Assembly: GCA_051866635.1 (NCBI GenBank)
Contig: JBJDXJ010000052.1
Span: forward strand, 14,744-78,743
From: Clostridia bacterium
GTDB taxonomy: Bacteria > Bacillota > Clostridia > UMGS1883
Length of the DNA stretch: 64,000 nt
Reading direction: 5' to 3'
In this document: positions 1-64,000 of the stretch, one piece after another
How positions within the stretch are numbered: the stretch's first letter is position 1
Layout: each line of letters opens with the position of its first letter
The notes under the pieces: generated by a model
The model's database searches: none
Seen by the model: only the letters and a program-made list of their open reading frames with translations
Told to the model about the DNA's origin: nothing
Program-made: the position numbers and the translations under genes

Positions 1-806
1 TCTCCGAAGAAGTCTCCGAAGAAGTAGCTGAAGAAGTTGCCGAAGAAACCGCATTCGAGGAAAATGCAACCGAAGAAGCGGTTGAAGATTCTACAGAAGC
101 AGAAAAGTATGTTTCTATTGAAAGCCTTATTGCAGAAATTAAATCACTTAAGTTAAAGAACAGGGTTTTATCCGTGATCTTGGCTGTTATTATTGCGGCA
201 CTGGTTATTTTTGCCGGTGCAAAGGCTTACATGAGTTATAACCCCTATAATCATATGGGATTTTATAACACATCAGGTATGACAATTGCCGATATGGCAA
301 GGATGAGTGGCATGACAGTTGAAGAGATTATTGAACAGTATCAGCTTCCCGATAATGTAAAAGAAAATACTTATTATGATGTAATCCAGTATCTTATGCC
401 CACATCTGTAGTTGTAGAAATGTACGGTATGGATTTTGAAACAGCTAAGGAAAGATTTATGTTTCCTGATGAAGTTACAGGAGAAACACTTTGGCTTGAT
501 GCAGAAGCTACAATTCCCCTTTCTGTATATATTGGTACAGGTGACACCCTTGCGAACTTCGTTAAGGAATACAACCTTCCCGAAACTGTAACAGAAGATA
601 CACTTTGGGGTGAAATCAGAGAACAGGTTCTTAAGTTTGAATATGAGAGAAGCATAGCTCCCGAAGGAGAAAACGAAGTTGAAGAAGTGAATGAAGTTAA
701 TCCCGAAGAAGTTTATGACGAACCTCAGGCAGAAGAAACACTTTCCGAAGAAGAATTAGCTGAAATAATGGCTTATCTTGAAAATGCAAGCGAAGTAACT
801 GAATAA
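1..806 (+). CDS. hypothetical membrane protein, 5' end outside window (acidic EEV-repeat N-terminus, one TM helix, acidic C-terminus)
   Basis: Frame is open from base 3 through the annotated GTG at 174. SEEVSEEVAEEV acidic repeats are followed by a hydrophobic helix (ILAVIIAALVIFAG). No family recognised. Confidence 0.5.
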   Translation, partial: SEEVSEEVAEEVAEETAFEENATEEAVEDSTEAEKYVSIESLIAEIKSLKLKNRVLSVILAVIIAALVIFAGAKAYMSYNPYNHMGFYNTSGMTIADMARMSGMTVEEIIEQYQLPDNVKENTYYDVIQYLMPTSVVVEMYGMDFETAKERFMFPDEVTGETLWLDAEATIPLSVYIGTGDTLANFVKEYNLPETVTEDTLWGEIREQVLKFEYERSIAPEGENEVEEVNEVNPEEVYDEPQAEETLSEEELAEIMAYLENASEVTE

Positions 807-820
807 TCAGATAACAAAAA

Positions 821-848
821 AAGAGTGAGAAATCACTCTTTTTTGTTG
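821..848 (+). terminator. rho-independent terminator
   Basis: Hairpin agagtga-gaaa-tcactct followed by a T-run. Confidence 0.6.
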
Positions 849-948
849 TTTTCTACCGAAAAATATATTATAATGAAAAAGACAGATAACAGAAGGCGTT
901 ACTGCTGTAATTACATAATATATGCGAAAATTGAAAGGTTGGGAAAAT

Positions 949-2061
949 ATGTACGATTATCTTGTGGTAGGTGCAGGGCTTTTTGGTTCTGTATTTGCAT
1001 ATGAGGCAAAGAAAAAGGGCCGGAAGGTTCTTGTTATTGATAAACGCAATCATATTGGAGGAAATATATACACCGAGGAAATCGAAGGTATTAATGTGCA
1101 TAAATACGGTGCACACATTTTCCATACAAGCGATAAAAATATTTGGGAATATGTTAATCAGTTTGCACAGTTTAACCGTTACACCAATGAGCCTGTTGCA
1201 AATTACAAAGGCGAAATGTATAATCTGCCCTTTAATATGAACACATTTTCAAAAATGTGGGGTATAAAGACGCCTCAAGAGGCAAAAGAAAAAATAGCAG
1301 AGCAGATTAAACAGGCAGGTATAACAGAACCTAAAAACCTTGAAGAACAGGCGATAAGCATGGTAGGTACAGATATTTATGAAAAACTTGTTAAGGGATA
1401 TACAGCAAAGCAATGGGGAAGAGATTGCAAAGACTTGCCCTCCTTTATAATAAAAAGGCTTCCTGTAAGATTTGTTTACGACAATAACTATTTTAATGAT
1501 TTGTATCAGGGCATACCCATAGGGGGATATACACAAATTGCAGAAAAAATGCTCGATGGCATAGAAGTAAGACTTAACGAAGACTTTTTTTCAAAAAAAG
1601 AAGAATATATGAACTGTGCGAAAAAGATACTTTTCACAGGTATGATAGATGAATTTTATGATTACTGTTACGGTCAGCTGGAATACAGGTCCTTGAAATT
1701 TGAAACGGAAGTGATAGACTTAGAAAACTATCAGGGCAATGCCGTGGTAAATTATACAGAGAAGGAAGTGCCTTTTACAAGGATTATTGAGCATAAACAC
1801 TTTGAATATATGTGTCATGGAGGAAAGAGTGTTCCCAAAACTGTTATAACAAGAGAATACCCTGCAACATGGAAAATAGGTGATGAACCCTATTATCCAA
1901 TGAATGATGAAAAAAACAACAGTCTTTATAAAAAGTACCTTGAAAAGTCAAAGCAGGAGGATAAAGTGATTTTTGGCGGAAGATTGGGAATGTACAAGTA
2001 TTTTGATATGCATAATGTAATAGCCGCGGCTTTGGAAACTGCAGGAAAGGAATTAAACTAA
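949..2061 (+). CDS. glf: UDP-galactopyranose mutase
   Basis: N-terminal FAD Rossmann motif YDYLVVGAGLFGSVFA. Conserved Glf blocks KRNHIGGN, YGAHIFHT and NYFNDLYQGIP. ATG at 949 lies downstream of an aaagg RBS. Confidence 0.9.
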   Translation: MYDYLVVGAGLFGSVFAYEAKKKGRKVLVIDKRNHIGGNIYTEEIEGINVHKYGAHIFHTSDKNIWEYVNQFAQFNRYTNEPVANYKGEMYNLPFNMNTFSKMWGIKTPQEAKEKIAEQIKQAGITEPKNLEEQAISMVGTDIYEKLVKGYTAKQWGRDCKDLPSFIIKRLPVRFVYDNNYFNDLYQGIPIGGYTQIAEKMLDGIEVRLNEDFFSKKEEYMNCAKKILFTGMIDEFYDYCYGQLEYRSLKFETEVIDLENYQGNAVVNYTEKEVPFTRIIEHKHFEYMCHGGKSVPKTVITREYPATWKIGDEPYYPMNDEKNNSLYKKYLEKSKQEDKVIFGGRLGMYKYFDMHNVIAAALETAGKELN

Positions 2062-2576
2062 ATAAAACGACAGATAAAGCACCCTACGATACTTCCTGTC
2101 AGGTCCGCAAGAAGGGCACAGACAAGGCAGTATCGTAATTTTTTTGCACGTGTTGCCGCAAAGTATATACTAAGGGTATAAAATGTTGTTTCGGTGCTTC
2201 CCATAATAACAGAGGCACATCTGCCTATATAGCTGTCGGGCGAATGAGTCCCGAGAATATTCTGAAAAAGTGCCATAGACCCTGAGCCTGAAACACAGCG
2301 CATTAGTGACAAGGGCAGTATTTCACGGGGAATATTTAAAATATTACATAAAGGTGAAAAAAATGAAGAAAAGGCTTCCAATGCTCCTGACGCAGAAAGA
2401 ATTTCAATTGCAACAACAAGTCCCGTAATTGGTGGCAATATGTCGATAGCACACCTTAAACCCTTTTTGCCGCCTTCTGTAAAAGCTGACCATATATCAG
2501 TCTTTTTTATAAAAGCAAACATCAGTATAATAACAATAAATATAGGAATAGTGTATGATGCTAAGTTTTTAATCAT
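2058..2576 (-). CDS. spmB: spore maturation protein B (nucleoside-recognition/Gate domain membrane protein)
   Basis: ~170-aa multi-TM protein directly downstream of, and overlapping, a SpmA-like gene. Matches the conserved spmA-spmB pair. Confidence 0.7.
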   Translation of the reverse strand: MIKNLASYTIPIFIVIILMFAFIKKTDIWSAFTEGGKKGLRCAIDILPPITGLVVAIEILSASGALEAFSSFFSPLCNILNIPREILPLSLMRCVSGSGSMALFQNILGTHSPDSYIGRCASVIMGSTETTFYTLSIYFAATRAKKLRYCLVCALLADLTGSIVGCFICRFI

Positions 2577-3127
2577 TTAAATATCCTCGCACATATTTTA
2601 GCAGATATGGTTCCTACCAAAAATGCACACATTGTTGTAATTAAGGTGGGAATAATTATATCTGAAGGCGTTTGAGAGCCGAACTGACCACGAAGTGCAA
2701 TTACAGATGAGGGGACAAGCTGAATGGATGCTGTGTTTATTACAATAAACATACACATGGCGTTACTTGCCCTGTTGGGATGTAGGTTAATTTTGTCAAG
2801 CTCGCTCATGGCTTCAAGCCCCAGTGGTGTTGCGGCATTGCCCATTCCAAGCATGTTTGCACTCATATTCATTGTTATTTTTTCGCGTATTTTTGCATTT
2901 TTTGAAATATTTCCAAACAAAAGGTTTATTAAAGGTGACAGTATTTTTGAAATTAACTCTGTTACACCGCTTCTTTGGGCAATTTCCATTATACCTGACC
3001 AAAAGCACATTATAGGCGTAAGCGTTATAATCAGTGTGAACGCTTTTTCCATACCGCAGTTCAGGTGTGAAACAACACTGTTGCCGTCTTGCGTAATGAG
3101 GCAATATACTATGCCTCCCACCATCAT
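2573..3127 (-). CDS. spmA: spore maturation protein A
   Basis: 184-aa membrane protein with nucleoside-transporter-like Gate domain motifs (GMGNAATPLGLEAM). Pairs with the spmB-like gene. Confidence 0.7.
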   Translation of the reverse strand: MMVGGIVYCLITQDGNSVVSHLNCGMEKAFTLIITLTPIMCFWSGIMEIAQRSGVTELISKILSPLINLLFGNISKNAKIREKITMNMSANMLGMGNAATPLGLEAMSELDKINLHPNRASNAMCMFIVINTASIQLVPSSVIALRGQFGSQTPSDIIIPTLITTMCAFLVGTISAKICARIFK

Positions 3128-3308
3128 AAGAAACCATACTACTGATAATATTGTAAAAACCTCCTCTTTATGAACAAATTGAAAACGAGTTGTGATATTT
3201 TGTAAAATTATGTTTATAAATTGTGAATTCAGTCGAAATTCCGTTGACTTTTAATGGTCCGAATGTTAATATTTATCATGAAAGAAGAATTAACAGGAGG
3301 TAAAAAGG

Positions 3309-3578
3309 ATGTCAAAGAAAGATACAACAAAATCAACAAGTGTTATGCGTAAGGTGGATCAGTTAGGTCGTGTTGTAATACCTAAGGAGTTACGTAAGAA
3401 TTTTGATATTAAAGATAATGAAGATTTCCTTGAAATATATGTTGAAGGCGACAAGATTATTCTTAAAAAGTATGCTCCGGGCTGTACTTTCTGTGGAAAA
3501 GAAGGAGACCTTTACGATTATAAGGATAAATTGGTTTGTGCTAACTGTATAAAAGAATTAAAAGATTCAGTTCTTTAA
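3309..3578 (+). CDS. abrB: AbrB/SpoVT-family transition-state regulator with C-terminal Cys4 zinc ribbon
   Basis: VMRKVDQLGRVVIPKELRKNFDIKDNEDFLEIYVEGDKIILKKY closely matches the AbrB N-terminal swapped-hairpin domain. C-terminus carries CTFCG...CANC. Confidence 0.8.
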   Translation: MSKKDTTKSTSVMRKVDQLGRVVIPKELRKNFDIKDNEDFLEIYVEGDKIILKKYAPGCTFCGKEGDLYDYKDKLVCANCIKELKDSVL

Positions 3579-3581
3579 AAA

Positions 3582-3608
3582 ATGGAGCGTAAAGCTCCAT
3601 TTTTTTGT
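3582..3608 (+). terminator. rho-independent terminator
   Basis: Hairpin atggagcgtaaagctccat followed by T7. Confidence 0.7.
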
Positions 3609-3680
3609 ATAAACCCTTGAAAAAAGCATAAGACAGTATTATAATTAAGGACAGTGATTATTTAGAAAAGGACTGTTTTC

Positions 3681-4763
3681 ATGAAGTATCAGAGAGTGTA
3701 TGCCCAGATTGATTTAGGTATAATCAGGCAGAACCTTATTACAATAAAAGAAAAAATAGGCAAAAAGCTTTTGGTTGTTATTAAAGCAAATGCTTATGGT
3801 CACGGTGCAGGCAGGGTTGCTGAAGCTGTAAAAGATATTGCAGATTATTTTGCGGTGGCAACTATTGAGGAAGCAATAAGCCTGCGTGAGAGAGGCTTAA
3901 CAAATCCTATACTTATTTTGGGCTACGTTTCCCCCGAATATTTCCCTGAATTGGTCAAATATGATATTGAACAAACCTTGTTCGATTACGAAAGTGCAGT
4001 TTTGCTATCTAAGGTGGGCGGCAAAGCTCATATTGCCGTTGATACGGGTATGGGAAGAATAGGTTTCGCTCCCAATGAAGAAAGTGTTGAAACAATTAAG
4101 AAGATTGCATCTCTTGAGGGTATCAATCTGGTGGGCATTTTTACACATTTTGCAACAGCGGACGAAACGGATAAATTCTTTTCAAATACCCAGTTTGAGA
4201 AATTCACAAACTTTGTCAAAATGCTTGAGGAAAATGGTGTTGTAATACCTATAAAGCACGTTTCAAACAGTGCGGCTATTGTTGATATGCCATCTTTTAG
4301 TCTTGATATGGTTCGTTCAGGTATTATCACATACGGGCTTAAGCCTTCAAAGGATGTAGGCGATATTGACATAAAGCCTGCGTTAAAGCTTAAAACCCAT
4401 GTTGTATATGTTAAAACCGTACCTAAAGGCACACCTGTAAGCTACGGCAGAACATACGTAACTGAAAGGGAAACGGTCATTGCCACCATCCCTGTGGGAT
4501 ATGCTGACGGGTATCCGAGAGCACTGTCAAATCGAGGAAGGGTTGTCATAAAGGGTCAGTATGCACCTATAATCGGTAGGGTTTGTATGGACCAGTTTAT
4601 GGTTGATGTTACACATATCCCAAATGTTCGGGTTGGCGATGAAGTAAGTCTGATTGACGAAATGATTACGGCGGAGGAAATCGCAGAATTAGAAGGTACA
4701 ATCAATTATGAAACCGTTTGCAAAATAAGTGACCGTGTCCCAAGAATATATATAAACGGGTGA
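3681..4763 (+). CDS. alr: alanine racemase
   Basis: PLP-lysine motif VVIKANAYGHG. Length and C-terminal beta domain are typical of Alr. Confidence 0.9.
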   Translation: MKYQRVYAQIDLGIIRQNLITIKEKIGKKLLVVIKANAYGHGAGRVAEAVKDIADYFAVATIEEAISLRERGLTNPILILGYVSPEYFPELVKYDIEQTLFDYESAVLLSKVGGKAHIAVDTGMGRIGFAPNEESVETIKKIASLEGINLVGIFTHFATADETDKFFSNTQFEKFTNFVKMLEENGVVIPIKHVSNSAAIVDMPSFSLDMVRSGIITYGLKPSKDVGDIDIKPALKLKTHVVYVKTVPKGTPVSYGRTYVTERETVIATIPVGYADGYPRALSNRGRVVIKGQYAPIIGRVCMDQFMVDVTHIPNVRVGDEVSLIDEMITAEEIAELEGTINYETVCKISDRVPRIYING

Positions 4764-4769
4764 ATAAAA

Positions 4770-4809
4770 TTACCGTATCTGTAAAAAAATAGATACGGTA
4801 ATTTTTTTA
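4770..4809 (+). terminator. rho-independent terminator
   Basis: Hairpin taccgtatctg-taaaaaaa-tagatacggta followed by a T-run. Confidence 0.7.
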
Positions 4810-4822
4810 TGGAGGTATACTT

Positions 4823-5356
4823 ATGGAAAATCTTAAAGGCAGTAAAACAGAAAAGAACCTTTTTGCCGCATTTGCCGGTGAAACACAGGCAAGGGTGAAA
4901 TATTCAATTTTTGCAAAAAAGGCAAAAGAAGAAGGATATGATGAAATTTCTGAAATTTTCAACTTGATTTCAAACAATGAATATGCACACGGAGAAATGT
5001 GGTTTAAATTTATTTGTAATGGTATCGGAGATACACTAAGTAACCTGAAAAGTGCCATGAGTGGCGAAAAATACGAATGGGAAGAAATGTATCCTGAATT
5101 TGCAAAGACAGCAAAAGAGGAGGGCTTTGATGAAATAGCAACCCTTTTTGAAAAAGTGGCAGATATAGAAAGCCTTCATCATAAGCGATTTGCCAGCCTT
5201 GCAGACAATCTGGAAAATGGAACAACTTTTTCCAAATCAGCAGACGTAATATGGGAATGTGAAAATTGCGGTCATATTCAGCAGGGCAAAAACGCACCTT
5301 CATTTTGTCCCGTGTGCGGATATCCACAAAGCAGCTTCAAAGAAAAGGTACAATAA
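4823..5356 (+). CDS. rbr: rubrerythrin
   Basis: Ferritin-like diiron domain (EYAHGEMW, E..H motifs) plus C-terminal rubredoxin-like CENCG...CPVCG. Confidence 0.9.
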   Translation: MENLKGSKTEKNLFAAFAGETQARVKYSIFAKKAKEEGYDEISEIFNLISNNEYAHGEMWFKFICNGIGDTLSNLKSAMSGEKYEWEEMYPEFAKTAKEEGFDEIATLFEKVADIESLHHKRFASLADNLENGTTFSKSADVIWECENCGHIQQGKNAPSFCPVCGYPQSSFKEKVQ

Positions 5357-5391
5357 GCGGCTTTTCTAAGCGTGTTGAAATGTCGACACGC

Positions 5392-5443
5392 GACCTCAAA
5401 GGCGGACTACGTCCTTCGGCACTTTGAGGTCTGTATTTTTTCT
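5392..5443 (+). terminator. rho-independent terminator (10-bp stem gacctcaaag/ctttgaggtc, T-run)
   Basis: Perfect inverted repeat followed by tgtatttttt immediately after rbr. Confidence 0.7.
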
Positions 5444-5472
5444 AATGAACAAAGTGACAATTTCTCGTGCAA

Positions 5473-5541
5473 GGGGCTAATAGCCCCCTAGAATTGCCAC
5501 TTTCGGCAGGGTAATCGTATTGCCCTGCCTATTTTATTTTG
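5473..5541 (+). other. orphan tandem hairpins + U-tract (second terminator or small RNA 3' end)
   Basis: ggggctaatagcccc and ggcagggtaat-cgt-attgccctgcc followed by tattttatttt. No flanking ORF. Confidence 0.4.
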
Positions 5542-5618
5542 GGGAGTCTTACTCACCAAACCCCTTGCGATTGAATAAAAATAGGTTTATCGACAGTCTG
5601 AGAAAAGTCGCTTACGTA

Positions 5619-5647
5619 TTGAAAGTTTTTTGAAAAAAGTATATAAT
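5619..5647 (+). promoter_or_regulatory. sigma-A-type promoter for gatCAB (TTGAAA-N17-TATAAT)
   Basis: Consensus-like -35/-10 hexamers with 17-nt spacing, ~30 nt upstream of gatC. Confidence 0.55.
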
Positions 5648-5678
5648 AAAGCAAAACAAAAGAAATGATGTGACTAAA

Positions 5679-5954
5679 ATGACAATTTCAGACTTGGATG
5701 TAAAAAAGATAGCAAATCTTGCAAAGCTTGAATTTAGTGAAGATGAGATTGAAAATATGAAAAAAGTATTTTCGGGAATGAAAGACCTTTTAAGCATTAT
5801 GGATGAAATAAATGTTAAAGATAGCTTACCTGACAGGGATTTTTGTGATTTAAGGGCTGATAAAGAAGAAAAATCCCTTCCTAAGAGCGATGTGCTTAAA
5901 AATGCACCTGAAAGTTCAGAAGGTTATTTTACTGTTCCGAGGATTGTGGGGTAG
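5679..5954 (+). CDS. gatC: Asp-tRNA(Asn)/Glu-tRNA(Gln) amidotransferase subunit C
   Basis: MTISDLDVKKIANLAKLEFSEDEIE is the GatC signature N-terminus. Immediately precedes gatA. Start could instead be the GTG at 5670. Confidence 0.85.
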   Translation: MTISDLDVKKIANLAKLEFSEDEIENMKKVFSGMKDLLSIMDEINVKDSLPDRDFCDLRADKEEKSLPKSDVLKNAPESSEGYFTVPRIVG

Positions 5955-5959
5955 GAGAG

Positions 5960-7387
5960 ATGGATTTTCAAATGACAATTGAAAATGTGCAAAAAATGCT
6001 TGACAAAAAGATTTTCTCCTGTGAGGAATTGGTTAAGCTTGTACTTAACAATATTTCATACTTAGCTTGTGCCACAGGTGCTTATATTACAGTTTGCCGT
6101 GAAAGTGCCATAAACGAGGCAAAACGGATTGATAAAGAGGGGCGAAATTATCCTCTTTCCGGGATACCTATTGCCGTGAAAGACAATATTTGCACAAAGG
6201 ATGTAATGACAACTGCCGGAAGTCAAATATTGAAAGGCTTTGTTCCCCCGTATGATGCTACCGTGGTGGAAAAATTAAAAATGCAAGGTGCAATCATTAT
6301 CGGAAAAACCAATATGGATGAATTCGGTATGGGTTCAACAGGTGAAAACAGTGCATATAAATCCACAGCAAACCCTGTTGATTATACATATGTTTCAGGC
6401 GGTTCCTCAAGCGGTAGTGCTGTGGCAGTAAAAAGCGGTCAGGCAATAGCAGCTTTGGGCAGTGACACAGGCGGCAGTATTCGACAACCTGCCTCCTTTT
6501 GCAATCTTTATGGGCTAAAGCCCACATATTCCCGTGTTTCAAGATACGGGCTTATTGCTTTTAGTTCAAGTCTTGACACCATCGGTCCAATCTGTCAAAG
6601 TGTAAAAGACTGTGCTGTTATGTTAAATGCCATTGCTGGGGCTGATAAAAGGGACATGACCTCATCGAAAAAAGAGGTTCCAGATTATACAAAAGCTCTT
6701 TCAATCGGGGTAAAAGGAATTAAAATAGGAGTTATAAAAGAGTTTTTTGAAAACATTGATGAAGATGTAAAAGAAGCCGTAAAAAAGGCAATTGATGACT
6801 ATAAATACCTTGGTGCGGAACTGGAAGAATGTTCTGCTGGTTCGTTAAAATATGCTTTGGGTGCATATTACATTTTATCTTCCGCCGAGGCGTCAAGCAA
6901 TCTTCAGCGGTATGACGGCGTGAGATTTGGAACACGGTCAAAAGAATACAATTCATTGGAAGAAATGTACGTAAAGAGCCGCAGTGAGGGCTTTGGTGAT
7001 GAAGTGAAGCGTAGAATTATGATAGGAACATTTGTGCTTACGGGGGATTATTATAACCTTTATTATAGAAAAGCCTTAGAGGCTGTGAAAATAATCAAGG
7101 CTGAATTTAATAAGCTTTTTGAAAAATTTGATGTTATAATAGCACCTTCAAGCCCTGTAAGAGTGCCAAAAAGGGGCGAAATTCGTGAGGCGTATGAGGA
7201 ATATAATTTAGACAAGTCTACAGTGGCGGTAAACTTAGCATCACTTCCGGCAATAAGTGTGCCCTGTGGCACAGATAAAAACAATATGCCTGTGGGTTTT
7301 CAGATTATTGGAAAGCCCTTTGATGAAGAAGGTATATTGAAAGTGGCATATAATTACGAAAAGCGTGGTGATTATATTGGAGCTTGA
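5960..7387 (+). CDS. gatA: Asp-tRNA(Asn)/Glu-tRNA(Gln) amidotransferase subunit A (amidase)
   Basis: Amidase signature GGSSSGSAVAV, GKTNMDEFGMGS and GSDTGGSIRQPA. Confidence 0.9.
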   Translation: MDFQMTIENVQKMLDKKIFSCEELVKLVLNNISYLACATGAYITVCRESAINEAKRIDKEGRNYPLSGIPIAVKDNICTKDVMTTAGSQILKGFVPPYDATVVEKLKMQGAIIIGKTNMDEFGMGSTGENSAYKSTANPVDYTYVSGGSSSGSAVAVKSGQAIAALGSDTGGSIRQPASFCNLYGLKPTYSRVSRYGLIAFSSSLDTIGPICQSVKDCAVMLNAIAGADKRDMTSSKKEVPDYTKALSIGVKGIKIGVIKEFFENIDEDVKEAVKKAIDDYKYLGAELEECSAGSLKYALGAYYILSSAEASSNLQRYDGVRFGTRSKEYNSLEEMYVKSRSEGFGDEVKRRIMIGTFVLTGDYYNLYYRKALEAVKIIKAEFNKLFEKFDVIIAPSSPVRVPKRGEIREAYEEYNLDKSTVAVNLASLPAISVPCGTDKNNMPVGFQIIGKPFDEEGILKVAYNYEKRGDYIGA

Positions 7388-8783
7388 AACAAAAATAGGA
7401 CTGGAAATACATGTAGAATTGTCAACTGAAACAAAAGCATTTTGTTCATGTAAATCAGCTTTCGGCGGGGAGGCAAACACACGGTGCTGTCCTGTCTGCA
7501 TGGGACTTCCGGGAGCGTTGCCCGTTTTAAATAAGGAACTTGTGAAAAATGCCATTAAAATGGGGATTGCAACAAATTGTACCATTAATAATGTGATAAA
7601 AAACGCCAGGAAAAATTATTTTTATCCTGACTTGCCAAAGGGGTATCAGATTTCACAAAATGATTTACCTGTTTGTGTTAACGGCTTTGTTATGGTTAGC
7701 GGAAGAAAAATCCGTATTAACCGCATACATATTGAAGAAGATGCAGGGAAACTTCTTCATTTTGGTGAAATAACAAAAATAGACTATAACCGTGCAGGAG
7801 TTCCCTTAATTGAAATTGTTACCGAGCCTGACATAAAAAACAGTGATGAAGCAAAGGAATTGCTGAAAAAAATAAAAAATTTGCTTTTGTATCTTGGTAT
7901 TTCGGATTGTAAGATGCAAGAAGGCAGTTTAAGATGTGATGTAAATGTTTCCGTGCGGGAAAAAGGGCAGAGGGAATATAATGAAAGATGCGAGATGAAA
8001 AACATAAACTCTTTTTCCGAGGTTATACGTTGCATTGAGTATGAAGAAGCACGTCAAAGAAGAATCATGCTTTCAGGCGGAAAGGTTTGTGCCGAAACAA
8101 GACGCTGGGACGGGGAAAATAATATCAGTGTGGTTTTACGAGATAAAGAAACTACAAAAGATTACAGGTATTTTCCTGAGCCTGATATACCATACATATA
8201 TATCGGGCAGGATTTTATTGATGAAATAAGAAAAAATATGCCCGAGCTTCCTGATGAAAAAGTAAAAACGTATGTAAAGGAATTTGGTTTATCAAAAACA
8301 GATAGCGAAAATATTGTAAAGATAAAAAACTTTACAGTTCTTTTGGAGGAAGCAGTGGAACTGGGGACAAGTGCTAAGGTTGTGGCAAATTGGCTTTTAG
8401 GCGAGATTTCAAAACTATTAAATAAAAGCGGTATGGATGCTGAAAAAATTCCTTTCAGCGGCAAGGATTTGGCTGATTTGCAGAGCCTGATTGATACGGG
8501 AAGGATAACGCAAACTATGGCGAAGGACATTGTTGAGGTTATGTTTAACACCGGCAGGACAATTGAAAATATTGTAAAGGGAAACAACTTTATAGTAATT
8601 GAAGATGAAAACGAGATAAGAAAACTTGCAGAAGACGTAATTACTTCAAACAAAAAGAGCGTGACAGATTACAAAAACGGCAAAAAGAACGCTTTTGGGT
8701 ATTTAATTGGGCAATGTATGAAAAAAAGCGGCAACCGTGCTGATGTGGGGATGATAAAGAAACTTTTGGAGGAACTGTTATGA
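7365..8783 (+). CDS. gatB: Asp-tRNA(Asn)/Glu-tRNA(Gln) amidotransferase subunit B
   Basis: GLEIHVEL N-terminal motif and GatB/YqeY C-terminal domain. Overlaps the gatA end. Confidence 0.9.
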   Translation: MVIILELETKIGLEIHVELSTETKAFCSCKSAFGGEANTRCCPVCMGLPGALPVLNKELVKNAIKMGIATNCTINNVIKNARKNYFYPDLPKGYQISQNDLPVCVNGFVMVSGRKIRINRIHIEEDAGKLLHFGEITKIDYNRAGVPLIEIVTEPDIKNSDEAKELLKKIKNLLLYLGISDCKMQEGSLRCDVNVSVREKGQREYNERCEMKNINSFSEVIRCIEYEEARQRRIMLSGGKVCAETRRWDGENNISVVLRDKETTKDYRYFPEPDIPYIYIGQDFIDEIRKNMPELPDEKVKTYVKEFGLSKTDSENIVKIKNFTVLLEEAVELGTSAKVVANWLLGEISKLLNKSGMDAEKIPFSGKDLADLQSLIDTGRITQTMAKDIVEVMFNTGRTIENIVKGNNFIVIEDENEIRKLAEDVITSNKKSVTDYKNGKKNAFGYLIGQCMKKSGNRADVGMIKKLLEELL

Positions 8784-9238
8784 TAAGGGTAATGTTTGTG
8801 TGCCACGGCAATATTTGCAGAAGCACAATGGCTGAGTTTTTATTCAGAGATTTTGTGGAAAAACAAGGGATGGGAGATAAATTCTGTATTGCTTCTTCCG
8901 CCACAAGCCGTGAGGAAATAGGTAACGGGGTTCACTATGGCACCGCACGGGTGCTGGACAGGCTTGGTATTGATTATTCAAAGAAACGAGCAGTTCAGCT
9001 TACAAAAGCTGATTTTGATAAATATGACTATTTTATAGGTATGGATGACGCAAATATACGGAATATGACAAGAATTTTAGGCACCGATGACAATGTTTAC
9101 AAATTTCTTGAGTTTGCAGGGGAAAGTGGGGATATTGCAGACCCATGGTATACGGGAAACTTTGAAGAAACATACCGCGATGTTGTAAAAGGTTGCAGGT
9201 CGTTTTTTGAATACTTAAAAAAGGAAAAGAAAATATAA
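8780..9238 (+). CDS. low-molecular-weight protein-tyrosine phosphatase
   Basis: P-loop VCHGNICRS (CX5R) at the N-terminus and a DPWY-type Asp loop. ~150 aa. Confidence 0.85.
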   Translation: MIRVMFVCHGNICRSTMAEFLFRDFVEKQGMGDKFCIASSATSREEIGNGVHYGTARVLDRLGIDYSKKRAVQLTKADFDKYDYFIGMDDANIRNMTRILGTDDNVYKFLEFAGESGDIADPWYTGNFEETYRDVVKGCRSFFEYLKKEKKI

Positions 9239-9379
9239 AAAATTCCTTAAATTGTGGCGTTTAAAAAAATTACATAAAAAACACAAGAAATTTTAATAAT
9301 TTTTGTTGATATTTTCTAAAAAAGATGTTATTATTATGTTATCAAATTTATGCCTTTAAGGCATGGGAGGAGAAAAGAT

Positions 9380-12300
9380 ATGAACAAATTATTCAAATCA
9401 GTAGTATCTTTGGTAACTGCTGCAACTATGAGCCTTTCTGTCGCGGCTTCAATGGCGGTTACTGCAGGTGCTGCAGAAGACAAGGGTGCAATTATGCCTA
9501 CTTACGAAAGCACAATTGCAGCTGTTGAAAAAGCTAACGATTATTACCAGTCAACGGTAGCTTATAACAAGCAGGAATATGGTATTCCAAACTGTTTCTG
9601 GGCAAAGGCTGCTTACGAAACAGGTAATATGGAAGCATATTACACAACAGGTATCGAAGCATATCGTGACTATGCTACAGCTTGGGCTATGGACTGTAAT
9701 TGGCAGGGTCATGGCTCTACAAATAAGTCTGCTTGGACATGGGGCTACAGCCAGACAATGAGTGGTAATGCAGCACTCTTCGGTGACTTCCAGATTTGTT
9801 TCCAGACTTATATTGATCTTTACAACATTGAAAAGAACGAATCAAAGGGTGCAGTTGTTGACAACTCAAAGATTGCAAGAGCAATCGAAGTAATGAGCGA
9901 AGAAATCTCCAGAAGCAATGACGATTTCTGGTGGTGGGCAGACTCTCTTTACATGGTTATGCCTGTTATGACAAAGCTCTACAAGGTTACCCAGGACGAA
10001 AAATACCTTGACGGTCTTTATAGATTCTGGAAGTATGCTAAGGAACTTATGTATGATGGTCCCGGCGGTATTCCTTCTGATGCGACAGGTTATACAACAT
10101 CAGCTAAGCTTACCAACGGTGCAAAATATTCAGATCCTGACAATTATGCGTACCTCTTCTTCCGTGATGCAGGTTATGTATATCCCTTAAAGCCTAACCC
10201 CGGTCATGAAAATGAAAAGAACTTCTGGGCACGTGGTGACGGTTGGGTATTTGCAGGTTTGGCAAAGGTACTCCAGGATATGCCTGATGATTACGAACAC
10301 TATAACGACTTCCTTCAGACATACCTTGAAATGGCTCCCGCTATCAAGGCTTGTATGAGAGTGGACGAAAATGGTTACGGTTTCTGGACACAGTCAATGC
10401 TCCAGGGTTATCCCACTTCCGCTTCTAACCCCAACGGTTATGAAACAAGTGGTACAGCATTCTTTACATACGGTTTCGCTTGGGGTATTAACTCCGGCGT
10501 ACTCGACAGAGATGAATACCTTGAAACAGCAGTTCGTGCTTGGAACTACCTTGCAAACATTGCTCTTCAGCCTGATGGTATGGTTGGTTATACACAGTAT
10601 ATCGGTTCTAACGCTGTTGAAGCTATGGGCCCCAGAAACAATCAGAACTTCGGTACAGGTGCTTACCTCCTTGCAGGTTGTGAAATGTCCCGTCTTGTTG
10701 GCGGTAGCCAGGGAGATATCTATCCCCAGCTCCAGAGAAAGATGGAAACATACATTGCATTCCGTGTAAACACACCTCACTACTATACAGGTGGTAAGAT
10801 TGGTCATATTGAAGAAACAGACCACAAGGTTGAAGTTTACCTTAAGGTAGATGACAACGGCAACAGAACAAGCATGATTCCTGCTCGTCTTATCGTTGAA
10901 ACATTCGGCGGCAACGTAGCATGGAATGAAGCTGCAAGAACAGTTACAGCTACGATCGGCGACAGAACAGTTGTATTTACTGTAGGCAGCAATGTTATCA
11001 CAGTTAACGGTGAAGCTATGACAGCTCCCACAGCTACTGAAATTGTAGGTGGCAGAACATTCGTTCCTCTCCGTGCACTTGCTGAATCTCTCGGCAAGAA
11101 GGTTTACTGGAGCCAGGGCGATTCTCCCGAAAACGGTCTTATCGTTATCGGTCATAAGGCAACACCTTTCTATTCTTGCGATACAAATCTTGTAGAAATG
11201 CTTAGAAATATGCTCGGCAAGCCCGAAACATATCCTACAAGACCTGCACAGAAGGTTAAGGATTTCGCTCCTAAGATTACTCCTGTTTCCGCAACTGCAA
11301 GAGGTACAAAGATTAACCTTACATCAGTTACATATTCTCAGGAACCTGAAGCTAATAACCCCGGCAGACACGTAATCGATAACACAACAGGTACTTACTG
11401 GGCTTCTAACGGTTCAGCAACAGCTGTTGTAGATCTTGGCTCAAACAAACCTGTAAGCAGTGTTGGTGTATTGTTCCGTGTTTATGATGACGACAGAACA
11501 ATTCCATTCTCTATTTATGTTTCCAACGATAATTCAAAATGGGAACTTGTGGGTGCTTCTGTTTCCGTAGCACGTTCCAATAAGCCTATTTACATGGATG
11601 CTAACAAGAGTGCAAGATATGTAAAGTTCCAGTTCGATGGTAACTCCATTTCAGGTTGGAACAGCGTTGATGCTATAGAAGTTTACGAAGGCGATGCTTC
11701 TTCCGTATCCGAAATAAAGAACGATACAACAACTAATACTGCAAATACAACTACAACTAACAAGGCTACAGGTACAAAGATTAATGTTTCAGCTTCTTCT
11801 GTAACATTCAGTCAGGAACCCGAAGCTAAAAACCCCGGCAAAAACGCATTCGATGGCAATGCAGCTACAGTATGGGCTTCTCAGAACGCTGCTAATGCAG
11901 TTATCGACCTTGGTAAGTCCACTCCTGTAAGCAGTGCAGGTGTTAAGTTCATGGTTTACGGAGACGACAGAACAATTCCTTTCTCTGTTGCAGTATCTGA
12001 TGACAAGGCAACATGGACGACTGTTTACACAGGTTCTTCCGTACCTTACGGTGCTGACTTCATTTATGTAACAGTTGGCAAGAATGCAAGATACGTTAAG
12101 TTTACGTTTGAAGGTAACACAGTATCAGGTTGGTCTTCTGTTGCAGAAATGGAAGTTTACACAGGTGATGTTACAGCGGCTGATACAGAAACAACTACTA
12201 CAACAGCAAATACTGTTGAAGGTAAGGTTGTAAACGCTGCTACAGGTTCAAAGGTTACACTTACAGCTAATATGCTTAAGGCTTCTGCTACTCCTGAAGC

Positions 12301-12643
12301 TGAAAACCATGCAGGCAACCTTATTGATGGCAACAAGCAGACAGTATGGGCTTCTCAGAACCAGTCTAACGTAGTTATTGACTTAGGCAGTAAGAAAACA
12401 CTTTCTTGCGTAGGCGTAGCTATGAAGATGTATGACGACACAAGAACAATTCCTTATGATATTGAAGTTTCTGTTGACGGCACAACATACACAAAGGTAT
12501 GGAGTGGCGACAGTGAACCTCAGACAGATACAACAAAGTATGTATCCTTCTCTGCAGATGCACAATACGTAAGAATTACTGCTTACGGCAACACTGTTTC
12601 CGGTTGGAACAGCGTAGCTGAAGTTGAAGTATACTCTAAGTAA
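9380..12643 (+). CDS. secreted GH88/GH105-family (unsaturated glucuronyl/rhamnogalacturonyl hydrolase-like) enzyme with copper-amine-oxidase-N-like beta-sandwich domain and three C-terminal F5/8 type C (discoidin/CBM32-like) modules
   Basis: Signal peptide MNKLFKSVVSLVTAATMSLSVAASMAVTAGA. (alpha/alpha)6 hydrolase motifs DFWWWADSLYMVMP and FWARGDGW. Domain VAWNEAARTVTATIGDRTVVFTVG...FVPLRALAESLG. Three ~135-aa repeats of the form ...QEPEA.NPG...WAS...VIDLG...RYVKF...SGW.SV.E.EVY. Confidence 0.75.
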   Translation: MNKLFKSVVSLVTAATMSLSVAASMAVTAGAAEDKGAIMPTYESTIAAVEKANDYYQSTVAYNKQEYGIPNCFWAKAAYETGNMEAYYTTGIEAYRDYATAWAMDCNWQGHGSTNKSAWTWGYSQTMSGNAALFGDFQICFQTYIDLYNIEKNESKGAVVDNSKIARAIEVMSEEISRSNDDFWWWADSLYMVMPVMTKLYKVTQDEKYLDGLYRFWKYAKELMYDGPGGIPSDATGYTTSAKLTNGAKYSDPDNYAYLFFRDAGYVYPLKPNPGHENEKNFWARGDGWVFAGLAKVLQDMPDDYEHYNDFLQTYLEMAPAIKACMRVDENGYGFWTQSMLQGYPTSASNPNGYETSGTAFFTYGFAWGINSGVLDRDEYLETAVRAWNYLANIALQPDGMVGYTQYIGSNAVEAMGPRNNQNFGTGAYLLAGCEMSRLVGGSQGDIYPQLQRKMETYIAFRVNTPHYYTGGKIGHIEETDHKVEVYLKVDDNGNRTSMIPARLIVETFGGNVAWNEAARTVTATIGDRTVVFTVGSNVITVNGEAMTAPTATEIVGGRTFVPLRALAESLGKKVYWSQGDSPENGLIVIGHKATPFYSCDTNLVEMLRNMLGKPETYPTRPAQKVKDFAPKITPVSATARGTKINLTSVTYSQEPEANNPGRHVIDNTTGTYWASNGSATAVVDLGSNKPVSSVGVLFRVYDDDRTIPFSIYVSNDNSKWELVGASVSVARSNKPIYMDANKSARYVKFQFDGNSISGWNSVDAIEVYEGDASSVSEIKNDTTTNTANTTTTNKATGTKINVSASSVTFSQEPEAKNPGKNAFDGNAATVWASQNAANAVIDLGKSTPVSSAGVKFMVYGDDRTIPFSVAVSDDKATWTTVYTGSSVPYGADFIYVTVGKNARYVKFTFEGNTVSGWSSVAEMEVYTGDVTAADTETTTTTANTVEGKVVNAATGSKVTLTANMLKASATPEAENHAGNLIDGNKQTVWASQNQSNVVIDLGSKKTLSCVGVAMKMYDDTRTIPYDIEVSVDGTTYTKVWSGDSEPQTDTTKYVSFSADAQYVRITAYGNTVSGWNSVAEVEVYSK
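11291..12640 (+). repeat. three tandem ~405-nt intragenic repeats (11291-11693, 11764-12166, 12239-12640) encoding discoidin-like modules separated by Thr-rich linkers
   Basis: Nucleotide- and protein-level periodicity inside the 9380-12643 CDS. Linkers are NDTTTNTANTTTTN and TAADTETTTTTANT. Confidence 0.8.
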
Positions 12644-12651
12644 GTTAAAAT

Positions 12652-12686
12652 TTGAGAGAGAGCCGTTTTAAACGGCTCTCTTTTGC
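12652..12686 (+). terminator. rho-independent terminator
   Basis: gagagagagccgtttt-aaacggctctctt hairpin followed by a T-run. Confidence 0.7.
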
Positions 12687-12759
12687 GTTGTCCGAAAATT
12701 TTGTTTATGCACGGTTCACGGTTAAATCATACGATTTCTTCCAAGCTTTATTATATCTC

Positions 12760-12787
12760 TTGAATTTTAAATAAAATGTGGTAAAAT
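12760..12787 (+). promoter_or_regulatory. promoter TTGAAT-N16-TGgTAAAAT (extended -10)
   Basis: Hexamers ~35 nt upstream of the 12820 start. Confidence 0.45.
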
Positions 12788-12819
12788 GGTAGCTGAAATT
12801 ATTTTTAGGAGTTATTTTT

Positions 12820-13767
12820 ATGCAGAGATATTTGTTTGTTCATTTTAAAGAAAAAACAACCCCCGACGGAGAGCAGGTTTACTTTGCCTTGTCAGAAGAC
12901 GGGTTTAAATGGGAAGAGGTTAACGGCGGAGAGCCTTTATTATGGGCATATTACGGAGATAAAGGCGTAAGGGACTTTACAATAACAAGATGCAACGGTA
13001 AATATTTTATTATAGCAACAGACCTTAGCCTGTCCTACGGAATGAGAAATCAGTACAACCATTCATGGAAAGAAATCAGTGAACATGGCAGTAAGTGCTT
13101 TTCTGCATGGGAAAGTGAAGATTTGGTTAACTGGAGCGAGCAAAAACTTGTGAAAATCGGCGATGAGCATTTCGGCTGTATGTGGGCACCTGACGTTATT
13201 TTCGACAGAAAAAAGGGTGACTATATCCTTCACTGGTCCTCCAGCCACGACTGTAACGGCTTTGGTGATAAGGGGATTTATTATTCCAGAACAAAGGATT
13301 TTGAAAACTTTACATACCCTGAGGTTTTGCACAGAAGTGAAGGTAGGGATATTATAGATTCTGCAATGTATGAGGAGAACGGGGTTTACTACATGTTTGT
13401 AAAGGACGGACACCCCACCACCATTGTTATGCTGAAATCTGATTCTCCTACAGGACCTTGGGAAAGGGTAGAGGCATTTGACGAAAGCATGAAAAAAATT
13501 GAGGTAGGCTTGTATGAAGCACCAACCGCGGTGAAGCTTGATTGTGGCAGATGGTGTCTCTTTTTGGATTATTACGGAAAGCCCGGAAAAGAACAGGGTT
13601 ACATACCCTTTGTGTCTGAGGATATTTCTTCCGGTGTTTTTGTAAGGGCAGATGAGGAGTTTAGTTTCCCTTACGGATTTAAGCACGGCACAATCATTGC
13701 AATAACTGATGAAGAATATGACAGAATTAAAAAACATGATTGGGAAAATGTCCCTGACAGAAGATAA
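12820..13767 (+). CDS. cytoplasmic glycoside hydrolase, 5-bladed beta-propeller superfamily (GH43-like; GH32/43/117/130 clan)
   Basis: No signal peptide. Motifs RDFTITR..GKYFIIATD, W.SEDLV.W, HFGCMWAPDVIF and GVYYMFVKDG resemble GH43-clan propeller blades. Exact family not resolved. Confidence 0.5.
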   Translation: MQRYLFVHFKEKTTPDGEQVYFALSEDGFKWEEVNGGEPLLWAYYGDKGVRDFTITRCNGKYFIIATDLSLSYGMRNQYNHSWKEISEHGSKCFSAWESEDLVNWSEQKLVKIGDEHFGCMWAPDVIFDRKKGDYILHWSSSHDCNGFGDKGIYYSRTKDFENFTYPEVLHRSEGRDIIDSAMYEENGVYYMFVKDGHPTTIVMLKSDSPTGPWERVEAFDESMKKIEVGLYEAPTAVKLDCGRWCLFLDYYGKPGKEQGYIPFVSEDISSGVFVRADEEFSFPYGFKHGTIIAITDEEYDRIKKHDWENVPDRR

Positions 13768-13785
13768 ACCATAAGGAGCAGATAA

Positions 13786-14499
13786 ATGAGACGAAAAGAA
13801 ATATCAGATGGAATTAAAGACGGTGTGCCTATAGCATTAGGGTACTTTTCTGTATCGGTAGCATTCGGGGTGTCAGCAGTACATTCAGGTGTGCCTGCAT
13901 GGGGTGCAACGCTTATATCCCTTACAAATCTGACAAGTGCCGGACAGAAAGCAGGCGTGGATGTTATGGCAATAGGCGGCAGTTTTCTGCTTTTGGTTCT
14001 TACCACATTAATTATAAATCTCAGGTATTTTCTGATGGGTATATCCGTGTCGCAGAAAGTTGAGAAAGACATGAGCTTAAAGAAAAGACTATTGGTGTCT
14101 TTTGGTATAACCGATGAAATATATGCTGTCAGCATGGCGAGAAAAACAAGTTTGTCATTCCCTTATATGGTTGGGTTGATTGTGCCGCCGATTATTGGGT
14201 GGACAAGCGGTACACTGGTAGGCTCTGTTGCAACAAATTTTATGCCTACAGTTTTAGCAGATGCCATGGGGATTGCATTGTACGGAATGTTTATAGCAGT
14301 TATCGTGCCTCCAAGTAAGGAAAATAGGAATGTTCTTGTTACCGTTGTCATGGCAATTTTGTTGAGTGTAATATTCACCTATGTACCTCTTTTGGAAAAG
14401 ATATCTTCAGGTTGGGCGGTAATTATTATAACTGTATTGGTAAGCAGTATTGCGGCAACATTATTCCCCGTGGAGGAGAGTGAAACAAATGAGCAGTAA
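13786..14499 (+). CDS. azlC: branched-chain amino acid permease AzlC family
   Basis: N-terminus GIKDGVPIALGYFSVSVAFGV is typical of AzlC. Multi-TM protein followed by an AzlD-like small membrane protein. Confidence 0.8.
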   Translation: MRRKEISDGIKDGVPIALGYFSVSVAFGVSAVHSGVPAWGATLISLTNLTSAGQKAGVDVMAIGGSFLLLVLTTLIINLRYFLMGISVSQKVEKDMSLKKRLLVSFGITDEIYAVSMARKTSLSFPYMVGLIVPPIIGWTSGTLVGSVATNFMPTVLADAMGIALYGMFIAVIVPPSKENRNVLVTVVMAILLSVIFTYVPLLEKISSGWAVIIITVLVSSIAATLFPVEESETNEQ

Positions 14500-14800
14500 G
14501 TATATTTTTATGGCTATTTTCGCAATGGCAATCACCACATATCTGATAAGAATGTTGCCTATGGCAATTTTCAGAAAGAAAATTGAAAACAAGTGGATAA
14601 AGTCATTTTTGTATTATGTACCTTATGCGGTTTTATCTGCCATGACTTTTCCTGCCGTGTTTACCAGTACAGGCAGTGTACTTGGTGCAAGTTTAGGCTG
14701 TGTTACAGCCATAGTTCTGGCATATTTCAATAAGGGCCTTTTAACTGTTGCAATCGGTGCGGCAGTTATGGCTTTCCTGGTTCAGATAATAGGGGGTTAA
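14489..14800 (+). CDS. azlD: branched-chain amino acid transport protein AzlD
   Basis: ~100-aa hydrophobic protein overlapping the azlC end. RBS ggaggagag lies upstream of ATG 14489. Confidence 0.7.
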   Translation: MSSKYIFMAIFAMAITTYLIRMLPMAIFRKKIENKWIKSFLYYVPYAVLSAMTFPAVFTSTGSVLGASLGCVTAIVLAYFNKGLLTVAIGAAVMAFLVQIIGG

Positions 14801-14801
14801 G

Positions 14802-15530
14802 ATGAAAATTTTAATTATACGTCATGCGGACCCTGACTATTCAATCGATTCACTTACGAAAAAGGGGTGGTTTGAGGCTGAATGTCTGTCCGAAAAGCTT
14901 GTAAACATGAAAATTGATGCCTTTTATACTTCAACATTAGGCAGGGCAAAGGATACGGCATCATGTACATTGAAAAAACTTGGCAGAGAACCTGACGGAG
15001 TTTTTGAATGGCTTAAGGAATTTCCACCTACAATAATCCGTCCCGATTGCGGCAAAAGTATTGCGTGGGACTGGCTCCCTTCAGATTGGACAAAGGTAGA
15101 TGAATTTTATAACAAAGACCAATGGGGCAAAGTTCCCGTTATGGCAGAGGGCAAAGTTTTAGAAGAATACAACCGTGTGGTGGAGGAATTTGATAAAATC
15201 ATTTCAAAGCACGGTTATATTCGTGAGGGTAACTACTACAGAGCTGAAAAGCCGAATGATGACACTTTGGCATTTTTTTGTCACTTTGGGTCGGGATGCG
15301 TACTCATAAGCCACCTTTTAGGTATTTCGCCCATGGTTTTGTGGCACGGACTTTGTGCCGCACCTTCTTCCGTTACAACTTTAACAACAGAGGAAAGGCG
15401 TAGAGGAATTGCATCTTTCAGAATGAACAGCTACGGCGATATTTCCCATTTATATGCAAAAGGGGAAGAACCTGCCTTTGCGGCAAGATTTTGCGAAATG
15501 TTCGATAATACAGATGAAAGACATGACTAA
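14802..15530 (+). CDS. histidine phosphatase family protein (phosphoglycerate mutase-like)
   Basis: N-terminal IIRHADP (RHG-type motif) ... TSTLGRAKDTA. Confidence 0.65.
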   Translation: MKILIIRHADPDYSIDSLTKKGWFEAECLSEKLVNMKIDAFYTSTLGRAKDTASCTLKKLGREPDGVFEWLKEFPPTIIRPDCGKSIAWDWLPSDWTKVDEFYNKDQWGKVPVMAEGKVLEEYNRVVEEFDKIISKHGYIREGNYYRAEKPNDDTLAFFCHFGSGCVLISHLLGISPMVLWHGLCAAPSSVTTLTTEERRRGIASFRMNSYGDISHLYAKGEEPAFAARFCEMFDNTDERHD

Positions 15531-15567
15531 AAAATGGTATAAATAAGATAAGCAGTTTTAAAATTAA

Positions 15568-15604
15568 AAGCCGTCTGTAGTCAACCTACAGACGGCTAAA
15601 TTTA
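15568..15604. terminator. bidirectional terminator hairpin
   Basis: agccgtctgtag-tcaac-ctacagacggct flanked by A/T runs, between convergent genes. Confidence 0.7.
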
Positions 15605-15664
15605 TGCCTTCTATCAATCTTTTCTATTTCCGATAATTCTGTCGGAAAAAAACAGGCGCATTAA

Positions 15665-15883
15665 TCAAATCGGAAATATTTGCCTCCGGTGCATCTGTAA
15701 TATTATAAAAGCAAAAGGGCAAGCAATATCGGGTGCTTCAATTGCACTGATGTGGGAGCGACTGACATGTGCCGGTGCGGCAAGTTTCTCTTGCGATAAA
15801 CCTCTCATTTTTCTAATGGTTGATATTGCAATACCCAATTGTATAAATCTATCACGGTTTTTAAAACTGACTACACCACTCAT
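15665..15883 (-). CDS. XRE-family helix-turn-helix protein (small)
   Basis: IRKMRGLSQEKLAAPAHVSRSHISAIE matches the HTH_XRE pattern. C-terminus is atypical. Confidence 0.5.
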   Translation of the reverse strand: MSGVVSFKNRDRFIQLGIAISTIRKMRGLSQEKLAAPAHVSRSHISAIEAPDIACPFAFIILQMHRRQIFPI

Positions 15884-15922
15884 TCCTGTTCACCTTCCTT
15901 TTACATGATATTATACTTTGTT

Positions 15923-16171
15923 TTAAATATTTATATCAAGTCCTTTAAAAAAGTCGTCGTAAGAACAATTGTAGATTTTCTTTAATTCAATAATAACACT
16001 TGCTCTGATATTAAGCTCGCCGGCTTCGTATTTTGCATAAGTGCTTCTTCCGATATCACAACCTCGTCGCTGAAGTTCGGCACAGAGTTTTTCTTGCGAT
16101 ATATCGTTGTCAAGTCTTAGTTTTCTTAAATTGTCACCCATATTACGATCACGTCGGATTTTCTGTTCCAT
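15923..16171 (-). CDS. XRE-family helix-turn-helix transcriptional regulator
   Basis: LRKLRLDNDISQEKLCAEL...STYAKYEAGE is a canonical XRE HTH. Confidence 0.7.
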   Translation of the reverse strand: MEQKIRRDRNMGDNLRKLRLDNDISQEKLCAELQRRGCDIGRSTYAKYEAGELNIRASVIIELKKIYNCSYDDFFKGLDINI

Positions 16172-16201
16172 ACATTACACCCCACATTTGCACAGTCTTT
16201 T

Positions 16202-16867
16202 TTAGTCAATCAAGCCATGGTCAAGCATGGAATAAGATTTTCCGTTGGCAACTATAATATGGTCAAGCAAGCCCACTTCTATTGTTGTAAGCATACCATA
16301 TATTCGTTTTGTTAAGGCTATGTCAGCCTGGGAAGGTGACAGCGTACCACCGGGATGATTATGTACTAAAATAACCTTTGATGCATTGTTTCGGAGAACA
16401 CATTCAGCAATCTTTCTTACGCTGACATTTGTTTTATCAACTGTGCCTTCTTCCACAATTTCAAAATTAATAAGTTTACGCTGAGCGTCAAGGCAGATTA
16501 TTCCAAAAATTTCAGTAGTGCGATTTCCGACTTTCTTAATTGCATATTCCCCTGCAACAGTTGTGTCGGGGATATATGGTATCCCTGTGGCGTGGCTTTG
16601 GGTATAATAATTCAAAAAGGACGGGAACATTTTTAAAAGAGCAACAGTGTTTTCTGTTAAGCCGAACTTAACAAGGTCTTCACGGTTGGCATCAAGTACA
16701 CCATGAAAACTGCCGAAGCGTTGTATAAGACTGTGTGCAAGAGCGTTGGTATCCTTTCTGGGAATAGTGAAATACAAAATCATTTCCAAGGCTTCATGAG
16801 GTTCAAAGCTGTCAATGCCTTCGTTGTAAAACCTTTCACGCATTCTTTGTCTGTGTCCTTCTGCCAT
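16202..16867 (-). CDS. radC: RadC-family JAB/MPN-domain protein (UPF0758) with N-terminal HhH domain
   Basis: JAMM motif HNHPGG...S..D. N-terminal MAEGHRQRMRERF...EALE is typical of RadC/YsxA. Confidence 0.85.
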   Translation of the reverse strand: MAEGHRQRMRERFYNEGIDSFEPHEALEMILYFTIPRKDTNALAHSLIQRFGSFHGVLDANREDLVKFGLTENTVALLKMFPSFLNYYTQSHATGIPYIPDTTVAGEYAIKKVGNRTTEIFGIICLDAQRKLINFEIVEEGTVDKTNVSVRKIAECVLRNNASKVILVHNHPGGTLSPSQADIALTKRIYGMLTTIEVGLLDHIIVANGKSYSMLDHGLID

Positions 16868-17029
16868 CTATATCTCTCCTCTGTTATACTGTATCTATTA
16901 TACAAAAAAATATAAATTACGTCAATGTTTTTGAAATTTATTGACTTTTAAGATGATAAATAATATGATTATTCCTGTATTATGCAACTTTTCTTAAATT
17001 TGGGAAGTATTATATATAGGTGATAAAAA

Positions 17030-17854
17030 ATGGTTAAACTTAAGAAAAAATATATTTTAGCTATATTTATAGCTGTTATAGCAATTGTAAGCGGAATTAT
17101 GATTTATGTTGGCAACAGTGCGGTGGGAATTACCCAATATGAAATATCAGATAAAAAAATACCCGAAAGTTTTTCAAACTTTCGTATTGCTCAGATTTCA
17201 GATTTGCACAACACTGACAATAACGAAAAAATAATAGGAAAGCTTAAAAGCGTGAAGCCTGACATAATAGTGATAACAGGTGACATGATTGATGCCAGAA
17301 ACACAAAGGTTTCTGTTGCTTTGGATTTTACTGAACGTGCTGTAAAAATCGCACCTGTATATTATGTGACAGGTAATCACGAAGCCAGAAGAATAACACA
17401 ATACAATTTTTTAAAGGAAGGTCTAATTGATTTGGGCGTTAGCGTTATGGAAAACACTGTAACGGAAATTGAAAAAAACGGTGAAAAAATTACACTGATA
17501 GGTTTACATGATACAGGTTTTGATTTTAATACAGGTATTGACTACTCCTTAAAGTCAGTGTTGCCTGATAATGAAAGCTACAAAATACTTCTTGCCCACA
17601 GACCTGAATACTTTGAAAAATACAAAGGTGTGGACCTTGTTTTTTCAGGTCATGCCCACGGAGGACAGGTAAGGCTACCATTTATAGGCGGGCTTTTTGC
17701 ACCGGGACAAGGAATTTTTCCAAAGTATGACGGTGGCGTTTACCAAGACGGTGACTTGACAATGGTTGTAAGTAGAGGCTTAGGAAACAGCCTTTTTCCA
17801 TTCAGGGTGAACAATAACCCTGAAATAGTTGTTGTAACATTAAAAAGGGGATGA
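17030..17854 (+). CDS. membrane-anchored metallophosphoesterase (calcineurin-like, YkuE-type)
   Basis: N-terminal TM helix followed by SDLH..., GDMID, GNHE and GHAHGGQ metallophosphatase motifs. Confidence 0.8.
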   Translation: MVKLKKKYILAIFIAVIAIVSGIMIYVGNSAVGITQYEISDKKIPESFSNFRIAQISDLHNTDNNEKIIGKLKSVKPDIIVITGDMIDARNTKVSVALDFTERAVKIAPVYYVTGNHEARRITQYNFLKEGLIDLGVSVMENTVTEIEKNGEKITLIGLHDTGFDFNTGIDYSLKSVLPDNESYKILLAHRPEYFEKYKGVDLVFSGHAHGGQVRLPFIGGLFAPGQGIFPKYDGGVYQDGDLTMVVSRGLGNSLFPFRVNNNPEIVVVTLKRG

Positions 17855-17859
17855 AGTAA

Positions 17860-18444
17860 ATGAGAAAATTATTATTGATTTTTATGTGCCTTGTGCTTTC
17901 AGGCTGTGGTAAAAATGTAGCCATTATAGGAGGAAGTGACGGACCCACAAGTATTTATATTTCCGATAATGAAAATACAGATATAACTCCTGTAAAAATG
18001 ATAAAGGTTGACGGAAGTCTGTATTATGAAAGCGGCAAGGTCAGCAATTTAACCGCCCGTTGCGGTACAATGGACGGAAATCTTACAAAAACCGTAGGCG
18101 AATTTGAAATACCGAAAAATGACAATGAATGTAATTTTGAAGGCTCCACAGGTTATCAAAATGTAACAGACACCACAAAAGAATTACCAATAGATGATAC
18201 TTGGGTAGTTTTCAAAAAAATTGTTGATGATGAAATGGATTTTAGTCAATATACCTATTGTGTAAAAGTTAAGGGCAGACACCCAAATGCCGCTTGTGAT
18301 AGCGAATATATTGTGCTTTCAAAGGATTTGGATATAACATTTCAAAAGATTGAAAAGCATTTGTTTTCATCCTTGTTAAGTGACAGTTTAGATGTTTATC
18401 TTATACCTGTACTTGATGAAGAAGACAGTTCTGTTATTGAATAA
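17860..18444 (+). CDS. hypothetical lipoprotein
   Basis: Signal peptide with lipobox LVLSGC. No recognisable domain. Confidence 0.5.
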   Translation: MRKLLLIFMCLVLSGCGKNVAIIGGSDGPTSIYISDNENTDITPVKMIKVDGSLYYESGKVSNLTARCGTMDGNLTKTVGEFEIPKNDNECNFEGSTGYQNVTDTTKELPIDDTWVVFKKIVDDEMDFSQYTYCVKVKGRHPNAACDSEYIVLSKDLDITFQKIEKHLFSSLLSDSLDVYLIPVLDEEDSSVIE

Positions 18445-19489
18445 TTCCGCCGCCCACAACAATGTCACCATCATATAAAACTACTGACTGACCTTTTGTT
18501 ATGGCACGCTGAGGCGTATCAAATACCACCTTTATTGTATCTTCGTCAAGCTGTGTTACAGTGGCAAATTGTTCTTTATGGCGATAACGGACTTTAGCTT
18601 TAACACGCATAGGTTCATTTATTTTGTCTACGGAAACAAGATTGATGTTTTTTGCAATAAGCGTATCTGTAAAAAGGTCATCATTTGAGCCTAATATAAC
18701 TTTGTTTTCTTCTATGTCCACCTTTACTACATATAAAGGGGCAGAGTAGGCAATACCTAAACCTTTCCTTTGACCTACTGTGTAACGGATTATGCCCTTA
18801 TGCTTGCCTAAAACTTCACCGCCCACTGTTACAAAATCTCCCGGAGGGTATTTCTTTTTCTGTGTGCGTTCGATAAAATCATAATACATTTCGTTCTTTA
18901 CAAAGCAAATATCCTGGCTGTCTCCTTTGTCTGCATTGACAAAGCCTGCTTCTTCAGCGAGCATCCTTGTTTCCTCCTTTGTCATAGAACCTAAAGGAAA
19001 GATTGCACGGGAGAGCTGTTTTTGTGTAAGTGAATAAAGAACGTAGCTTTGGTCCTTGGAGTCATCAAGGGCCTTTTTTAATATAAATCTGCCGTTTTCT
19101 TCGTTCTTTTCAATACGTGCATAATGTCCCGTTGCAACTTTGTCACAACCCATTTTTTCCCCTTCATTAAATAACCTTTCAAATTTCATGTAACGGTTAC
19201 AGTCGACACAAGGATTGGGGGTCATTCCGTTTTCATATGCATAAATAAACTTGTCTATTACATTTTCCTGAAAGCCTTGTGCAAAATCTTTCACGAAATA
19301 GGGTATTGACAAGCTGTCTGCAACGCTTTGTGCATCTTCAATATCTTTCTTAGTACAGCATGCAGGCTCGCTGTCACCGTCAAAAAGCTTCATAGTTATG
19401 CCAAGGCAATCATAGCCTTTCTTTTTCATTAAAAGAGCAACAACAGAGGAATCAACGCCGCCACTCATTGCTATAAGCACTTTAGTCAT
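18434..19489 (-). CDS. mnmA: tRNA 2-thiouridine(34) synthase
   Basis: PP-loop SGGVDSSV. Conserved MnmA Cys residues. Length 351 aa. Confidence 0.9.
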   Translation of the reverse strand: MTKVLIAMSGGVDSSVVALLMKKKGYDCLGITMKLFDGDSEPACCTKKDIEDAQSVADSLSIPYFVKDFAQGFQENVIDKFIYAYENGMTPNPCVDCNRYMKFERLFNEGEKMGCDKVATGHYARIEKNEENGRFILKKALDDSKDQSYVLYSLTQKQLSRAIFPLGSMTKEETRMLAEEAGFVNADKGDSQDICFVKNEMYYDFIERTQKKKYPPGDFVTVGGEVLGKHKGIIRYTVGQRKGLGIAYSAPLYVVKVDIEENKVILGSNDDLFTDTLIAKNINLVSVDKINEPMRVKAKVRYRHKEQFATVTQLDEDTIKVVFDTPQRAITKGQSVVLYDGDIVVGGGIIQ

Positions 19490-19493
19490 ATCT

Positions 19494-20504
19494 CTATCTC
19501 CTCACATCTCCACGTGCAGTTACTATGCGGTAGCCGACACTTTCTACACGTTTTTCAAGGCAAATACGGCACTCTGCCGCTTCGTCACCTGTACAGATTT
19601 TGTTTTCATATAAAGCATAGAGCTTTCTTACCCGCAGGGGAGAAAGGTTCGGCATTACAACATTTGCCCCTGCCTTTAAGCCTAATTCCCGCCCTTGGGG
19701 ATGTATTGTGCCAAGGGCTGTTGTGGCAGGGATAAGTGCATAGGGGAATAGTAACCTTAGTATTGCAACCATACGCAGTGTTAATTCCAGCTTTCCGCTT
19801 TCATACTCTGCAAAGGGAGTTTCTTTATGTGTTATATAAGGACCTATGCCTATCATATCGGGAGAAAGGTCCTGTAAAAATCTTAAATCCGAAACTAAGT
19901 TTTCGGTAGTCTGGAAAGGTGAACCCACCATAAAACCGCTTCCTACCTGATATCCTATATCCTTTAAGTCATACAAACAGCGTTTTCTTACATCAAGGCT
20001 CATTTCTTTTGGGTGAAGTTTGCCGTAATGACATTCATCCGCTGTTTCATGACGGAGTAAATAACGATTTGCCCCTGCGTTGAAGTAGGCTTTGTAGCTT
20101 TCTTTACTCTTTTCACCGATTGACAGAGTTATTGCACATTCGGGATACTTTTCACGGATGGCAGAAACTATTTCACATATTTTATCATCTGTAAAAAAGT
20201 TATCTTCGCCGCCCTGAAGCACAAAAGTTCTGAAGCCTAAGGAGTAACCTTCTTTTGAGCATTCAAGTATTTCTTCTTTTGTCAGGCGGTAACGAATTGC
20301 ATTTTTATTGCCTGCACGTATTCCACAGTAATAGCAGTTGTTTTTACAGTAGTTTGTAAATTCAATAAGTCCGCGGATGTAAACGTCGGTGCCGTAATGT
20401 TCTCTGCGGATATTATCTGCTTGTAAAAACAGCTCACTGTCGTATTTATCTGTATTTATTAAGTTTATTAATTCATCATTTGTAAGGTTTTTAATATTAA
20501 TCAC
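19494..20504 (-). CDS. hydE: radical SAM protein, [FeFe]-hydrogenase maturase HydE-like (BioB/HydE family)
   Basis: CKNNCYYCGIRAGN (CX3CX2C) followed by RYRLTKEEILE and LQGGED, resembling HydE more than BioB. Assignment is by motif only. Confidence 0.55.
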   Translation of the reverse strand: MINIKNLTNDELINLINTDKYDSELFLQADNIRREHYGTDVYIRGLIEFTNYCKNNCYYCGIRAGNKNAIRYRLTKEEILECSKEGYSLGFRTFVLQGGEDNFFTDDKICEIVSAIREKYPECAITLSIGEKSKESYKAYFNAGANRYLLRHETADECHYGKLHPKEMSLDVRKRCLYDLKDIGYQVGSGFMVGSPFQTTENLVSDLRFLQDLSPDMIGIGPYITHKETPFAEYESGKLELTLRMVAILRLLFPYALIPATTALGTIHPQGRELGLKAGANVVMPNLSPLRVRKLYALYENKICTGDEAAECRICLEKRVESVGYRIVTARGDVRR

Positions 20505-21267
20505 TGTTATTTCTCCTTATAGAAATTCCAACCCTGTCTGCGTTTGGGAAAGTTTTTCTGTATTGTGTGGGGGTAACACCCTCATGTTTTTTGAAAATTT
20601 TGAAAAACGCCTTACTGTCTGTAAAGCCACACTGCCTTGCAACCTCGTCTATTGGAAGGTGGGAACAGAGTAATATCTGTTTGGCACTTGCAATGCGGCA
20701 GAAGGTAATATAGCTTTTTGCACTTTTGCCTGTTTTGTCCCTGACTTTTGCCGAAATGTAGTCAGGGCTGTAGCCAAACTCACGGGCAATAGAAGTAACA
20801 TTAATGTTTTCTGAAAAGTGCTTTTCAATCCATTTACAAATCTCGCTTCCTAACAAAAGGTGAGGGTTGTTATTTCCTGAAATTTCGTTCTGTATTCCAT
20901 GTATAAGAAGTGTTGTGGCACAATCGGCATCAGAGCCTTTTATATATGCGAAATGAAACACCTGTCTGAAAAGCTGAATAGCCTGAGTGGAATTATCTAA
21001 ATGATAAATAAGGGGGATGGAGATTTCTTCGTCTGTCAAAAAATGCACCCAGTAAAATTCCACCTTTTCTTCGCTTTCACGCCACCCGTAATGGAGGCGG
21101 TTTGCCGGGAGGAAAACAAGGTCATTTTCCTTTACTGTGAGCTTTTCATCTTCAAAAGACAGGTACATTGTACCCTTACGCATTAATATAAGCTCGTTAA
21201 AACGCATAACCCGTCTCATGTGTATGAAATTTTTCTCAAACTGAAATTTGCCGCATTCATCAAACAT
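20497..21267 (-). CDS. AraC-family transcriptional regulator (cupin sensor + C-terminal HTH)
   Basis: C-terminal AraC HTH (ITFCRIASAKQILL...GFTDSKAFFKIFKK). Start trimmed to the ATG at 21267, which has an aaggtgg RBS. The ORF-track start at 21438 runs into the divergent promoter region. Confidence 0.75.
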   Translation of the reverse strand: MFDECGKFQFEKNFIHMRRVMRFNELILMRKGTMYLSFEDEKLTVKENDLVFLPANRLHYGWRESEEKVEFYWVHFLTDEEISIPLIYHLDNSTQAIQLFRQVFHFAYIKGSDADCATTLLIHGIQNEISGNNNPHLLLGSEICKWIEKHFSENINVTSIAREFGYSPDYISAKVRDKTGKSAKSYITFCRIASAKQILLCSHLPIDEVARQCGFTDSKAFFKIFKKHEGVTPTQYRKTFPNADRVGISIRRNNSD

Positions 21268-21384
21268 TATCACGGATTTTGCCACCTTTATCACGGAAAT
21301 ATGGATTGCACTATTACATAATTGAGTGTAATCTATAAGTAGTTTAACATATTTGATAATATAAGTAAAGGAGAAAATGAAAAA

Positions 21385-24060
21385 ATGAAAAAACGGATTT
21401 TGGCACTTGCTGCGGCAGGCATTATCCTGTGCGGTCAATTTACTGCATACGCCAAAGATTATGCAAATTGCTCCTTATCTGTTGAAAACGGGGAAGCAAA
21501 AGCATCTTTTCACGTTGAAAGTGATGAAGAAAATCTTATGGCATCAATTATTGTAAAGGATGATGAAAATAACATCAAATCAATTGAAACAGAAGTATTT
21601 GACGGAAAAGACAAAACAGATTTTTCAATTAAAACAGTTATTCCGTCTGAGAAAGGATTAAGCATAAAAACTATGCTGTGGAACAAGTTTATGAACCCTT
21701 TAATATACGGTAAAACAATTGTGTACGAGAACAATCCTTCAAAAGGTTTTGTTGACATGAACAATGTAACATTAAACGACGGTATGTTTAAAACAAGTCA
21801 AGATTTGGGTCTTGATTATGTACTTAGCATGGACGTTGACAGACTTCTTGCTCCAAGTTTTGAAATGGCGGGCTTACCTACACCAAACGGTAAAGTGCGT
21901 TACGGCGGATGGGAAAAGAAAGGTGCAAGTAACTGGGGCTGGTCGGCTGACACATTTACATTGGCAGGTCATACTTTAGGTCACTGGATGAGTGCGGCAT
22001 CCGTTATGTACGCCTCAACCAAAGATGAAGAAGTTAAATCCCGGCTTGATTATGCCGTTTCACAGCTTGGATATATACAGGAAACCACAAAAAGCGGATA
22101 TATAGGCGGCTGCAATGAAGAATGTTTTACAAAGCTTTTCAGCGGAAATACAAGTTCATGGGCAAATAATTACTGGGTGCCATGGTACGGCATACATAAA
22201 ATTTATCAGGGACTTATTGATGCTTACGAATATACAGGAAATTATGAGGCATTAAATGTTTGCACTAACTTTGCCGACTGGGCTATGGATGGCTTAAATA
22301 AGCTGACAGACAGCCAAGTTCAGACGATGTTAAATGTGGAATACGGTGGCATGAATGACGTTTTTGCCCGTCTTTACAAATTGACAGGCAGAAAAGAATA
22401 TTTAACTACTGCAAGGCGTTTTACACATGATAACATATTAAACCCCTTAATTAACGAACAGGACGCACTTTCAGGCTTACATGCAAATACACAGATACCC
22501 AAAATTATAGGTGCGGCTGAAATTTTTGAAAATGACAGTGTAACCTATCAGAATTACGGTAAAGCCGCAAAGTTTTTCTGGGACAGAGTTGTAAACACAC
22601 GTTCTTATGTAATAGGCGGTAACAGCGTTTCAGAACATTTCGAGGCAATAGGTCTTGAATCACTTCATCACAAAACTGCGGAAAGCTGTAATACATATAA
22701 TATGTTAAAGCTGACAGAGCATCTTTATAATTGGGAACATAAATCCGAATACATGGACTTTTATGAAAAAGCTCTCTACAACCACATTTTAGGTTCACAG
22801 GACCCTGAAACGGGAAATAAAATGTACTTTGTGTCACTTCTGCAGGGTCATTACCGTATTTACGGAACAATGCATGATTCTTTCTGGTGCTGTACAGGTA
22901 CAGGTATGGAAAACCCGGGCAGATATTCAAAGTGTATCTACTATAAAGATAATAACGATTTGTATATTAACCTTTATATTCCTTCAACTGTTACATGGGA
23001 GGAAAAGAATCTTACACTTACTCAAGAGACTAGCTATCCTTACGAGGACAAAATTCGTATTACAATAGCTGACGGAGAAGCTGATGCCACACTTAAATTC
23101 CGTGTTCCCTCTTGGGCAAAGACAGGTGCAACTGCTACATATAATGGTGAAGTTTATACAAAGAACAGTGCAGGATACCTTGAAATTACAAACAGCTTTA
23201 AAAAGGGTGATGTAATCGAGCTTACAATACCTATGGAGCTTGAAATTTATAATTCAAGAACGGCTAATCAGGTTGCATTTACATACGGTCCTGTTGTTCT
23301 TGCGGCACCCTTGGGAACAGAAAACTTTCCAAATGATACTGTTGAAAAGGAAACAGGCTTAGATACCACAACTACAGATGTCCCGTTTATCGTTTATGAA
23401 GGTGACAACATAAATGAGCTTATAGAAATGGTTGAGAGTGAAGGTCTTACATTTAAACTTAAGGGCGAATATATGTCAGAAGGGGAAGATGTTTTGTTAA
23501 AGCCCTTCTACGAAATACACCACCAGTTCCATAATGTTTACTGGAACATGAACATGGCGGGGGATTTGTTCTTAAAGAGACTTAACAATGTGACAATCGA
23601 TCAGGTACAGCCTGACGGTCAGCAGGACGAATTAGGTCATAACCTTGAAACTAATTCTACGGGCACAGGACATAACGGCTCCTTCTCATCGGGCGGCAAT
23701 AACTATATGTGGCGTGATGCATGGGGCAGTAGCGACAGTTATTTCTCTTATATGTTAGGTGTTGACAAGGATATAAAGAATTATCTCTGCGTTGCTTACT
23801 GGGGAAGCGATGGTCCTTTCAATAAGAATGGAAAAACTTATACACGTGATTTCTCCATCTATGTTGACGGCGTGAAAATTGCAACACAGGTAATTAATAA
23901 CAATAAGCCGGGTAGTCCCTATTATTGTTATTATGAAATCCCTAAGGAATTGACAAAGGATAAAGAAGCTGTGACTGTAAAGTGGCAGGTTAACGGCGAA
24001 AGCAGTTGTGCAGGCGGTGTTCTGGAAGCACGCATAGTTTCCGAAATTATAGAACAGTAA
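21385..24060 (+). CDS. secreted DUF1680-family glycoside hydrolase (GH127/GH146-like beta-L-arabinofuranosidase family)
   Basis: Signal peptide MKKRILALAAAGIILCGQFTAYA. Conserved HTLGHW, EYGGMND and Cys-rich FWCCTGTGMEN block, as in the GH127 Zn/Cys active site. Extra N- and C-terminal beta-sandwich domains. Confidence 0.7.
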   Translation: MKKRILALAAAGIILCGQFTAYAKDYANCSLSVENGEAKASFHVESDEENLMASIIVKDDENNIKSIETEVFDGKDKTDFSIKTVIPSEKGLSIKTMLWNKFMNPLIYGKTIVYENNPSKGFVDMNNVTLNDGMFKTSQDLGLDYVLSMDVDRLLAPSFEMAGLPTPNGKVRYGGWEKKGASNWGWSADTFTLAGHTLGHWMSAASVMYASTKDEEVKSRLDYAVSQLGYIQETTKSGYIGGCNEECFTKLFSGNTSSWANNYWVPWYGIHKIYQGLIDAYEYTGNYEALNVCTNFADWAMDGLNKLTDSQVQTMLNVEYGGMNDVFARLYKLTGRKEYLTTARRFTHDNILNPLINEQDALSGLHANTQIPKIIGAAEIFENDSVTYQNYGKAAKFFWDRVVNTRSYVIGGNSVSEHFEAIGLESLHHKTAESCNTYNMLKLTEHLYNWEHKSEYMDFYEKALYNHILGSQDPETGNKMYFVSLLQGHYRIYGTMHDSFWCCTGTGMENPGRYSKCIYYKDNNDLYINLYIPSTVTWEEKNLTLTQETSYPYEDKIRITIADGEADATLKFRVPSWAKTGATATYNGEVYTKNSAGYLEITNSFKKGDVIELTIPMELEIYNSRTANQVAFTYGPVVLAAPLGTENFPNDTVEKETGLDTTTTDVPFIVYEGDNINELIEMVESEGLTFKLKGEYMSEGEDVLLKPFYEIHHQFHNVYWNMNMAGDLFLKRLNNVTIDQVQPDGQQDELGHNLETNSTGTGHNGSFSSGGNNYMWRDAWGSSDSYFSYMLGVDKDIKNYLCVAYWGSDGPFNKNGKTYTRDFSIYVDGVKIATQVINNNKPGSPYYCYYEIPKELTKDKEAVTVKWQVNGESSCAGGVLEARIVSEIIEQ

Positions 24061-24100
24061 AAAACAGGGGGCGTTGTATTTAAAACGTCCCCTGTTTTTT
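24061..24100. terminator. bidirectional terminator
   Basis: aaaacaggggacgtttt...aaaacgtcccctgttttttt perfect hairpin between convergent genes. Confidence 0.75.
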
Positions 24101-24274
24101 TCAAACAAACTGATTTCTTTCCTCGTTATAACTGTAGCCGATTAAAGAAAGTTTTTTTGTTATTTCATCCATATCCATCTCCAAATCCTCGCAAAGGGCG
24201 TTAAGGGATGGATAGAAGTCACGTAGTTTTGTGTTTATTACACTTAAAAGTATAACAGGGTCATTTGGAAGCAT
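24101..24274 (-). CDS. DUF4250-family small protein (57 aa)
   Basis: Not in the ORF track because it is under 60 aa. Translation MLPNDPVILLSVINTKLRDFYPSLNALCEDLEMDMDEITKKLSLIGYSYNEERNQFV, preceded by an aaggaga RBS. Confidence 0.65.
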   Translation of the reverse strand: MLPNDPVILLSVINTKLRDFYPSLNALCEDLEMDMDEITKKLSLIGYSYNEERNQFV

Positions 24275-24292
24275 TATATTTCTCCTTTGTGT

Positions 24293-25117
24293 TTATCTTA
24301 AAGATTTCAAAAGTGCAATTTCTTTTGCATATCCGTCAATTTCGTTTGGGGTTTCAAGGTAGAAGGGAAGAACCTTTAACTGCGGGTGGTTTATAATTCT
24401 TGCAATGGCATCAATGCCAAGACTTCCTTCGCCGATTTTTTCGTGACGGTCTTTGTGGGACTCAAAAACATTTTTGGAATCATTTAAGTGAATTGCCTTA
24501 AGCTTGTCTATGCCTATGATGCGGTCAAATTCCTCCAAGACACCGTCAAGATTATTTACAATGTCATATCCTGCATCGTAAACATGACAGGTGTCAAGGC
24601 ATACACATAACTTTTCGTTAAGGTTTGTTTTATCAATAATCTCTTTTAACTCTTCAAAACGACTGCCCACTTCACTGCCTTTTCCTGCCATTGTTTCAAG
24701 CAAAACTGTTGTTTTCATGTCAGGAAACAGTATGCTGTTTAAAAGAGAAGTAATCTGCTCAATGCCCGTTTCAATGCCTTGTCCTACGTGACTTCCGGGA
24801 TGAAAATTATACATTGCACCGGGGGTATATTCAAGACGCTTTAAATCGTCCTCCATTGTAATGTGTGCAAACTCACGGATTTTTTCATCTGCGGAACATG
24901 CATTTAATGTATAGGGTGCATGGGCGAGAATTGGTCCGAAACCGTCTTTTGATTTTTCGTTAAATTCAGCGATATCGTCAAAATCTAAATCTTTGGCTTT
25001 TCCGCCACGGGGGTTACGTGTAAAAAATTGAAAGGTGTTGCCTCCTATGGATAAGGCTTCATCATACATATGGGTATAGCCCTTAGAAGCCGAAAGATGT
25101 GCACCTATTTTAAACAT
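24293..25117 (-). CDS. nfo: deoxyribonuclease IV (AP endonuclease, Nfo family)
   Basis: TIM-barrel AP endonuclease 2 motifs [12 protein letters not shown] and DTCH. Confidence 0.85.
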
Positions 25118-25204
25118 GCTTAATCACTCCTTGCAATTATAGTTTTAATCTGTTACAATAAGTATAACACAAAATTAAAATATTGCAACGAAAAGAGTTT
25201 TATT

Positions 25205-26497
25205 ATGGGAAAGAAAGTTGGATTTCTTGCACTTGGGTGCAAGGTTAATCAATATGAAGTTGATGCGTATACGGCAATGTTTAAAGAAGCAGGATTTGAA
25301 ATTGCTTCTTTTGACGATGTGTGCGATATATATGTTATAAATACATGTTCTGTTACAAATCTTGGTGACAGAAAAAGCAGACAGATGATAAGAAGGGCAA
25401 AGGCAAAAAATCCCTGTGCAATTGTTGTCGCCACAGGTTGCTATGCACAGGTCAGCTATAATGAGGTTTCTGAAATGGAAGAGGTTGACCTTTGTATAGG
25501 GACAAGCCTTCGCTCAAAGATTGTGGAGCTTACAGAGAAAGCCTTAAACGGGGAAGATGTAAATGCCTATGTTGACATTATGAAGGTCAGAGGGTTTGAA
25601 GAACTGGAATGTGAAAGCGTAACAGAAAGAACAAGGGCAAACATAAAAATACAGGACGGATGCGATAACTTCTGCTCATACTGCATTGTGCCTTATGCAC
25701 GTGGCCCGGTAAGGTCAAGAAAACTTGAAAGTATCATAAAAGAGGCACAAAGAATTGCAGATTTAGGCTTTAAAGAAGTTGTGCTTACAGGTATCAGCGT
25801 TGCAAGTTACGGCAAAGATACTAAGGAATGTAAACTTATTGATGTTATTGAAAAGGTTTGCGAAATTGACAAAATTGAAAGAGTGAGACTGTCGTCAATT
25901 GACCCTGTTGCTTTTAGTGATGACTTTATTGAAAGACTGTCAAAACAACCTAAGGTATGCGACCATTTTCACATTTCCCTTCAAAGCGGCAGTGATGAAG
26001 TGTTAAAAAATATGAACCGTAAGTACAAAACGGCAGAATACCTTGATATGCTAAACCGCATAAGGGCAAAAATGCCTTATGTAGGCATAACCACTGACAT
26101 TATAGAAGGCTTCCCGGAGGAAACGGAAGAAAATTTTGAAGAAACAAAATCTTTTGCACGAAAAGCAGGCTTTTCAAAGATACATGTGTTCCCTTATTCC
26201 GAGCGTCGTGGCACAGCGGCGGCACAGATGCCCCAAATACCGATGCCCTTGCGTGAAAGAAGGGCGAAGGAACTGGGCTTAATCGGGGAAGAATTAAAGT
26301 GCAATTATGAAAAGAGCTTTGTTGGCAAAAAAGTGGAAGTCCTTTTTGAGCAGACTAAAAAAGGTTACACGGAAGGGTTAACTAAAAATTATCTGAGGGT
26401 GTTTGTGGAAGAAAACGAAACACTTCACAATAATTGTGCAACTGTTGAAATTTTAAACTATGATGGCGGAAAGCTTTACGGAAGGGTTGTTAAATGA
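25205..26497 (+). CDS. mtaB: tRNA t6A37 methylthiotransferase (MiaB-like, MtaB)
   Basis: N-terminal MTTase domain (LGCKVNQYE...INTCSVT). Radical SAM CDNFCSYC. C-terminal TRAM domain. 430 aa. Confidence 0.8.
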   Translation: MGKKVGFLALGCKVNQYEVDAYTAMFKEAGFEIASFDDVCDIYVINTCSVTNLGDRKSRQMIRRAKAKNPCAIVVATGCYAQVSYNEVSEMEEVDLCIGTSLRSKIVELTEKALNGEDVNAYVDIMKVRGFEELECESVTERTRANIKIQDGCDNFCSYCIVPYARGPVRSRKLESIIKEAQRIADLGFKEVVLTGISVASYGKDTKECKLIDVIEKVCEIDKIERVRLSSIDPVAFSDDFIERLSKQPKVCDHFHISLQSGSDEVLKNMNRKYKTAEYLDMLNRIRAKMPYVGITTDIIEGFPEETEENFEETKSFARKAGFSKIHVFPYSERRGTAAAQMPQIPMPLRERRAKELGLIGEELKCNYEKSFVGKKVEVLFEQTKKGYTEGLTKNYLRVFVEENETLHNNCATVEILNYDGGKLYGRVVK

Positions 26498-27804
26498 AAA
26501 ATCTATCATATTCAAGAATAATAGCAATAGGCTTTTTTGTGATGATACTTATAGGCACTATGCTTTTAATGCTTCCCATATCATCACAAAGTGGCAGTTG
26601 GACAGGTTTTTCGGAAGCCTTCTTTACTGCGGTGAGTGCACAGTGTGTTACGGGGCTGGTAATTGTTAATACTGCAACACATTGGTCACTTTTCGGTCAA
26701 TTGGTGATTTTGTTTCTAATCCAGACGGGCGGATTGGGTTTTATATCCATAAGCGTATACCTGTCCATTATGATGAAAAGAAAGCTAAGTTTGCATCAAC
26801 GAGGACTTTTTCAGGAAAGCATGAACACCCTTGAGATGTCGGGAATAACACATTTGACAAAAAGGATAATGATAGGCGTGTTCAGTTTTGAACTTATGGG
26901 TGCAATACTTTTGTTGCCAACCTTTTTAAAAAGCTTTTCTGTTCCAAAAGCATTGTATTACAGCGTTTTTCATTCAATATCGGCATTTTGCAATGCGGGA
27001 TTTTCCACTTTGGATGGAAATTTGATTAATATGCACGATAATATATTCTTCTGCGTTGTAATAATGCTCCTTGTAACTATAGGCGGTTTGGGATTTATAG
27101 TGTGGGATGATTTGTATGTAAATAAACTGCATTTTGCCAGTTGGCGTTTGCACACCAAAATAGTTGTTTTAATGACAGTTGCAATAACTTTATCGGGTGC
27201 GGTGCTTTTGTTTATTACAGAGAGGGGAACTGTCCTTGAAAGTATGACTTGGGGCGAAAAAATAACTGCATCATTTTTCGGTGCGGTGACTGCCAGAACG
27301 GCAGGGTTTAACACAATTGATGTTGCATCATTAAGTGATGGCGGTAAATTAATCACAATGGTTATTATGTTTATCGGCGGAAGCCCCGGCAGCACGGCAG
27401 GCGGTATAAAGACAACAACCTTTCTGGTAATTCTTGTTTTTATACTGTCGAACTTTAAAAGGACACAACCAAATATTTTCGGCAGAAGGCTTGAAGATGA
27501 TTCTGTAAGAAAGGCTACAACGGTATTTGCAACAAATCTTTCCCTTGTTATAATTGCAAGTGTTGTGCTTTGTAGTATTACAAATATAAATCTGACGGAC
27601 ACGCTGTTTGAAACGGTATCTGCCATAAGTACTGTGGGTATGAGCAGTGCAGGTACCGAAAACTATGGCAGAATTGGTGCATATGTTATAGCCATCCTGA
27701 TGTATTTGGGGAGAGTTGGCAGTATGACATTTGCGGTATCGTTCTTTGAAAAAAAGAAAAAAGTTGCAATAGGCTATTTGCCTGAAAGGATTGCGATAGG
27801 TTAA
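26494..27804 (+). CDS. ktrB: Ktr/Trk-type potassium uptake membrane subunit
   Basis: Repeated selectivity-filter-like TGGLGFI and GGSPGSTAGGIKTTT segments, typical of TrkH/KtrB. Confidence 0.85.
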   Translation: MKNLSYSRIIAIGFFVMILIGTMLLMLPISSQSGSWTGFSEAFFTAVSAQCVTGLVIVNTATHWSLFGQLVILFLIQTGGLGFISISVYLSIMMKRKLSLHQRGLFQESMNTLEMSGITHLTKRIMIGVFSFELMGAILLLPTFLKSFSVPKALYYSVFHSISAFCNAGFSTLDGNLINMHDNIFFCVVIMLLVTIGGLGFIVWDDLYVNKLHFASWRLHTKIVVLMTVAITLSGAVLLFITERGTVLESMTWGEKITASFFGAVTARTAGFNTIDVASLSDGGKLITMVIMFIGGSPGSTAGGIKTTTFLVILVFILSNFKRTQPNIFGRRLEDDSVRKATTVFATNLSLVIIASVVLCSITNINLTDTLFETVSAISTVGMSSAGTENYGRIGAYVIAILMYLGRVGSMTFAVSFFEKKKKVAIGYLPERIAIG

Positions 27805-27816
27805 GGAGGAAAAACA

Positions 27817-28476
27817 ATGAAAAATAAAAATGTATTGGTCATAGGCATGGGCAGATTCGGTCAACATCTTTGCAAAAAGCTCTATGAGCTTAATAACGAA
27901 ATAATGGCAATTGATATAGACGAACCTGCTCTTGATAACGTGAGCGAATATGTTGCCACAGCACGTATTGCGGACTGCACAAACCCCGAAGTTTTATCAA
28001 GCATCGGTGTGACGGATTTTGACATATGCATTGTGTGCATAGGAAATAATTTTCAAAACAGTCTGGAAATTACAAGCCAGCTTAAGGACATGGGTGCAAA
28101 ATATGTTATAAGCAAAGCAAATCGTGATATACAGGCAAAGTTCCTTCTTCGTAACGGTGCCGATGAAGTCATTTATCCCAACCGTGACATGGCAGAAAAA
28201 TTGGCAAGAAGGATAAGCATAAACCATATTTTTGACTATATTGAATTAACGGGCGAATACGGAATATATGAAATCCCTGCTCTTGATGAATGGGTTGGGA
28301 AAAGCATTAAAGAATCAAACATACGTGCCAATTACCACGTTAATGTTATCGGGACTAAAGTTATGGAAAAAACAAATGTTATGCCCATGGCAGATTACGT
28401 AATAAGTAAAGACGAGCATCTTATAGTTGTGGCATCACAAAAGGAAATTGACAAGATTGTAAAGAAAATACGTTGA
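27817..28476 (+). CDS. ktrA: Ktr/Trk potassium uptake NAD-binding regulatory subunit
   Basis: Rossmann motif VLVIGMGRFGQHL (RCK_N) + RCK_C domain. 219 aa. Confidence 0.85.
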   Translation: MKNKNVLVIGMGRFGQHLCKKLYELNNEIMAIDIDEPALDNVSEYVATARIADCTNPEVLSSIGVTDFDICIVCIGNNFQNSLEITSQLKDMGAKYVISKANRDIQAKFLLRNGADEVIYPNRDMAEKLARRISINHIFDYIELTGEYGIYEIPALDEWVGKSIKESNIRANYHVNVIGTKVMEKTNVMPMADYVISKDEHLIVVASQKEIDKIVKKIR

Positions 28477-28559
28477 TACATCATTAGGTAAAATTCTATA
28501 AACAATAGGTTTTTTCGGAAAAATTATAGGACTAAGACTAAAAAAATGTAAAAATTATA

Positions 28560-28588
28560 TTGACAAATTATCTCTTTTGTAGTAGAAT
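28560..28588 (+). promoter_or_regulatory. sigma-A promoter TTGACA-N17-TAGAAT upstream of yceD-rpmF
   Basis: Consensus -35 plus a near-consensus -10. Confidence 0.6.
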
Positions 28589-28629
28589 TGAACTCGCTGA
28601 AAATGCCCATAGGTGGCAGAGGTGATAAC

Positions 28630-29136
28630 ATGAAAATAAATATTGCAAGTGTCATCAACTGTGACGGCGCAAAGCTTGATATTGAAAAGGAGTTCCCCAT
28701 AGGCTCTTTTGAGTTTGCAGGGAATGAGTATTCCTTTGAAAAACCTGTGAAAGTTACAGGTGAAATCAGAAATATCGGCAGTGCGTTGAGGATTATCCTC
28801 AATGTTTGGGGTGAGTACACGGCTTTTTGTGATCGTTGCGGCTGTGATGTAACAAAATCTGTTGCTAGTGCAACAGAGGAGGACATTACAGAAGGCAATG
28901 ATGATTTTGACGAAGAGATGTTTTCAATCGTAGGACATACGTTAGATATTTCCGGTGCGGTTGAATCTTTAGTGTACAGTAGTCTTCCTATGCGTAATCT
29001 GTGCAGTGACGATTGTAAGGGTTTATGCCCTAAATGCGGTACAGATTTAAACAAATCAGAATGTAATTGCGATACGACAAGGTATGACCCTCGTTTCGCT
29101 ATTTTCAGAAAATTAGCAGGAAATGGTGAGGTGTGA
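28630..29136 (+). CDS. yceD: YceD/DUF177 family protein (23S rRNA accumulation protein)
   Basis: Conserved position immediately upstream of rpmF. C-terminal CDRC...CPKCG...CNC metal-binding motif. Start set to the ATG at 28630 with a gaggtga RBS. The ORF-track start lies inside the promoter -10. Confidence 0.75.
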   Translation: MKINIASVINCDGAKLDIEKEFPIGSFEFAGNEYSFEKPVKVTGEIRNIGSALRIILNVWGEYTAFCDRCGCDVTKSVASATEEDITEGNDDFDEEMFSIVGHTLDISGAVESLVYSSLPMRNLCSDDCKGLCPKCGTDLNKSECNCDTTRYDPRFAIFRKLAGNGEV

Positions 29137-29139
29137 AAA

Positions 29140-29319
29140 ATGGCAGTTCCTAAGCACAGAACTTCTAAAATGAAGAAGCGTCAGAGAAGAGCAAACTGGA
29201 AGCTTCTTATTCCCGGCATGGTAAAGTGCTCTCATTGCGGCGAGTATACAAAGCCCCACATGGTATGTAAGGCTTGCGGTTACTATGACGGTAAGGAAAT
29301 CGTAAAGGTAGAAGCGTAA
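29140..29319 (+). CDS. rpmF: 50S ribosomal protein L32 (59 aa)
   Basis: Absent from the ORF track (<60 aa). Translation [59 protein letters not shown]. Confidence 0.9.
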
Positions 29320-29384
29320 GAGACGCATTGATGAGCAGAATCTTCTGATTCTGCTCTCCTTATTTCCTTTGTATTAATTATATC

Positions 29385-29461
29385 TGTCGATATAGCTCAG
29401 CAGGATAGAGCGACCGCCTCCTAAGCGGTAGGTCGGAGGTTCGAATCCTCTTATCGACGCC
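29385..29461 (+). tRNA. tRNA-Arg (anticodon CCU)
   Basis: Cloverleaf folded by hand: acceptor GTCGATA/TATCGAC, D-stem GCTC/GAGC, anticodon stem ACCGC/GCGGT with loop CTCCTAA, T-stem GGAGG/CCTCT with TTCGAAT loop, encoded CCA. Confidence 0.85.
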
Positions 29462-29462
29462 A

Positions 29463-29494
29463 GAAAAAACGACTTGTTTCGACAAGTCGTTTTT
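29463..29494. terminator. terminator hairpin after the tRNA
   Basis: aaaaaacgacttgt-ttcg-acaagtcgtttttt. Confidence 0.75.
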
Positions 29495-29499
29495 TCATC

Positions 29500-29700
29500 G
29501 ATATAAATTCCTGAAGGAATTTGCTATATATACTTCATATGCGATATATCTTCGATTCGATATGTTGCCTTATGGCAACGAGTAGAGGAATTTATATCAT
29601 ATCGCAACAAAGCGAAGTGGAGTTATATCGAATTTGCGAAGCAAATATATTGCACGAGCGAGAGCGAGTATATCGCTAATTAAATTAGATATCTCTATGG
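29500..29700. repeat. cluster of short inverted/direct repeats with ATATCG / GCGAAG cores
   Basis: aaattcctgaaggaattt palindrome. Also gcgatatatcttcgattcgatatg, ttgccttatggcaa, atatcgcaacaaagcgaag, atatcgaatttgcgaagca and gcgagagcgagtatatcgc. Confidence 0.5.
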
Positions 29701-29797
29701 TTTTGTTTTGTATTATTTATTAAGAAAGGATTTTTGTAATGAATAGTAAATTTTTTCAATTTAACGTTTTCAAGGTGGGATATTTCACTAAAACATA

Positions 29798-29826
29798 TTG
29801 CAAACTACGTTATAGTGTGGTATAAT
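29798..29826 (+). promoter_or_regulatory. promoter TTGCAA-N17-TGgTATAAT (extended -10)
   Basis: Near-consensus hexamers ~150 nt upstream of the GNAT start codon. Confidence 0.55.
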
Positions 29827-29974
29827 TTAGCACGAAAGTCATCGGAGGACAGTACACCGTAGTGTAGGGGAGCAAATTCAGTTTGCGGCCGCCTGTCGGA
29901 TAAGATGTCGAGTGAGCTCGGTTATTACTTTTAGTAACAGCCGGGTATTTTTATTTTTTAGGGGGATTTATTAT

Positions 29975-30514
29975 ATGAAAAACACAAAGGTTGCTCTTAT
30001 GCCGCTGACGGCGGACGACCGTGAACAGTTCATTCTTGACAACCAGGAAGCATTTAGGTTCGGAGCACTTGAGGAGTTTGGCAAACGTGATGACCATTTG
30101 GATCTTGATGGGGAAATTATTTCTCGAAAAACTATTGAGGAGAGTATTGACTCCGAGGATGCTGAAACATATCGCATTATGCTTGACGGCGAAAAGGTTG
30201 GCGGTGTGATCCTTAAAATTGATAACAAAACACATCACAACCATCTTGATATTCTCTTTGTTTCCCCAAAGGTACACAGCAAAGGTATAGGCTACAAAGC
30301 ATGGCAGGCGGTAGAAGAGATGCACCCTGAAACCAAAATTTGGGAGACCTGTACACCTTATTTTGAAAAACGGAATATACATTTTTATGTGAACAAGTTA
30401 GGCTTTCATATTGTGGAATTTTTCTGTGAATATAATACTGACAATAACTGCCCGGAAGAAAAGCCCTCAGACGGACCTGATGAAATGTTTAGATTTATAA
30501 AAGTAATGAAGTAG
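29975..30514 (+). CDS. GNAT-family N-acetyltransferase
   Basis: Acetyl-CoA-binding segment ILFVSPKVHSKGIGYKAWQAV. Start set to the ATG at 29975 with an aggggga RBS. The ORF-track GTG start at 29912 would read through a terminator-like hairpin. Confidence 0.7.
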   Translation: MKNTKVALMPLTADDREQFILDNQEAFRFGALEEFGKRDDHLDLDGEIISRKTIEESIDSEDAETYRIMLDGEKVGGVILKIDNKTHHNHLDILFVSPKVHSKGIGYKAWQAVEEMHPETKIWETCTPYFEKRNIHFYVNKLGFHIVEFFCEYNTDNNCPEEKPSDGPDEMFRFIKVMK

Positions 30515-30600
30515 GCAGAATTGAGCCTGACTGTATGCGGTCAAATATACGCTTTTTCATTTCCTCCTTGGTTAGATCCTTCCGGTCGAGAGAGCCAACA
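30506..30600. pseudogene. ~90-bp duplicated fragment of the pdaA-like gene (copy of 30893-30990, ~92% identity)
   Basis: attgagcctgactgtatgcggtcaaa[t/a]atacgctttttcatttcctcct... is present twice. The fragment supplies the GNAT TAG stop. The annotated 30495-30773 minus-strand ORF is an artefact spanning it. Confidence 0.7.
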
Positions 30601-30735
30601 TTCGACACAAAAGTCTTTACAGTGTTTACATAAGTCACGAAGTTTTTGAAATTCGCGAAATAGCTGACATTCAGCTTGATGAAAATGGTATAAAATGAAA
30701 GATGTTCATCAGTCAGCAAAGTTGATAGCTTCTCC

Positions 30736-31494
30736 TCAAGGGGAAGCCTTGTACTGCCGCCCTGTATGGTCAATTGAGTAGTTTTCTTTGTAAATTAAAT
30801 CAGAAACACGTACAAATTCATACCCTTCATCTTTAAGAGATTGAAGTATTCCCGGAAGGGCAGAAGCAGTCTGCTTTGTACCGTTATGGAAAAGTAGGAT
30901 TGAGCCTGACTGTATGCGGTCAAAAATACGCTTTTTCATTTCCTCCTCTGTTAAATCCTTCCAGTCGAGAGAGTCAACATCCCATTGTATGCAAAAACGC
31001 CCTGTTTCTTTTGCGGCTAAAATTGAATTATTTGTATAATCCCCTGATGGTGCACGCATTATATTCGGGCGAAAACCTAAAACAGATTCAATTACGCTGT
31101 CGCATTTATCCATGTCTGATATAATTTCATCCTTTGAAAGTGTAGAATACAGTGTATGATTATAGCTGTGCGAGCCTATTTCGTGACCGTTTGAATGAAG
31201 TTTTTTTAAGGCTTCGGGGAAACGTTCTGCCCAATCACCTGTTACAAAGAAGGTGGCAGGACAGCTGTATGCACACAGTACATTTATAATTTGGTCAATG
31301 TCGTCATCATTCCATGCACTGTCAAAGGTGACGGCTATTTTTTTATCCTGTCTTTCTACAGAGTAGATAGGCAGTTCCTTGCTTTTTACACTTGTTTCAA
31401 CACTTTTGAACAGCTTTGGTACACAGGCAGATGATACCAGAATGGCGGCTAAAAGAAGAAAAATAGTGTGTTTTGTAATTACAAAGATTTTCAT
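30736..31494 (-). CDS. pdaA: polysaccharide deacetylase (NodB domain; PdaA-like N-acetylmuramic acid deacetylase)
   Basis: N-terminal signal/TM. NodB motifs TFDSAWNDD and HSYNH. Immediately downstream of cwlD. Confidence 0.7.
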   Translation of the reverse strand: MKIFVITKHTIFLLLAAILVSSACVPKLFKSVETSVKSKELPIYSVERQDKKIAVTFDSAWNDDDIDQIINVLCAYSCPATFFVTGDWAERFPEALKKLHSNGHEIGSHSYNHTLYSTLSKDEIISDMDKCDSVIESVLGFRPNIMRAPSGDYTNNSILAAKETGRFCIQWDVDSLDWKDLTEEEMKKRIFDRIQSGSILLFHNGTKQTASALPGILQSLKDEGYEFVRVSDLIYKENYSIDHTGRQYKASP

Positions 31495-32228
31495 GATTGC
31501 CCCTCACTTTTTGCACTGTCAATTTTTTCAAAGTCTTCAATATTTTTATAATATGCCACTATCCCGTCACATATTGCACTTGCAATCCGTGATTGATAAA
31601 TGTCATCGCATAAAAGTTTTTCTTCCTCGGCATTTGAAAGAAATCCGCATTCTACAATAATGGCAGGAATTGTTGAGTTTTTCATAAGATAGAGAGAATT
31701 ATCAGCCTTTTTGATTTGCCGTGATTGGTTTTGTGGGTCTATGGAAGTCATTTCATCCATTATTAACTGTGCTAAAAGTGTGGACTGAATAAATTTATCA
31801 GAATACAGAACTTCCGCACCACGGTACTTTGACTGGTGAAACTTATTTATATGTATGCTTATAAACATATCTGCCTGCGTGTTTTTCATTATAGAAAGCC
31901 TTTTTTCCATGTCGGCTTTTTTCTTTTTATCAAGACCGTCTTCGCCCTCACGTGTCATAATTACCTTGTAGCCACGCTCTGTAAGCTCTTGTTCAAGTTT
32001 TTTTGAAATACTTAAATTAAGACTGCTTTCAACTGTTCCCGATTTACTGACTGCACCGCCATCAGGCGTGCCGTGCCCGGGATCGATAATTATACATTTG
32101 TAGTTTTCATGATTAAAACTCATGGCAGGTACATCACTGTGCATAAAAGACATTGCAATAATAAGAATAATCAGTCCTATACCTAAAAAAAGTATTCCAC
32201 GTCGAATAACTAATATCAAAATTTCCAC
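31491..32228 (-). CDS. cwlD: N-acetylmuramoyl-L-alanine amidase, germination-specific CwlD type
   Basis: Amidase_3 motifs IIDPGHG and DMFISIHIN. ~240 aa with an N-terminal TM helix. Paired with the pda gene. Confidence 0.75.
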   Translation of the reverse strand: MEILILVIRRGILFLGIGLIILIIAMSFMHSDVPAMSFNHENYKCIIIDPGHGTPDGGAVSKSGTVESSLNLSISKKLEQELTERGYKVIMTREGEDGLDKKKKADMEKRLSIMKNTQADMFISIHINKFHQSKYRGAEVLYSDKFIQSTLLAQLIMDEMTSIDPQNQSRQIKKADNSLYLMKNSTIPAIIVECGFLSNAEEEKLLCDDIYQSRIASAICDGIVAYYKNIEDFEKIDSAKSEGQS

Positions 32229-32349
32229 CTCGTTTATACACTGTATGAAAGCCTTACGGGAAAAATGACTTTACACTCTTGTAATATAGAAGAAAATTCT
32301 GCATATAATTAAATAAAGCCATGCTTTGTACATAAAGGAGTGTTTATGA

Positions 32350-32952
32350 ATGGAGAATAATTTTATAAGTCTACAGGGTGTAGTTGAAGGTGATGTTGAA
32401 TACAGCCATAATGTTCAGGAAGAAGAATTTTATAAATTCATGCTGAATGTATCCCGTCTTTCAGGGGTTATAGATTCACTTCCAATAACAATTTCAAAGA
32501 AGTTACTTTCGGAGAACGCAATAAAAAGCGGTGACAATATTTCTGTAACGGGGCAGCTACGAAGCTATAACAAATATTCTGATAACCGTACAAGACTTAT
32601 ACTTACAGCCTTTGCCAAAACAATAGACGAAGAAAAGAATGAAGAAGAAAATCCCAATAATGTGGTTTTAAACGGATATGTCTGCAAGACACCTACCTAC
32701 AGAAAAACTCCCTTCGGGCGTGAAATCACCGATGTAATTATTGCAGTTAACCGTGCATTTAACCGTTCAGACTACATTCCGACTATTTGTTGGGGAAAAA
32801 ACGCACTTTTCTGCCGTGATTTGCCGGTGGGAACAAATGTGCTTATAAAAGGAAGACTTCAATCCCGTGAATACACAAAACGCAACGGCGATGAGTATTC
32901 CATAAGGACGGCATACGAAGTATCTGTGGGAGAAATTGAAGAAATTTCATGA
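32350..32952 (+). CDS. tandem OB-fold, SSB-like protein
   Basis: Two internally similar halves, each with an SSB-like pattern (N.V.L.G.V...G..V...G.L.S..Y). No acidic C-terminal tail. Confidence 0.4.
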   Translation: MENNFISLQGVVEGDVEYSHNVQEEEFYKFMLNVSRLSGVIDSLPITISKKLLSENAIKSGDNISVTGQLRSYNKYSDNRTRLILTAFAKTIDEEKNEEENPNNVVLNGYVCKTPTYRKTPFGREITDVIIAVNRAFNRSDYIPTICWGKNALFCRDLPVGTNVLIKGRLQSREYTKRNGDEYSIRTAYEVSVGEIEEIS

Positions 32953-33016
32953 TTATAGTTGCAAGTTTGTTAAAAATATAGTATAATCACCTAAGAGAAA
33001 CTCAGTGAGGTGTGCT

Positions 33017-33433
33017 ATGAGAATTATAGGACTTGACTACGGCGAAGCAAGAATAGGGGTTGCGGTGAGCGATATTCTTGAAACAATTGCAAATCCCCTT
33101 GATACAATAAGCGAGAAAGACCGTGAAAAACAGCTTGAAAAGGTTATAAAGGTTATTGAACGTGAAGGGGTAGAAAAAATAGTTGTAGGTCTTCCTAAAC
33201 GTATGGACGGAACTTTGGGACACAGAGCTGAGTACACAAAGGAATTTGCCGAGGAGCTAAGCTTAAGATGCAATCTTCCTCTTATTATGTGGGATGAAAG
33301 GCTGTCATCTTCAGAAGCTCACAAAGTCCTTGACCAAGGTGGTGTAGGCGGAAAAAAGCGAAAGACCAAGGTTGATAAGATTGCTGCGGTTTTGATTTTG
33401 CAGACTTATCTTGACAGCCAAATGAGAATATGA
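33017..33433 (+). CDS. ruvX: Holliday-junction-resolvase-like pre-16S rRNA nuclease YqgF/RuvX
   Basis: MRIIGLDYGEARIGVAVSD N-terminus is the YqgF signature. Confidence 0.85.
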   Translation: MRIIGLDYGEARIGVAVSDILETIANPLDTISEKDREKQLEKVIKVIEREGVEKIVVGLPKRMDGTLGHRAEYTKEFAEELSLRCNLPLIMWDERLSSSEAHKVLDQGGVGGKKRKTKVDKIAAVLILQTYLDSQMRI

Positions 33434-33448
33434 AAGGATGTATTTAAA

Positions 33449-33706
33449 ATGGAAAACAATAAGGATGAAATACTTGACGCTATGGAAGATTTTGACGTGC
33501 TTGACGAAATCGAATTTGAAGGAGCAACTTATTTTGCCATGACACCTATTGAAGGGAAAGAGGCTGAGGGCGAAGTATTTATTATGAAACTTGTTGATAT
33601 TGACGGTGCAGAAATGCTTGAATCTGTTGAAGACGATGAATTGTTTGACAAGGTTTACAATATTTTCAAAGAAAATAATGCTGACGAATTTGACTTTTTA
33701 GATTGA
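33449..33706 (+). CDS. DUF1292 family protein
   Basis: Acidic ~85-aa protein with the FEGATYFAMTPIEG motif, at the conserved position downstream of yqgF. Confidence 0.7.
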   Translation: MENNKDEILDAMEDFDVLDEIEFEGATYFAMTPIEGKEAEGEVFIMKLVDIDGAEMLESVEDDELFDKVYNIFKENNADEFDFLD

Positions 33707-33731
33707 TTTTTTTGTTGTTATAGGTTATAAT
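33703..33731 (+). promoter_or_regulatory. promoter TTGATT-N17-TATAAT
   Basis: Drives the ~235-nt leader before the 33973 CDS. Confidence 0.5.
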
Positions 33732-33737
33732 AAAAGA

Positions 33738-33972
33738 GAAGTAGAAAATAGCGAAATACATTGCTCTGCGGTGTGCGTATATATCGGGGCACTATTTGAA
33801 CCAACACATTTTTTTAGGGAGAATGACCTCGGATCGCTGCGTGTAAGCTCTCCCTCGCTTTGCGACGAAGAGAGAAACCCATAACCGGTTCGGAATTCAC
33901 CCACCTGCTTTGCAGGTTTCAAATAAGCTTCATTTACGGCATTGTGGGGCACTTTTTATAGGAGGAGTTATC
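33738..33972 (+). ncRNA. candidate structured 5' leader / cis-regulatory RNA (family unassigned)
   Basis: 230 nt of non-coding sequence with several stems: agggagaa...ctctccct, ctctccctcgc/gcgacgaagagag, acctgctttgcaggt, and ggggcac repeated at both ends. No ORF. Confidence 0.3.
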
Positions 33973-34395
33973 ATGAGTAAGATTATATGCAATAAGTGCG
34001 GCGAAAAGATTAAAATTAACTCTGTTTTTTTGGAAACGGTGGGTTGTGAAAATTGCGGCAACCGTATTGATTTTTCGACTCTTGATGCTCTCAGCGGTGT
34101 GAGACAGGCTCTTATGTTAGGTGTATCAATTTTTCTTGGAATAGTGGGGCTTGTTTTTATGATTGCAAATGATATCAGCTTCAGCCAACTTCCGGCTGTT
34201 TTTGCAGATTTAAGTGCCGGGGCGGCAGGTATGCTTTTAATTTTCCTTTGCATAGTTGTACTTTTGGTAGGTCAACTGGAGAAGATGATTGGATGCCGTG
34301 TTTATGAAGATTGGCGTAAAAGGGAAGAAGAGCTTGAAAAAATTGCAGAAAAAAAGCGTGCTGAGGATGCAGCACGTGAGGCGGAAGAAAAGTAA
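33973..34395 (+). CDS. zinc-ribbon membrane protein (CxxC...CxxC, two TM helices, charged coiled C-terminus)
   Basis: ATG at 33973 with a ggagga RBS. CNKCG...CENCG motif and two hydrophobic helices. Confidence 0.55.
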   Translation: MSKIICNKCGEKIKINSVFLETVGCENCGNRIDFSTLDALSGVRQALMLGVSIFLGIVGLVFMIANDISFSQLPAVFADLSAGAAGMLLIFLCIVVLLVGQLEKMIGCRVYEDWRKREEELEKIAEKKRAEDAAREAEEK

Positions 34396-34534
34396 TACAT
34401 AAAAAGAATTAAGCAGTGTGTCTAAATAGGCACCCTCTAAAAGGAATAAAGGCCAATGTCATTAAATTAATGAGCGTTTAAATAAAGATGTACTATCTCA
34501 ATTTATGGGTTTAAAGCTATAGAGGGGGACAGAA

Positions 34535-35620
34535 ATGAAAAAACATATTTTTAGAACTGTGATGATATTGGTTTTATTATGCATATGTATGTGCATATAC
34601 TATTATTTTGATGTTATGGATACATATGTTGTAGCCACTGACATATATCTTGAAAGCAAGCCTGTGTGCAGAAATATCATTTATTTAACGGACACTTCTT
34701 GCTATAAAATTTACAACAGTGCTCTTTACAAGGATGATAAATTTATCACAGCTTTGAATAAGGACAGTTGTGGCATATTGAAAGATAAGCTTGGGCTGTA
34801 TGTTTCCTACGGTGAAAGATTATACAAAATAAATGAGTATAACGGAGAAAGAGAAGTATTCTTTGATAAAATTTACCCCTTGTTTATGGATGAATCATAT
34901 ATTTTTGCAATTTCTTCAGAAAATGCTGATTTTTTAAAAATAGATCGTAAGAATAAGTCTTTAGAAAATATTACTGAAATTTTTTCTGTTGAAAATAATA
35001 CCCCTGTAGCTTTAAAAACGCATGATGGCTACTCTTATGTGTTTTTAAGTGATAATGGTAATTCAACAGTAACTTCTGTTATAAACTCGCAGGGTACGGT
35101 GTTATTCACGGATAGAAATCAGCAATTGTCTGAAAATACGGTATTGTATTATGACGAAAATAAAGCCATATATACCGATATAGATAGGGTACATATCAAG
35201 GTATTTGATTTCGAGACCCAAAAAACAAAGCAATTTGAAATCAAAGAAGGTTATTGTTACAGACCGGGAAGAACTTTTGTTCACAACAATCTCATTTATT
35301 TTGCTTTGGAGAAGTATACACCCTCTACAAAAAGAACAGAACGTTATCATGACAATGATATTATCTGCATGTTTAATGTTGATATGTTGACAAGTGAAAT
35401 TGTTTTTGAAACGCCCGACCATATCGTTGGATTTGACACGAGCTTAGCATGGACATATGATGGATTTCACAAAATAGAAAAAGTGAATTATTTAAAAAAT
35501 AGAGTACTAAATAGGGAATTCATTAAAAATAGATTTGAAAGTATTGAATTTCATACTCAGAACGGGCATGTGATAGTCACAAATCCTATGTCAAATGAAA
35601 TAGTATCAATTTTCAAGTAA
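34535..35620 (+). CDS. hypothetical membrane-anchored protein with Tyr/Asn-rich beta-rich ectodomain (DUF5050-like?)
   Basis: N-terminal TM MILVLLCICMCIYYYF. Noticeably AT-rich coding sequence. No confident family. Confidence 0.4.
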   Translation: MKKHIFRTVMILVLLCICMCIYYYFDVMDTYVVATDIYLESKPVCRNIIYLTDTSCYKIYNSALYKDDKFITALNKDSCGILKDKLGLYVSYGERLYKINEYNGEREVFFDKIYPLFMDESYIFAISSENADFLKIDRKNKSLENITEIFSVENNTPVALKTHDGYSYVFLSDNGNSTVTSVINSQGTVLFTDRNQQLSENTVLYYDENKAIYTDIDRVHIKVFDFETQKTKQFEIKEGYCYRPGRTFVHNNLIYFALEKYTPSTKRTERYHDNDIICMFNVDMLTSEIVFETPDHIVGFDTSLAWTYDGFHKIEKVNYLKNRVLNREFIKNRFESIEFHTQNGHVIVTNPMSNEIVSIFK

Positions 35621-35696
35621 GAATGTCCCCATCTGCAAGTTGTTTATACAAATTTTTCAATCTGTCATTTGCTATGCCAAATTTTAAAACAGTAAC

Positions 35697-35736
35697 GAAA
35701 AAGAGTTTGAAATCTTTAAGACTTCAAACTCTTTTA
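35697..35736. terminator. bidirectional terminator
   Basis: aaaagagtttgaaatctt-taag-acttcaaactctttt long inverted repeat between convergent genes. Confidence 0.75.
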
Positions 35737-35795
35737 TCGTTTTACACATTTCAATACCTTTTTAAACTTAACGAAATTGGCAGAAAGACTACTTT

Positions 35796-36782
35796 TTATT
35801 GTAATAAATCCTTTTTTGTAAGGAATTTGCCGGTTCCTCTTGCCACGGAGGAAATTGGGTCCTCAGAAATATTGACCTTTATGCCCGTAGCGGAAGAAAT
35901 GAGCTTATCAAAGCCGTAAAGCATACTACCGCCGCCCGTTAAAGTAATGCCTGAATCGGAAATATCACCTGCAAGCTCGGGAGGAGTTTTTTCCAAAACA
36001 TCACGTATTGCTTCGATAATGGCACTGACAGGTTCATTTAAAGCCTCCATAATTTCTTCAGATGAAACAAGCATACTTTGAGGCAAACCTGAAACAAGGC
36101 TTCTGCCTTTTATTTCGGTTGTAAGAGACTGGGGCCTTTCAGAAACGCATCCGATTTCCTTTTTTACAGATTCTGCGGTTTTTTCACCGATAATAATGGC
36201 AAACTTCTTTCGTACATACTTAATTATGGCATCGTCAAAACGGTCACCCGCAATTTTAAGTGAACTTGAAGATACAATACCGTTCATTGATATAACGGCA
36301 ATATCAGTTACACCGCCGCCTATGTTTATAACCATGCGACCCGAAGGACGTGAAATGTCAATGCCTTCACCGATTGCTGCGGCGATGGGGGAGGTGACAA
36401 TATGAACCTTTCCCGCACCGCTACGCATAAGTGCATCCTGTACGGCTCTCTTTTCAACCTCGGTTGCACCGCCGGGAACGGAAACGACAACTCTGGGCTT
36501 TATAATGTTTTTTGAACAAACCTTTTTTATAAACACAGAAAGCATTTCTTCTGTTGCTTTATAGTCAGCAATAACACCGTCACGCATGGGACGAACGGCA
36601 ACAATACCGACAGGTGTTCTGCCAAGCATTGTTTCGGATGCCTGACCTACGGCATGTATTTTTTTACTTGAACGGTAAATTGTAACTATAGACGGTTCTC
36701 GCAGGACGATACCTTTTTTGGTGGAAATAAGTACACTTGATGTTCCCAAATCAATACCGATTTCGTGAACATGGTTAAACAT
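35796..36782 (-). CDS. mreB: rod-shape-determining actin homolog MreB/Mbl family
   Basis: IGIDLGTSSVLIST N-terminus and actin-fold phosphate motifs. No mreC/mreD adjacent. Confidence 0.85.
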   Translation of the reverse strand: MFNHVHEIGIDLGTSSVLISTKKGIVLREPSIVTIYRSSKKIHAVGQASETMLGRTPVGIVAVRPMRDGVIADYKATEEMLSVFIKKVCSKNIIKPRVVVSVPGGATEVEKRAVQDALMRSGAGKVHIVTSPIAAAIGEGIDISRPSGRMVINIGGGVTDIAVISMNGIVSSSSLKIAGDRFDDAIIKYVRKKFAIIIGEKTAESVKKEIGCVSERPQSLTTEIKGRSLVSGLPQSMLVSSEEIMEALNEPVSAIIEAIRDVLEKTPPELAGDISDSGITLTGGGSMLYGFDKLISSATGIKVNISEDPISSVARGTGKFLTKKDLLQ

Positions 36783-36976
36783 ATTCTATCACCGTCCTTT
36801 TTATAAGATTTAGTCCTTAATAAATTTATAATATCAAAAAAATGCCAATAAATCAATGCCTTTTTTACATTATAGGAAAGAAATACTGTACAATTGTCAA
36901 TAATGGGTGACACTTTGTTCTATATTTTGCACCACTTGACAAAATATTATGTTTAGTGTAATATGTAAAAGAATAT

Positions 36977-38278
36977 TTGTATGTAAAGGATTTGATAGTT
37001 TTTATGGACAGTAACAGTAGCCTATGGATTGTACTTATTATTCTCATAGCAATATCTGCATATTTTTCTGCAAGTGAAACAGCATTCACTTCTTACAACC
37101 GTGCAAAAATGAAAAATCATGCACAAAACGGCAATAAGAAGGCAACTATATCATTGAAGTTATCTGATAACTTTGACAAACTTATATCAACACTTCTTAT
37201 AGGCAATAATATTGTTAATATTTCAGCGTCTACCATATCAACACTTGTTTTTGCAAACATTATTGATGACCCTGCTCTTTCAGCAACTGTTTCTACAGTT
37301 TTTATGACGCTTACGGTACTTATTTTCGGCGAAATCACTCCAAAATCTGTGGCAAAGCAGGCACCTGAAGCAGTTGCTATGTTTTCAGCCTCGGTTTTAA
37401 ATGCACTGAACATAATACTTTCTCCTTTAAGCTTTGTGTTTATTCATTGGCAAAAGTTAATAACCAAGATATTCAAGCTTGGCGAAGGTGATGTAATTAC
37501 CGAAGATGAGCTTCTTACAATTGTTGACGAAGCACAACAGGATGGCGGTATCAACAGTCAGGAAAGTGAGCTTATAAAGAACGCTATTGAGTTTAATGAT
37601 ATAGAAGTTGACGAAGTGCTTACGCCGCGTGTTGACGTTGTTGCCATTGACGTTGAGTGGGATAAGGAAAAAATAGCGGAAGTTTTTGATGAATCGGGGT
37701 TTTCAAGGCTTCCCGTGTATCAGGACACTATAGACAATATAATAGGCGTGTTGAATCACCGTGACTTTGTAACAGAGGAAAAGAACGAAATATTCAGAAT
37801 TGAAAACGCAATCAAACCCGTTAAGTTTATATTCTCAACTATGAAAATTTCAAAGCTTTTGAGATTACTGCAAAAAACACAATCTCACCTTGTTGTTGTA
37901 ACCGACGAATACGGCGGCACGGAAGGTATAGTAACTCTTGAAGATATAATTGAAGCATTAGTCGGTGAAATCTGGGATGAATATGACAATGTTTCAACAG
38001 AAGAATTTGAAAAAATTTCAGATAACGTATACAAAGTTAACGGTTCTGCATCTTTGGAGGACATGTTTGAGTTTTTCTCTATAGCCTTTGACGAAGAAGA
38101 AAATGACGATATTAATACTGTAGGCGGTTTTGTTACGGCACAGCTTGAAAAAATCCCGGATGTGGGTGATAGCTTTGAGTACGAACATTTAAAATTCACT
38201 GTAACATCTACCGATTCAGCCAGAGTTTTAAGCGTACTTGTAAAAGTTGGCGAACGGGAAAAGAAGGATGAAAATTAG
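36977..38278 (+). CDS. hemolysin-family CNNM/DUF21 + CBS pair + CorC_HlyC transporter-associated protein
   Basis: N-terminal 4-TM DUF21, tandem CBS and C-terminal CorC/HlyC domain. Start could be the ATG at 37004. Confidence 0.8.
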   Translation: MYVKDLIVFMDSNSSLWIVLIILIAISAYFSASETAFTSYNRAKMKNHAQNGNKKATISLKLSDNFDKLISTLLIGNNIVNISASTISTLVFANIIDDPALSATVSTVFMTLTVLIFGEITPKSVAKQAPEAVAMFSASVLNALNIILSPLSFVFIHWQKLITKIFKLGEGDVITEDELLTIVDEAQQDGGINSQESELIKNAIEFNDIEVDEVLTPRVDVVAIDVEWDKEKIAEVFDESGFSRLPVYQDTIDNIIGVLNHRDFVTEEKNEIFRIENAIKPVKFIFSTMKISKLLRLLQKTQSHLVVVTDEYGGTEGIVTLEDIIEALVGEIWDEYDNVSTEEFEKISDNVYKVNGSASLEDMFEFFSIAFDEEENDDINTVGGFVTAQLEKIPDVGDSFEYEHLKFTVTSTDSARVLSVLVKVGEREKKDEN

Positions 38279-38394
38279 TATAAATACAGAAAAGCGGCTT
38301 TCGGGTCGCTTTTTCTGATATAATAAAAAAATGTATTGATTTTTTATTATATTTATATTAAAATACACTAGATAGGTTTTACGACCACGAAAGG

Positions 38395-39597
38395 ATGATG
38401 ACAATGTACGTATCTAAGAAATTTTCTTCAATCAGCCCTTCCGCAACATTGGCTATTGACTCCAAGTTCAAGGCAATGAAGGCGGTAGGTATGGATGTTG
38501 TAGGTTTTGGTGCAGGAGAACCTGATTTTCCCACACCTCGTCATATTAAGGATGCAGCAATCCATGCTATTGAAAATAATATGACAACATACACACCCGC
38601 TTCCGGTACAGTTGATGTCAAGAAGGCTATATGCGAAAAGTTTCTGCGTGAGAACGGTTTGGAATACAATGTTGAGAACATTGTTGTATCCAACGGTGCA
38701 AAACATTCTTTAAACAATGCATTAGGCACAGTTCTTAATCCCGGCGACGAAGTTATTATACCTGCTCCATGTTGGGTAAGCTATCCCGAAATGGTTCTTC
38801 TTGCAGACGGTGTTCCCGTAATAGTTAATTCCACTGAAGAAGAGGGCTTCCTTCCTTCTCTGGAAAAAATTGAAAAAGCTATAACAGATAAAACGAGAGC
38901 TATTATCATAAACAATCCTTCTAACCCCACAGGTATGTGCTATCCTGAAGATGTTCTTCGTAAGATTGCAGATATCTGCGTTAAGAATAATATTTATATT
39001 ATCGCTGATGAAATTTACGAAAGCCTCGTTTATGACGGAAAAAAGAATTTTTCCATTGCAACAATAAGTGAAGAAGTTAAGGATATAACAATCGTTGTTA
39101 ACGGCGTTTCCAAGACTTATGCAATGACGGGATGGAGAATCGGTTACACAGCTTCCAATGCAAAGCTTGCAAAGATTATGGGCAATGTTCAGTCTCATGC
39201 AACATCTAACCCCAACTCTATAGCACAGTTTGCAACTGTTGCCGCACTTACAGGTACACAGGAACCTGTTGGAGAAATGAAGAGTGCATTTGAAGAACGC
39301 AGAAACCATATGGTTGAAAGAATGAACAGTATTGACGGTGTAAGTTGTATTATGCCAGACGGTGCTTTTTATGTTATGATGAACATTTCAAAGATTATCG
39401 GCAAGAAGATTGACGGCGTAGAAATTACAGGCAGTGATGTTTTTGCTGAAAAGTTCCTTGAAGTTGAAAAGGTTGCAGTAGTTCCCGGTAAGAGCTTCGG
39501 AACAGATATACACGTAAGATGGAGCTATGCTACAAGTATGGAAAATATAGACAAGGGTCTTGACAGACTTCAGTCTTTTATTTCAAAGCTTAACTAA
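38395..39597 (+). CDS. aspartate aminotransferase (class I/II PLP aminotransferase)
   Basis: INNPSNPTGMCY and SKTYAMTGWRIGY (PLP Lys) motifs. Start may be the ATG at 38404. Confidence 0.85.
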   Translation: MMTMYVSKKFSSISPSATLAIDSKFKAMKAVGMDVVGFGAGEPDFPTPRHIKDAAIHAIENNMTTYTPASGTVDVKKAICEKFLRENGLEYNVENIVVSNGAKHSLNNALGTVLNPGDEVIIPAPCWVSYPEMVLLADGVPVIVNSTEEEGFLPSLEKIEKAITDKTRAIIINNPSNPTGMCYPEDVLRKIADICVKNNIYIIADEIYESLVYDGKKNFSIATISEEVKDITIVVNGVSKTYAMTGWRIGYTASNAKLAKIMGNVQSHATSNPNSIAQFATVAALTGTQEPVGEMKSAFEERRNHMVERMNSIDGVSCIMPDGAFYVMMNISKIIGKKIDGVEITGSDVFAEKFLEVEKVAVVPGKSFGTDIHVRWSYATSMENIDKGLDRLQSFISKLN

Positions 39598-39621
39598 CAT
39601 ATAAAAGAAAGGGAGAGAAAA

Positions 39622-40422
39622 ATGAAATTAGGTGTCATAGGTGCAGGTAACATGTCTTCTGCTATTTTGCAAGGAGTTATTAAAGCAGGTGCCTTTAAAG
39701 TAGAAGATATATATGTAAGTGAAATTTTAGAAGATAAATTAGAGAAAGCCGCAAATTGGGGTGTTCATACAACGACATCTGCCCGTGAAGTTGTTGAAAA
39801 AAGCGATTACATTATGTTTGGTGTAAAGCCTAATGTGATCCTTAAGGTTATGGATGAAGTTAAAGACCTTGTTGCTGACAAAGTTGTTATTTCCATTGCG
39901 GCAGGCATAAGTGTTGAAAGCATGAAAAACGTACTTGGCAATGCGGCAAAAGTTGTAAGAACTATGCCCAATGTACCTGCCCTTGTAGGCGAAGGCATGA
40001 CAGCGGTATGTAAGACTAATGATGTAAGCGGACAGGAAATGCAGGTTGTGCTTGATATTTTCAATTCCATCGGCAAAACAGCCGTTTTACCTGAAACACT
40101 TATTAATACTGCTACAGCTACAAATGGTAGCGGACCGGCGTATGTGTTTATGATGATTGAAGCTATGGCAGATGCTGCAGTGCTTCACGGTATCCCTCGT
40201 GATACTGCATATCTTCTTGTTTCACAGACCATCTTAGGTGCCGCAAAACTTGCACAGGAAACAGGCACTCATCCGGGTCAGTTGAAGGATATGGTTTGTT
40301 CACCCGGTGGTACAGCTATTGAAGCGGTATATCAGCTTGAGCTGGACGGTTTCAGAGCATCTCTTATCAACGCTATTGACCGCTGTGTAAAGAAAGCTAA
40401 CAGTATGGGTGAAAAGAAGTAA
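39622..40422 (+). CDS. proC: pyrroline-5-carboxylate reductase
   Basis: MKLGVIGAGNMSSAI Rossmann fold and P5CR C-terminal dimerisation domain. Confidence 0.85.
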   Translation: MKLGVIGAGNMSSAILQGVIKAGAFKVEDIYVSEILEDKLEKAANWGVHTTTSAREVVEKSDYIMFGVKPNVILKVMDEVKDLVADKVVISIAAGISVESMKNVLGNAAKVVRTMPNVPALVGEGMTAVCKTNDVSGQEMQVVLDIFNSIGKTAVLPETLINTATATNGSGPAYVFMMIEAMADAAVLHGIPRDTAYLLVSQTILGAAKLAQETGTHPGQLKDMVCSPGGTAIEAVYQLELDGFRASLINAIDRCVKKANSMGEKK

Positions 40423-40493
40423 TAAGGAACAAGCATTCATAAATCCCCCTTTTTAATCATAGATTTAACTATGGATTAAACGGGGGGATTTTT

Positions 40494-41036
40494 TTGCGGA
40501 TAACTGATGCAAGACGGGATAGAAATTCAATTCTTTTAATTTTGGCATTTGTGTTTACAACGGGAGTGGTGTTGGGTTCGGTTGCTTTTCTTTGTATGGA
40601 TAAAGACATTTTAAATGCGATAAATGTGGGGATAAACACAAATTTTCACGACACTGATTTTATGACGACATATAAAGAGAGCTTCATGGTGGAAATTCTT
40701 TGGGCAGGACTGGCTTTTTTGATTGGACAGATTGGTTTTTTAGTGCCTTTATCATCATCGGTGTTGGCAGTACGTGGTTTTGTGCTAGGGTTTACGGTTT
40801 CCTTTGTTTTTGCCACGAGCGATAATTGTTTTAAAATACTTCTTAAAACCATCGTTCCCCAGTGTCTTTTTGGAATACCGCTGTTGACTTTTATTACCGT
40901 TTTTAACATTTTATGTTTTTTGGAAAATAAAAGAGGAAAAAGTACATACTGGAGCTGTGTTTGGCTAAGTGCTGTTACTTTTTTCGGGGCGGCACTTGTC
41001 GCCCTTGCCCAGACGGCAGCAACAAGGTTTTTATAA
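40494..41036 (+). CDS. spoIIM: stage II sporulation protein M-like (DUF95) membrane protein
   Basis: ~180-aa protein with 4-5 TM helices, at the conserved position upstream of xerD. Start codon uncertain: TTG at 40494 overlaps the upstream terminator. Confidence 0.45.
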   Translation: MRITDARRDRNSILLILAFVFTTGVVLGSVAFLCMDKDILNAINVGINTNFHDTDFMTTYKESFMVEILWAGLAFLIGQIGFLVPLSSSVLAVRGFVLGFTVSFVFATSDNCFKILLKTIVPQCLFGIPLLTFITVFNILCFLENKRGKSTYWSCVWLSAVTFFGAALVALAQTAATRFL

Positions 41037-41130
41037 AAAATAAATAAAATGAAAAGCTTAATTTTTGTTATTTTGCCGATGTACTTTTTTAATTGTTTGG
41101 TGTAGAATTACTAAGTAGGAGGTGACAGAA

Positions 41131-42009
41131 GTGAAAGCATTTTTAAAGGAATATGAAAGCTTTTTAAAAGAAACATTGTCTGAGAATACAGTCTCTTCGT
41201 ATATGGGAGATATTTACAAATTTACAAGTGAAATGAATCTTAAAAAACCAAAAGAACTTTCTAAAGTTACAAAAACACAGCTTGAAGAATATATCATTCT
41301 TTTAAAAAGTCGTGGCAATGCCTATTCTTCAATATCAAGGACGATAGCTTCTCTTAAAAAATTTTATGGCTATTGCGTGGATAGAGGGATTGTTCACGAT
41401 AATATTGCCTTTAATATGGAAACACCAAAACAAAAAAGGAAGCTTCCGGACACGTTGTCTATGGGGGATGTTGAAAAGCTTCTGAACTCACCTAAGGGAG
41501 ACAGTGTAAAAGGTATGCGTGATAAGGCAATGCTTGAGGTTATGTATGCAACAGGTGCCAGAGTCAGCGAACTGATAAGCCTTAAGGTAAGCGATGTCAG
41601 CTTGAAAAACGAAATGGTAATGCTGTCTTCAGGAAAAAATCACAGATTTGTTCCGATAGGAAAGATTGCATCAAATGCTGTTGTTGATTATTTGCGTTTC
41701 TCCCGAAAAGAAATTCATCATTCAAATGAAAGCGATGTTCTGTTTCTGAACTTTTACGGTAACCCTCTTACAAGACAGGGGTTCTGGAAAATTGTGAAAT
41801 ATTATATAAATAAATCAGGTATAAAAGGAAACATTACTCCACAAACCTTAAGGCACAGTTTTGCACTTCACCTTCTGACAAACGGAGCTGATATGGATTC
41901 TGTCTCAGAAATGCTCGGATACAGTGACAGTACATCAGCTAAGATTTATATTGAGGTTATGAATAACAAAATTAAAGAGGTGTATCGTAAAGCACACCCA
42001 AGGGCATAA
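41131..42009 (+). CDS. xerD: site-specific tyrosine recombinase XerD/XerC family
   Basis: Phage-integrase SAM-like N-terminal domain and catalytic R...HSFA.HLL..G.D...LGYSD...IY C-terminus. GTG 41131 is 9 nt after the AGGAGG RBS. Confidence 0.8.
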   Translation: MKAFLKEYESFLKETLSENTVSSYMGDIYKFTSEMNLKKPKELSKVTKTQLEEYIILLKSRGNAYSSISRTIASLKKFYGYCVDRGIVHDNIAFNMETPKQKRKLPDTLSMGDVEKLLNSPKGDSVKGMRDKAMLEVMYATGARVSELISLKVSDVSLKNEMVMLSSGKNHRFVPIGKIASNAVVDYLRFSRKEIHHSNESDVLFLNFYGNPLTRQGFWKIVKYYINKSGIKGNITPQTLRHSFALHLLTNGADMDSVSEMLGYSDSTSAKIYIEVMNNKIKEVYRKAHPRA

Positions 42010-42098
42010 AATCCGCACTGTTGCGGATTTTTTGTATTTTGTAGACATATGGGATTAAGTGTGATACAATATACACAGTACATTTCAAGGAGATAGTT

Positions 42099-43307
42099 AT
42101 GCGTACAATTTTACATTGTGATTGTAATTCTTTTTTTGCATCAGTGGAAAGTATGTACAATCCCGAGTTAAAAAATATACCTATGGCTGTGGGCGGCAGT
42201 GAAGAAAGCCGTAAAGGTATCATACTGGCGAAAAACGAAGCCGCAAAGAAATACGGCGTAGTTACGGCAGAGACTATATGGTCTGCCAAGAAAAAATGCC
42301 CTCAGCTTGTGGTGGTTAGCCCACATTACGACAGATATGTTGCCGTTTCCGAAAAGGTTAATGAAATATATAAAGAATACAGCGAGTTTGTAGAGCCTTT
42401 TGGCATTGATGAATCATGGATTGATGTAACTGATGTAAAGGAGCTTTTCGGCGATGGAAAAACAATAGCAGATACTATACGAAAAAGGGTACGGGAAGAA
42501 ATTGGCATAACTGTTTCTGTGGGGGTAAGCTTTACAAAGTCTTTCGCAAAATTAGGCAGTGACTATAAAAAGCCCGATGCCACCACTGTTATAGATCGTG
42601 ATGATGTTGAAACAATTGTATACCCGCAGAATTTAAACTGCCTTCTTTTTGCAGGGGAGAAAATATGTGCAGAATTTAATAAGTACGGTATTGTAACGAT
42701 AGGTGATCTTGCACGGTGCGATAAAAGTTTTATCGAAAAGCACTTTGGTAAAAACGGGATGCTTTTGTATAATTATGCAAAGGGAAACGATGAAGATAAG
42801 GTACATAGTGTATACGACAAGGAAGAAATAAAATCCGTTGGCAATTCCTACACTTTTCCATATGATTTGACAGATAAAGATGATATAAGTCATGCTTTTA
42901 CATGGCTTAGCGATGTTGTTTCAGGCAGAATGAGGAAATTGAAAGTAAGATGCAGTGTGGTTGGTATTACAATTAAGGATGAAAACTTTAAAACCATAAA
43001 TAGACAGATGACAATTTCCAATCCCACAAATCACAGAAAGGATTTGAAAAAGTATGCTATGGACTTATTTTTAGAGGTGTGGAAAGGCAATAACGGGATA
43101 AGGCTTTTGGGAATAACAGGGTCTAATTTAATCCGTGATGGGGAAGAACAAACGTCACTTTTTAGCTTTGGCGAAGATGAAAAGAAAGAAAAACTTGAGA
43201 CAGCTATTGATTCGATACGTGAAAAATTCGGTACAAATGCTGTGAAAATAGCATCAAGTGACAAATTTAACTCAAAATATGCTTCCGATGATAAAGAAAA
43301 CAACTAA
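42099..43307 (+). CDS. dinB: DNA polymerase IV (Y-family)
   Basis: HCDCNSFFASVE N-terminus (catalytic Asp/Asp). Length ~400 aa. Confidence 0.85.
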   Translation: MRTILHCDCNSFFASVESMYNPELKNIPMAVGGSEESRKGIILAKNEAAKKYGVVTAETIWSAKKKCPQLVVVSPHYDRYVAVSEKVNEIYKEYSEFVEPFGIDESWIDVTDVKELFGDGKTIADTIRKRVREEIGITVSVGVSFTKSFAKLGSDYKKPDATTVIDRDDVETIVYPQNLNCLLFAGEKICAEFNKYGIVTIGDLARCDKSFIEKHFGKNGMLLYNYAKGNDEDKVHSVYDKEEIKSVGNSYTFPYDLTDKDDISHAFTWLSDVVSGRMRKLKVRCSVVGITIKDENFKTINRQMTISNPTNHRKDLKKYAMDLFLEVWKGNNGIRLLGITGSNLIRDGEEQTSLFSFGEDEKKEKLETAIDSIREKFGTNAVKIASSDKFNSKYASDDKENN

Positions 43308-43323
43308 ACTTAGTGGATTGCTA

Positions 43324-43353
43324 TTGACATAAAACACCTATTTTTGATAAAAT
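43324..43353 (+). promoter_or_regulatory. promoter TTGACA-N17/18-(A)TAAAAT upstream of the pur genes
   Basis: Consensus -35 hexamer. The 82-nt gap is too short for a purine riboswitch. Confidence 0.5.
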
Positions 43354-43388
43354 AAGATGAATATTTTTAAAAGAAATGAGGACTTGGT

Positions 43389-43892
43389 ATGAAGACTCCT
43401 AAAGTAGCCCTTATAATGGGTAGCGACTCTGACTTTGAAGCAGTTAAGCCTTGTATAAAAAGACTTAAAAGTTTCGGCATTGAAACAGTTGTGCGTGTTT
43501 TATCAGCACACAGAACACCTGAGGAATCTAAAGAATTTGCTACAAATGCAGAGGCAAACGGTTTTGACTGCATTATTGCGGCGGCAGGAAAGGCTGCACA
43601 TCTTCCCGGTGTGCTTGCGGCATTTACAACGCTTCCGGTAATAGGTATTCCGATTAAGTCCTCCACTATGGACGGGATGGATTCTTTATTTTCAATCGTT
43701 CAGATGCCTCCGGGAATTCCCGTGGCAACAGTTGCAATTAACGGTAGCGATAATGCCGCTATACTTGCGTGCCAAATTCTTTCTCTCCGATATGAAGAAT
43801 TAGGCGAGAAATTAAAGGAATTAAAAGTCCAAATGCGTGCAAAGGTTCTGGAAAAGGATGCAAAAATTCAGGCTCTTGCCGATGAGATATAA
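43389..43892 (+). CDS. purE: N5-carboxyaminoimidazole ribonucleotide mutase
   Basis: VALIMGSDSD...GIPIKSS PurE motifs. Confidence 0.9.
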   Translation: MKTPKVALIMGSDSDFEAVKPCIKRLKSFGIETVVRVLSAHRTPEESKEFATNAEANGFDCIIAAAGKAAHLPGVLAAFTTLPVIGIPIKSSTMDGMDSLFSIVQMPPGIPVATVAINGSDNAAILACQILSLRYEELGEKLKELKVQMRAKVLEKDAKIQALADEI

Positions 43893-43910
43893 AAGAGAGG
43901 AAAGATTAAG

Positions 43911-44942
43911 ATGAGTGAAAGTTATAAGAATGCCGGCGTTGACGTTGAAGCCGGTTATGAAGCTGTCAGATTGATGAAGGCTGATGTTAAGAAAACATTT
44001 ATTGATGGTGTTATGGGCGATATAGGTGGTTTTGGCGGATTGTTCTCCCTTAACAAGGATGAATATGAAGAACCTGTTTTGGTGTCCGGTACAGACGGTG
44101 TAGGAACAAAGCTTCGCCTTGCTTTTATTGCTGACAAGCACGACACTGTTGGTATTGATGCTGTTGCAATGTGCGTTAATGACGTTGTATGTAGCGGTGC
44201 TAAGCCTCTTTTCTTCCTTGACTATGTTGCAGTAGGTAAAAATGTGCCCGAAAAGGTTGCAACAATTGTAAAGGGTGTAGCTGACGGCTGTGTTCAGGCA
44301 GGCTGTGCTCTTGTAGGCGGTGAAACTGCGGAAATGCCCGGTTTTTACCCTGTTGATGAATATGACATTGCAGGCTTTACTGTAGGTATTGTTGACAAAA
44401 AGAAGATTATCGACGGCAGTAAGCTCACTGAAGGTGATGCACTTATAGGCATTGCATCTTCAGGTGTTCATTCAAACGGTTTTTCTCTTGTAAGAAAGGT
44501 TTTTGATATAACAGAGGGCAACGAAAAACTCAATGAATATGTTGATTCTTTAGGCGATACACTTCTTAACACACTGCTTACACCTACAAAGATTTACGTT
44601 AAGAGTGCGTTGAAACTTATTGAAGAATGTGATGTAAAGGCAATTTCTCACATTACAGGCGGTGGCTTCTATGAAAACATTCCCAGGATGTTAACAGGTG
44701 GCTTTAAGGCAGTTATAAAGAAGGACTCCTTTGAAATTCTTCCTATATTCAAGCTTTTACAGGAAACAGGAAATATCCCCGAAAGAGATATGTTCAACAC
44801 ATTTAACATGGGTATCGGTATGATTGCCGCTGTTTCTAAAGAAGACGCACAAAAGGCTGTTGATGTTCTTACTGCCATGGGCGAAAAGGCATACATCATA
44901 GGAGAAGTTAAAAAAGGCGAAAACGGAGTAGAACTTATATGA
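43911..44942 (+). CDS. purM: phosphoribosylformylglycinamidine cyclo-ligase (AIR synthase)
   Basis: [12 protein letters not shown]-terminus and AIRS/AIRS_C domains. Confidence 0.9.
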
Positions 44943-45529
44943 AAAGAATAGGTGTACTTGTATCAGGCGGTGGTACAAATCTCCAGGCGATTATTGACGC
45001 TTGTGAAAACGGCACTATTAAATCCGGAAAGGTTGTTACCGTTGTTTCAAATAAAAAGGATGTATACGCCTTAGAAAGGGCAAAAAATGCGGGCATTGAG
45101 GGCGTGGTTATAGAAAAGAAATCCTTTGATTCTTTAGCTGAATTTGATAAGGCTCTGTGCGACCACATGAAATCAAGGAATGTTGACCTTATTGTTATGG
45201 CAGGCTTTTTATGCATAGTAGGGGATAAGTTTATAGGGGAGTTTGAAAACAGAATTATAAACATTCATCCTTCACTTATTCCTTCTTTCTGCGGTGCAGG
45301 CTTTTACGGATTAAAGGTTCATGAAGCGGCATTAAACTACGGTGTAAAGGTGTCAGGTGCCACTGTACACTATGTAACAGGCGTTGTTGACGGTGGTAAG
45401 ATTATTAAGCAAAAGGCTGTATATGTTCAAGAGGGTGATACCCCCGAAACACTTCAGAAACGTATTATGGAAGAAGCAGAGTGGAAAATTCTTCCCGAGG
45501 CAATTGAAGAAATTTGTGCATCAATATAA
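44939..45529 (+). CDS. purN: phosphoribosylglycinamide formyltransferase
   Basis: [20 protein letters not shown] and NIHPSLIP motifs. Confidence 0.9.
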
Positions 45530-45546
45530 AAGAAAGGACAGTTGAA

Positions 45547-46251
45547 ATGATACTTTCAGAAGAACTTAAAAATAATTCGTACCCGGGACGAGGTATTGTA
45601 ATAGGTAAAAGTGCATGCGGTAAGTATGCGGTTACGGCATATTTTATAATGGGCAGAAGCGAAAACAGCAGAAACAGGGTTTTTGTAGAAGATGGAGAAG
45701 GCATAAGAACAGAAGCCTTTGACCCTTCCAAGCTTACAGACCCACATTTGATTATTTATGCTCCTGTAAGGGTTTTGGGCAACAAAACCATAGTGACAAA
45801 CGGTGACCAGACTGATACAATCTATGAACTTATGGATCAGCAGTTGACATTTGAACAGGCACTTCGTACACGTGAATTTGAAGATGATGCCCCCAACTAC
45901 ACACCAAGAATTTCAGGCATATTAAAAGTGGAAAACGGAAATTACAGCTATGCAATGAGTATTCTTAAAAGTAATAACGGCAACCCAAAGTCATGCCAAA
46001 GATTTACATTCTCTTATAAAAATCCCGTAAACGGTGAAGGTCACTTTATTCACACATATATGGGCGACGGAAGTCCCCTTCCTTCTTTTAAGGGCGAGCC
46101 TAAGGATGTTGTTATAAATGAGGACATTGACTCTTTTACAAACACAATCTGGAATTCTTTAAACGAAGAAAATAAGGTGTCTCTCTTTGTGCGTTACATA
46201 AATATTAACGACGGAACATATGAAACACGTATTATAAACAAAAATAAGTAA
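45547..46251 (+). CDS. purO: IMP cyclohydrolase, archaeal PurO type
   Basis: YPGRGIVIGKS...RSENSRNR, TNGDQTDTI and YTPRISGIL blocks parallel the PurO family. Sits between purN and the AICARFT gene. Confidence 0.65.
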   Translation: MILSEELKNNSYPGRGIVIGKSACGKYAVTAYFIMGRSENSRNRVFVEDGEGIRTEAFDPSKLTDPHLIIYAPVRVLGNKTIVTNGDQTDTIYELMDQQLTFEQALRTREFEDDAPNYTPRISGILKVENGNYSYAMSILKSNNGNPKSCQRFTFSYKNPVNGEGHFIHTYMGDGSPLPSFKGEPKDVVINEDIDSFTNTIWNSLNEENKVSLFVRYININDGTYETRIINKNK

Positions 46252-46262
46252 GGAGAAAGAAC

Positions 46263-47435
46263 ATGAATTCTATGCAGTTAAAATACGGTTGTAACCCCAA
46301 CCAGACGCCTTCTCGCGTTTATGTTGAAAACGGCGAGCTTCCCATTGAAGTTTTAAACGGTAACCCCGGTTATATAAATCTTCTTGACGCTTTTAACGGC
46401 TGGCAGCTTGTAAGAGAGCTTAAGAAGGCAACCGGACTTCCTGCGGCTACAAGCTTTAAGCACGTTTCCCCTGCAGGTGCGGCTGTTGGTGAGCCTCTTT
46501 CCGACACATTGAAAAAGATTTACTTCGTGGAAGATAAAGAGCTTTCACCATTGGCATGTGCATACGCACGAGCAAGAGGTGCTGACAGAATGAGTTCCTT
46601 TGGTGATTTTGTTGCACTCAGCGATGTATGTGATGTGCCCACAGCTATGCTTTTAAAGCCTGAAGTAAGTGACGGTATTATTGCCCCCGGTTATGAACCT
46701 GAAGCACTTGAGATTTTAAAAAGCAAAAGAAGAGGAACATACAATATTATTAAAATTGATGAAAACTACAAGCCTGACCCTATTGAACGCAAGCAGGTGT
46801 TCGGTGTTACATTTGAACAGGGCAGAAACGAGCTTGACATAAACGCTGATATGCTTACAGAAGTTGTCACAGAGAATAAAGAAATTCCGGATAGTGCAAA
46901 GCGTGACCTACTTATTGCACTTATTACACTTAAGTATACACAGTCCAACTCCGTTTGCTATGCGAAGGACGGACAGGCTATAGGTATCGGTGCAGGTCAG
47001 CAAAGTAGAATTCACTGTACACGTCTTGCCGGCAGTAAAGCTGACAACTGGTGGCTTCGTCAGTCTCCCCGGGTTCTTAATCTTAAGTTTTTGGAAACAG
47101 TTGGTAAACCTGACAGAGACAACGCCATTGACGTATATATGTCCGATGATTATATGGATGTTTTAGCTGACGGTGTATGGGAAAACATTTTTGCAGAAAA
47201 GCCCCCTGTTTTCACACGTGAGGAAAAGAGAGCATGGCTTGATAAGAATACTAATGTTGCACTGGGTTCCGATGCGTTCTTCCCCTTTGGTGACAACATT
47301 GAAAGAGCTTATAAGAGTGGTGTTAAATATATTGCACAGCCCGGCGGAAGTAAGCGTGACGATATAGTTATTGAAACATGCAATCGTTTCGGTATTGCAA
47401 TGTGTATGACACATAACAGATTGTTCCATCATTGA
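46263..47435 (+). CDS. purH: AICAR transformylase (PurH C-terminal formyltransferase domain only)
   Basis: 390 aa, corresponding to the AICARFT domain and lacking the N-terminal MGS-like IMPCH domain. Confidence 0.75.
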   Translation: MNSMQLKYGCNPNQTPSRVYVENGELPIEVLNGNPGYINLLDAFNGWQLVRELKKATGLPAATSFKHVSPAGAAVGEPLSDTLKKIYFVEDKELSPLACAYARARGADRMSSFGDFVALSDVCDVPTAMLLKPEVSDGIIAPGYEPEALEILKSKRRGTYNIIKIDENYKPDPIERKQVFGVTFEQGRNELDINADMLTEVVTENKEIPDSAKRDLLIALITLKYTQSNSVCYAKDGQAIGIGAGQQSRIHCTRLAGSKADNWWLRQSPRVLNLKFLETVGKPDRDNAIDVYMSDDYMDVLADGVWENIFAEKPPVFTREEKRAWLDKNTNVALGSDAFFPFGDNIERAYKSGVKYIAQPGGSKRDDIVIETCNRFGIAMCMTHNRLFHH

Positions 47436-47450
47436 TTTTGGAGGTACGCA

Positions 47451-48716
47451 ATGAAAGTTTTAGTTGTAGGTGGCGGCGGACGAGAACATACAATTGTATG
47501 GAAGCTTTCCCAAAGCCCTAAGGTTGATAAAATCTACTGTGCCCCGGGCAATGCAGGAATTGCTTCTTTGGCACAATGTGTTCCGATAAAAGCTACAGAT
47601 GTTGACAAAATGGTTGATTTTGCGGCAGAAAATAAAATAGATATGGTAATGGTTGCACCTGACGACCCCCTTGTTCTCGGTATGGTTGATGCTATGGAGG
47701 AAAAGGGTATAAGAGCCTTCGGTCCCAAGAAAAATGCGGCTATTATCGAAGGAAGTAAGGTTTTCTCCAAGGACCTTATGAAAAAGTACAACATTCCCAC
47801 AGCAAAGTACGAAGTATTTGACAATGCGGAAGAAGCAATTAAATACCTTCAAACCGCACCTATCCCTACAGTTATCAAGGCTGAAGGTCTGGCACTGGGT
47901 AAGGGTGTTATTATTGCAAATACATTAGAAGAAGCTGAAAAAGCCGTCCACGATATGATGGAAGACAAGGTTTTCGGTAACGCCGGTAGCCGAATTGTCA
48001 TCGAAGAGTTTTTGACAGGTCCCGAAGTTTCCGTTCTTGCTTTTACAGACGGTAAAACAATTAAGCCCATGGTTTCAGCTCAGGACCATAAGCGTGCTTA
48101 TGACAATGATCAGGGCTTGAATACAGGCGGTATGGGAACTTTTTCTCCCTCAAGGATTTATGACGAAAAAATGGCTGAGGAATGTATGAATAACATCTTC
48201 CTTCCTACAATGGATGCCATGAACAAAGAGGGCAGAACCTTCAAGGGTGTTTTGTATTTCGGACTTATGGCAACAAAAGACGGTGTAAAGGTTATTGAAT
48301 ATAACTGCCGTTTCGGCGACCCGGAAACACAGGTTGTTCTTCCTCGTCTTGAAAGTGACTTGTATGAAATTTTTGACGCAATCATTGACGAAAGACTTTC
48401 GGAAATTGACATAAAGTGGCGTGATGGCGGTGCTGTGTGCGTTGTTTGTGCAAGTGGCGGTTACCCTGTTAAATATGACTCAGGCTTTGAAATTACAGGA
48501 ATTTCTGATGCAGAAGCATTGGGCGATATTACAGTTTTCCATGCAGGCACAAAAATGCAGGACGGTAAGCTGGTTACGGCAGGCGGCAGAGTTTTAGGTG
48601 TTACAGCTGTTGCAGACAGCCTTGACAATGCCATTGTAAAAGCATACGAGGGTGTTAAGAAAATACATTTCGATAAAATGCATTACAGAAATGATATTGG
48701 TATAAAAAAGTATTGA
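47451..48716 (+). CDS. purD: phosphoribosylamine--glycine ligase
   Basis: MKVLVVGGGGREH N-terminus and ATP-grasp fold. Confidence 0.9.
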   Translation: MKVLVVGGGGREHTIVWKLSQSPKVDKIYCAPGNAGIASLAQCVPIKATDVDKMVDFAAENKIDMVMVAPDDPLVLGMVDAMEEKGIRAFGPKKNAAIIEGSKVFSKDLMKKYNIPTAKYEVFDNAEEAIKYLQTAPIPTVIKAEGLALGKGVIIANTLEEAEKAVHDMMEDKVFGNAGSRIVIEEFLTGPEVSVLAFTDGKTIKPMVSAQDHKRAYDNDQGLNTGGMGTFSPSRIYDEKMAEECMNNIFLPTMDAMNKEGRTFKGVLYFGLMATKDGVKVIEYNCRFGDPETQVVLPRLESDLYEIFDAIIDERLSEIDIKWRDGGAVCVVCASGGYPVKYDSGFEITGISDAEALGDITVFHAGTKMQDGKLVTAGGRVLGVTAVADSLDNAIVKAYEGVKKIHFDKMHYRNDIGIKKY

Positions 48717-48717
48717 T

Positions 48718-49851
48718 ATGAACAAGAATACACAAAATAAAATTTCATTTTTCCTTTCCGTTCTGGAAGAAAGGTTTCAGAACGGAGAGGAATATTTCCT
48801 CGGTATTGATATAAGCTTTAAATCAGGTACAAAGTCATTCCCTGCAAAGGCTGTAAAAGAAGGGGATAGCTTCATATTTATTCACAATGCACAAAAAAGT
48901 GATTTCAGTTGGAGTTTGATACCTAAGGCGGCTGAAAACTATGACTCTATGCACCTTGTTTACAAAGAACGTGGTACAAATGCAGTTATAGATGCCAACG
49001 ACAGAAATGTTACTTTAAAATATGAGGATTCTGCCAAGGAAGAAGAGGAGGTTACCTCAACTGTCAAAAATAGTCGTAATTATCTCATAAAACCACCTAA
49101 GGCAAATGTGCTTTTAAAGGAAATAGGCATTATGGGCGAAAACGGGAAAATCAAGAACGATATGGTCAGAAAGTATAACCAGATTGACCATTTTGTTGAA
49201 TTAATCTCTGACCATTTAAAGCGTCTTGAGGGCAAGGTAGAGGTACTGGATTGTGCTTGCGGAAAAAGCTATCTTTCTTTTGCTTTAAATTACTATCTTA
49301 AAGATGTATTAAAGAAAGAATGTCACGTTACAGGTGTTGACTATTCGGATATAGTAATTAACGCTTCAAAAAAGAGTGCTGAAAACATGGGCTATTCAAA
49401 TATGACATTTGTTAAGGCAGATTTAACCGATTATAAGGTTACAACGCCTCCCGACGTTGTAATAAGCCTTCATGCCTGCGACATTGCAACCGATATGGCC
49501 ATTGCGGCAGGTATAAATAACGGTGCGAAGGCTATTTTTGCAGTTCCCTGTTGCCATAAAGAGCTTTTGGGTCAGTTCTCTTACAGTGAATTTGCCCCCC
49601 TTTTAAAGCACGGCATATTCAAAGCGAGAATGGCTGATTTGTTAACTGACAGCCTAAGATGCCTTTTGTTGGAGGCAAGCGGATATACCGTTACTGCCCA
49701 GGAGTATATTTCCCCTGTTGAAACACCGAAAAACCTTTTGATAAAGGCATTCCGTGATGGAAAAAGGCAAAAGGAAGCCAGGGAAGAATATTTCAGGTTA
49801 AAAGAAATATTATCCGTTACCCCAAAACTTGAAACACTTATAAAATTATAA
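48718..49851 (+). CDS. uncharacterised class I SAM-dependent methyltransferase
   Basis: SAM motif I VLDCACGKSYLS. Further conserved blocks HACDIATD and VPCCH. Confidence 0.55.
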   Translation: MNKNTQNKISFFLSVLEERFQNGEEYFLGIDISFKSGTKSFPAKAVKEGDSFIFIHNAQKSDFSWSLIPKAAENYDSMHLVYKERGTNAVIDANDRNVTLKYEDSAKEEEEVTSTVKNSRNYLIKPPKANVLLKEIGIMGENGKIKNDMVRKYNQIDHFVELISDHLKRLEGKVEVLDCACGKSYLSFALNYYLKDVLKKECHVTGVDYSDIVINASKKSAENMGYSNMTFVKADLTDYKVTTPPDVVISLHACDIATDMAIAAGINNGAKAIFAVPCCHKELLGQFSYSEFAPLLKHGIFKARMADLLTDSLRCLLLEASGYTVTAQEYISPVETPKNLLIKAFRDGKRQKEAREEYFRLKEILSVTPKLETLIKL

Positions 49852-49863
49852 GAGGTAATAAGT

Positions 49864-50406
49864 ATGAAACTGATGTTTGCGTCGGACATACACGGAAGTG
49901 AATATTACTTGGAAAAGCTCGCTTGTAAATACAACGAGCTTTCTTTCGATAAAATGATACTTTTAGGGGATATTCTTTATCATGGACCAAGGAATGATTT
50001 ACCCGAGGGGTATAATCCTAAAGGTGTAATTTCTATTCTTAACGAAATGAGCAGTGAAATACTTTCTGTCAGAGGTAACTGCGAAGCAGAAGTTGACCAG
50101 ATGGTTCTGGATTTTTCCTGCATGAGTGACAGTTTAATTATGTATGATAAAGGCAAAATGTTCTTTATTACTCATGGTCACTTGTTTAACACTAAAAATC
50201 CCCCAAAATTGAAATCAGGTGATATTCTAATCCACGGACACACTCACATACAGACTGTTGAAAAGTTCAATGATAATCTGTATATAAATCCGGGAAGTGT
50301 ATCTATCCCTAAAGAGAATAATCCGCCATCATTTATGATTTATGAGGATGGGTTGTTTACCATATATGATTTTGATATGAATGTTTTAAACAAAGTATCA
50401 ATATAA
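49864..50406 (+). CDS. YfcE-family metallophosphoesterase
   Basis: MKLMFASDIHGS, GDILYHG, GNCE and GHTH motifs. Confidence 0.8.
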   Translation: MKLMFASDIHGSEYYLEKLACKYNELSFDKMILLGDILYHGPRNDLPEGYNPKGVISILNEMSSEILSVRGNCEAEVDQMVLDFSCMSDSLIMYDKGKMFFITHGHLFNTKNPPKLKSGDILIHGHTHIQTVEKFNDNLYINPGSVSIPKENNPPSFMIYEDGLFTIYDFDMNVLNKVSI

Positions 50407-50428
50407 ATGCAGTGGAGCAGCAAAAAAT

Positions 50429-52309
50429 ATGAGAAAGCTGTTTGATAAAGTTCTTGATGTTATTTCGTTCGGGTTATATACCAGACCCTTAGCATCATTT
50501 TCAATAGTATTTTTTATATTTTCTGTTATGAGGTTGTATGTTTCTGTACAACCTCTGTTTGTATGTGCATTTTTATTAGGTATGTTATTGATCACCTTAA
50601 ATTTACGTGGTAAGATCGATAATTTTATTACGGTTTTTATATTCATAGCCGCATTATTAAGTATTTGCATATCTAATAAATCTGTATTAAATACACAAAG
50701 TGTAATGGAAACTTTCCATTTTACTCATGTACGTGTGGAAGGAAGGATAAGCTCTGTTCCCGATGTAAGCGAAAGAAGAACCACGTTTTACGTAAATGCA
50801 GATAATATTTACTCTGACAGTGGTAAAAGCGGCGAAAACATTAAAGTTTATGTAATTGCAAAAGAAAACTATTTTAAATATGGTGATGAAATAGTTTTTA
50901 ACGGCTACTTAACTAAAACAGCCGAAACAGTATATTATCTTGCAAAAGGTGCCCCCTTAAAAGCTAATAACGTTACGGTATTAAGAGTGAACCGTGGGAA
51001 ATTTCCTTTCAATATCATTGCAAATTTAAAGAACAACGCACTTGAAGTAAGTGATAAAATTTTAAGCGATGAAGGTAAAATGCTTTTTAAAGCAATTGCT
51101 TTAGGAGATAAAACAGGCTTTTCCGAAGAATTTTCCGATAAGCTGACAAAGGCGGGAATATCTCACATTGCCTGTGTGTCAGGATTACATGTTTCTTTGG
51201 TGGGTATGGGCGTGTATATGCTGTTAAAAAGGAAAAAGTATTTAGCTTTCTTGTTATCCGTTGGAAGTGTAGTTTTGTTTACCGTCATTACCGGTGCGGC
51301 ACCATCTACTGTACGTGCCGCAATAATGTTTACGGTTTACATTTTTTCAAAGGTAAGCATGAGACAAAACGACAGCTTCACGACACTTAGTCTTTCGGCT
51401 ATGATTTTAATTGCAATAAATCCGTATGTAATTTATGATTGGGGTTTTGTACTTTCGTTTTTGAGCGTTCTGGGGATAGAGGTTTTTTATAATGATTTAC
51501 ATAATGCACTAAAATTTTTACCGGGATATTTTGGCGAATCAATAGCTGTAACACTATCGGCTCAGATAATGACTTTCCCTGCAATTACAATAATATTTGG
51601 TAGGATTTCAGCTTATTCAGTTCTCTCGAATATAGTTATTTCGGCTATATTTACAACTGTTCTCTATTTATGCATAATCTTTGTTTTCGTGTCGAACATA
51701 CCCGGTGTAAACATACTGTTTTCATCCCTGTGCAACCTTTTTCTTGATGCAGTATGTGCAATTGCAAACCTTTTTTGTGATATGCCCTATAGTTATATCG
51801 GGATTAACAGCTTTAACATAACGGAAGTTGTCTGTTATTACGCCCTTATAGTCATTTATGTTTTCAAAAAGAAAATGTGTGATGTTTTGTTCTATTTAGC
51901 TATGGCTTTGTGTGCAATTGTGTTATGTGTAAATTTCTATAATAAGACCCTTGCAGATAAACGCTATGATGTAGGCGAAAATTCATATATTGTTTTATCA
52001 AATGAAACATCCTTCTTAGTTTGTAATGATGATTTGAAATATGTAAAAGACGATATTTTGCAGTGGGGAAGAGAATTTGATGTTGACTTTATTATTACAG
52101 TAAACAATGTAAACGGTCTGGAAAATGAGCTTAAGGCACTGCAAAAACTGGTTTGTGCGGAAAAAGTGTATATTAATGAGATTTATACTACTTCTGATTT
52201 TCTGCGTTTTTCAGAAAGAGAAAATATTAAAGTTGAGGAATATCCTGAAAACAGAAGTATAGAAGATGTTATTGCATTTGCCGCAAAAGACAAGGATATG
52301 CAATCGTAG
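50429..52309 (+). CDS. comEC: ComEC/Rec2-family membrane protein (DUF4131 + competence domain; metallo-beta-lactamase motif not evident)
   Basis: ComEC motif GISHIACVSGLHV. Multi-TM. C-terminal ~150 aa lacks the HxHxDH motif. Confidence 0.7.
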   Translation: MRKLFDKVLDVISFGLYTRPLASFSIVFFIFSVMRLYVSVQPLFVCAFLLGMLLITLNLRGKIDNFITVFIFIAALLSICISNKSVLNTQSVMETFHFTHVRVEGRISSVPDVSERRTTFYVNADNIYSDSGKSGENIKVYVIAKENYFKYGDEIVFNGYLTKTAETVYYLAKGAPLKANNVTVLRVNRGKFPFNIIANLKNNALEVSDKILSDEGKMLFKAIALGDKTGFSEEFSDKLTKAGISHIACVSGLHVSLVGMGVYMLLKRKKYLAFLLSVGSVVLFTVITGAAPSTVRAAIMFTVYIFSKVSMRQNDSFTTLSLSAMILIAINPYVIYDWGFVLSFLSVLGIEVFYNDLHNALKFLPGYFGESIAVTLSAQIMTFPAITIIFGRISAYSVLSNIVISAIFTTVLYLCIIFVFVSNIPGVNILFSSLCNLFLDAVCAIANLFCDMPYSYIGINSFNITEVVCYYALIVIYVFKKKMCDVLFYLAMALCAIVLCVNFYNKTLADKRYDVGENSYIVLSNETSFLVCNDDLKYVKDDILQWGREFDVDFIITVNNVNGLENELKALQKLVCAEKVYINEIYTTSDFLRFSERENIKVEEYPENRSIEDVIAFAAKDKDMQS

Positions 52310-52403
52310 ATGTATAAAGCGTTTTAGCACATTGAACACCTTGACTTTGGTATATAAAAATGATATAATTAATAAACTAAATATATCCGATAGGGGCGAT
52401 TTA

Positions 52404-53699
52404 ATGTTTTTGGAAGGACAAGGTGTGAATGATTTAAATCATTTCACAATTGGCGGATGCGACAGCGTAGAGCTTTGCGAAAAATACGGAACTCCGCTTT
52501 ATGTTATAGATGAAAATGTAGTGAGAAATCACTGTAAATTATATAAAAACTCTGTTGATGAATATTATAACGGCAAAGGCCTTGTGTTTTTTGCATCAAA
52601 GGCTCTCTGTAATAAAGAGATAATTCGCACTGTAAAAAGCGAAGGCTTAGGCTGTGATGCTGTATCTTCAGGTGAGTTGTACACGGCTCTTTGTGCAGGG
52701 ATGGAGCCTGAAAAAATATGCTTACACGGTAACAACAAAACAGAAGAAGAATTAAGATTTGCCATAAGTAATTTGGTTGGAAGAATTGTTGTTGACAACA
52801 TTTCCGAATTGGAGAAAATTAATCGTATTGCAGAGGAATTTGAAGTTAAACAGAAGGTTTTATTCAGAATTAAACCCGGTATTGATGCACATACACATAA
52901 CTTTATAATGACAGGTCAGATTGATTCAAAGTTTGGTTTCGCATTGGAAACAGGCGAGGCAAAGGATGCTGTTCTTAAGGCTATGACATACGAAAACCTT
53001 CAGGTAGGCGGTGTTCACTGCCATATAGGCTCACAGATTTTTGAGGCTGAACCTTTTAAGGAAGCGGCAAAATTAATGGTGAATTTCATGGCGGATATTA
53101 AGGACGAAACAGGTTATGAAATGACCGAATTAAATCTTGGCGGAGGTTTCGGTGTAACATATACAGAAAAAGACGATCCTATAGAGTTTAACAAGTATAT
53201 CGAAGAAATCAGCGTTATTGTAAAAAATGAATGTGAAAAACGAAATTTATGTTTACCTTTCATAATGATGGAACCGGGAAGAAGCATTGTTGCTACTGCC
53301 GGTGTAACATTATACACCGTAGGTGCCATAAAAGACATACCCAATATCCGCAGATACGTGTCTGTAGACGGTGGTATGTGTGATAACCCCAGATATATAC
53401 TCTACCAGGCTGAATATACTGCCCTTGTGGCAAATAAAGCCGGTGACGAAAAGACCGTTGCGGTAACTTTAGCAGGAAAATGCTGTGAATCAGGGGACCT
53501 TTTAGGCGAGAATATGAGAATTCAGCCCGTTGAAATAGGGGATAATATTGCAGTTCTTACAACAGGTGCATATAATTATTCCATGAGCTCCAATTACAAC
53601 AGAATTTGCCGTCCTCCTGTTGTAATGGTAAAAGACGGCGTTGACAGAATAGCTGTAAAAAGAGAAACTTTTGAGGATTTGATAAGAAATGACATATAA
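52404..53699 (+). CDS. lysA: diaminopimelate decarboxylase
   Basis: Fold-III PLP decarboxylase with GGG, EPGR and CESGD motifs. Start set to ATG 52404, since the ORF-track start lies inside comEC. Confidence 0.85.
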   Translation: MFLEGQGVNDLNHFTIGGCDSVELCEKYGTPLYVIDENVVRNHCKLYKNSVDEYYNGKGLVFFASKALCNKEIIRTVKSEGLGCDAVSSGELYTALCAGMEPEKICLHGNNKTEEELRFAISNLVGRIVVDNISELEKINRIAEEFEVKQKVLFRIKPGIDAHTHNFIMTGQIDSKFGFALETGEAKDAVLKAMTYENLQVGGVHCHIGSQIFEAEPFKEAAKLMVNFMADIKDETGYEMTELNLGGGFGVTYTEKDDPIEFNKYIEEISVIVKNECEKRNLCLPFIMMEPGRSIVATAGVTLYTVGAIKDIPNIRRYVSVDGGMCDNPRYILYQAEYTALVANKAGDEKTVAVTLAGKCCESGDLLGENMRIQPVEIGDNIAVLTTGAYNYSMSSNYNRICRPPVVMVKDGVDRIAVKRETFEDLIRNDI

Positions 53700-54330
53700 C
53701 ATTATTAGTTTACTTCAAAACTTTATAGTTCTGTTTACTGCAATAACCGTGCATGAATATTCACATGGTTTGGTTGCTTATAAATTAGGGGATCCAACTG
53801 CAAAGTCGATGGGTAGATTAACACTTAATCCTATGGCACATCTTGACCCACTAGGTGCAATTATGATGGTTTTCTGCCGCTTTGGCTGGGCAAAACCCGT
53901 TCCTGTAAATCCTTATTATTTTAAGGACCCAAAACGTGATATGGTCCTAGTTTCTTTTGCAGGACCTTTGTCTAATCTGTTATTGGCTTTTTGTGTGGCA
54001 ACAGTTTTTCCTTTTGCAATCAAACTGATACCCGGTGGAGATGTCACCGATTTTTTGCTGGATTTATTAATAGCGTGTATGCAACTGAATATATCTTTTG
54101 CAGTATTTAACCTTATTCCGTTTCCACCACTTGATGGCAGTAAAATTTTGTTTGCAGTTTTGCCTAACCATGTTTATAATAAGTTTTTAACTTATGAAAG
54201 ATATGGTATGATAGTTCTTCTTTTACTTTCTTTTACAGGTATTTTAGGCAGAATTTTAAATACTGTAATTCTCCCCATATGGAATTTGTATGTTAACTGG
54301 ATTAATTTCCTGTTATCGATTATAGCATAA
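53689..54330 (+). CDS. site-2 protease family M50 membrane metallopeptidase
   Basis: HEYSHG zinc motif in a TM helix and a second LDG motif. Confidence 0.75.
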   Translation: MTYNIISLLQNFIVLFTAITVHEYSHGLVAYKLGDPTAKSMGRLTLNPMAHLDPLGAIMMVFCRFGWAKPVPVNPYYFKDPKRDMVLVSFAGPLSNLLLAFCVATVFPFAIKLIPGGDVTDFLLDLLIACMQLNISFAVFNLIPFPPLDGSKILFAVLPNHVYNKFLTYERYGMIVLLLLSFTGILGRILNTVILPIWNLYVNWINFLLSIIA

Positions 54331-54341
54331 GGAGTATTTCC

Positions 54342-55091
54342 ATGAGCGATGTTTCCTTTAAGACAGCGGTTTTTGAAGGGCCGTTGGATTTATTGTTGCA
54401 TCTTATTTCAAAAAATAAGGTCAGCATATACGATATTCCCATTTCGGAGATTACAGATCAATATTTTGAATATCTTCAGGAATGTGAAGCTATGGATATG
54501 GAACTTTCAAGCGAGTTTGCCGTTATGGCATCCCAATTGTTGTACATTAAATCTAAGCTTCTGCTTCCTGTTCACGATGAAGAAGAGGAAGACCCCAGAG
54601 CAGAGCTTGTTGACAGACTTGAAGAGTATAAGCGTTATAAGGAGATTTCAAAACAGCTTGACGTTATGCAGCATGCAATGGATGACAGTGTGTTTAAATC
54701 TCCCGAAAACTTAGATATTCCTAAAGTTGTAATTGAAAATAAGACAATGAAGCCTGATTTATTATACGCTTCTTTTTTGATGATTATGGAGCGTAATCTG
54801 GCAAAGAAACCTCTTTCACCAAAGAATTTCAGCGGTGTAATCGGAAAAAAGAGGGTTTCTATTCCTCATCAGTCAAGATATGTAATGCATCTTTTGAAAT
54901 CAAAAAAGGAAGTATTATTTGAAGAAATCTTTGACTCGATGACTTCTAGAGGTGAAATGGTGGCAACTTTTATGGCTATACTAGAATTAATAAGGGATAG
55001 TCACATGGTTGCACTTGAGGAAAATGGCAAAATTATTTGTCAAAGGTGTGATGATTTCGATGGATATGAATCAAGTGGTTCAGACGATTGA
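54342..55091 (+). CDS. scpA: segregation and condensation protein A
   Basis: FEGPLDLLLHLI kleisin N-terminus. Confidence 0.9.
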   Translation: MSDVSFKTAVFEGPLDLLLHLISKNKVSIYDIPISEITDQYFEYLQECEAMDMELSSEFAVMASQLLYIKSKLLLPVHDEEEEDPRAELVDRLEEYKRYKEISKQLDVMQHAMDDSVFKSPENLDIPKVVIENKTMKPDLLYASFLMIMERNLAKKPLSPKNFSGVIGKKRVSIPHQSRYVMHLLKSKKEVLFEEIFDSMTSRGEMVATFMAILELIRDSHMVALEENGKIICQRCDDFDGYESSGSDD

Positions 55092-55611
55092 GGCAATACT
55101 TTTTGCTATTGGCGATGCTGTTGAAATTTCCGATATAGCATCAAGCCTTGGGATAAGCGAAGAGGAGGTTAAAGAAGGAGGCAAAATACTTTCCGAAAAG
55201 TATGTAAATACACAGTCGGGAATAAGGCTTATTGAAATTGCAGACTGTTACCAGCTTTCTTCTAATCCTGCCTGTTATGAACATATAAAAAAGGTAAGTC
55301 AGATCAAAAAGCAATCCGGACTTTCCTCGGCGGCGATAGAAACGCTGTCAATTATTGCGTACAATCAGCCTGTAACTAAAGGAACTGTGGAATTTATACG
55401 TGGTGTTGATTCTACTTATTCTGTAAACAAGCTGATTGAAAGAGGTCTTATTGATGAACTTGGGCGTGCTGAAACACCGGGAAGACCTATTTTGTATGGC
55501 ACAACGCTGGAATTTTTAAGAACCTTCGGACTAAAAACACTTGAGGATTTGCCACCACTTCCGGAAAAGGGAGCAGAGGAGACAGCTTCAAGCGAGGAGG
55601 AAGCAAATTGA
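55051..55611 (+). CDS. scpB: segregation and condensation protein B
   Basis: VQTIEAILFA...winged helix. Exact start is ambiguous among the Met codons at 55051, 55060 and 55066. Confidence 0.8.
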   Translation: MISMDMNQVVQTIEAILFAIGDAVEISDIASSLGISEEEVKEGGKILSEKYVNTQSGIRLIEIADCYQLSSNPACYEHIKKVSQIKKQSGLSSAAIETLSIIAYNQPVTKGTVEFIRGVDSTYSVNKLIERGLIDELGRAETPGRPILYGTTLEFLRTFGLKTLEDLPPLPEKGAEETASSEEEAN

Positions 55612-56189
55612 ACCTTATTATTATCTTAGGTATATTATTTGCAATTCTTATTCTGATTTTATGTATTCGTGTTGGTATAGGTGTGAAATATGACAACGGC
55701 ATTTTTATGATTGTAAAAATAGCTGTATTTAAGTATGAATTTAAGTTTAACCGTAAGGTAAAAAAGCTGTCGCAGAAAAATTTTAGGGACTCAGATGCGA
55801 AAAAAACTATAGATAAAAGCATTGTAGGTGTTGATTTTATCTTAGACCTTTTGGGGGATTTCAGGAAATTTGTAAGGAAAAGGGTAAGCCTTGAGGATTT
55901 TCAGTTAAATATTACTTTCGGCACTGCTGAAGCATCTTCAACGGCAGTTTCCGCCGGTGCTCTGTGGGCAATTTCCTATAATCTTTTAGGGCTAATTGAT
56001 AAACTTGTTTTGGTTAAAAAACCTAAAGTTGACATTAAGCCCGTGTTCAATGAAGCAACCTGGAATATGAGCGTGAGTGGTATAGTAACATCTCGCCTTG
56101 CACATATTATAACGGTAGCTATTGTTTTTGCAATTAAATATTTTAATTATAAAAAGAATAAAAATAAATCAAGGAGGACAAACAAATGA
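55608..56189 (+). CDS. DUF2953-family protein (YtfI-like, sporulation-associated)
   Basis: N-terminal TM. Conserved position upstream of ytfJ/gerW. Confidence 0.5.
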   Translation: MNLIIILGILFAILILILCIRVGIGVKYDNGIFMIVKIAVFKYEFKFNRKVKKLSQKNFRDSDAKKTIDKSIVGVDFILDLLGDFRKFVRKRVSLEDFQLNITFGTAEASSTAVSAGALWAISYNLLGLIDKLVLVKKPKVDIKPVFNEATWNMSVSGIVTSRLAHIITVAIVFAIKYFNYKKNKNKSRRTNK

Positions 56190-56581
56190 GTACACATCCT
56201 ATCAATGAGCTTATGACGGACGTTATGGGCAACTTAAAGTCAATGGTTGACGTAAATACAATCGTTGGCAACCCCGTTGAAACACCTGACGGAACAACAA
56301 TCATTCCCGTTTCTAAGGTTGGTTTTGGTTTTGCCGCAGGCGGAAGTGATTTCGGAACAACAGCTAACGGTGCATCCACTTGTGCCAACTTTGGCGGAGG
56401 TAGCGGTGCCGGTGTATCTATTGCACCTATGGGATTTCTTGTGGTAACAAAGGACCAGATTAGAATGATTCCAGTAAATTCATCAAATTCTGCGGTTGAT
56501 AAGTTGGTTGACTATATTCCCACTGCAATCAACAAGGTTAATAACATCATTGAAAAGCATAAGGAATCAAAAGAAGACTAA
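56186..56581 (+). CDS. ytfJ: GerW/YtfJ-family sporulation protein
   Basis: IIPVSKVGFGFAAGG...PMGFLVV matches the GerW family. ~130 aa. Confidence 0.75.
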   Translation: MSTHPINELMTDVMGNLKSMVDVNTIVGNPVETPDGTTIIPVSKVGFGFAAGGSDFGTTANGASTCANFGGGSGAGVSIAPMGFLVVTKDQIRMIPVNSSNSAVDKLVDYIPTAINKVNNIIEKHKESKED

Positions 56582-56750
56582 GGTTTATACCAAACAGGAG
56601 TAATAAAAAAAATTACTCCTGTTTTTGTATTTATTCGTAAATTTTTGTTGAAATGGAAATCTGTTTGTGGTATACTATATCATGGTGTAAATCTTGGATT
56701 TCTTCATAAAATTACTTGCCTTTCATACATTGTTAAAGGACGGTGATTTT

Positions 56751-57863
56751 GTGAAACGATTATTATTTACATTGATGTTTTTATTCCTGTTCTTTACTGA
56801 AGTTGCTTATGCACAAAACGTGGAGATTTCAGCAAAAAGTGCAGTGGTGATAGACTCGGGATCAGGGCGTGTCCTTTTTGAAAAGGATGCATACATACCC
56901 CTTCCCATGGCAAGCACCACTAAAATAATGACCGGTCTTTTAGCTGTTGAAATGCTGAATTTGAATGATATTGTAACTGTAAGTGCCCATGCTTCAGGTA
57001 CCGAAGGCTCATCTGTGTGGCTTGAAACAGGCGAACATATATCTTCTTATGATTTGCTTTACGGTTTAATGTTATCAAGCGGTAACGATGCCGCTGTTGC
57101 TTTGGCAGAACATATAGCCGGAAGTGTTGATGCATTTACTGTTTTGATGAATAAACGTGCAAAGGAAATAGGTGCAAATAACACAAATTTCACAAACCCA
57201 CACGGTTTACCTGATGATAATCACTATACAACAGCTTATGATTTGGCTAGGATAAGTCGCATTGCAATGAATAATAAGACCTTTCGTGAAGTTGTATCTA
57301 CAAAAAATAAGACTATTTCATGGGAAAATTCACAGTGGAACAGAAGTTTGACAAACCACAACAAGCTCTTAAAAATGTATGATTATGCAATCGGAATAAA
57401 AACCGGGTATACAAAGAAAGCAGGACGGTGTTTAGCCTCTGCCGCAAAAAAGGACGGGAGGGAGCTTATTATAGTAACTTTGTCAGACCCTGACGATTGG
57501 AACGACCATATTCGTTTATACAATTACTGCTTCGACACATATTTACCCTATACATTGTGTAAAAAAGGTGAAAATGTACTTTGTTATAAGCCCAAATCAA
57601 AAGGTGCTGAAAGTATTGATATAACATATGGCGAAGATTATGTGGCAAGCCTTTCTGAAGAGGAAGAGAAGAATATAACGCGTAAACTGAAATTGAATAT
57701 TACATTTCCCGTATCTCCTAATCAAAAGGTGGGGGAGTGTGAACTTTATTATTATAACGAAAAAATCGGCAGTGTAAGTCTTTTGGCGAAAAATGAATCC
57801 TATCCTGACAGAGGACTGCCCGATATTATAAAACAATTGATGAAGGGAATTATACTGCAGTGA
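56751..57863 (+). CDS. dacB: D-alanyl-D-alanine carboxypeptidase (serine-type, PBP5/DacB-like)
   Basis: Signal peptide. SxxK (MASTTK), SGN and KTG motifs. Start set to GTG 56751 with an aagga RBS. Confidence 0.8.
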   Translation: MKRLLFTLMFLFLFFTEVAYAQNVEISAKSAVVIDSGSGRVLFEKDAYIPLPMASTTKIMTGLLAVEMLNLNDIVTVSAHASGTEGSSVWLETGEHISSYDLLYGLMLSSGNDAAVALAEHIAGSVDAFTVLMNKRAKEIGANNTNFTNPHGLPDDNHYTTAYDLARISRIAMNNKTFREVVSTKNKTISWENSQWNRSLTNHNKLLKMYDYAIGIKTGYTKKAGRCLASAAKKDGRELIIVTLSDPDDWNDHIRLYNYCFDTYLPYTLCKKGENVLCYKPKSKGAESIDITYGEDYVASLSEEEEKNITRKLKLNITFPVSPNQKVGECELYYYNEKIGSVSLLAKNESYPDRGLPDIIKQLMKGIILQ

Positions 57864-58582
57864 GATTACAGAAATATATGGCAATGTGTGCCGTTGCATC
57901 ACGGCGTGCCAGTGAAGAAATTATTAAAAGCGGTAGGGTAAAAGTTAACGGTGAAGTCATTGATTACATGGGCTATGAAGTTGATGAAGACAGTGATATC
58001 GTAGAAGTTGACGGAATTGTAATTAAGCCCGAAGCTAAGAAGTTCTACATCCTTTTAAATAAACCAAAGGGCTACGTTACAACAGTAAGCGATGAATTTG
58101 ACCGTCCTACTGTTATGGAACTGGTTAAGGATGTACACGCCAGAATTTATCCCGTAGGCAGACTTGACTATGACACGGCAGGACTGCTTATTATGACAAA
58201 CGACGGAGATTTTGCAAATACTCTTACACATCCCAGTCATAATGTAAACAAAGGCTATATTGCCAAAATCAACAAAATGCCCGATAAAGAAGCACTTGAT
58301 ACTTTAAAAAAAGGCGTTTTGCTTGACGGCAAGCTTACAGCACCTGCAAAGGTTGAAATATTAAAGCCAACAAAATTCAATTGTGAAATAAAAGTTACTA
58401 TCCACGAAGGCAGAAACCGTCAGGTAAGACGAATGTTTGAAGCTATCGGTGCAGAAGTTACTTCTCTTAAACGAATTTCTGTAGGAAATGTAACTTTAGG
58501 CAATCTTCCAGAAGGAAAATGGCGACATTTAAACGATGCAGAACGCCAAAGGTTAATGGGAAGAGGTTCAAAAAGAAAATAA
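57860..58582 (+). CDS. rluB: 23S rRNA pseudouridine synthase (RsuA/RluB family)
   Basis: S4 domain followed by the GRLDYDTAGLL catalytic motif. Confidence 0.85.
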   Translation: MRLQKYMAMCAVASRRASEEIIKSGRVKVNGEVIDYMGYEVDEDSDIVEVDGIVIKPEAKKFYILLNKPKGYVTTVSDEFDRPTVMELVKDVHARIYPVGRLDYDTAGLLIMTNDGDFANTLTHPSHNVNKGYIAKINKMPDKEALDTLKKGVLLDGKLTAPAKVEILKPTKFNCEIKVTIHEGRNRQVRRMFEAIGAEVTSLKRISVGNVTLGNLPEGKWRHLNDAERQRLMGRGSKRK

Positions 58583-58617
58583 ATTTTATAATATAAAATT
58601 TTCAGGAGGTATAAACA

Positions 58618-60111
58618 ATGAGCATGGATGAAAAGCTCGATATGCGTAATCGCACTAAGGCAAATATTGCTTTGGGCGGTGGTGCAGAAAAGCAAAATAA
58701 AGTTAAAAGTTCAGGTAAAATGCTTGCCGGCGAAAGAGTAACAGCTCTTTTTGACGAAGGCAGTTTTATTGAACTTGATGCATTTGTTTCTGCTCGAAAT
58801 AACTTTACTGCAGCAGACGGTGTTGTCACGGGTTACGGAACTGTAGACGGCAGATTGACTTTTGCCTACGCACAGGACCCTACAGTAATCGGTGGTTGTA
58901 TCGGTGAAATGAACGCAAAAAAGATTTGCAAAGTATATGATATGGCTTCAAAAATGGGTGCACCTGTTGTTGGCATTTTAGATTCTAACGGTGCGAGATT
59001 GGAAGAAGGTGTTTTGGCACAGGCGGCTGTGGGAGAAATCATGTCTTGTGTGGCACGTGTGTCAGGTATTGTTCCCAACATAAGCGTTGTTTTAGGCACC
59101 TGTGCAGGTTCTTCTGCAATAATTGCCGAAATGAGCGATTTTGTTATTATGAGTGAAAAAGAAGGGGCAGAACTTTTTGTTAATTCACCTTCCGTTGTCA
59201 CTGCATCTACAAACAAAAAGTATGAAGCAAACGCAAAGGCAAATGCTTTTGTTTCAGGCAATATTCACTTTACAGGTAAAGATGATGCCATGTGTTTGGA
59301 AGTATGTAAGCTTCTTTTAAGCTATCTTCCCTCAAACAACCTTTGCGATGCTCCTGAATTTGACTGTTCTGACGATTTGAACAGGGTTTGTGAACCCTTC
59401 GTGGATGTTGACGGTGAATATGATGTGAGAAGCCTTATTGCCAACATCGCAGATGATGGTGCTTTTATGGAAAGTCAGGCAAATTACGCAAAAGGAGCTG
59501 TTACAGGCTTTATTCGCCTTAATGGCACTACTGTAGGGGTTGTGGCAAATCAGGGAAATGAAGAGGGTGCACAGCTTTCAGGACAGGCTATTGAAAAAAT
59601 GGCAAGGTTTGTTCGCTTCTGTGACTCATTCAACATCGGTATTCTTACATTTACTGATGTTGAAGGCTTCAAAGTAAGTGCCGACGAAGAAAACTGGGGA
59701 TTGGCAAGAAAGAGTGCAAGACTTCTTTATGCCTTTACTGAAGCGACAGTTCCTAAGGTTAATGTAATTGTAAAGAAGGCTTACGGCGGTGCTTATGTCG
59801 CAATGAATTCCAAGCAGACAGGTGCTGATATTGTTTTGGCTTATCCCACAGCACTTATTGCCGCAATTGCACCTTTGGCAGGCGTTGGTGTACTTTATTC
59901 TGAAAGACTTCATGCAGGCGAGAGCAGAGATGCTTTGGTCGAAGAATATAAGGATACTGTTGCATCACCTTATAATGCGGCAAAGATGGGCTTTGTTGAT
60001 GATATTATTATTCCTTCCGAGACCCGTCCCAGAGTTATAGCAGCATTTGAAATGCTCAGAAGTAAGCGTGTAAACGCTCCTTCAAGAAAGCATGATAATA
60101 TGCCGCTTTGA
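58618..60111 (+). CDS. mmdA: acyl-CoA carboxyltransferase (methylmalonyl-CoA decarboxylase alpha / propionyl-CoA carboxylase beta family)
   Basis: Carboxyl_trans domain with tandem crotonase-like halves. ~500 aa. Confidence 0.8.
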   Translation: MSMDEKLDMRNRTKANIALGGGAEKQNKVKSSGKMLAGERVTALFDEGSFIELDAFVSARNNFTAADGVVTGYGTVDGRLTFAYAQDPTVIGGCIGEMNAKKICKVYDMASKMGAPVVGILDSNGARLEEGVLAQAAVGEIMSCVARVSGIVPNISVVLGTCAGSSAIIAEMSDFVIMSEKEGAELFVNSPSVVTASTNKKYEANAKANAFVSGNIHFTGKDDAMCLEVCKLLLSYLPSNNLCDAPEFDCSDDLNRVCEPFVDVDGEYDVRSLIANIADDGAFMESQANYAKGAVTGFIRLNGTTVGVVANQGNEEGAQLSGQAIEKMARFVRFCDSFNIGILTFTDVEGFKVSADEENWGLARKSARLLYAFTEATVPKVNVIVKKAYGGAYVAMNSKQTGADIVLAYPTALIAAIAPLAGVGVLYSERLHAGESRDALVEEYKDTVASPYNAAKMGFVDDIIIPSETRPRVIAAFEMLRSKRVNAPSRKHDNMPL

Positions 60112-60126
60112 TAAAGGAGTGTTGGT

Positions 60127-60492
60127 ATGAACATATATGATCTTACTACTCCCGGTGAAATAATCGCTTATGGCGTCGTTGTAACAATTCAGGGTATTTT
60201 GGTTGTATTCCTTATCCTTATACTCATTATGCTTGTTATATACGCTATGGGATTATTGTCAGGAAATAAGAAGTCTGAAAAGAAATCTCAAGCTCCTGCC
60301 ACTAAAGTCGAGGCTGAAGTAAATACGGTTGAGGAAACAGTGGATGAGAGTGAACTTATCGCAGTTATTACAGCTGCTGTTGCCGCTTGTATGGGTACAA
60401 GCAGTGCAAGTGTAAATATCAAAAGCTATAAAAAGGTTTCTTCCGCTTGGAGCAATGCCGCAAAGCGTGAAGTTCTTGATAACAAATTTTAA
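60127..60492 (+). CDS. Na+-pump decarboxylase small membrane subunit (OadG/MmdD-like)
   Basis: Single N-terminal TM + Ala-rich linker. Position between the CT and BCCP genes. Confidence 0.6.
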   Translation: MNIYDLTTPGEIIAYGVVVTIQGILVVFLILILIMLVIYAMGLLSGNKKSEKKSQAPATKVEAEVNTVEETVDESELIAVITAAVAACMGTSSASVNIKSYKKVSSAWSNAAKREVLDNKF

Positions 60493-60507
60493 GGAGGTAC
60501 ATATCAG

Positions 60508-60867
60508 ATGAGAAAATTTATTATAAACGTAAACGGTAATTCATATGAAGTTGAGGTTGAAGAAGTAGGTGCTACTGCCTCTGCTCCTGTTCAGGTTGCT
60601 ACAACAGCTTCTGCTCCTATTTCTGCACCTAAGAAGGCAGCTGCTCCCTCAGGTAGCGGTGAACCTGTAAAGGCTCCTATGCCAGGTACAATTCTTGACG
60701 TTAAGGTTCAGAACGGTGCAAAGGTAAATGCAGGTGACGTTCTTGTTGTATTGGAAGCTATGAAGATGGAAAATGATATTAAGGCACCCAAAGCAGGTAC
60801 AGTTACTGTTGTTACTTCTAAGGGCTCCAGCGTTAATACAGGTGACGTTTTAGTTACCATTGCCTGA
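60508..60867 (+). CDS. biotin carboxyl carrier protein (biotinyl domain)
   Basis: EAMKMEN biotinyl-lysine motif. Ala/Pro-rich linker. Confidence 0.85.
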
Positions 60868-60882
60868 TTTTATTGACGCAGA

Positions 60883-62163
60883 TTGGAGTGTGAACAAAAA
60901 ATGTTCGATATGTTAGTTGACGGTTTAGGCAGTTTTGCCATGAAAACCGGTATTGCTGACATCGCCTCAAATTTCCTTTGGGATGGAGCAAAGACTCTTG
61001 TTATGATTGTTATTGCATGTGTACTTTTTTACTTTGCAATAGTTAAGAAATATGAACCGCTTTTGCTTTTGCCCATTGCCTTTGGTATGCTTATTGCTAA
61101 CCTTCCTTTAGGCGGTGTTATGCATCCTGAATACTTTATCGACCCTGAATATCTTATAAACGGTAAAGATTTGAATTTTGGTCTGATATTACATGAAGGC
61201 GGTCTTCTGGACCTTTTATACTTAGGTGTTAAGCTGGGCATTTATCCGCCACTTATATTCCTTGGCATAGGTTGTATGACTGACTTTGGTCCTCTTATTT
61301 CCAACCCTAAAAGCATTATTTTAGGTGCGGCGGCACAGCTTGGCGTATTCATTACTTTCTTCTGTGCTGTTCTGTTAGGTGCCTTCGGTATAGCAGGTTT
61401 CGGTTCTGACGGAAATGTGGCTACAATCTTCAAGGAAGCCGCATCTATCGGTATTATCGGTGGTGCTGACGGTCCTACGGCAATTTTCGTAACAAAGACA
61501 TTGGCTCCTTCGCTTTTGTCGGCAATTGCCATTGCGGCATACAGCTACATGGCACTTATTCCCATGATTCAGCCGCCTATTATGAAGCTTCTTACAACAA
61601 AGAAGGAAAGACAGATTGTTATGGAACAGTTAAGACCCGTAACAAAGACGGAAAAGATTATTTTCCCCATTGCCGTTACTCTTATAGTTGTACTTTTGGT
61701 TCCCGATGCGGCAAGTTTGGTGGGTATGCTTATGCTTGGTAATCTGATTAAAGAATCAGGCGTTGCTGAAAGACTTTGTAAAACTGCACAAAATGAGCTC
61801 ATGAATATTGTTACAATTTTCCTTGGTATTACAGTTGGTGCTACTGCAAAGGCCGATACATTCCTTACAGGCAAAACAGTATTTATTATCCTTCTCGGTC
61901 TTGTTGCGTTCTCTATCAGTACAGCAGGCGGATTGCTTCTTGCAAAGCTTATGAGTAAGCTTACAGGCGGTAAGATTAACCCGCTTATCGGTAGTGCCGG
62001 TGTTAGTGCAGTGCCTATGGCGGCAAGAATGAGCCAGCAGGTTGGTCAGGAAGAAAACCCCGCAAACTTCTTGCTTATGCATGCTATGGGCCCCAATGTT
62101 GCAGGTGTTATCGGCAGTGCCGTTGCGGCAGGTGTATTCCTTGCAAACTTTACAGGTATTTAA
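60883..62163 (+). CDS. oadB: Na+-translocating decarboxylase beta subunit (OadB/MmdB/GcdB family)
   Basis: Polytopic membrane protein with OadB-like conserved blocks (GADGPTAIF, LLMHAMGPNVAGVIGSAVAAG). Confidence 0.8.
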   Translation: MECEQKMFDMLVDGLGSFAMKTGIADIASNFLWDGAKTLVMIVIACVLFYFAIVKKYEPLLLLPIAFGMLIANLPLGGVMHPEYFIDPEYLINGKDLNFGLILHEGGLLDLLYLGVKLGIYPPLIFLGIGCMTDFGPLISNPKSIILGAAAQLGVFITFFCAVLLGAFGIAGFGSDGNVATIFKEAASIGIIGGADGPTAIFVTKTLAPSLLSAIAIAAYSYMALIPMIQPPIMKLLTTKKERQIVMEQLRPVTKTEKIIFPIAVTLIVVLLVPDAASLVGMLMLGNLIKESGVAERLCKTAQNELMNIVTIFLGITVGATAKADTFLTGKTVFIILLGLVAFSISTAGGLLLAKLMSKLTGGKINPLIGSAGVSAVPMAARMSQQVGQEENPANFLLMHAMGPNVAGVIGSAVAAGVFLANFTGI

Positions 62164-62182
62164 TAAAGGGAGGTAAATTACA

Positions 62183-63574
62183 ATGGTTAAAATAACAGAA
62201 ACGGTCCTCCGTGATGCTCACCAGTCACTTATTGCTACAAGAATGACAACAGATGAGATCCTGGGTATAGTGGAAAAACTTGACCAAATTGGTTATAATT
62301 CATTAGAAGCGTGGGGAGGAGCTACTTTTGACGCTTGTCTTCGTTTCCTTAATGAAGACCCTTGGGAAAGACTCAGAAAGATTAAAGATAAAGCTAAAAA
62401 TACACCCCTTCAGATGCTTTTCCGCGGTCAGAATATTTTAGGCTACCGCCATTACGCGGATGATGTGGTTGAATATTTTGTACAGAAGTCCATTGCTAAC
62501 GGTATTGATATTCTCCGTATTTTCGATGCATTAAACGATGTAAGAAATTTAAAAACAGCTATTAATGCCGCAATTAAGGAAAAAGGTCATGTACAGGCGG
62601 CAATCAGTTATACATTGAGCGATTTCCATACAAATGAATCATTCATTACTCTTGCTAAACAGCTTGAAGATATGGGTGCAAGCAGTGTTTGTATTAAGGA
62701 TATGGCAGGTCTTTTGACACCGTATGTTGCATACGATCTTGTTTCAGGTATGAAAAAGGCTGTCAAAATTCCCATTCAGCTTCATACACATTACACAAGC
62801 GGTTTAGCTTCTATGACATATCTTAAGGCTATCGAAGCAGGTGTTGATGTTGTTGACTGTGCTATGAGTCCCATGGCTTTAGGTACAAGCCAGCCGCCTA
62901 CAGAATCACTTGTTGCCGCACTTAAAGGTACACAGTACGATACAGGTTATGACCTTAACAAGCTTTCTGAAATTGCAGATTATTTCCGTCCTCTTCGTGA
63001 AGAATATATTAAGAGTGGTCTTCTTAACCCCAAGGCTCTTAGCGTAGATGCAAATACTTTGAAATATCAGGTTCCCGGCGGTATGCTTTCAAACCTTATT
63101 TCTCAGCTTAAACAGCAGGGTAAGGAAGATAAGTACGAAGAAGTGCTTAGGGAAGTTCCCAGAGTAAGAGAAGATGCCGGTTTCCCGCCACTTGTAACAC
63201 CTACAAGCCAGATTGTTGGTACACAGGCTGTTCTTAATGTTATTATGGGCGAAAGATATAAGATGGTAACTAAGGAATTCAAGGCAATGATTAGAGGGGA
63301 ATACGGACAGACTCCTGCCCCTGTAAGTGAAGAATTCAAAAAGAAGATAGTAGGGGATGAGAAGATTATTACTTGCCGTCCTGCTGACTTAATTCCCAAT
63401 GAATTGGATAAGTTCAGAAGCGAAATTGCTGAATATGCAGAACAGGAAGAAGATGTGCTTTCATATGCACTCTTTGACCAGGTTGCAATCAAGTTCTTCA
63501 AATACCGTCAGGGTCAGAAGTATAAGATTGACCCAAATCTTGCAAATACTGAAGAAAAAACACATCCGATATGA
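62183..63574 (+). CDS. oxaloacetate decarboxylase alpha / transcarboxylase 5S-type carboxyltransferase (no fused biotin domain)
   Basis: ITETVLRDAHQSL (HMGL-like TIM barrel) N-terminus. 463 aa. Stops before a biotinyl domain. Confidence 0.8.
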   Translation: MVKITETVLRDAHQSLIATRMTTDEILGIVEKLDQIGYNSLEAWGGATFDACLRFLNEDPWERLRKIKDKAKNTPLQMLFRGQNILGYRHYADDVVEYFVQKSIANGIDILRIFDALNDVRNLKTAINAAIKEKGHVQAAISYTLSDFHTNESFITLAKQLEDMGASSVCIKDMAGLLTPYVAYDLVSGMKKAVKIPIQLHTHYTSGLASMTYLKAIEAGVDVVDCAMSPMALGTSQPPTESLVAALKGTQYDTGYDLNKLSEIADYFRPLREEYIKSGLLNPKALSVDANTLKYQVPGGMLSNLISQLKQQGKEDKYEEVLREVPRVREDAGFPPLVTPTSQIVGTQAVLNVIMGERYKMVTKEFKAMIRGEYGQTPAPVSEEFKKKIVGDEKIITCRPADLIPNELDKFRSEIAEYAEQEEDVLSYALFDQVAIKFFKYRQGQKYKIDPNLANTEEKTHPI

Positions 63575-63639
63575 TTTTAAAATTAAAGAAATGCCCGATA
63601 AATTTTTATCGGGCAACTTTGTTTACAAAGAGGAAAGAA

Positions 63640-64000
63640 CATGCTCAATATAGATGAAAGAATAATAGAATTATCTAAAGAAGTAGAGAGAGAAATAGCT
63701 CCCAAATTTCGTGAAATAGATGAAATTGCTCAGTATAATCAGGAAAAAGTTCTGAATGCTTTTATAAAAAACAGGGTCAGTGACTCTCATTTTAATCATA
63801 CCACAGGTTACGGTTATAATGACATCGGCAGGGAAGTTATTGACAAAATTTATGCCGATACTTTCGGCACGGAGGATGCATTGGTTCGTCACAATATTGT
63901 AAACGGTACACATGCACTTTCGATCGCCCTTTTCGCTGTTTTAAGACCAGGTGATACTTTGCTTGCTGTAACAGGTAAGCCTTATGACACACTTGAAGAA
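63640..64000 (+). CDS. PLP-dependent Cys/Met-metabolism-family enzyme (methionine gamma-lyase/YnbB-like), 3' end outside window
   Basis: ATG at 63640 after a terminator hairpin. N-terminal sequence resembles the YnbB 'aluminium resistance' family. Confidence 0.5.

Follow-up and report, generated by a model that had tools for sequence, protein, structure and literature searches.

The window, a 64-kb stretch of clostridial DNA, encodes a 179-aa GNAT N-acetyltransferase on the forward strand (29960..30514 with its ribosome-binding site, +), with the RBS AGGGGG at 29960-29965, the ATG at 29975 and the stop codon at 30512-30514. The protein contains the Pfam domain Acetyltransf_1 (E 5e-10) and has more than 7,900 relatives, and its structure model (pLDDT 81.6) retrieved the generic GNAT fold in a fold search, close to the SpeG/PaiA type. 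Because no homolog was found among the PDB sequences and the fold match is generic for GNATs, the ligand cannot be deduced from the enzyme itself.

The region upstream of this gene contains a predicted sigma-70-type promoter (29798..29826, +), consisting of the -35 box TTGCAA (29798-29803), a 17-nt spacer and the extended -10 box TGgTATAAT (29818-29826). As proposed in the preliminary description, this promoter is close to the consensus, with 10 of the 12 positions matched and the TG of the extended -10 box present, promoter-like sites being no more frequent in this sequence than in shuffled sequence. From this position, transcription would start near 29832-29835, approximately 3-6 nt 5' of the RNA motif described below. 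The promoter is followed by a leader of about 140 nt that is indeed GC-rich and ends, directly before the GNAT RBS, in an intrinsic terminator (29916..29959, +) comprising a stem-loop (29916-29946, -14.1 kcal/mol) and the U-tract UUUUUAUUUUUU (29948-29959); here, too, the initial reading of a terminator-like hairpin with a U-run held.

The leader matches a covariance model, R1, that was built from relatives of this RNA: positions 29838-29928 score 75.1 bits (E ~5e-16), which is the sole match in the window, and the transcript 29838-29921, when folded alone, adopts a minimum free energy (MFE) structure of -23.4 kcal/mol that consists of exactly the R1 helices. This aptamer-like domain (29838..29920, +) includes the helices P1, P2, P2a, P2b and P3. 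The 5' strand of P1, CAUC (29840..29843, +), lies inside the conserved GUCAUCGGA and is joined by J1/2, GGAG (29844..29847, +), with an invariant G-G-A, to P2 (GACAG/CUGUC; 29848..29897, +, strands 29848-29852 and 29893-29897). P2 encloses two hairpins, P2a (29853-29866, +, loop CGUA at 29858-29861) and P2b (29867-29892, +, stem GCAAA/UUUGC); the latter is an optional insert that is missing from short variants of the RNA, where 3-4 unpaired nucleotides take its place. On the other side of P2, J2/1, GGAUAA (29898..29903, +; consensus (R)GAUWA, mostly invariant), leads into the 3' strand of P1, GAUG (29904..29907, +), which is followed by a single U and by the candidate antiterminator hairpin P3, CGAG-UGAG-CUCG (29909..29920, +; -3.7 kcal/mol). 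The fold of the full leader (MFE -38.3 kcal/mol) is not, on its own, statistically unusual (z-score -1.54; 12 of 200 shuffles equal or better), so that the case for a structure beyond chance rests on comparative evidence.

The same RNA is present upstream of all but 2 of the 80 orthologous GNAT loci, and across loci the leaders are 76-90% identical in nucleotide sequence, whereas the proteins are only ~70-76% identical. Alignment of 100 distinct copies to R1 yielded 99.2% of cells paired, compared to 25-41% for slid partners, with double changes in 10 of the 15 pairs; for 50 leaders that were retrieved through the protein, the fraction of paired cells, the value for slid partners and the number of pairs with double changes were 95.5%, 23-38% and 11 of 18. 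The fitting of alignment A4 to the structure of the model inflates its paired percentages. P1 is paired in all 100 distinct copies, and its variation is confined to one of its four pairs (columns 5 and 93), where C-G occurs in 57 copies, U-A in 43 and a mismatch in none, the retrieval pattern having admitted all four combinations at this pair. In P2, which covaries as well, columns 12 and 84 are A-U in 44 copies and G-C in 9; P2a shows double changes at all four pairs; and all four pairs of P3 covary, with 99.5% of cells paired. In the 100-copy set, invariance at many positions was imposed by the search pattern; the independent test of invariance is limited to the 50 protein-retrieved leaders, which come from related organisms, and in these, G7, G8 and A9 of J1/2 and the G, A, U and last A of J2/1 do not vary. 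Thus the comparison of homologous leaders that had been suggested as a check revealed strong covariation and a conserved structure together with alternative structures. RNAalifold also suggested a mini-hairpin, GYC-(R)GAUWA-GRU, with apparent triple covariation in the GNAT-only set; it was dropped because the wider set contains 13 mismatches and 14 wobbles at its pairs, compared to none for P1, and because the partner with which column 84 covaries is column 12.

P3 (29909-29920) and the terminator stem-loop (29916-29946) compete for the same nucleotides, with the loop and the 3' strand of P3 reused in the terminator, so that a search of the leader for mutually exclusive structures, as initially advised, does find them. 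In the MFE structure of the full leader, the terminator replaces P3 (-14.1 versus -3.7 kcal/mol in the window), and when the segment from P3 to the U-run is folded, 126 of 154 distinct relatives show the 3' strand of P3 re-paired into the terminator. The helices that take part are of markedly different lengths (4 bp for P1, 4-5 bp for P3 and 13-16 bp for the terminator), and the terminator loops vary among the copies. Because the 3' strand of P3 is common to both structures, this is the arrangement of a classic antiterminator/terminator switch. Like the classical ON riboswitches with contiguous aptamers (adenine, guanidine-I), the motif is contiguous and shares its 3'-most helix, P3, with the terminator stem, and we infer that the candidate switch is turned on by its ligand; unlike those riboswitches, it matches none of the 4,227 Rfam 15 families in sequence or structure.

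The preliminary description drew attention to a 9-codon mini-ORF (MSSELGYYF, ATG..TAG, 29905..29934, +) and to a layout that resembles attenuation or riboswitch control. The ORF is present and overlaps both P3 and the terminator, which would fit control of termination by its translation in the manner of the erm or cat leaders. However, its ATG is part of the GAUG strand of P1, and in 57 of the 100 distinct relatives, this strand is GGUG, so that they have no ATG; the leader ORFs of the relatives vary in length and sequence and have no conserved Shine-Dalgarno sequence; and the conserved feature of the leader is RNA pairing maintained by compensatory changes. The overlap of the ORF with P1, P3 and the terminator is purely positional, the ORF falls outside the mechanism, and ribosome-mediated attenuation is scarcely credible. 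Thus the riboswitch-like aspect of the layout, that is, the mutually exclusive terminator and antiterminator, is retained, but the role of a leader peptide is not. Leader-peptide attenuators and the disputed 'aminoglycoside riboswitch' (aac/aad) likewise feature a structured leader ahead of an acetyltransferase gene, but the motif described here has no conserved peptide and is mostly found before exporters. To our knowledge, the aac/aad leader has no sequence similarity to the motif.

The associated genes extend well beyond acetyltransferases. A pattern scan of metagenomes produced at least 120 stretches, of which ~108 are real among the matches listed, and MAGs and metagenomes from the gut make up the overwhelming majority of the sources. 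For 91 copies among the matches listed, the downstream genes encode MATE exporters (51), GNATs of the type found in the window (26), other GNATs (4), ABC exporters (3) and an MscS channel (1); the MATE and ABC exporters are not homologous to the GNAT. The originally drawn analogy with the leaders of antibiotic-modifying acetyltransferases finds no support in this distribution, in which the RNA stands mostly before MATE exporters. In two loci (L058 and L200), the motif heads MATE-GNAT operons, and in many different genomic neighborhoods, it is placed before monocistronic GNAT or MATE genes. No sugE/EmrE gene (0 of 91) and no PRK07324 transaminase were detected in the 91 contexts among the matches listed, nor are PnuC or B3/B4 genes associated with the motif; a PnuC-like gene occurs only beneath a separate canonical guanidine-IV element, and this synteny is limited to 3 of 200 loci. 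A regulon that consists of MATE and ABC exporters, GNATs and MscS points to a detoxification response.

Rfam 15 contains no match to the leader, either at the gathering threshold or even at E<=10; 20 diverse loci with the motif gave no match either, and for the window and 31 loci overall, searched in both the gathering and the E-value modes, nothing relevant was found. In this sense, the original verdict that no known class could be assigned stands, and the proposed covariance-model scan returned no known class. However, a canonical guanidine-IV element used as a control (L061:2069-2160) was missed by Rfam 15 as well, and therefore the null result says nothing on kinship with guanidine-IV. Searches elsewhere for a canonical guanidine-IV locus gave only chance matches in a pattern scan of viral contigs and no match in a plasmid BLAST search; the control comes from one of the loci that carry the motif.

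Outside Rfam, however, the core sequences of the motif match those of published riboswitches. Guanidine-IV (the mepA motif, or GGAM-1) has a split aptamer in which two conserved loops join in a kissing pseudoknot (Lenkeit et al. 2020, PMC7736828; Salvail et al. 2020, bioRxiv 10.1101/2020.10.21.349134), and Gd4v, a guanidine-IV variant with an orphan ligand, shows a two-hairpin kissing-loop architecture (Lenkeit et al. 2022, PMC9788692). The loops of hairpin 1 in these riboswitches are, for example, GUCACCGGAC and GUCGCCGGAU, those of the terminator are, for example, UUAGGUC and UUAGGCC, and in the published sequences, ACC:GGU and GCC:GGC co-vary. In guanidine-IV, the G26U mutation abolishes guanidine binding, and A63U shows that the A is essential (Salvail 2020, bioRxiv 10.1101/2020.10.21.349134).

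The strands of the motif are GUCACCGGAG and AUUAGGUG (GUCAUCGGAG and AUAAGAUG in the window copy), and the P1 strands with their flanks, GUCAYCGGA and UWAGRU, match the two conserved guanidine-IV (mepA)/Gd4v loops. The region of the P1 5' strand corresponds to the hairpin-1 loop UC-R-CC-GGA; the G-G of J1/2 is the counterpart of the two Gs in the CCGGA of guanidine-IV, the site of G26U; and the UWA of J2/1 and the P1 3' strand together correspond to UUAGG in the terminator loop of guanidine-IV, with the A equivalent to A63. Thus the same pair of segments, (U)C-R-Y-C-G-G-A and U-W-A-G-R-Y, is present in both, and in both, the strands pair and covary. The equivalents of the essential G and A are located at 29844/29845 and 29903 in the window and are invariant in the 50 protein-retrieved leaders. 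The pairing expected of guanidine-IV was found, in the form of CAYC:GRUG, in all 100 copies, as a nested helix and not as a pseudoknot. The similarity to Gd4v includes the identical 5' strand UCACCGGA and a hairpin 2-3 nt after the 3' pairing strand (D2 in Gd4v, P3 in the motif).

Given this identity of the conserved strands, and with Rfam 15 unable to arbitrate because it also misses canonical guanidine-IV, the motif could be an ordinary member of guanidine-IV or Gd4v that has merely been drawn differently and hence is already known. The architecture makes this very unlikely. GUCAYCGGA lies outside any hairpin loop; the sequence 5' of the motif shows no conservation and is rich in A and U; and most relatives have a -10-like box that precedes the motif by 0-25 nt (11 nt in the window), too close for a 5' hairpin arm to fit in between. 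On the 3' side, AUWAGRUG precedes P3 and the terminator instead of residing in the terminator loop as in a split aptamer. Thus the defining two-hairpin architecture is absent, and the strands pair as a nested helix right at the mRNA 5' end. In contrast to guanidine-IV, the 5' segment is located at an unstructured mRNA 5' end and the 3' segment before the terminator, with P2 connecting them, so that their pairing amounts to an ordinary nested P1; the motif additionally possesses a separate antiterminator hairpin, P3, and an extra C-G pair in P1. It also differs from Gd4v, in which the pairing is not nested and the extra hairpin D2 caps the terminator, whereas P3 of the motif overlaps a terminator arm. 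The signature strings of the motif and the names of 12 contigs that carry it are absent from the supplement text of the guanidine-IV and Gd4v papers, and a literature search found no paper on the nested architecture of this motif.

From the alignments and genomic contexts, we consider it probable that the leader is a candidate transcriptional ON riboswitch from an apparently uncatalogued RNA class, widespread in gut Clostridia, that carries the guanidine-IV core in an unknotted form. In the corresponding model, the nascent RNA would begin a few nucleotides 5' of GUCAUCGGAG and fold into a rod in which P1 (CAUC:GAUG) and P2 lie on either side of an asymmetric internal loop, GGAG/GGAUAA, with its invariant nucleotides. 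A small cation, such as guanidine or a related compound, would bind in the internal loop and stabilize P1; P1 stacked on P3 would hold P3 in place, so that the 3' strand of P3 would be withheld from the much stronger terminator (29916-29946), and RNA polymerase would read through into the GNAT gene. Without the ligand, the terminator would displace P3, and transcription would stop at the U-tract (29948-29959). P3 might also be held by kissing of its loop with that of P2a, but this is speculation: 64% of the copies have a G.A mismatch at the center of the proposed contact, and compensatory events number only two.

The computed energetics alone leave the resistance of P3 to the terminator unexplained, and conservation extends to the internal loop and both tetraloops, for which no base-pairing role is evident. 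Both features could be accounted for by protein-dependent antitermination, in which an RNA-binding regulator would contact GGAG/GGAUAA and the loops of P2a and P3 and thereby stabilize P3. We regard such a regulator as improbable: none is encoded consistently next to the GNAT and MATE genes, the neighborhoods of which are diverse; the internal loop, by inspection of its sequence, is a poor fit to the k-turn and loop-E consensus; and the core sequences are the same as in a riboswitch for which small-molecule binding has been proven.

The gene content and the distribution bear on the nature of the ligand. Among guanidine-IV riboswitches, sugE/EmrE genes are the commonest targets, with MATE, PnuC and GNAT genes also represented; the main gene of Gd4v encodes the PRK07324 transaminase, and GNAT and MATE genes, as well as enrichment in the gut, are reported too (PMC9788692). 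The motif shares with guanidine-IV and Gd4v the MATE and GNAT genes, the gut Firmicutes hosts, and the intrinsic-terminator platform, with the ON logic presumably in common, and with Gd4v, in particular, the gut enrichment and the GNAT and MATE association; it differs from guanidine-IV in lacking an association with sugE, PnuC or B3/B4, and from Gd4v in lacking the PRK07324 transaminase in the 91 contexts among the matches listed. The resemblance involves ~15 core nucleotides and could have come about through convergence. The motif would then be an independent riboswitch class that resembles guanidine-IV by chance or convergence and responds to an unrelated ligand, for example, a polyamine, an antibiotic or another gut MATE substrate. 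Such independence would fit the completely different architecture, the missing sugE and transaminase genes in the 91 contexts among the matches listed, and the GNAT itself, the nearest structural neighbors of which are SpeG/PaiA-type polyamine acetyltransferases. Furthermore, in three loci (L061, L147 and L049), the motif adjoins a canonical guanidine-IV element, and the two RNAs, side by side, may respond to different ligands. Nevertheless, order and pairing register are both preserved among the ~15 matching core nucleotides, which include the guanidine-essential residues, and the gene classes and host range are common to both, so that we consider an independent origin unlikely, although it deserves more weight than the regulatory protein. 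We favor instead common ancestry with guanidine-IV, and the candidate RNA most likely turns on exporters and detoxifying acetyltransferases as a small cation accumulates.

More tentatively, the motif might represent a new class in which a contiguous, unknotted guanidine-IV/Gd4v pocket senses a gut cation other than guanidine, possibly the Gd4v ligand, and controls a detoxification regulon of MATE, ABC and GNAT genes in hundreds of Clostridia. If so, a two-kissing-loop aptamer would have been rewired to a nested helix with the conserved pocket nucleotides kept, which would be a clear example from nature of a riboswitch whose topology was rearranged during evolution. Guanidine-IV had no atomic structure as of a 2024 single-molecule study, and the short form of the motif, of ~65 nt, would be the simplest scaffold for the structure of a pocket of this type. 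The motif would also open a second and independent route to the orphan ligand of Gd4v, with the regulon, that is, MATE and ABC efflux and acetylation, defining how the cell handles the inducing compound. It would mark hundreds of genes for exporters and acetyltransferases, in gut and rumen Clostridia that are abundant but uncultured, as inducible by one signal, which bears on how xenobiotics and metabolites are dealt with in the gut. Because Rfam 15 misses both RNAs, leaders with the motif and those with canonical guanidine-IV are left unannotated. Among the leaders of the same GNAT, one (L009) that was considered as an alternative riboswitch is a duplicated 3' fragment of a tRNA.

The GNAT acetyltransferase gene (ATG at 29975; 179 aa; plus strand, like all features of its leader) is preceded by a promoter with 10 of 12 consensus matches and an extended -10 element (-35 TTGCAA, 29798-29803; 17-nt spacer; TGg-TATAAT, 29818-29826). 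Downstream of the promoter, there is a GC-rich stretch that constitutes the leader, a terminator predicted by folding (stem-loop 29916-29946, followed by the U-run UUUUUAUUUUUU, 29948-29959), and an RBS (AGGGGG, 29960-29965). These elements, as well as a mini-ORF of nine codons (MSSELGYYF; 29905-29934), had been listed in the preliminary description, and all are present in the window sequence. The folding energy of the leader alone is unremarkable (z-score -1.54; 12 of 200 shuffled sequences fold as well or better), and a scan of the leader against Rfam 15 matched no families, even at E<=10. Therefore, significance had to be judged by comparing relatives.

The family of the window GNAT is very large in Clostridia, with more than 7,900 protein matches, the top one 93% identical and the next closest about 72-79%. 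We retrieved 80 genome loci through this protein, from MAGs labelled Eubacteriales, Oscillospiraceae, Acutalibacteraceae, and Ruminococcaceae, mostly of human and ruminant gut origin. The upstream non-coding regions of these loci share 76-90% identity with the leader in the window, that is, they are conserved at least as well as the GNAT protein. The signature CAYCGGAGG lies at the expected site in 72 of the 80 loci; five are truncated by contig ends, in one (L058) the motif precedes a MATE gene which itself precedes GNAT, and the motif is absent from two only (L009 and L053).

An alignment of 50 distinct leaders retrieved via the protein (A1) yields a common structure, which in the window comprises P1 (CAUC 29840-29843 paired with GAUG 29904-29907), P2 (GACAG 29848-29852 with CUGUC 29893-29897), P2a (29853-29866, loop CGUA 29858-29861), and P3 (CGAG-UGAG-CUCG, 29909-29920, loop 29913-29916). 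The window copy also contains an optional insert hairpin, P2b (29867-29892), which short variants replace with 3-4 unpaired nucleotides. The internal loop that separates P1 from P2 is asymmetric (5' segment GGA(G), 3' segment (R)GAUWA), and its nucleotides are invariant across these protein-retrieved leaders. Standard pairs occupy 95.5% of the cells in A1, with changes on both sides in 11 of the 18 pairs, compared to just 23-38% paired in slid-partner control structures. The MFE structure of the window transcript 29838-29921 is exactly P1-P2-P2a-P2b-P3 (-23.4 kcal/mol). The covariance model R1 scores genuine copies at 30 bits or more and chance matches to the pattern at 25 bits or less; by this model, the window contains one copy only (29838-29928; 75.1 bits, E ~5e-16). 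In an alignment of 100 distinct copies (A4), which was fitted to the model structure and has many positions fixed by the search pattern, 99.2% of the cells are paired, with double changes in 10 of the 15 pairs (slid controls, 25-41%). Of the A4 copies, 57 have C-G and 43 have U-A at the variable P1 pair, without mismatches or wobbles, although the search pattern allowed all four combinations. The proposal that this leader is a regulatory RNA is thus borne out by conserved, covarying structure in homologous leaders. In contrast, leader-peptide attenuation via the nine-codon ORF is contradicted: its ATG belongs to the GAUG strand of P1, which reads GGUG in 57% of the copies. An RNAalifold mini-hairpin (GYC-GAUWA-GRU), with 13 mismatches in the wider set versus none for P1, was dropped. 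A diverged copy before an orthologous GNAT (L020:2880-2955; 41.9 bits) has GUA in place of the otherwise invariant J1/2 GGA and a P1 weakened to AAUC:GGUG; either the switch is decaying here or its specificity has changed.

The P2a loop (CGYA; A4 columns 23-26) is complementary to the P3 loop (UGMG; columns 102-105), and both are conserved, for example, as CGCA:UGCG, with a double change to CGCU:AGCG in L085 and CGCA:UGUG in L196. Compensatory events number only two, and the commonest combination, CGUA:UGAG, found in 64% of the copies including that of the window, has a central G.A mismatch. The combined length of P2 and P2a is close to that of P1 and P3, so that the two loops could meet if the internal loop acted as a hinge, and we speculate that they form a tertiary contact.

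Metagenome contigs were scanned with the pattern GTCAYCGGAGG-N24-54-GATWAGRTGT, which matched at least 120 stretches; among the matches listed, about 108 have both P3 and a U-run, and 14 match by chance. The genes downstream of the 91 copies with a called gene, among the matches listed, are mutually non-homologous: MATE exporters of several subfamilies (51/91), the window GNAT family (26/91), other GNATs of the Acetyltransf_1 and Acetyltransf_3 types (4/91), ABC exporters (3/91), and an MscS channel (1/91). Conserved, covarying structure before unrelated genes is the hallmark of cis-regulatory RNA, and the motif, which combines these properties, is accordingly assigned to this category. L152 contains two motif copies (7590-7672 and 11105-11187, minus strand) about 3.5 kb apart, both with a near-identical MATE gene downstream; the regulated unit is tandemly duplicated here, as also in L181. 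Unlike the exporter and acetyltransferase contexts, the motif in L095 (1684-1748) and L196 is followed by a reading frame of glycoside-hydrolase family 1; the stop of this frame after 151 aa is suggestive of gene truncation or a pseudogene.

The loop and the 3' strand of P3 double as the start of the 5' arm of the terminator. Folding of the window leader for alternative structures, as the preliminary description had proposed, shows P3 (-3.7 kcal/mol) and the terminator (-14.1 kcal/mol) to be mutually exclusive, and the MFE structure of the full leader keeps P1 and P2 and swaps P3 for the terminator. In 126 of 154 distinct copies, the MFE structure from P3 to the U-run has the 3' strand of P3 paired within the terminator instead; judging from inspected cases, such as L095, most of the other 28 look like misses of our crude automatic detection of P3 and the U-run. 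Given this reuse of the strand and the swap, the switch is between P3, the antiterminator, and the terminator, and because the RBS is not sequestered, control is transcriptional. We consider it very probable that the motif is a cis-acting terminator/antiterminator RNA. A single U separates P1 from P3; with such spacing, a ligand-stabilised P1 would stack on P3 and shield it from the terminator.

The guanidine-IV riboswitch (mepA or GGAM-1; Lenkeit 2020, PMC7736828; Salvail 2020) and its orphan variant Gd4v (Lenkeit 2022, PMC9788692) have a split aptamer, with one conserved loop on a 5' hairpin and a second one on the terminator hairpin; upon ligand binding, the loops kiss as a pseudoknot, blocking terminator completion (PMC7736828, PMC9788692). 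In their supplements, loop 1 of guanidine-IV reads ..GUCACCGGAC.., ..GUCGCCGGAU.., or ..GCCACCGGGU.. and loop 2 ..CUUAGGUCAUUGUG.. or ..GUUAGGCCAUAGCA.., and Gd4v has CUGUCACCGGACAG (5') and GUCGUAGGUAC (3'); the corresponding segments are GUCACCGGAGG and AUUAGGUGUC in the motif consensus and GUCAUCGGAGG and AUAAGAUGUC in the window copy. Motif P1 corresponds to the pseudoknot helix and is likewise flanked by GGA and UWA; in the guanidine-IV loops, ACC occurs with GGU and GCC with GGC. Mutants G26U (loop 1) and A63U (loop 2) mark positions essential for guanidine binding (Salvail 2020), and their equivalents (29844/29845 and 29903) are invariant in the motif. However, unlike in these two families, the 5' strand of the motif has no surrounding hairpin and lies at the mRNA 5' end, given that promoters are located 0-25 nt upstream in relatives (11 nt in the window), and the 3' strand is upstream of the terminator rather than within its loop. 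Furthermore, helix P2 links the strands, so that the pairing is nested, and there is a dedicated antiterminator hairpin, P3. With both defining architectural features lacking, the motif is not to be filed in either family, although use of the same pocket module is the most plausible way in which it works. The most fitting description is an unknotted, contiguous version of the guanidine-IV/Gd4v aptamer in control of exporter and acetyltransferase genes, and the motif, taken in full, is probably a transcriptional ON riboswitch of this kind. Antitermination mediated by a protein would fit less well, given that no regulator gene is linked to the motif and that its core is the same as in a riboswitch for which small-molecule binding has been proven.

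The pocket nucleotides shared with guanidine-IV, along with the control of MATE and GNAT genes by guanidine-IV and Gd4v as well, favour guanidine or a close derivative as the ligand. Guanidine itself is a possible but somewhat doubtful candidate: sugE/EmrE genes are missing from the 91 contexts among the matches listed, and a canonical guanidine-IV switch adjoins the motif in some genomes. A PDB sequence search with the window GNAT found no homolog. Its confident structure model (pLDDT 81.6) resembles, in a fold search, polyamine acetyltransferases of the SpeG/PaiA type and, equally, the Lactobacillus curiae GNAT 8osp (TM 0.71, 13% identity), which we infer is the L. curiae GNAT under guanidine-IV control in Lenkeit 2022, a paper that gives no PDB code. 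These values are generic for the GNAT fold and offer no decisive ligand clue.

The canonical element occurs within three loci (L061:2069-2160, L147, and L049:5-95), with hairpin loop CCACCGGG and terminator loop GUUAGGUCUUUGAA in L061, before a gene for a 238-aa PnuC-like membrane protein that is directly upstream of the motif and GNAT. Rfam 15 does not detect this L061 element even at E<=10; thus, although the preliminary statement that no known class could be assigned agrees with the Rfam result, the silence of Rfam is uninformative on kinship with guanidine-IV. Neither the motif signature strings nor 12 motif-bearing contig names were found in the accessible parts of the guanidine-IV and Gd4v supplements, where the Gd4v alignment is not in readable form and an earlier listing is possible, and a literature search for the nested architecture found no description. 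The class is widespread and missing from Rfam and, as far as could be checked, from the literature.

Several other features of the window and related loci were noted. In L009, the orthologous GNAT without the riboswitch is preceded by a tRNA and then a duplicated tRNA 3' fragment (TTCAAGTCACGCCACCAGCTCCA); in the window, the GNAT promoter follows, at a distance of about 340 nt, a tRNA-Arg(CCU) gene (29386-29462) that carries a terminator hairpin of its own (element 29386-29497). These arrangements hint at GNAT cassettes at tRNA-linked integration sites. From the tRNA terminator to the promoter, the spacer (29500-29700) is AT-rich, with many short ATATCG/CGATAT-type words and a sole, implausible ORF of 52 codons (29521-29679). 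An 85-nt direct repeat (30517-30601 and 30896-30980, 92% identical) has one copy beginning 3 nt past the GNAT stop codon and the other inside a polysaccharide-deacetylase gene (30736-31494, minus strand), so that a fragment of this gene is duplicated beside GNAT, which suggests an earlier rearrangement or insertion event. On the plus strand, 33760-33954 is a 6S RNA gene (Rfam RF00013, 94.5 bits). Upstream, the translations were read as TrkH-like (26494-27804) and TrkA-like (27817-28476) potassium-uptake proteins, a DUF177/YceD-like ORF (28588-29136), and rpmF (L32; 29140-29319); this neighbourhood (26494-29319) consists of ordinary housekeeping genes without relation to the riboswitch unit.

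Follow-up and report, generated by a model that had tools for sequence, protein, structure and literature searches.

Gene content of the ruvX locus

The window, i.e., the whole 64-kb stretch of DNA that was analyzed, carries ruvX (positions 33017-33433; RuvX, Pfam PF03652) followed by a DUF1292 gene (33449-33706; Pfam PF06949), and the latter lies between ruvX and a 195-nt stretch of the + strand (33760-33954) that is assigned below to a 6S RNA (ssrS) gene on the basis of Rfam family RF00013, the predicted fold, orthologues and covariation. Directly 3' of this RNA is a + strand gene for a 140-aa zinc-ribbon membrane protein (33973-34395), whose ribosome-binding site, AGGAGG (33960-33965, +), starts 6 nt past the RNA and whose ATG start codon occupies 33973-33975 (+). 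The protein has a CxxC...CxxC zinc ribbon at its N terminus, a charged tail at its C terminus and predicted membrane segments; searches of Pfam and NCBIfam gave no significant family match, the similarity to TIGR04104 and DUF5817 being sub-threshold.

Immediately upstream of ruvX, in an arrangement conserved in loci L001-L008 of the relatives described below, is a gene for a 200-aa SSB-family protein (32350-32952), which matches NCBIfam PRK05813 over its full length with 268 bits, with the Pfam SSB domain restricted to residues 103-196 in its C-terminal half. A 361-aa ORF (34535-35620), flanked by the zinc-ribbon gene and an MreB-like gene, has no NCBIfam match and a sub-threshold Pfam match to CATSPERE_Ig-like (20.5 bits versus a cut-off of 28.3). 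This ORF, which has no tblastn counterpart among 80 related loci and lies in a region of low GC content (0.25-0.33 versus approximately 0.40 in the adjoining sequence), looks like a strain-specific insertion. A tRNA-Arg gene with anticodon CCT is located at 29386-29462 on the + strand.

A full-length match to 6S RNA between DUF1292 and the zinc-ribbon gene

The whole window was scanned against Rfam at gathering thresholds, and positions 33600-34100 were scanned on both strands at a permissive threshold of E ≤ 1. RF00013 (6S/SsrS) matched 33760-33954 on the + strand only, with 94.5 bits, about twice the family gathering score of 46.4, and E = 1.3e-17 for the whole window, and the alignment covers the full model (positions 1-187 of 187). 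The permissive scan of 33600-34100 detected no family besides 6S on either strand, and, tRNA excepted, the window contains at gathering threshold neither a second 6S copy nor any other noncoding RNA family. In a preliminary description of this DNA, the stretch had been called an unassigned, structured, noncoding RNA on the + strand, for which an Rfam scan was proposed as a check. The scan proved decisive, with 6S alone recovered when both strands were run. The RNA is thus no longer unassigned, while its noncoding nature on the + strand is borne out by the RF00013 match, by the strand-specific fold reported below and by the lack of a coding signal.

The same description had viewed the element as riboswitch-like or as an sRNA, controlling the downstream CxxC membrane protein. 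As a cis-acting leader, it would respond to a ligand or protein and govern transcription read-through or translation of the gene at 33973-34395. The RBS located 6 nt past the RNA fits such a leader; however, the permissive scan (E ≤ 1) yielded no riboswitch or leader family, as opposed to 6S at twice its gathering score.

The RNA folds into a rod with a large central bubble

With RNAfold, the + strand gave a minimum free energy (MFE) of -60.9 kcal/mol with a z-score of -2.42, which is only moderate, and 2 of 200 shuffles were as stable; the reverse complement was unremarkable (z = -0.84). Stability relative to shuffled controls, another check proposed at the outset, therefore distinguishes the + strand and not the - strand.

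The MFE and centroid structures of the 195-nt RNA both consist of a closing stem, an internal stem, a central bubble and an apical arm, which is the canonical rod of 6S RNA. In the MFE structure, the 5' strand of the closing stem (33762-33782, +) pairs with 33932-33951, corresponding to nucleotides 3-23 and 173-192 of the RNA. The internal, P2-like stem, whose 5' strand (33786-33800, +) includes UAUUUGAA and pairs with 33918-33931, is formed in part by the UAUUUGAA/UUCAAAUA pairing and contains the perfect 8-nt complement TATTTGAA/TTCAAATA. Next come the 16 unpaired nucleotides of the 5' side of the central bubble, CCAACACAUUUUUUUA (33801-33816, +), and then the apical arm (33817-33902, +), which opens with GGG/CCC; here GGGAGAAU pairs with AUUCACCC, followed by more helices and a terminal hairpin, CUCUC..CGCUUUGCG..GAGAG. 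The stem ctctccctcgc/gcgacgaagagag noted in the preliminary description is real and is this apical hairpin, with CTCTC..CGC and GCG..GAGAG nested.

Both the MFE and the centroid structure form a 6-bp hairpin, ACCUGC-UUU-GCAGGU (33903-33917, +), in the 3' part of the central bubble. It is the perfect palindrome that had been pointed out as acctgctttgcaggt, equivalent to ACCTGCTTTGCAGGT, and its counterpart in Firmicutes 6S-1-type RNAs is the 3'-CB hairpin (PMC8876501). As to a leader function, the fold of 33739-33972 offers no terminator/antiterminator alternative and no meaningful sequestration of the RBS.

6S RNA is syntenic with ruvX in close relatives and shows covariation

Relatives were retrieved as 80 genomic loci with RuvX as the probe, which is independent of the RNA. 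RuvX is 51-88% identical in the 12 closest loci (L001-L012), all of which are from Oscillospiraceae or unclassified Clostridia MAGs. A full-length 6S match of 85-96 bits was present in the same orientation, approximately 300-430 nt downstream of ruvX, in 11 of the 11 close relatives with sequence there; L008 was excluded from this count because its contig edge is reached before the 6S position. The genes ruvX and DUF1292 lie upstream of 6S in L001-L007, L009 and L010, and the zinc-ribbon gene is kept right after 6S in L001-L007, with 56-80% identity. By comparison, 6S was found within 3 kb of ruvX at no locus among the remaining 68, which are more distant and come from Lachnospiraceae, Bacilli, Syntrophales and further groups, indicating that the 6S-ruvX synteny is lineage-specific; a literature search found no published link between 6S RNA and ruvX. 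Unrelated to the 6S finding, TwoAYGGAY RNA (RF01731) was seen no more than about 1-2 kb from ruvX both in a Lachnospira locus (L015, 2046-2207, -; 102.9 bits) and in a Lachnospiraceae locus (L060, 1-106, +; 50.8 bits).

The alignment of the window with its 11 relatives has a mean column identity of 78%. The CCAACAC motif in the 5' bubble is invariant in 12 of 12 sequences, and CACCCACCUGC is invariant or nearly so. Both the rod and the 3'-bubble hairpin reappear in the RNAalifold consensus, where compensatory changes are seen in 13 pairs. When the MFE structure was laid on the alignment, 86% of cells were paired, compared to 39-46% with the partners slid by 1-3 columns; both-side changes occurred in 21 of 65 pairs versus 5-12 in the slid controls, and the covariation score was 0.227 versus a maximum of 0.104 in these controls and was reached by 0 of 500 shuffles, figures to be read with the relatedness of the 12 sequences and the derivation of the tested structure from the window sequence itself in mind. 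Compensatory changes are distributed along the rod: 5 pairs in the closing stem (helix 1; 19 pairs, 85% of cells paired), 3 in the internal stem (helix 2; 86% paired), and, within the apical arm (helices 3-7), 7 of 8 pairs in helix 4 and 3 of 5 in helix 6. The CCUGC/GCAGG stem of the 3'-bubble hairpin is kept in all 12 sequences with invariant arms and hence without covariation; in L009 and L010 this hairpin has a 4-nt loop, which MAFFT misaligned. Conservation and covariation across Clostridia, which the preliminary description had suggested examining, are thus evident in the close relatives, with 21 compensatory pairs, and 6S is absent near the distant ruvX genes.

These data also bear on coding potential. 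It had been stated that the approximately 230 nt contain no ORF; three mechanical ORFs do exist, at 33771-33884 (+, 37 aa), 33860-33961 (+, 33 aa) and 33725-33952 (-, 75 aa), but none has a Pfam match, and no open frame, in any of the frames, is conserved across the relatives. The longest of them might be taken for a minus-strand protein-coding gene, given its 75 open codons and GTG start. Besides the missing Pfam match, the longest stop-free runs in relatives are 21-57 codons in inconsistent frames, the substitutions preserve base pairs and not codons, and the 6S model on the opposite strand explains the region fully. A protein-coding gene on this strand is scarcely conceivable and was rejected, in agreement with the earlier view that this ORF is probably spurious.

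Altogether, the Rfam match, the rod with its large central bubble and the syntenic conservation with covariation identify 33760-33954 (+), with near certainty, as the 6S RNA (SsrS) gene of an uncultured Oscillospiraceae-type Clostridia bacterium.

An alternative pairing and a repeated heptamer

The preliminary description listed two further features. The first, a stem agggagaa/ctctccct, exists as a perfect 7-nt complement, AGGGAGA/TCTCCCT (33816-33822 with 33849-33855), but it is not part of the canonical 6S fold; it competes with canonical helices 3 and 6, as each of its arms pairs elsewhere in the conserved structure. We had expected this pairing to break down in the relatives, yet its pairability is largely maintained: in the 12-sequence alignment, AGGGAGA/UCUCCCU can still pair in 82% of cells, and both-side changes are seen at 3 of its pairs, with weak covariation. 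The paired fraction was reached by 7 of 500 shuffles, while the other measures were not distinctive. On this weak evidence, the pairing may reflect either a real alternative conformer or simply strands that are rich in purines and in pyrimidines.

The second, the heptamer GGGGCAC near both ends of the element, is present at 33786 and 33946. This repeat appears coincidental, since the window holds 4 occurrences where 2.8 are expected and L009-L012 have not kept the repeat; GGGGCAC was accordingly rejected as a functional motif.

Promoters and terminators suggest operon-embedded biogenesis

The preliminary description had proposed a promoter, TTGATT-N17-TATAAT, and a candidate of this sigma-A type is indeed present at 33703-33731 (+), with 10 of 12 consensus matches and with its -35 hexamer overlapping the DUF1292 stop codon. 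Among the relatives, it is common only to L002. This putative promoter implies a start at approximately 33738-33740, so that some 20 nt of leader would precede the modeled 5' end of 6S. Promoter-like sites are not enriched in the region (4 found versus 2.7 expected from shuffles). In L001 and L003-L007, no promoter-like site with a start preceding the RNA was found within approximately 130 nt upstream of 6S by the consensus scan, which can miss noncanonical promoters inside the DUF1292 gene end; in L001 and L003, the spacer between the DUF1292 stop codon and 6S is only some 15-30 nt. A second candidate, TTGCAA-N17-TATAAT (32959-32987, +), lies approximately 30 nt upstream of ruvX, and its equivalent is found in L001-L007, approximately 729-762 nt upstream of 6S. 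In the window, the stretch from this site to 6S contains no terminator.

No terminator was found in the window between DUF1292 and 6S or between 6S and the zinc-ribbon gene. In the window and in L001-L007, the zinc-ribbon gene starts 18-50 nt past 6S without an intervening terminator, and the 65 nt downstream of the RNA fold no more strongly than -7 kcal/mol. In L009-L012, 6S is followed after 8-12 nt by a strong intrinsic terminator of -23 to -32 kcal/mol with a U-run (4037-4058 in L009, 3976-4003 in L010, 3965-3993 in L011 and 3962-3991 in L012), and the zinc-ribbon gene was not detected in these loci. The free-standing 6S gene of L009-L012 versus the apparently operon-embedded one of the window's clade is a clade-level switch.

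These neighborhoods complete the case regarding a leader. The missing terminator before the zinc-ribbon gene and the adjacency of RNA and gene maintained in L001-L007 would suit one. However, since the RNA of L009-L012 has its own terminator and no zinc-ribbon gene beside it, it is an autonomous unit and not an expression platform, and what is conserved in it, namely the closing stem, the bubble and the predicted pRNA template, is characteristic of 6S. With 6S as the only Rfam family, no obligate gene association and no expression platform, a riboswitch or other cis-regulatory leader is highly improbable and was rejected. That 6S adjoins the CxxC gene is a matter of gene order at the level of the clade, and by analogy with known 6S RNAs, the RNA would act in trans on RNA polymerase. 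Of the preliminary interpretation as a whole, then, the noncoding RNA and the spurious opposite ORF stand, and the control of the membrane protein gene by a riboswitch or leader does not.

For the 6S RNA itself, the sequence suggests a ruvX-DUF1292-6S(-zinc-ribbon) transcription unit. Transcription could proceed from the 33703-33731 promoter, by read-through from the ruvX promoter, or both; read-through from the ruvX operon with subsequent processing is plausible because the ruvX promoter is conserved and no terminator separates DUF1292 from 6S. In E. coli, ssrS is co-transcribed with the downstream ygfA, and Chae et al. (2011) reportedly link Rho-dependent termination of ssrS to 3' processing of 6S and to ygfA expression. 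Likewise, the 3' end of the RNA here may undergo trimming, or transcription may continue into the zinc-ribbon gene. The 5' end would be trimmed, as RNase J1 does for B. subtilis pre-6S-1 (PMC10578484).

A stronger form of this model holds that 6S arises mainly from within a polycistronic ruvX-DUF1292-6S-zinc-ribbon transcript, out of which RNases excise it, with the local promoter minor or nonfunctional and with downstream expression coupled to 3' processing. The short DUF1292-6S spacers of L001 and L003, the lack of a detected proximal promoter in L001 and L003-L007, the conserved promoter upstream of ruvX, the absence of terminators flanking 6S in the window and the ssrS-ygfA precedent all point this way, whereas the good proximal promoter of the window and L002, together with the noncanonical sites that the scan could overlook, point the other way. 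This model, which would refine the 6S explanation and leave the identity of the RNA unchanged, is possible, although we do not favor it.

A predicted pRNA template and a proposed mechanism

The Rfam alignment places the predicted pRNA template at 33792-33805 (+), read from C33805 towards lower coordinates. The predicted pRNA, 5'-GUUGGUUCAAAUAG-3', would start opposite C33805, i.e., C46 of the RNA, which we take to be equivalent to the U44 start of E. coli 6S. In B. subtilis 6S-1, pRNA starts at C40 (PMC8876501). Firmicutes hallmarks are a template A adjacent to the start site and, in the pRNA itself, a GG dinucleotide as well as AA at 9/10 (PMC8414754); in the sequence examined here, template A33806 lies just 3' of the start C, GG is at 4/5 and AA is at 9/10.

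6S RNA is an open-promoter mimic that binds the housekeeping holoenzyme and is freed by pRNA synthesis on the 5' bubble (PMC8876501, PMC10578484, PMC8414754). For 33760-33954, the function is proposed by homology. If it works as E. coli 6S and B. subtilis 6S-1 do, the rod and bubble of this RNA would mimic an open promoter and fill the active-site cleft of the sigma-A RNA polymerase holoenzyme, damping sigma-A-dependent transcription, chiefly in stationary phase. When nucleotides are plentiful, the polymerase would copy the 5' bubble from C33805 into the short pRNA, and this synthesis would unwind the P2-like UAUUUGAA/UUCAAAUA helix so that the RNA refolds and the polymerase is released.

Implications for annotation and 6S biogenesis

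The element is an ordinary, already described 6S RNA and no new riboswitch, and any Rfam-based annotation would label 33760-33954 as 6S RNA. For annotation, the 195-nt stretch should be labeled ssrS and the 75-aa minus-strand ORF removed. No new question about 6S biology is raised by these results; only the apparent placement of 6S within an operon, ruvX-DUF1292-6S-zinc-ribbon gene, is mildly notable. The absence of a terminator around 6S, and of a proximal promoter in most relatives, hints at operon-embedded biogenesis, which would be a modest variation on the E. coli ssrS-ygfA arrangement.

RuvX/YqgF has been reported as an RNase-H-fold nuclease in pre-16S rRNA maturation. One could imagine 6S as an internal module of a conserved ruvX-DUF1292-ssrS-zinc-ribbon operon, excised conceivably by RuvX/YqgF itself, with 3' processing setting the expression of the membrane protein, or else the AGGGAGA/UCUCCCU pairing as a functional second conformer; we consider these more elaborate ideas improbable.

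Comparison with known 6S RNAs

Like E. coli 6S (ssrS), the RNA belongs to RF00013 and aligns over the full length of the model, and, as with ssrS-ygfA, a same-strand protein gene follows closely with no intervening intrinsic terminator, although the downstream gene here is unrelated to ygfA. The first nucleotide of E. coli pRNA is an A opposite U44, whereas the pRNA predicted here starts with G opposite C. In free E. coli 6S, the 3' bubble lacks structure, and only upon pRNA synthesis does a 9-bp hairpin arise (PMC8876501), unlike the RNA described here, in which a 6-bp 3'-bubble hairpin is preformed. This preformed hairpin places the RNA with the B. subtilis 6S-1 type and not with the E. coli type.

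Consistent with this placement, the RNA resembles B. subtilis 6S-1 (bsrA) and the Firmicutes 6S-1 type in its length of approximately 190 nt and its rod-bubble-rod architecture, and in having a small hairpin preformed in the 3' central bubble while the 5' bubble is open (PMC8876501). The predicted pRNA start, G opposite a C that is followed by the conserved A, and the GG and the AA at 9/10 also agree with Firmicutes 6S-1 (PMC8414754), except that GG is at pRNA positions 4/5 here and at 5/6 there. The implied 5' leader of about 10-20 nt recalls B. subtilis pre-6S-1, which RNase J1 trims (PMC10578484). Unlike in B. subtilis 6S-1, no central-bubble-collapse helix was predicted by RNAfold when the template was blocked in silico; just the P2-like stem was lost.

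Genomic context also sets the RNA apart from the B. subtilis 6S-1 type, with its gene located between ruvX-DUF1292 and a zinc-ribbon membrane protein gene. In Lactobacillales, 6S adjoins rarA/uspA, which is likewise a lineage-specific synteny (PMC8414754), and ruvX-DUF1292-6S may serve as a landmark for 6S in uncultured Oscillospiraceae as rarA/uspA does in lactic acid bacteria. Within Clostridia, the 6S RNA of C. acetobutylicum (sCAC1377), which belongs to another family than the bacterium studied here, shares with the RNA described here the conserved asymmetric bubble flanked by G-C pairs; it is highly expressed, and northern blots reveal several processed forms of it (PMC3879012).
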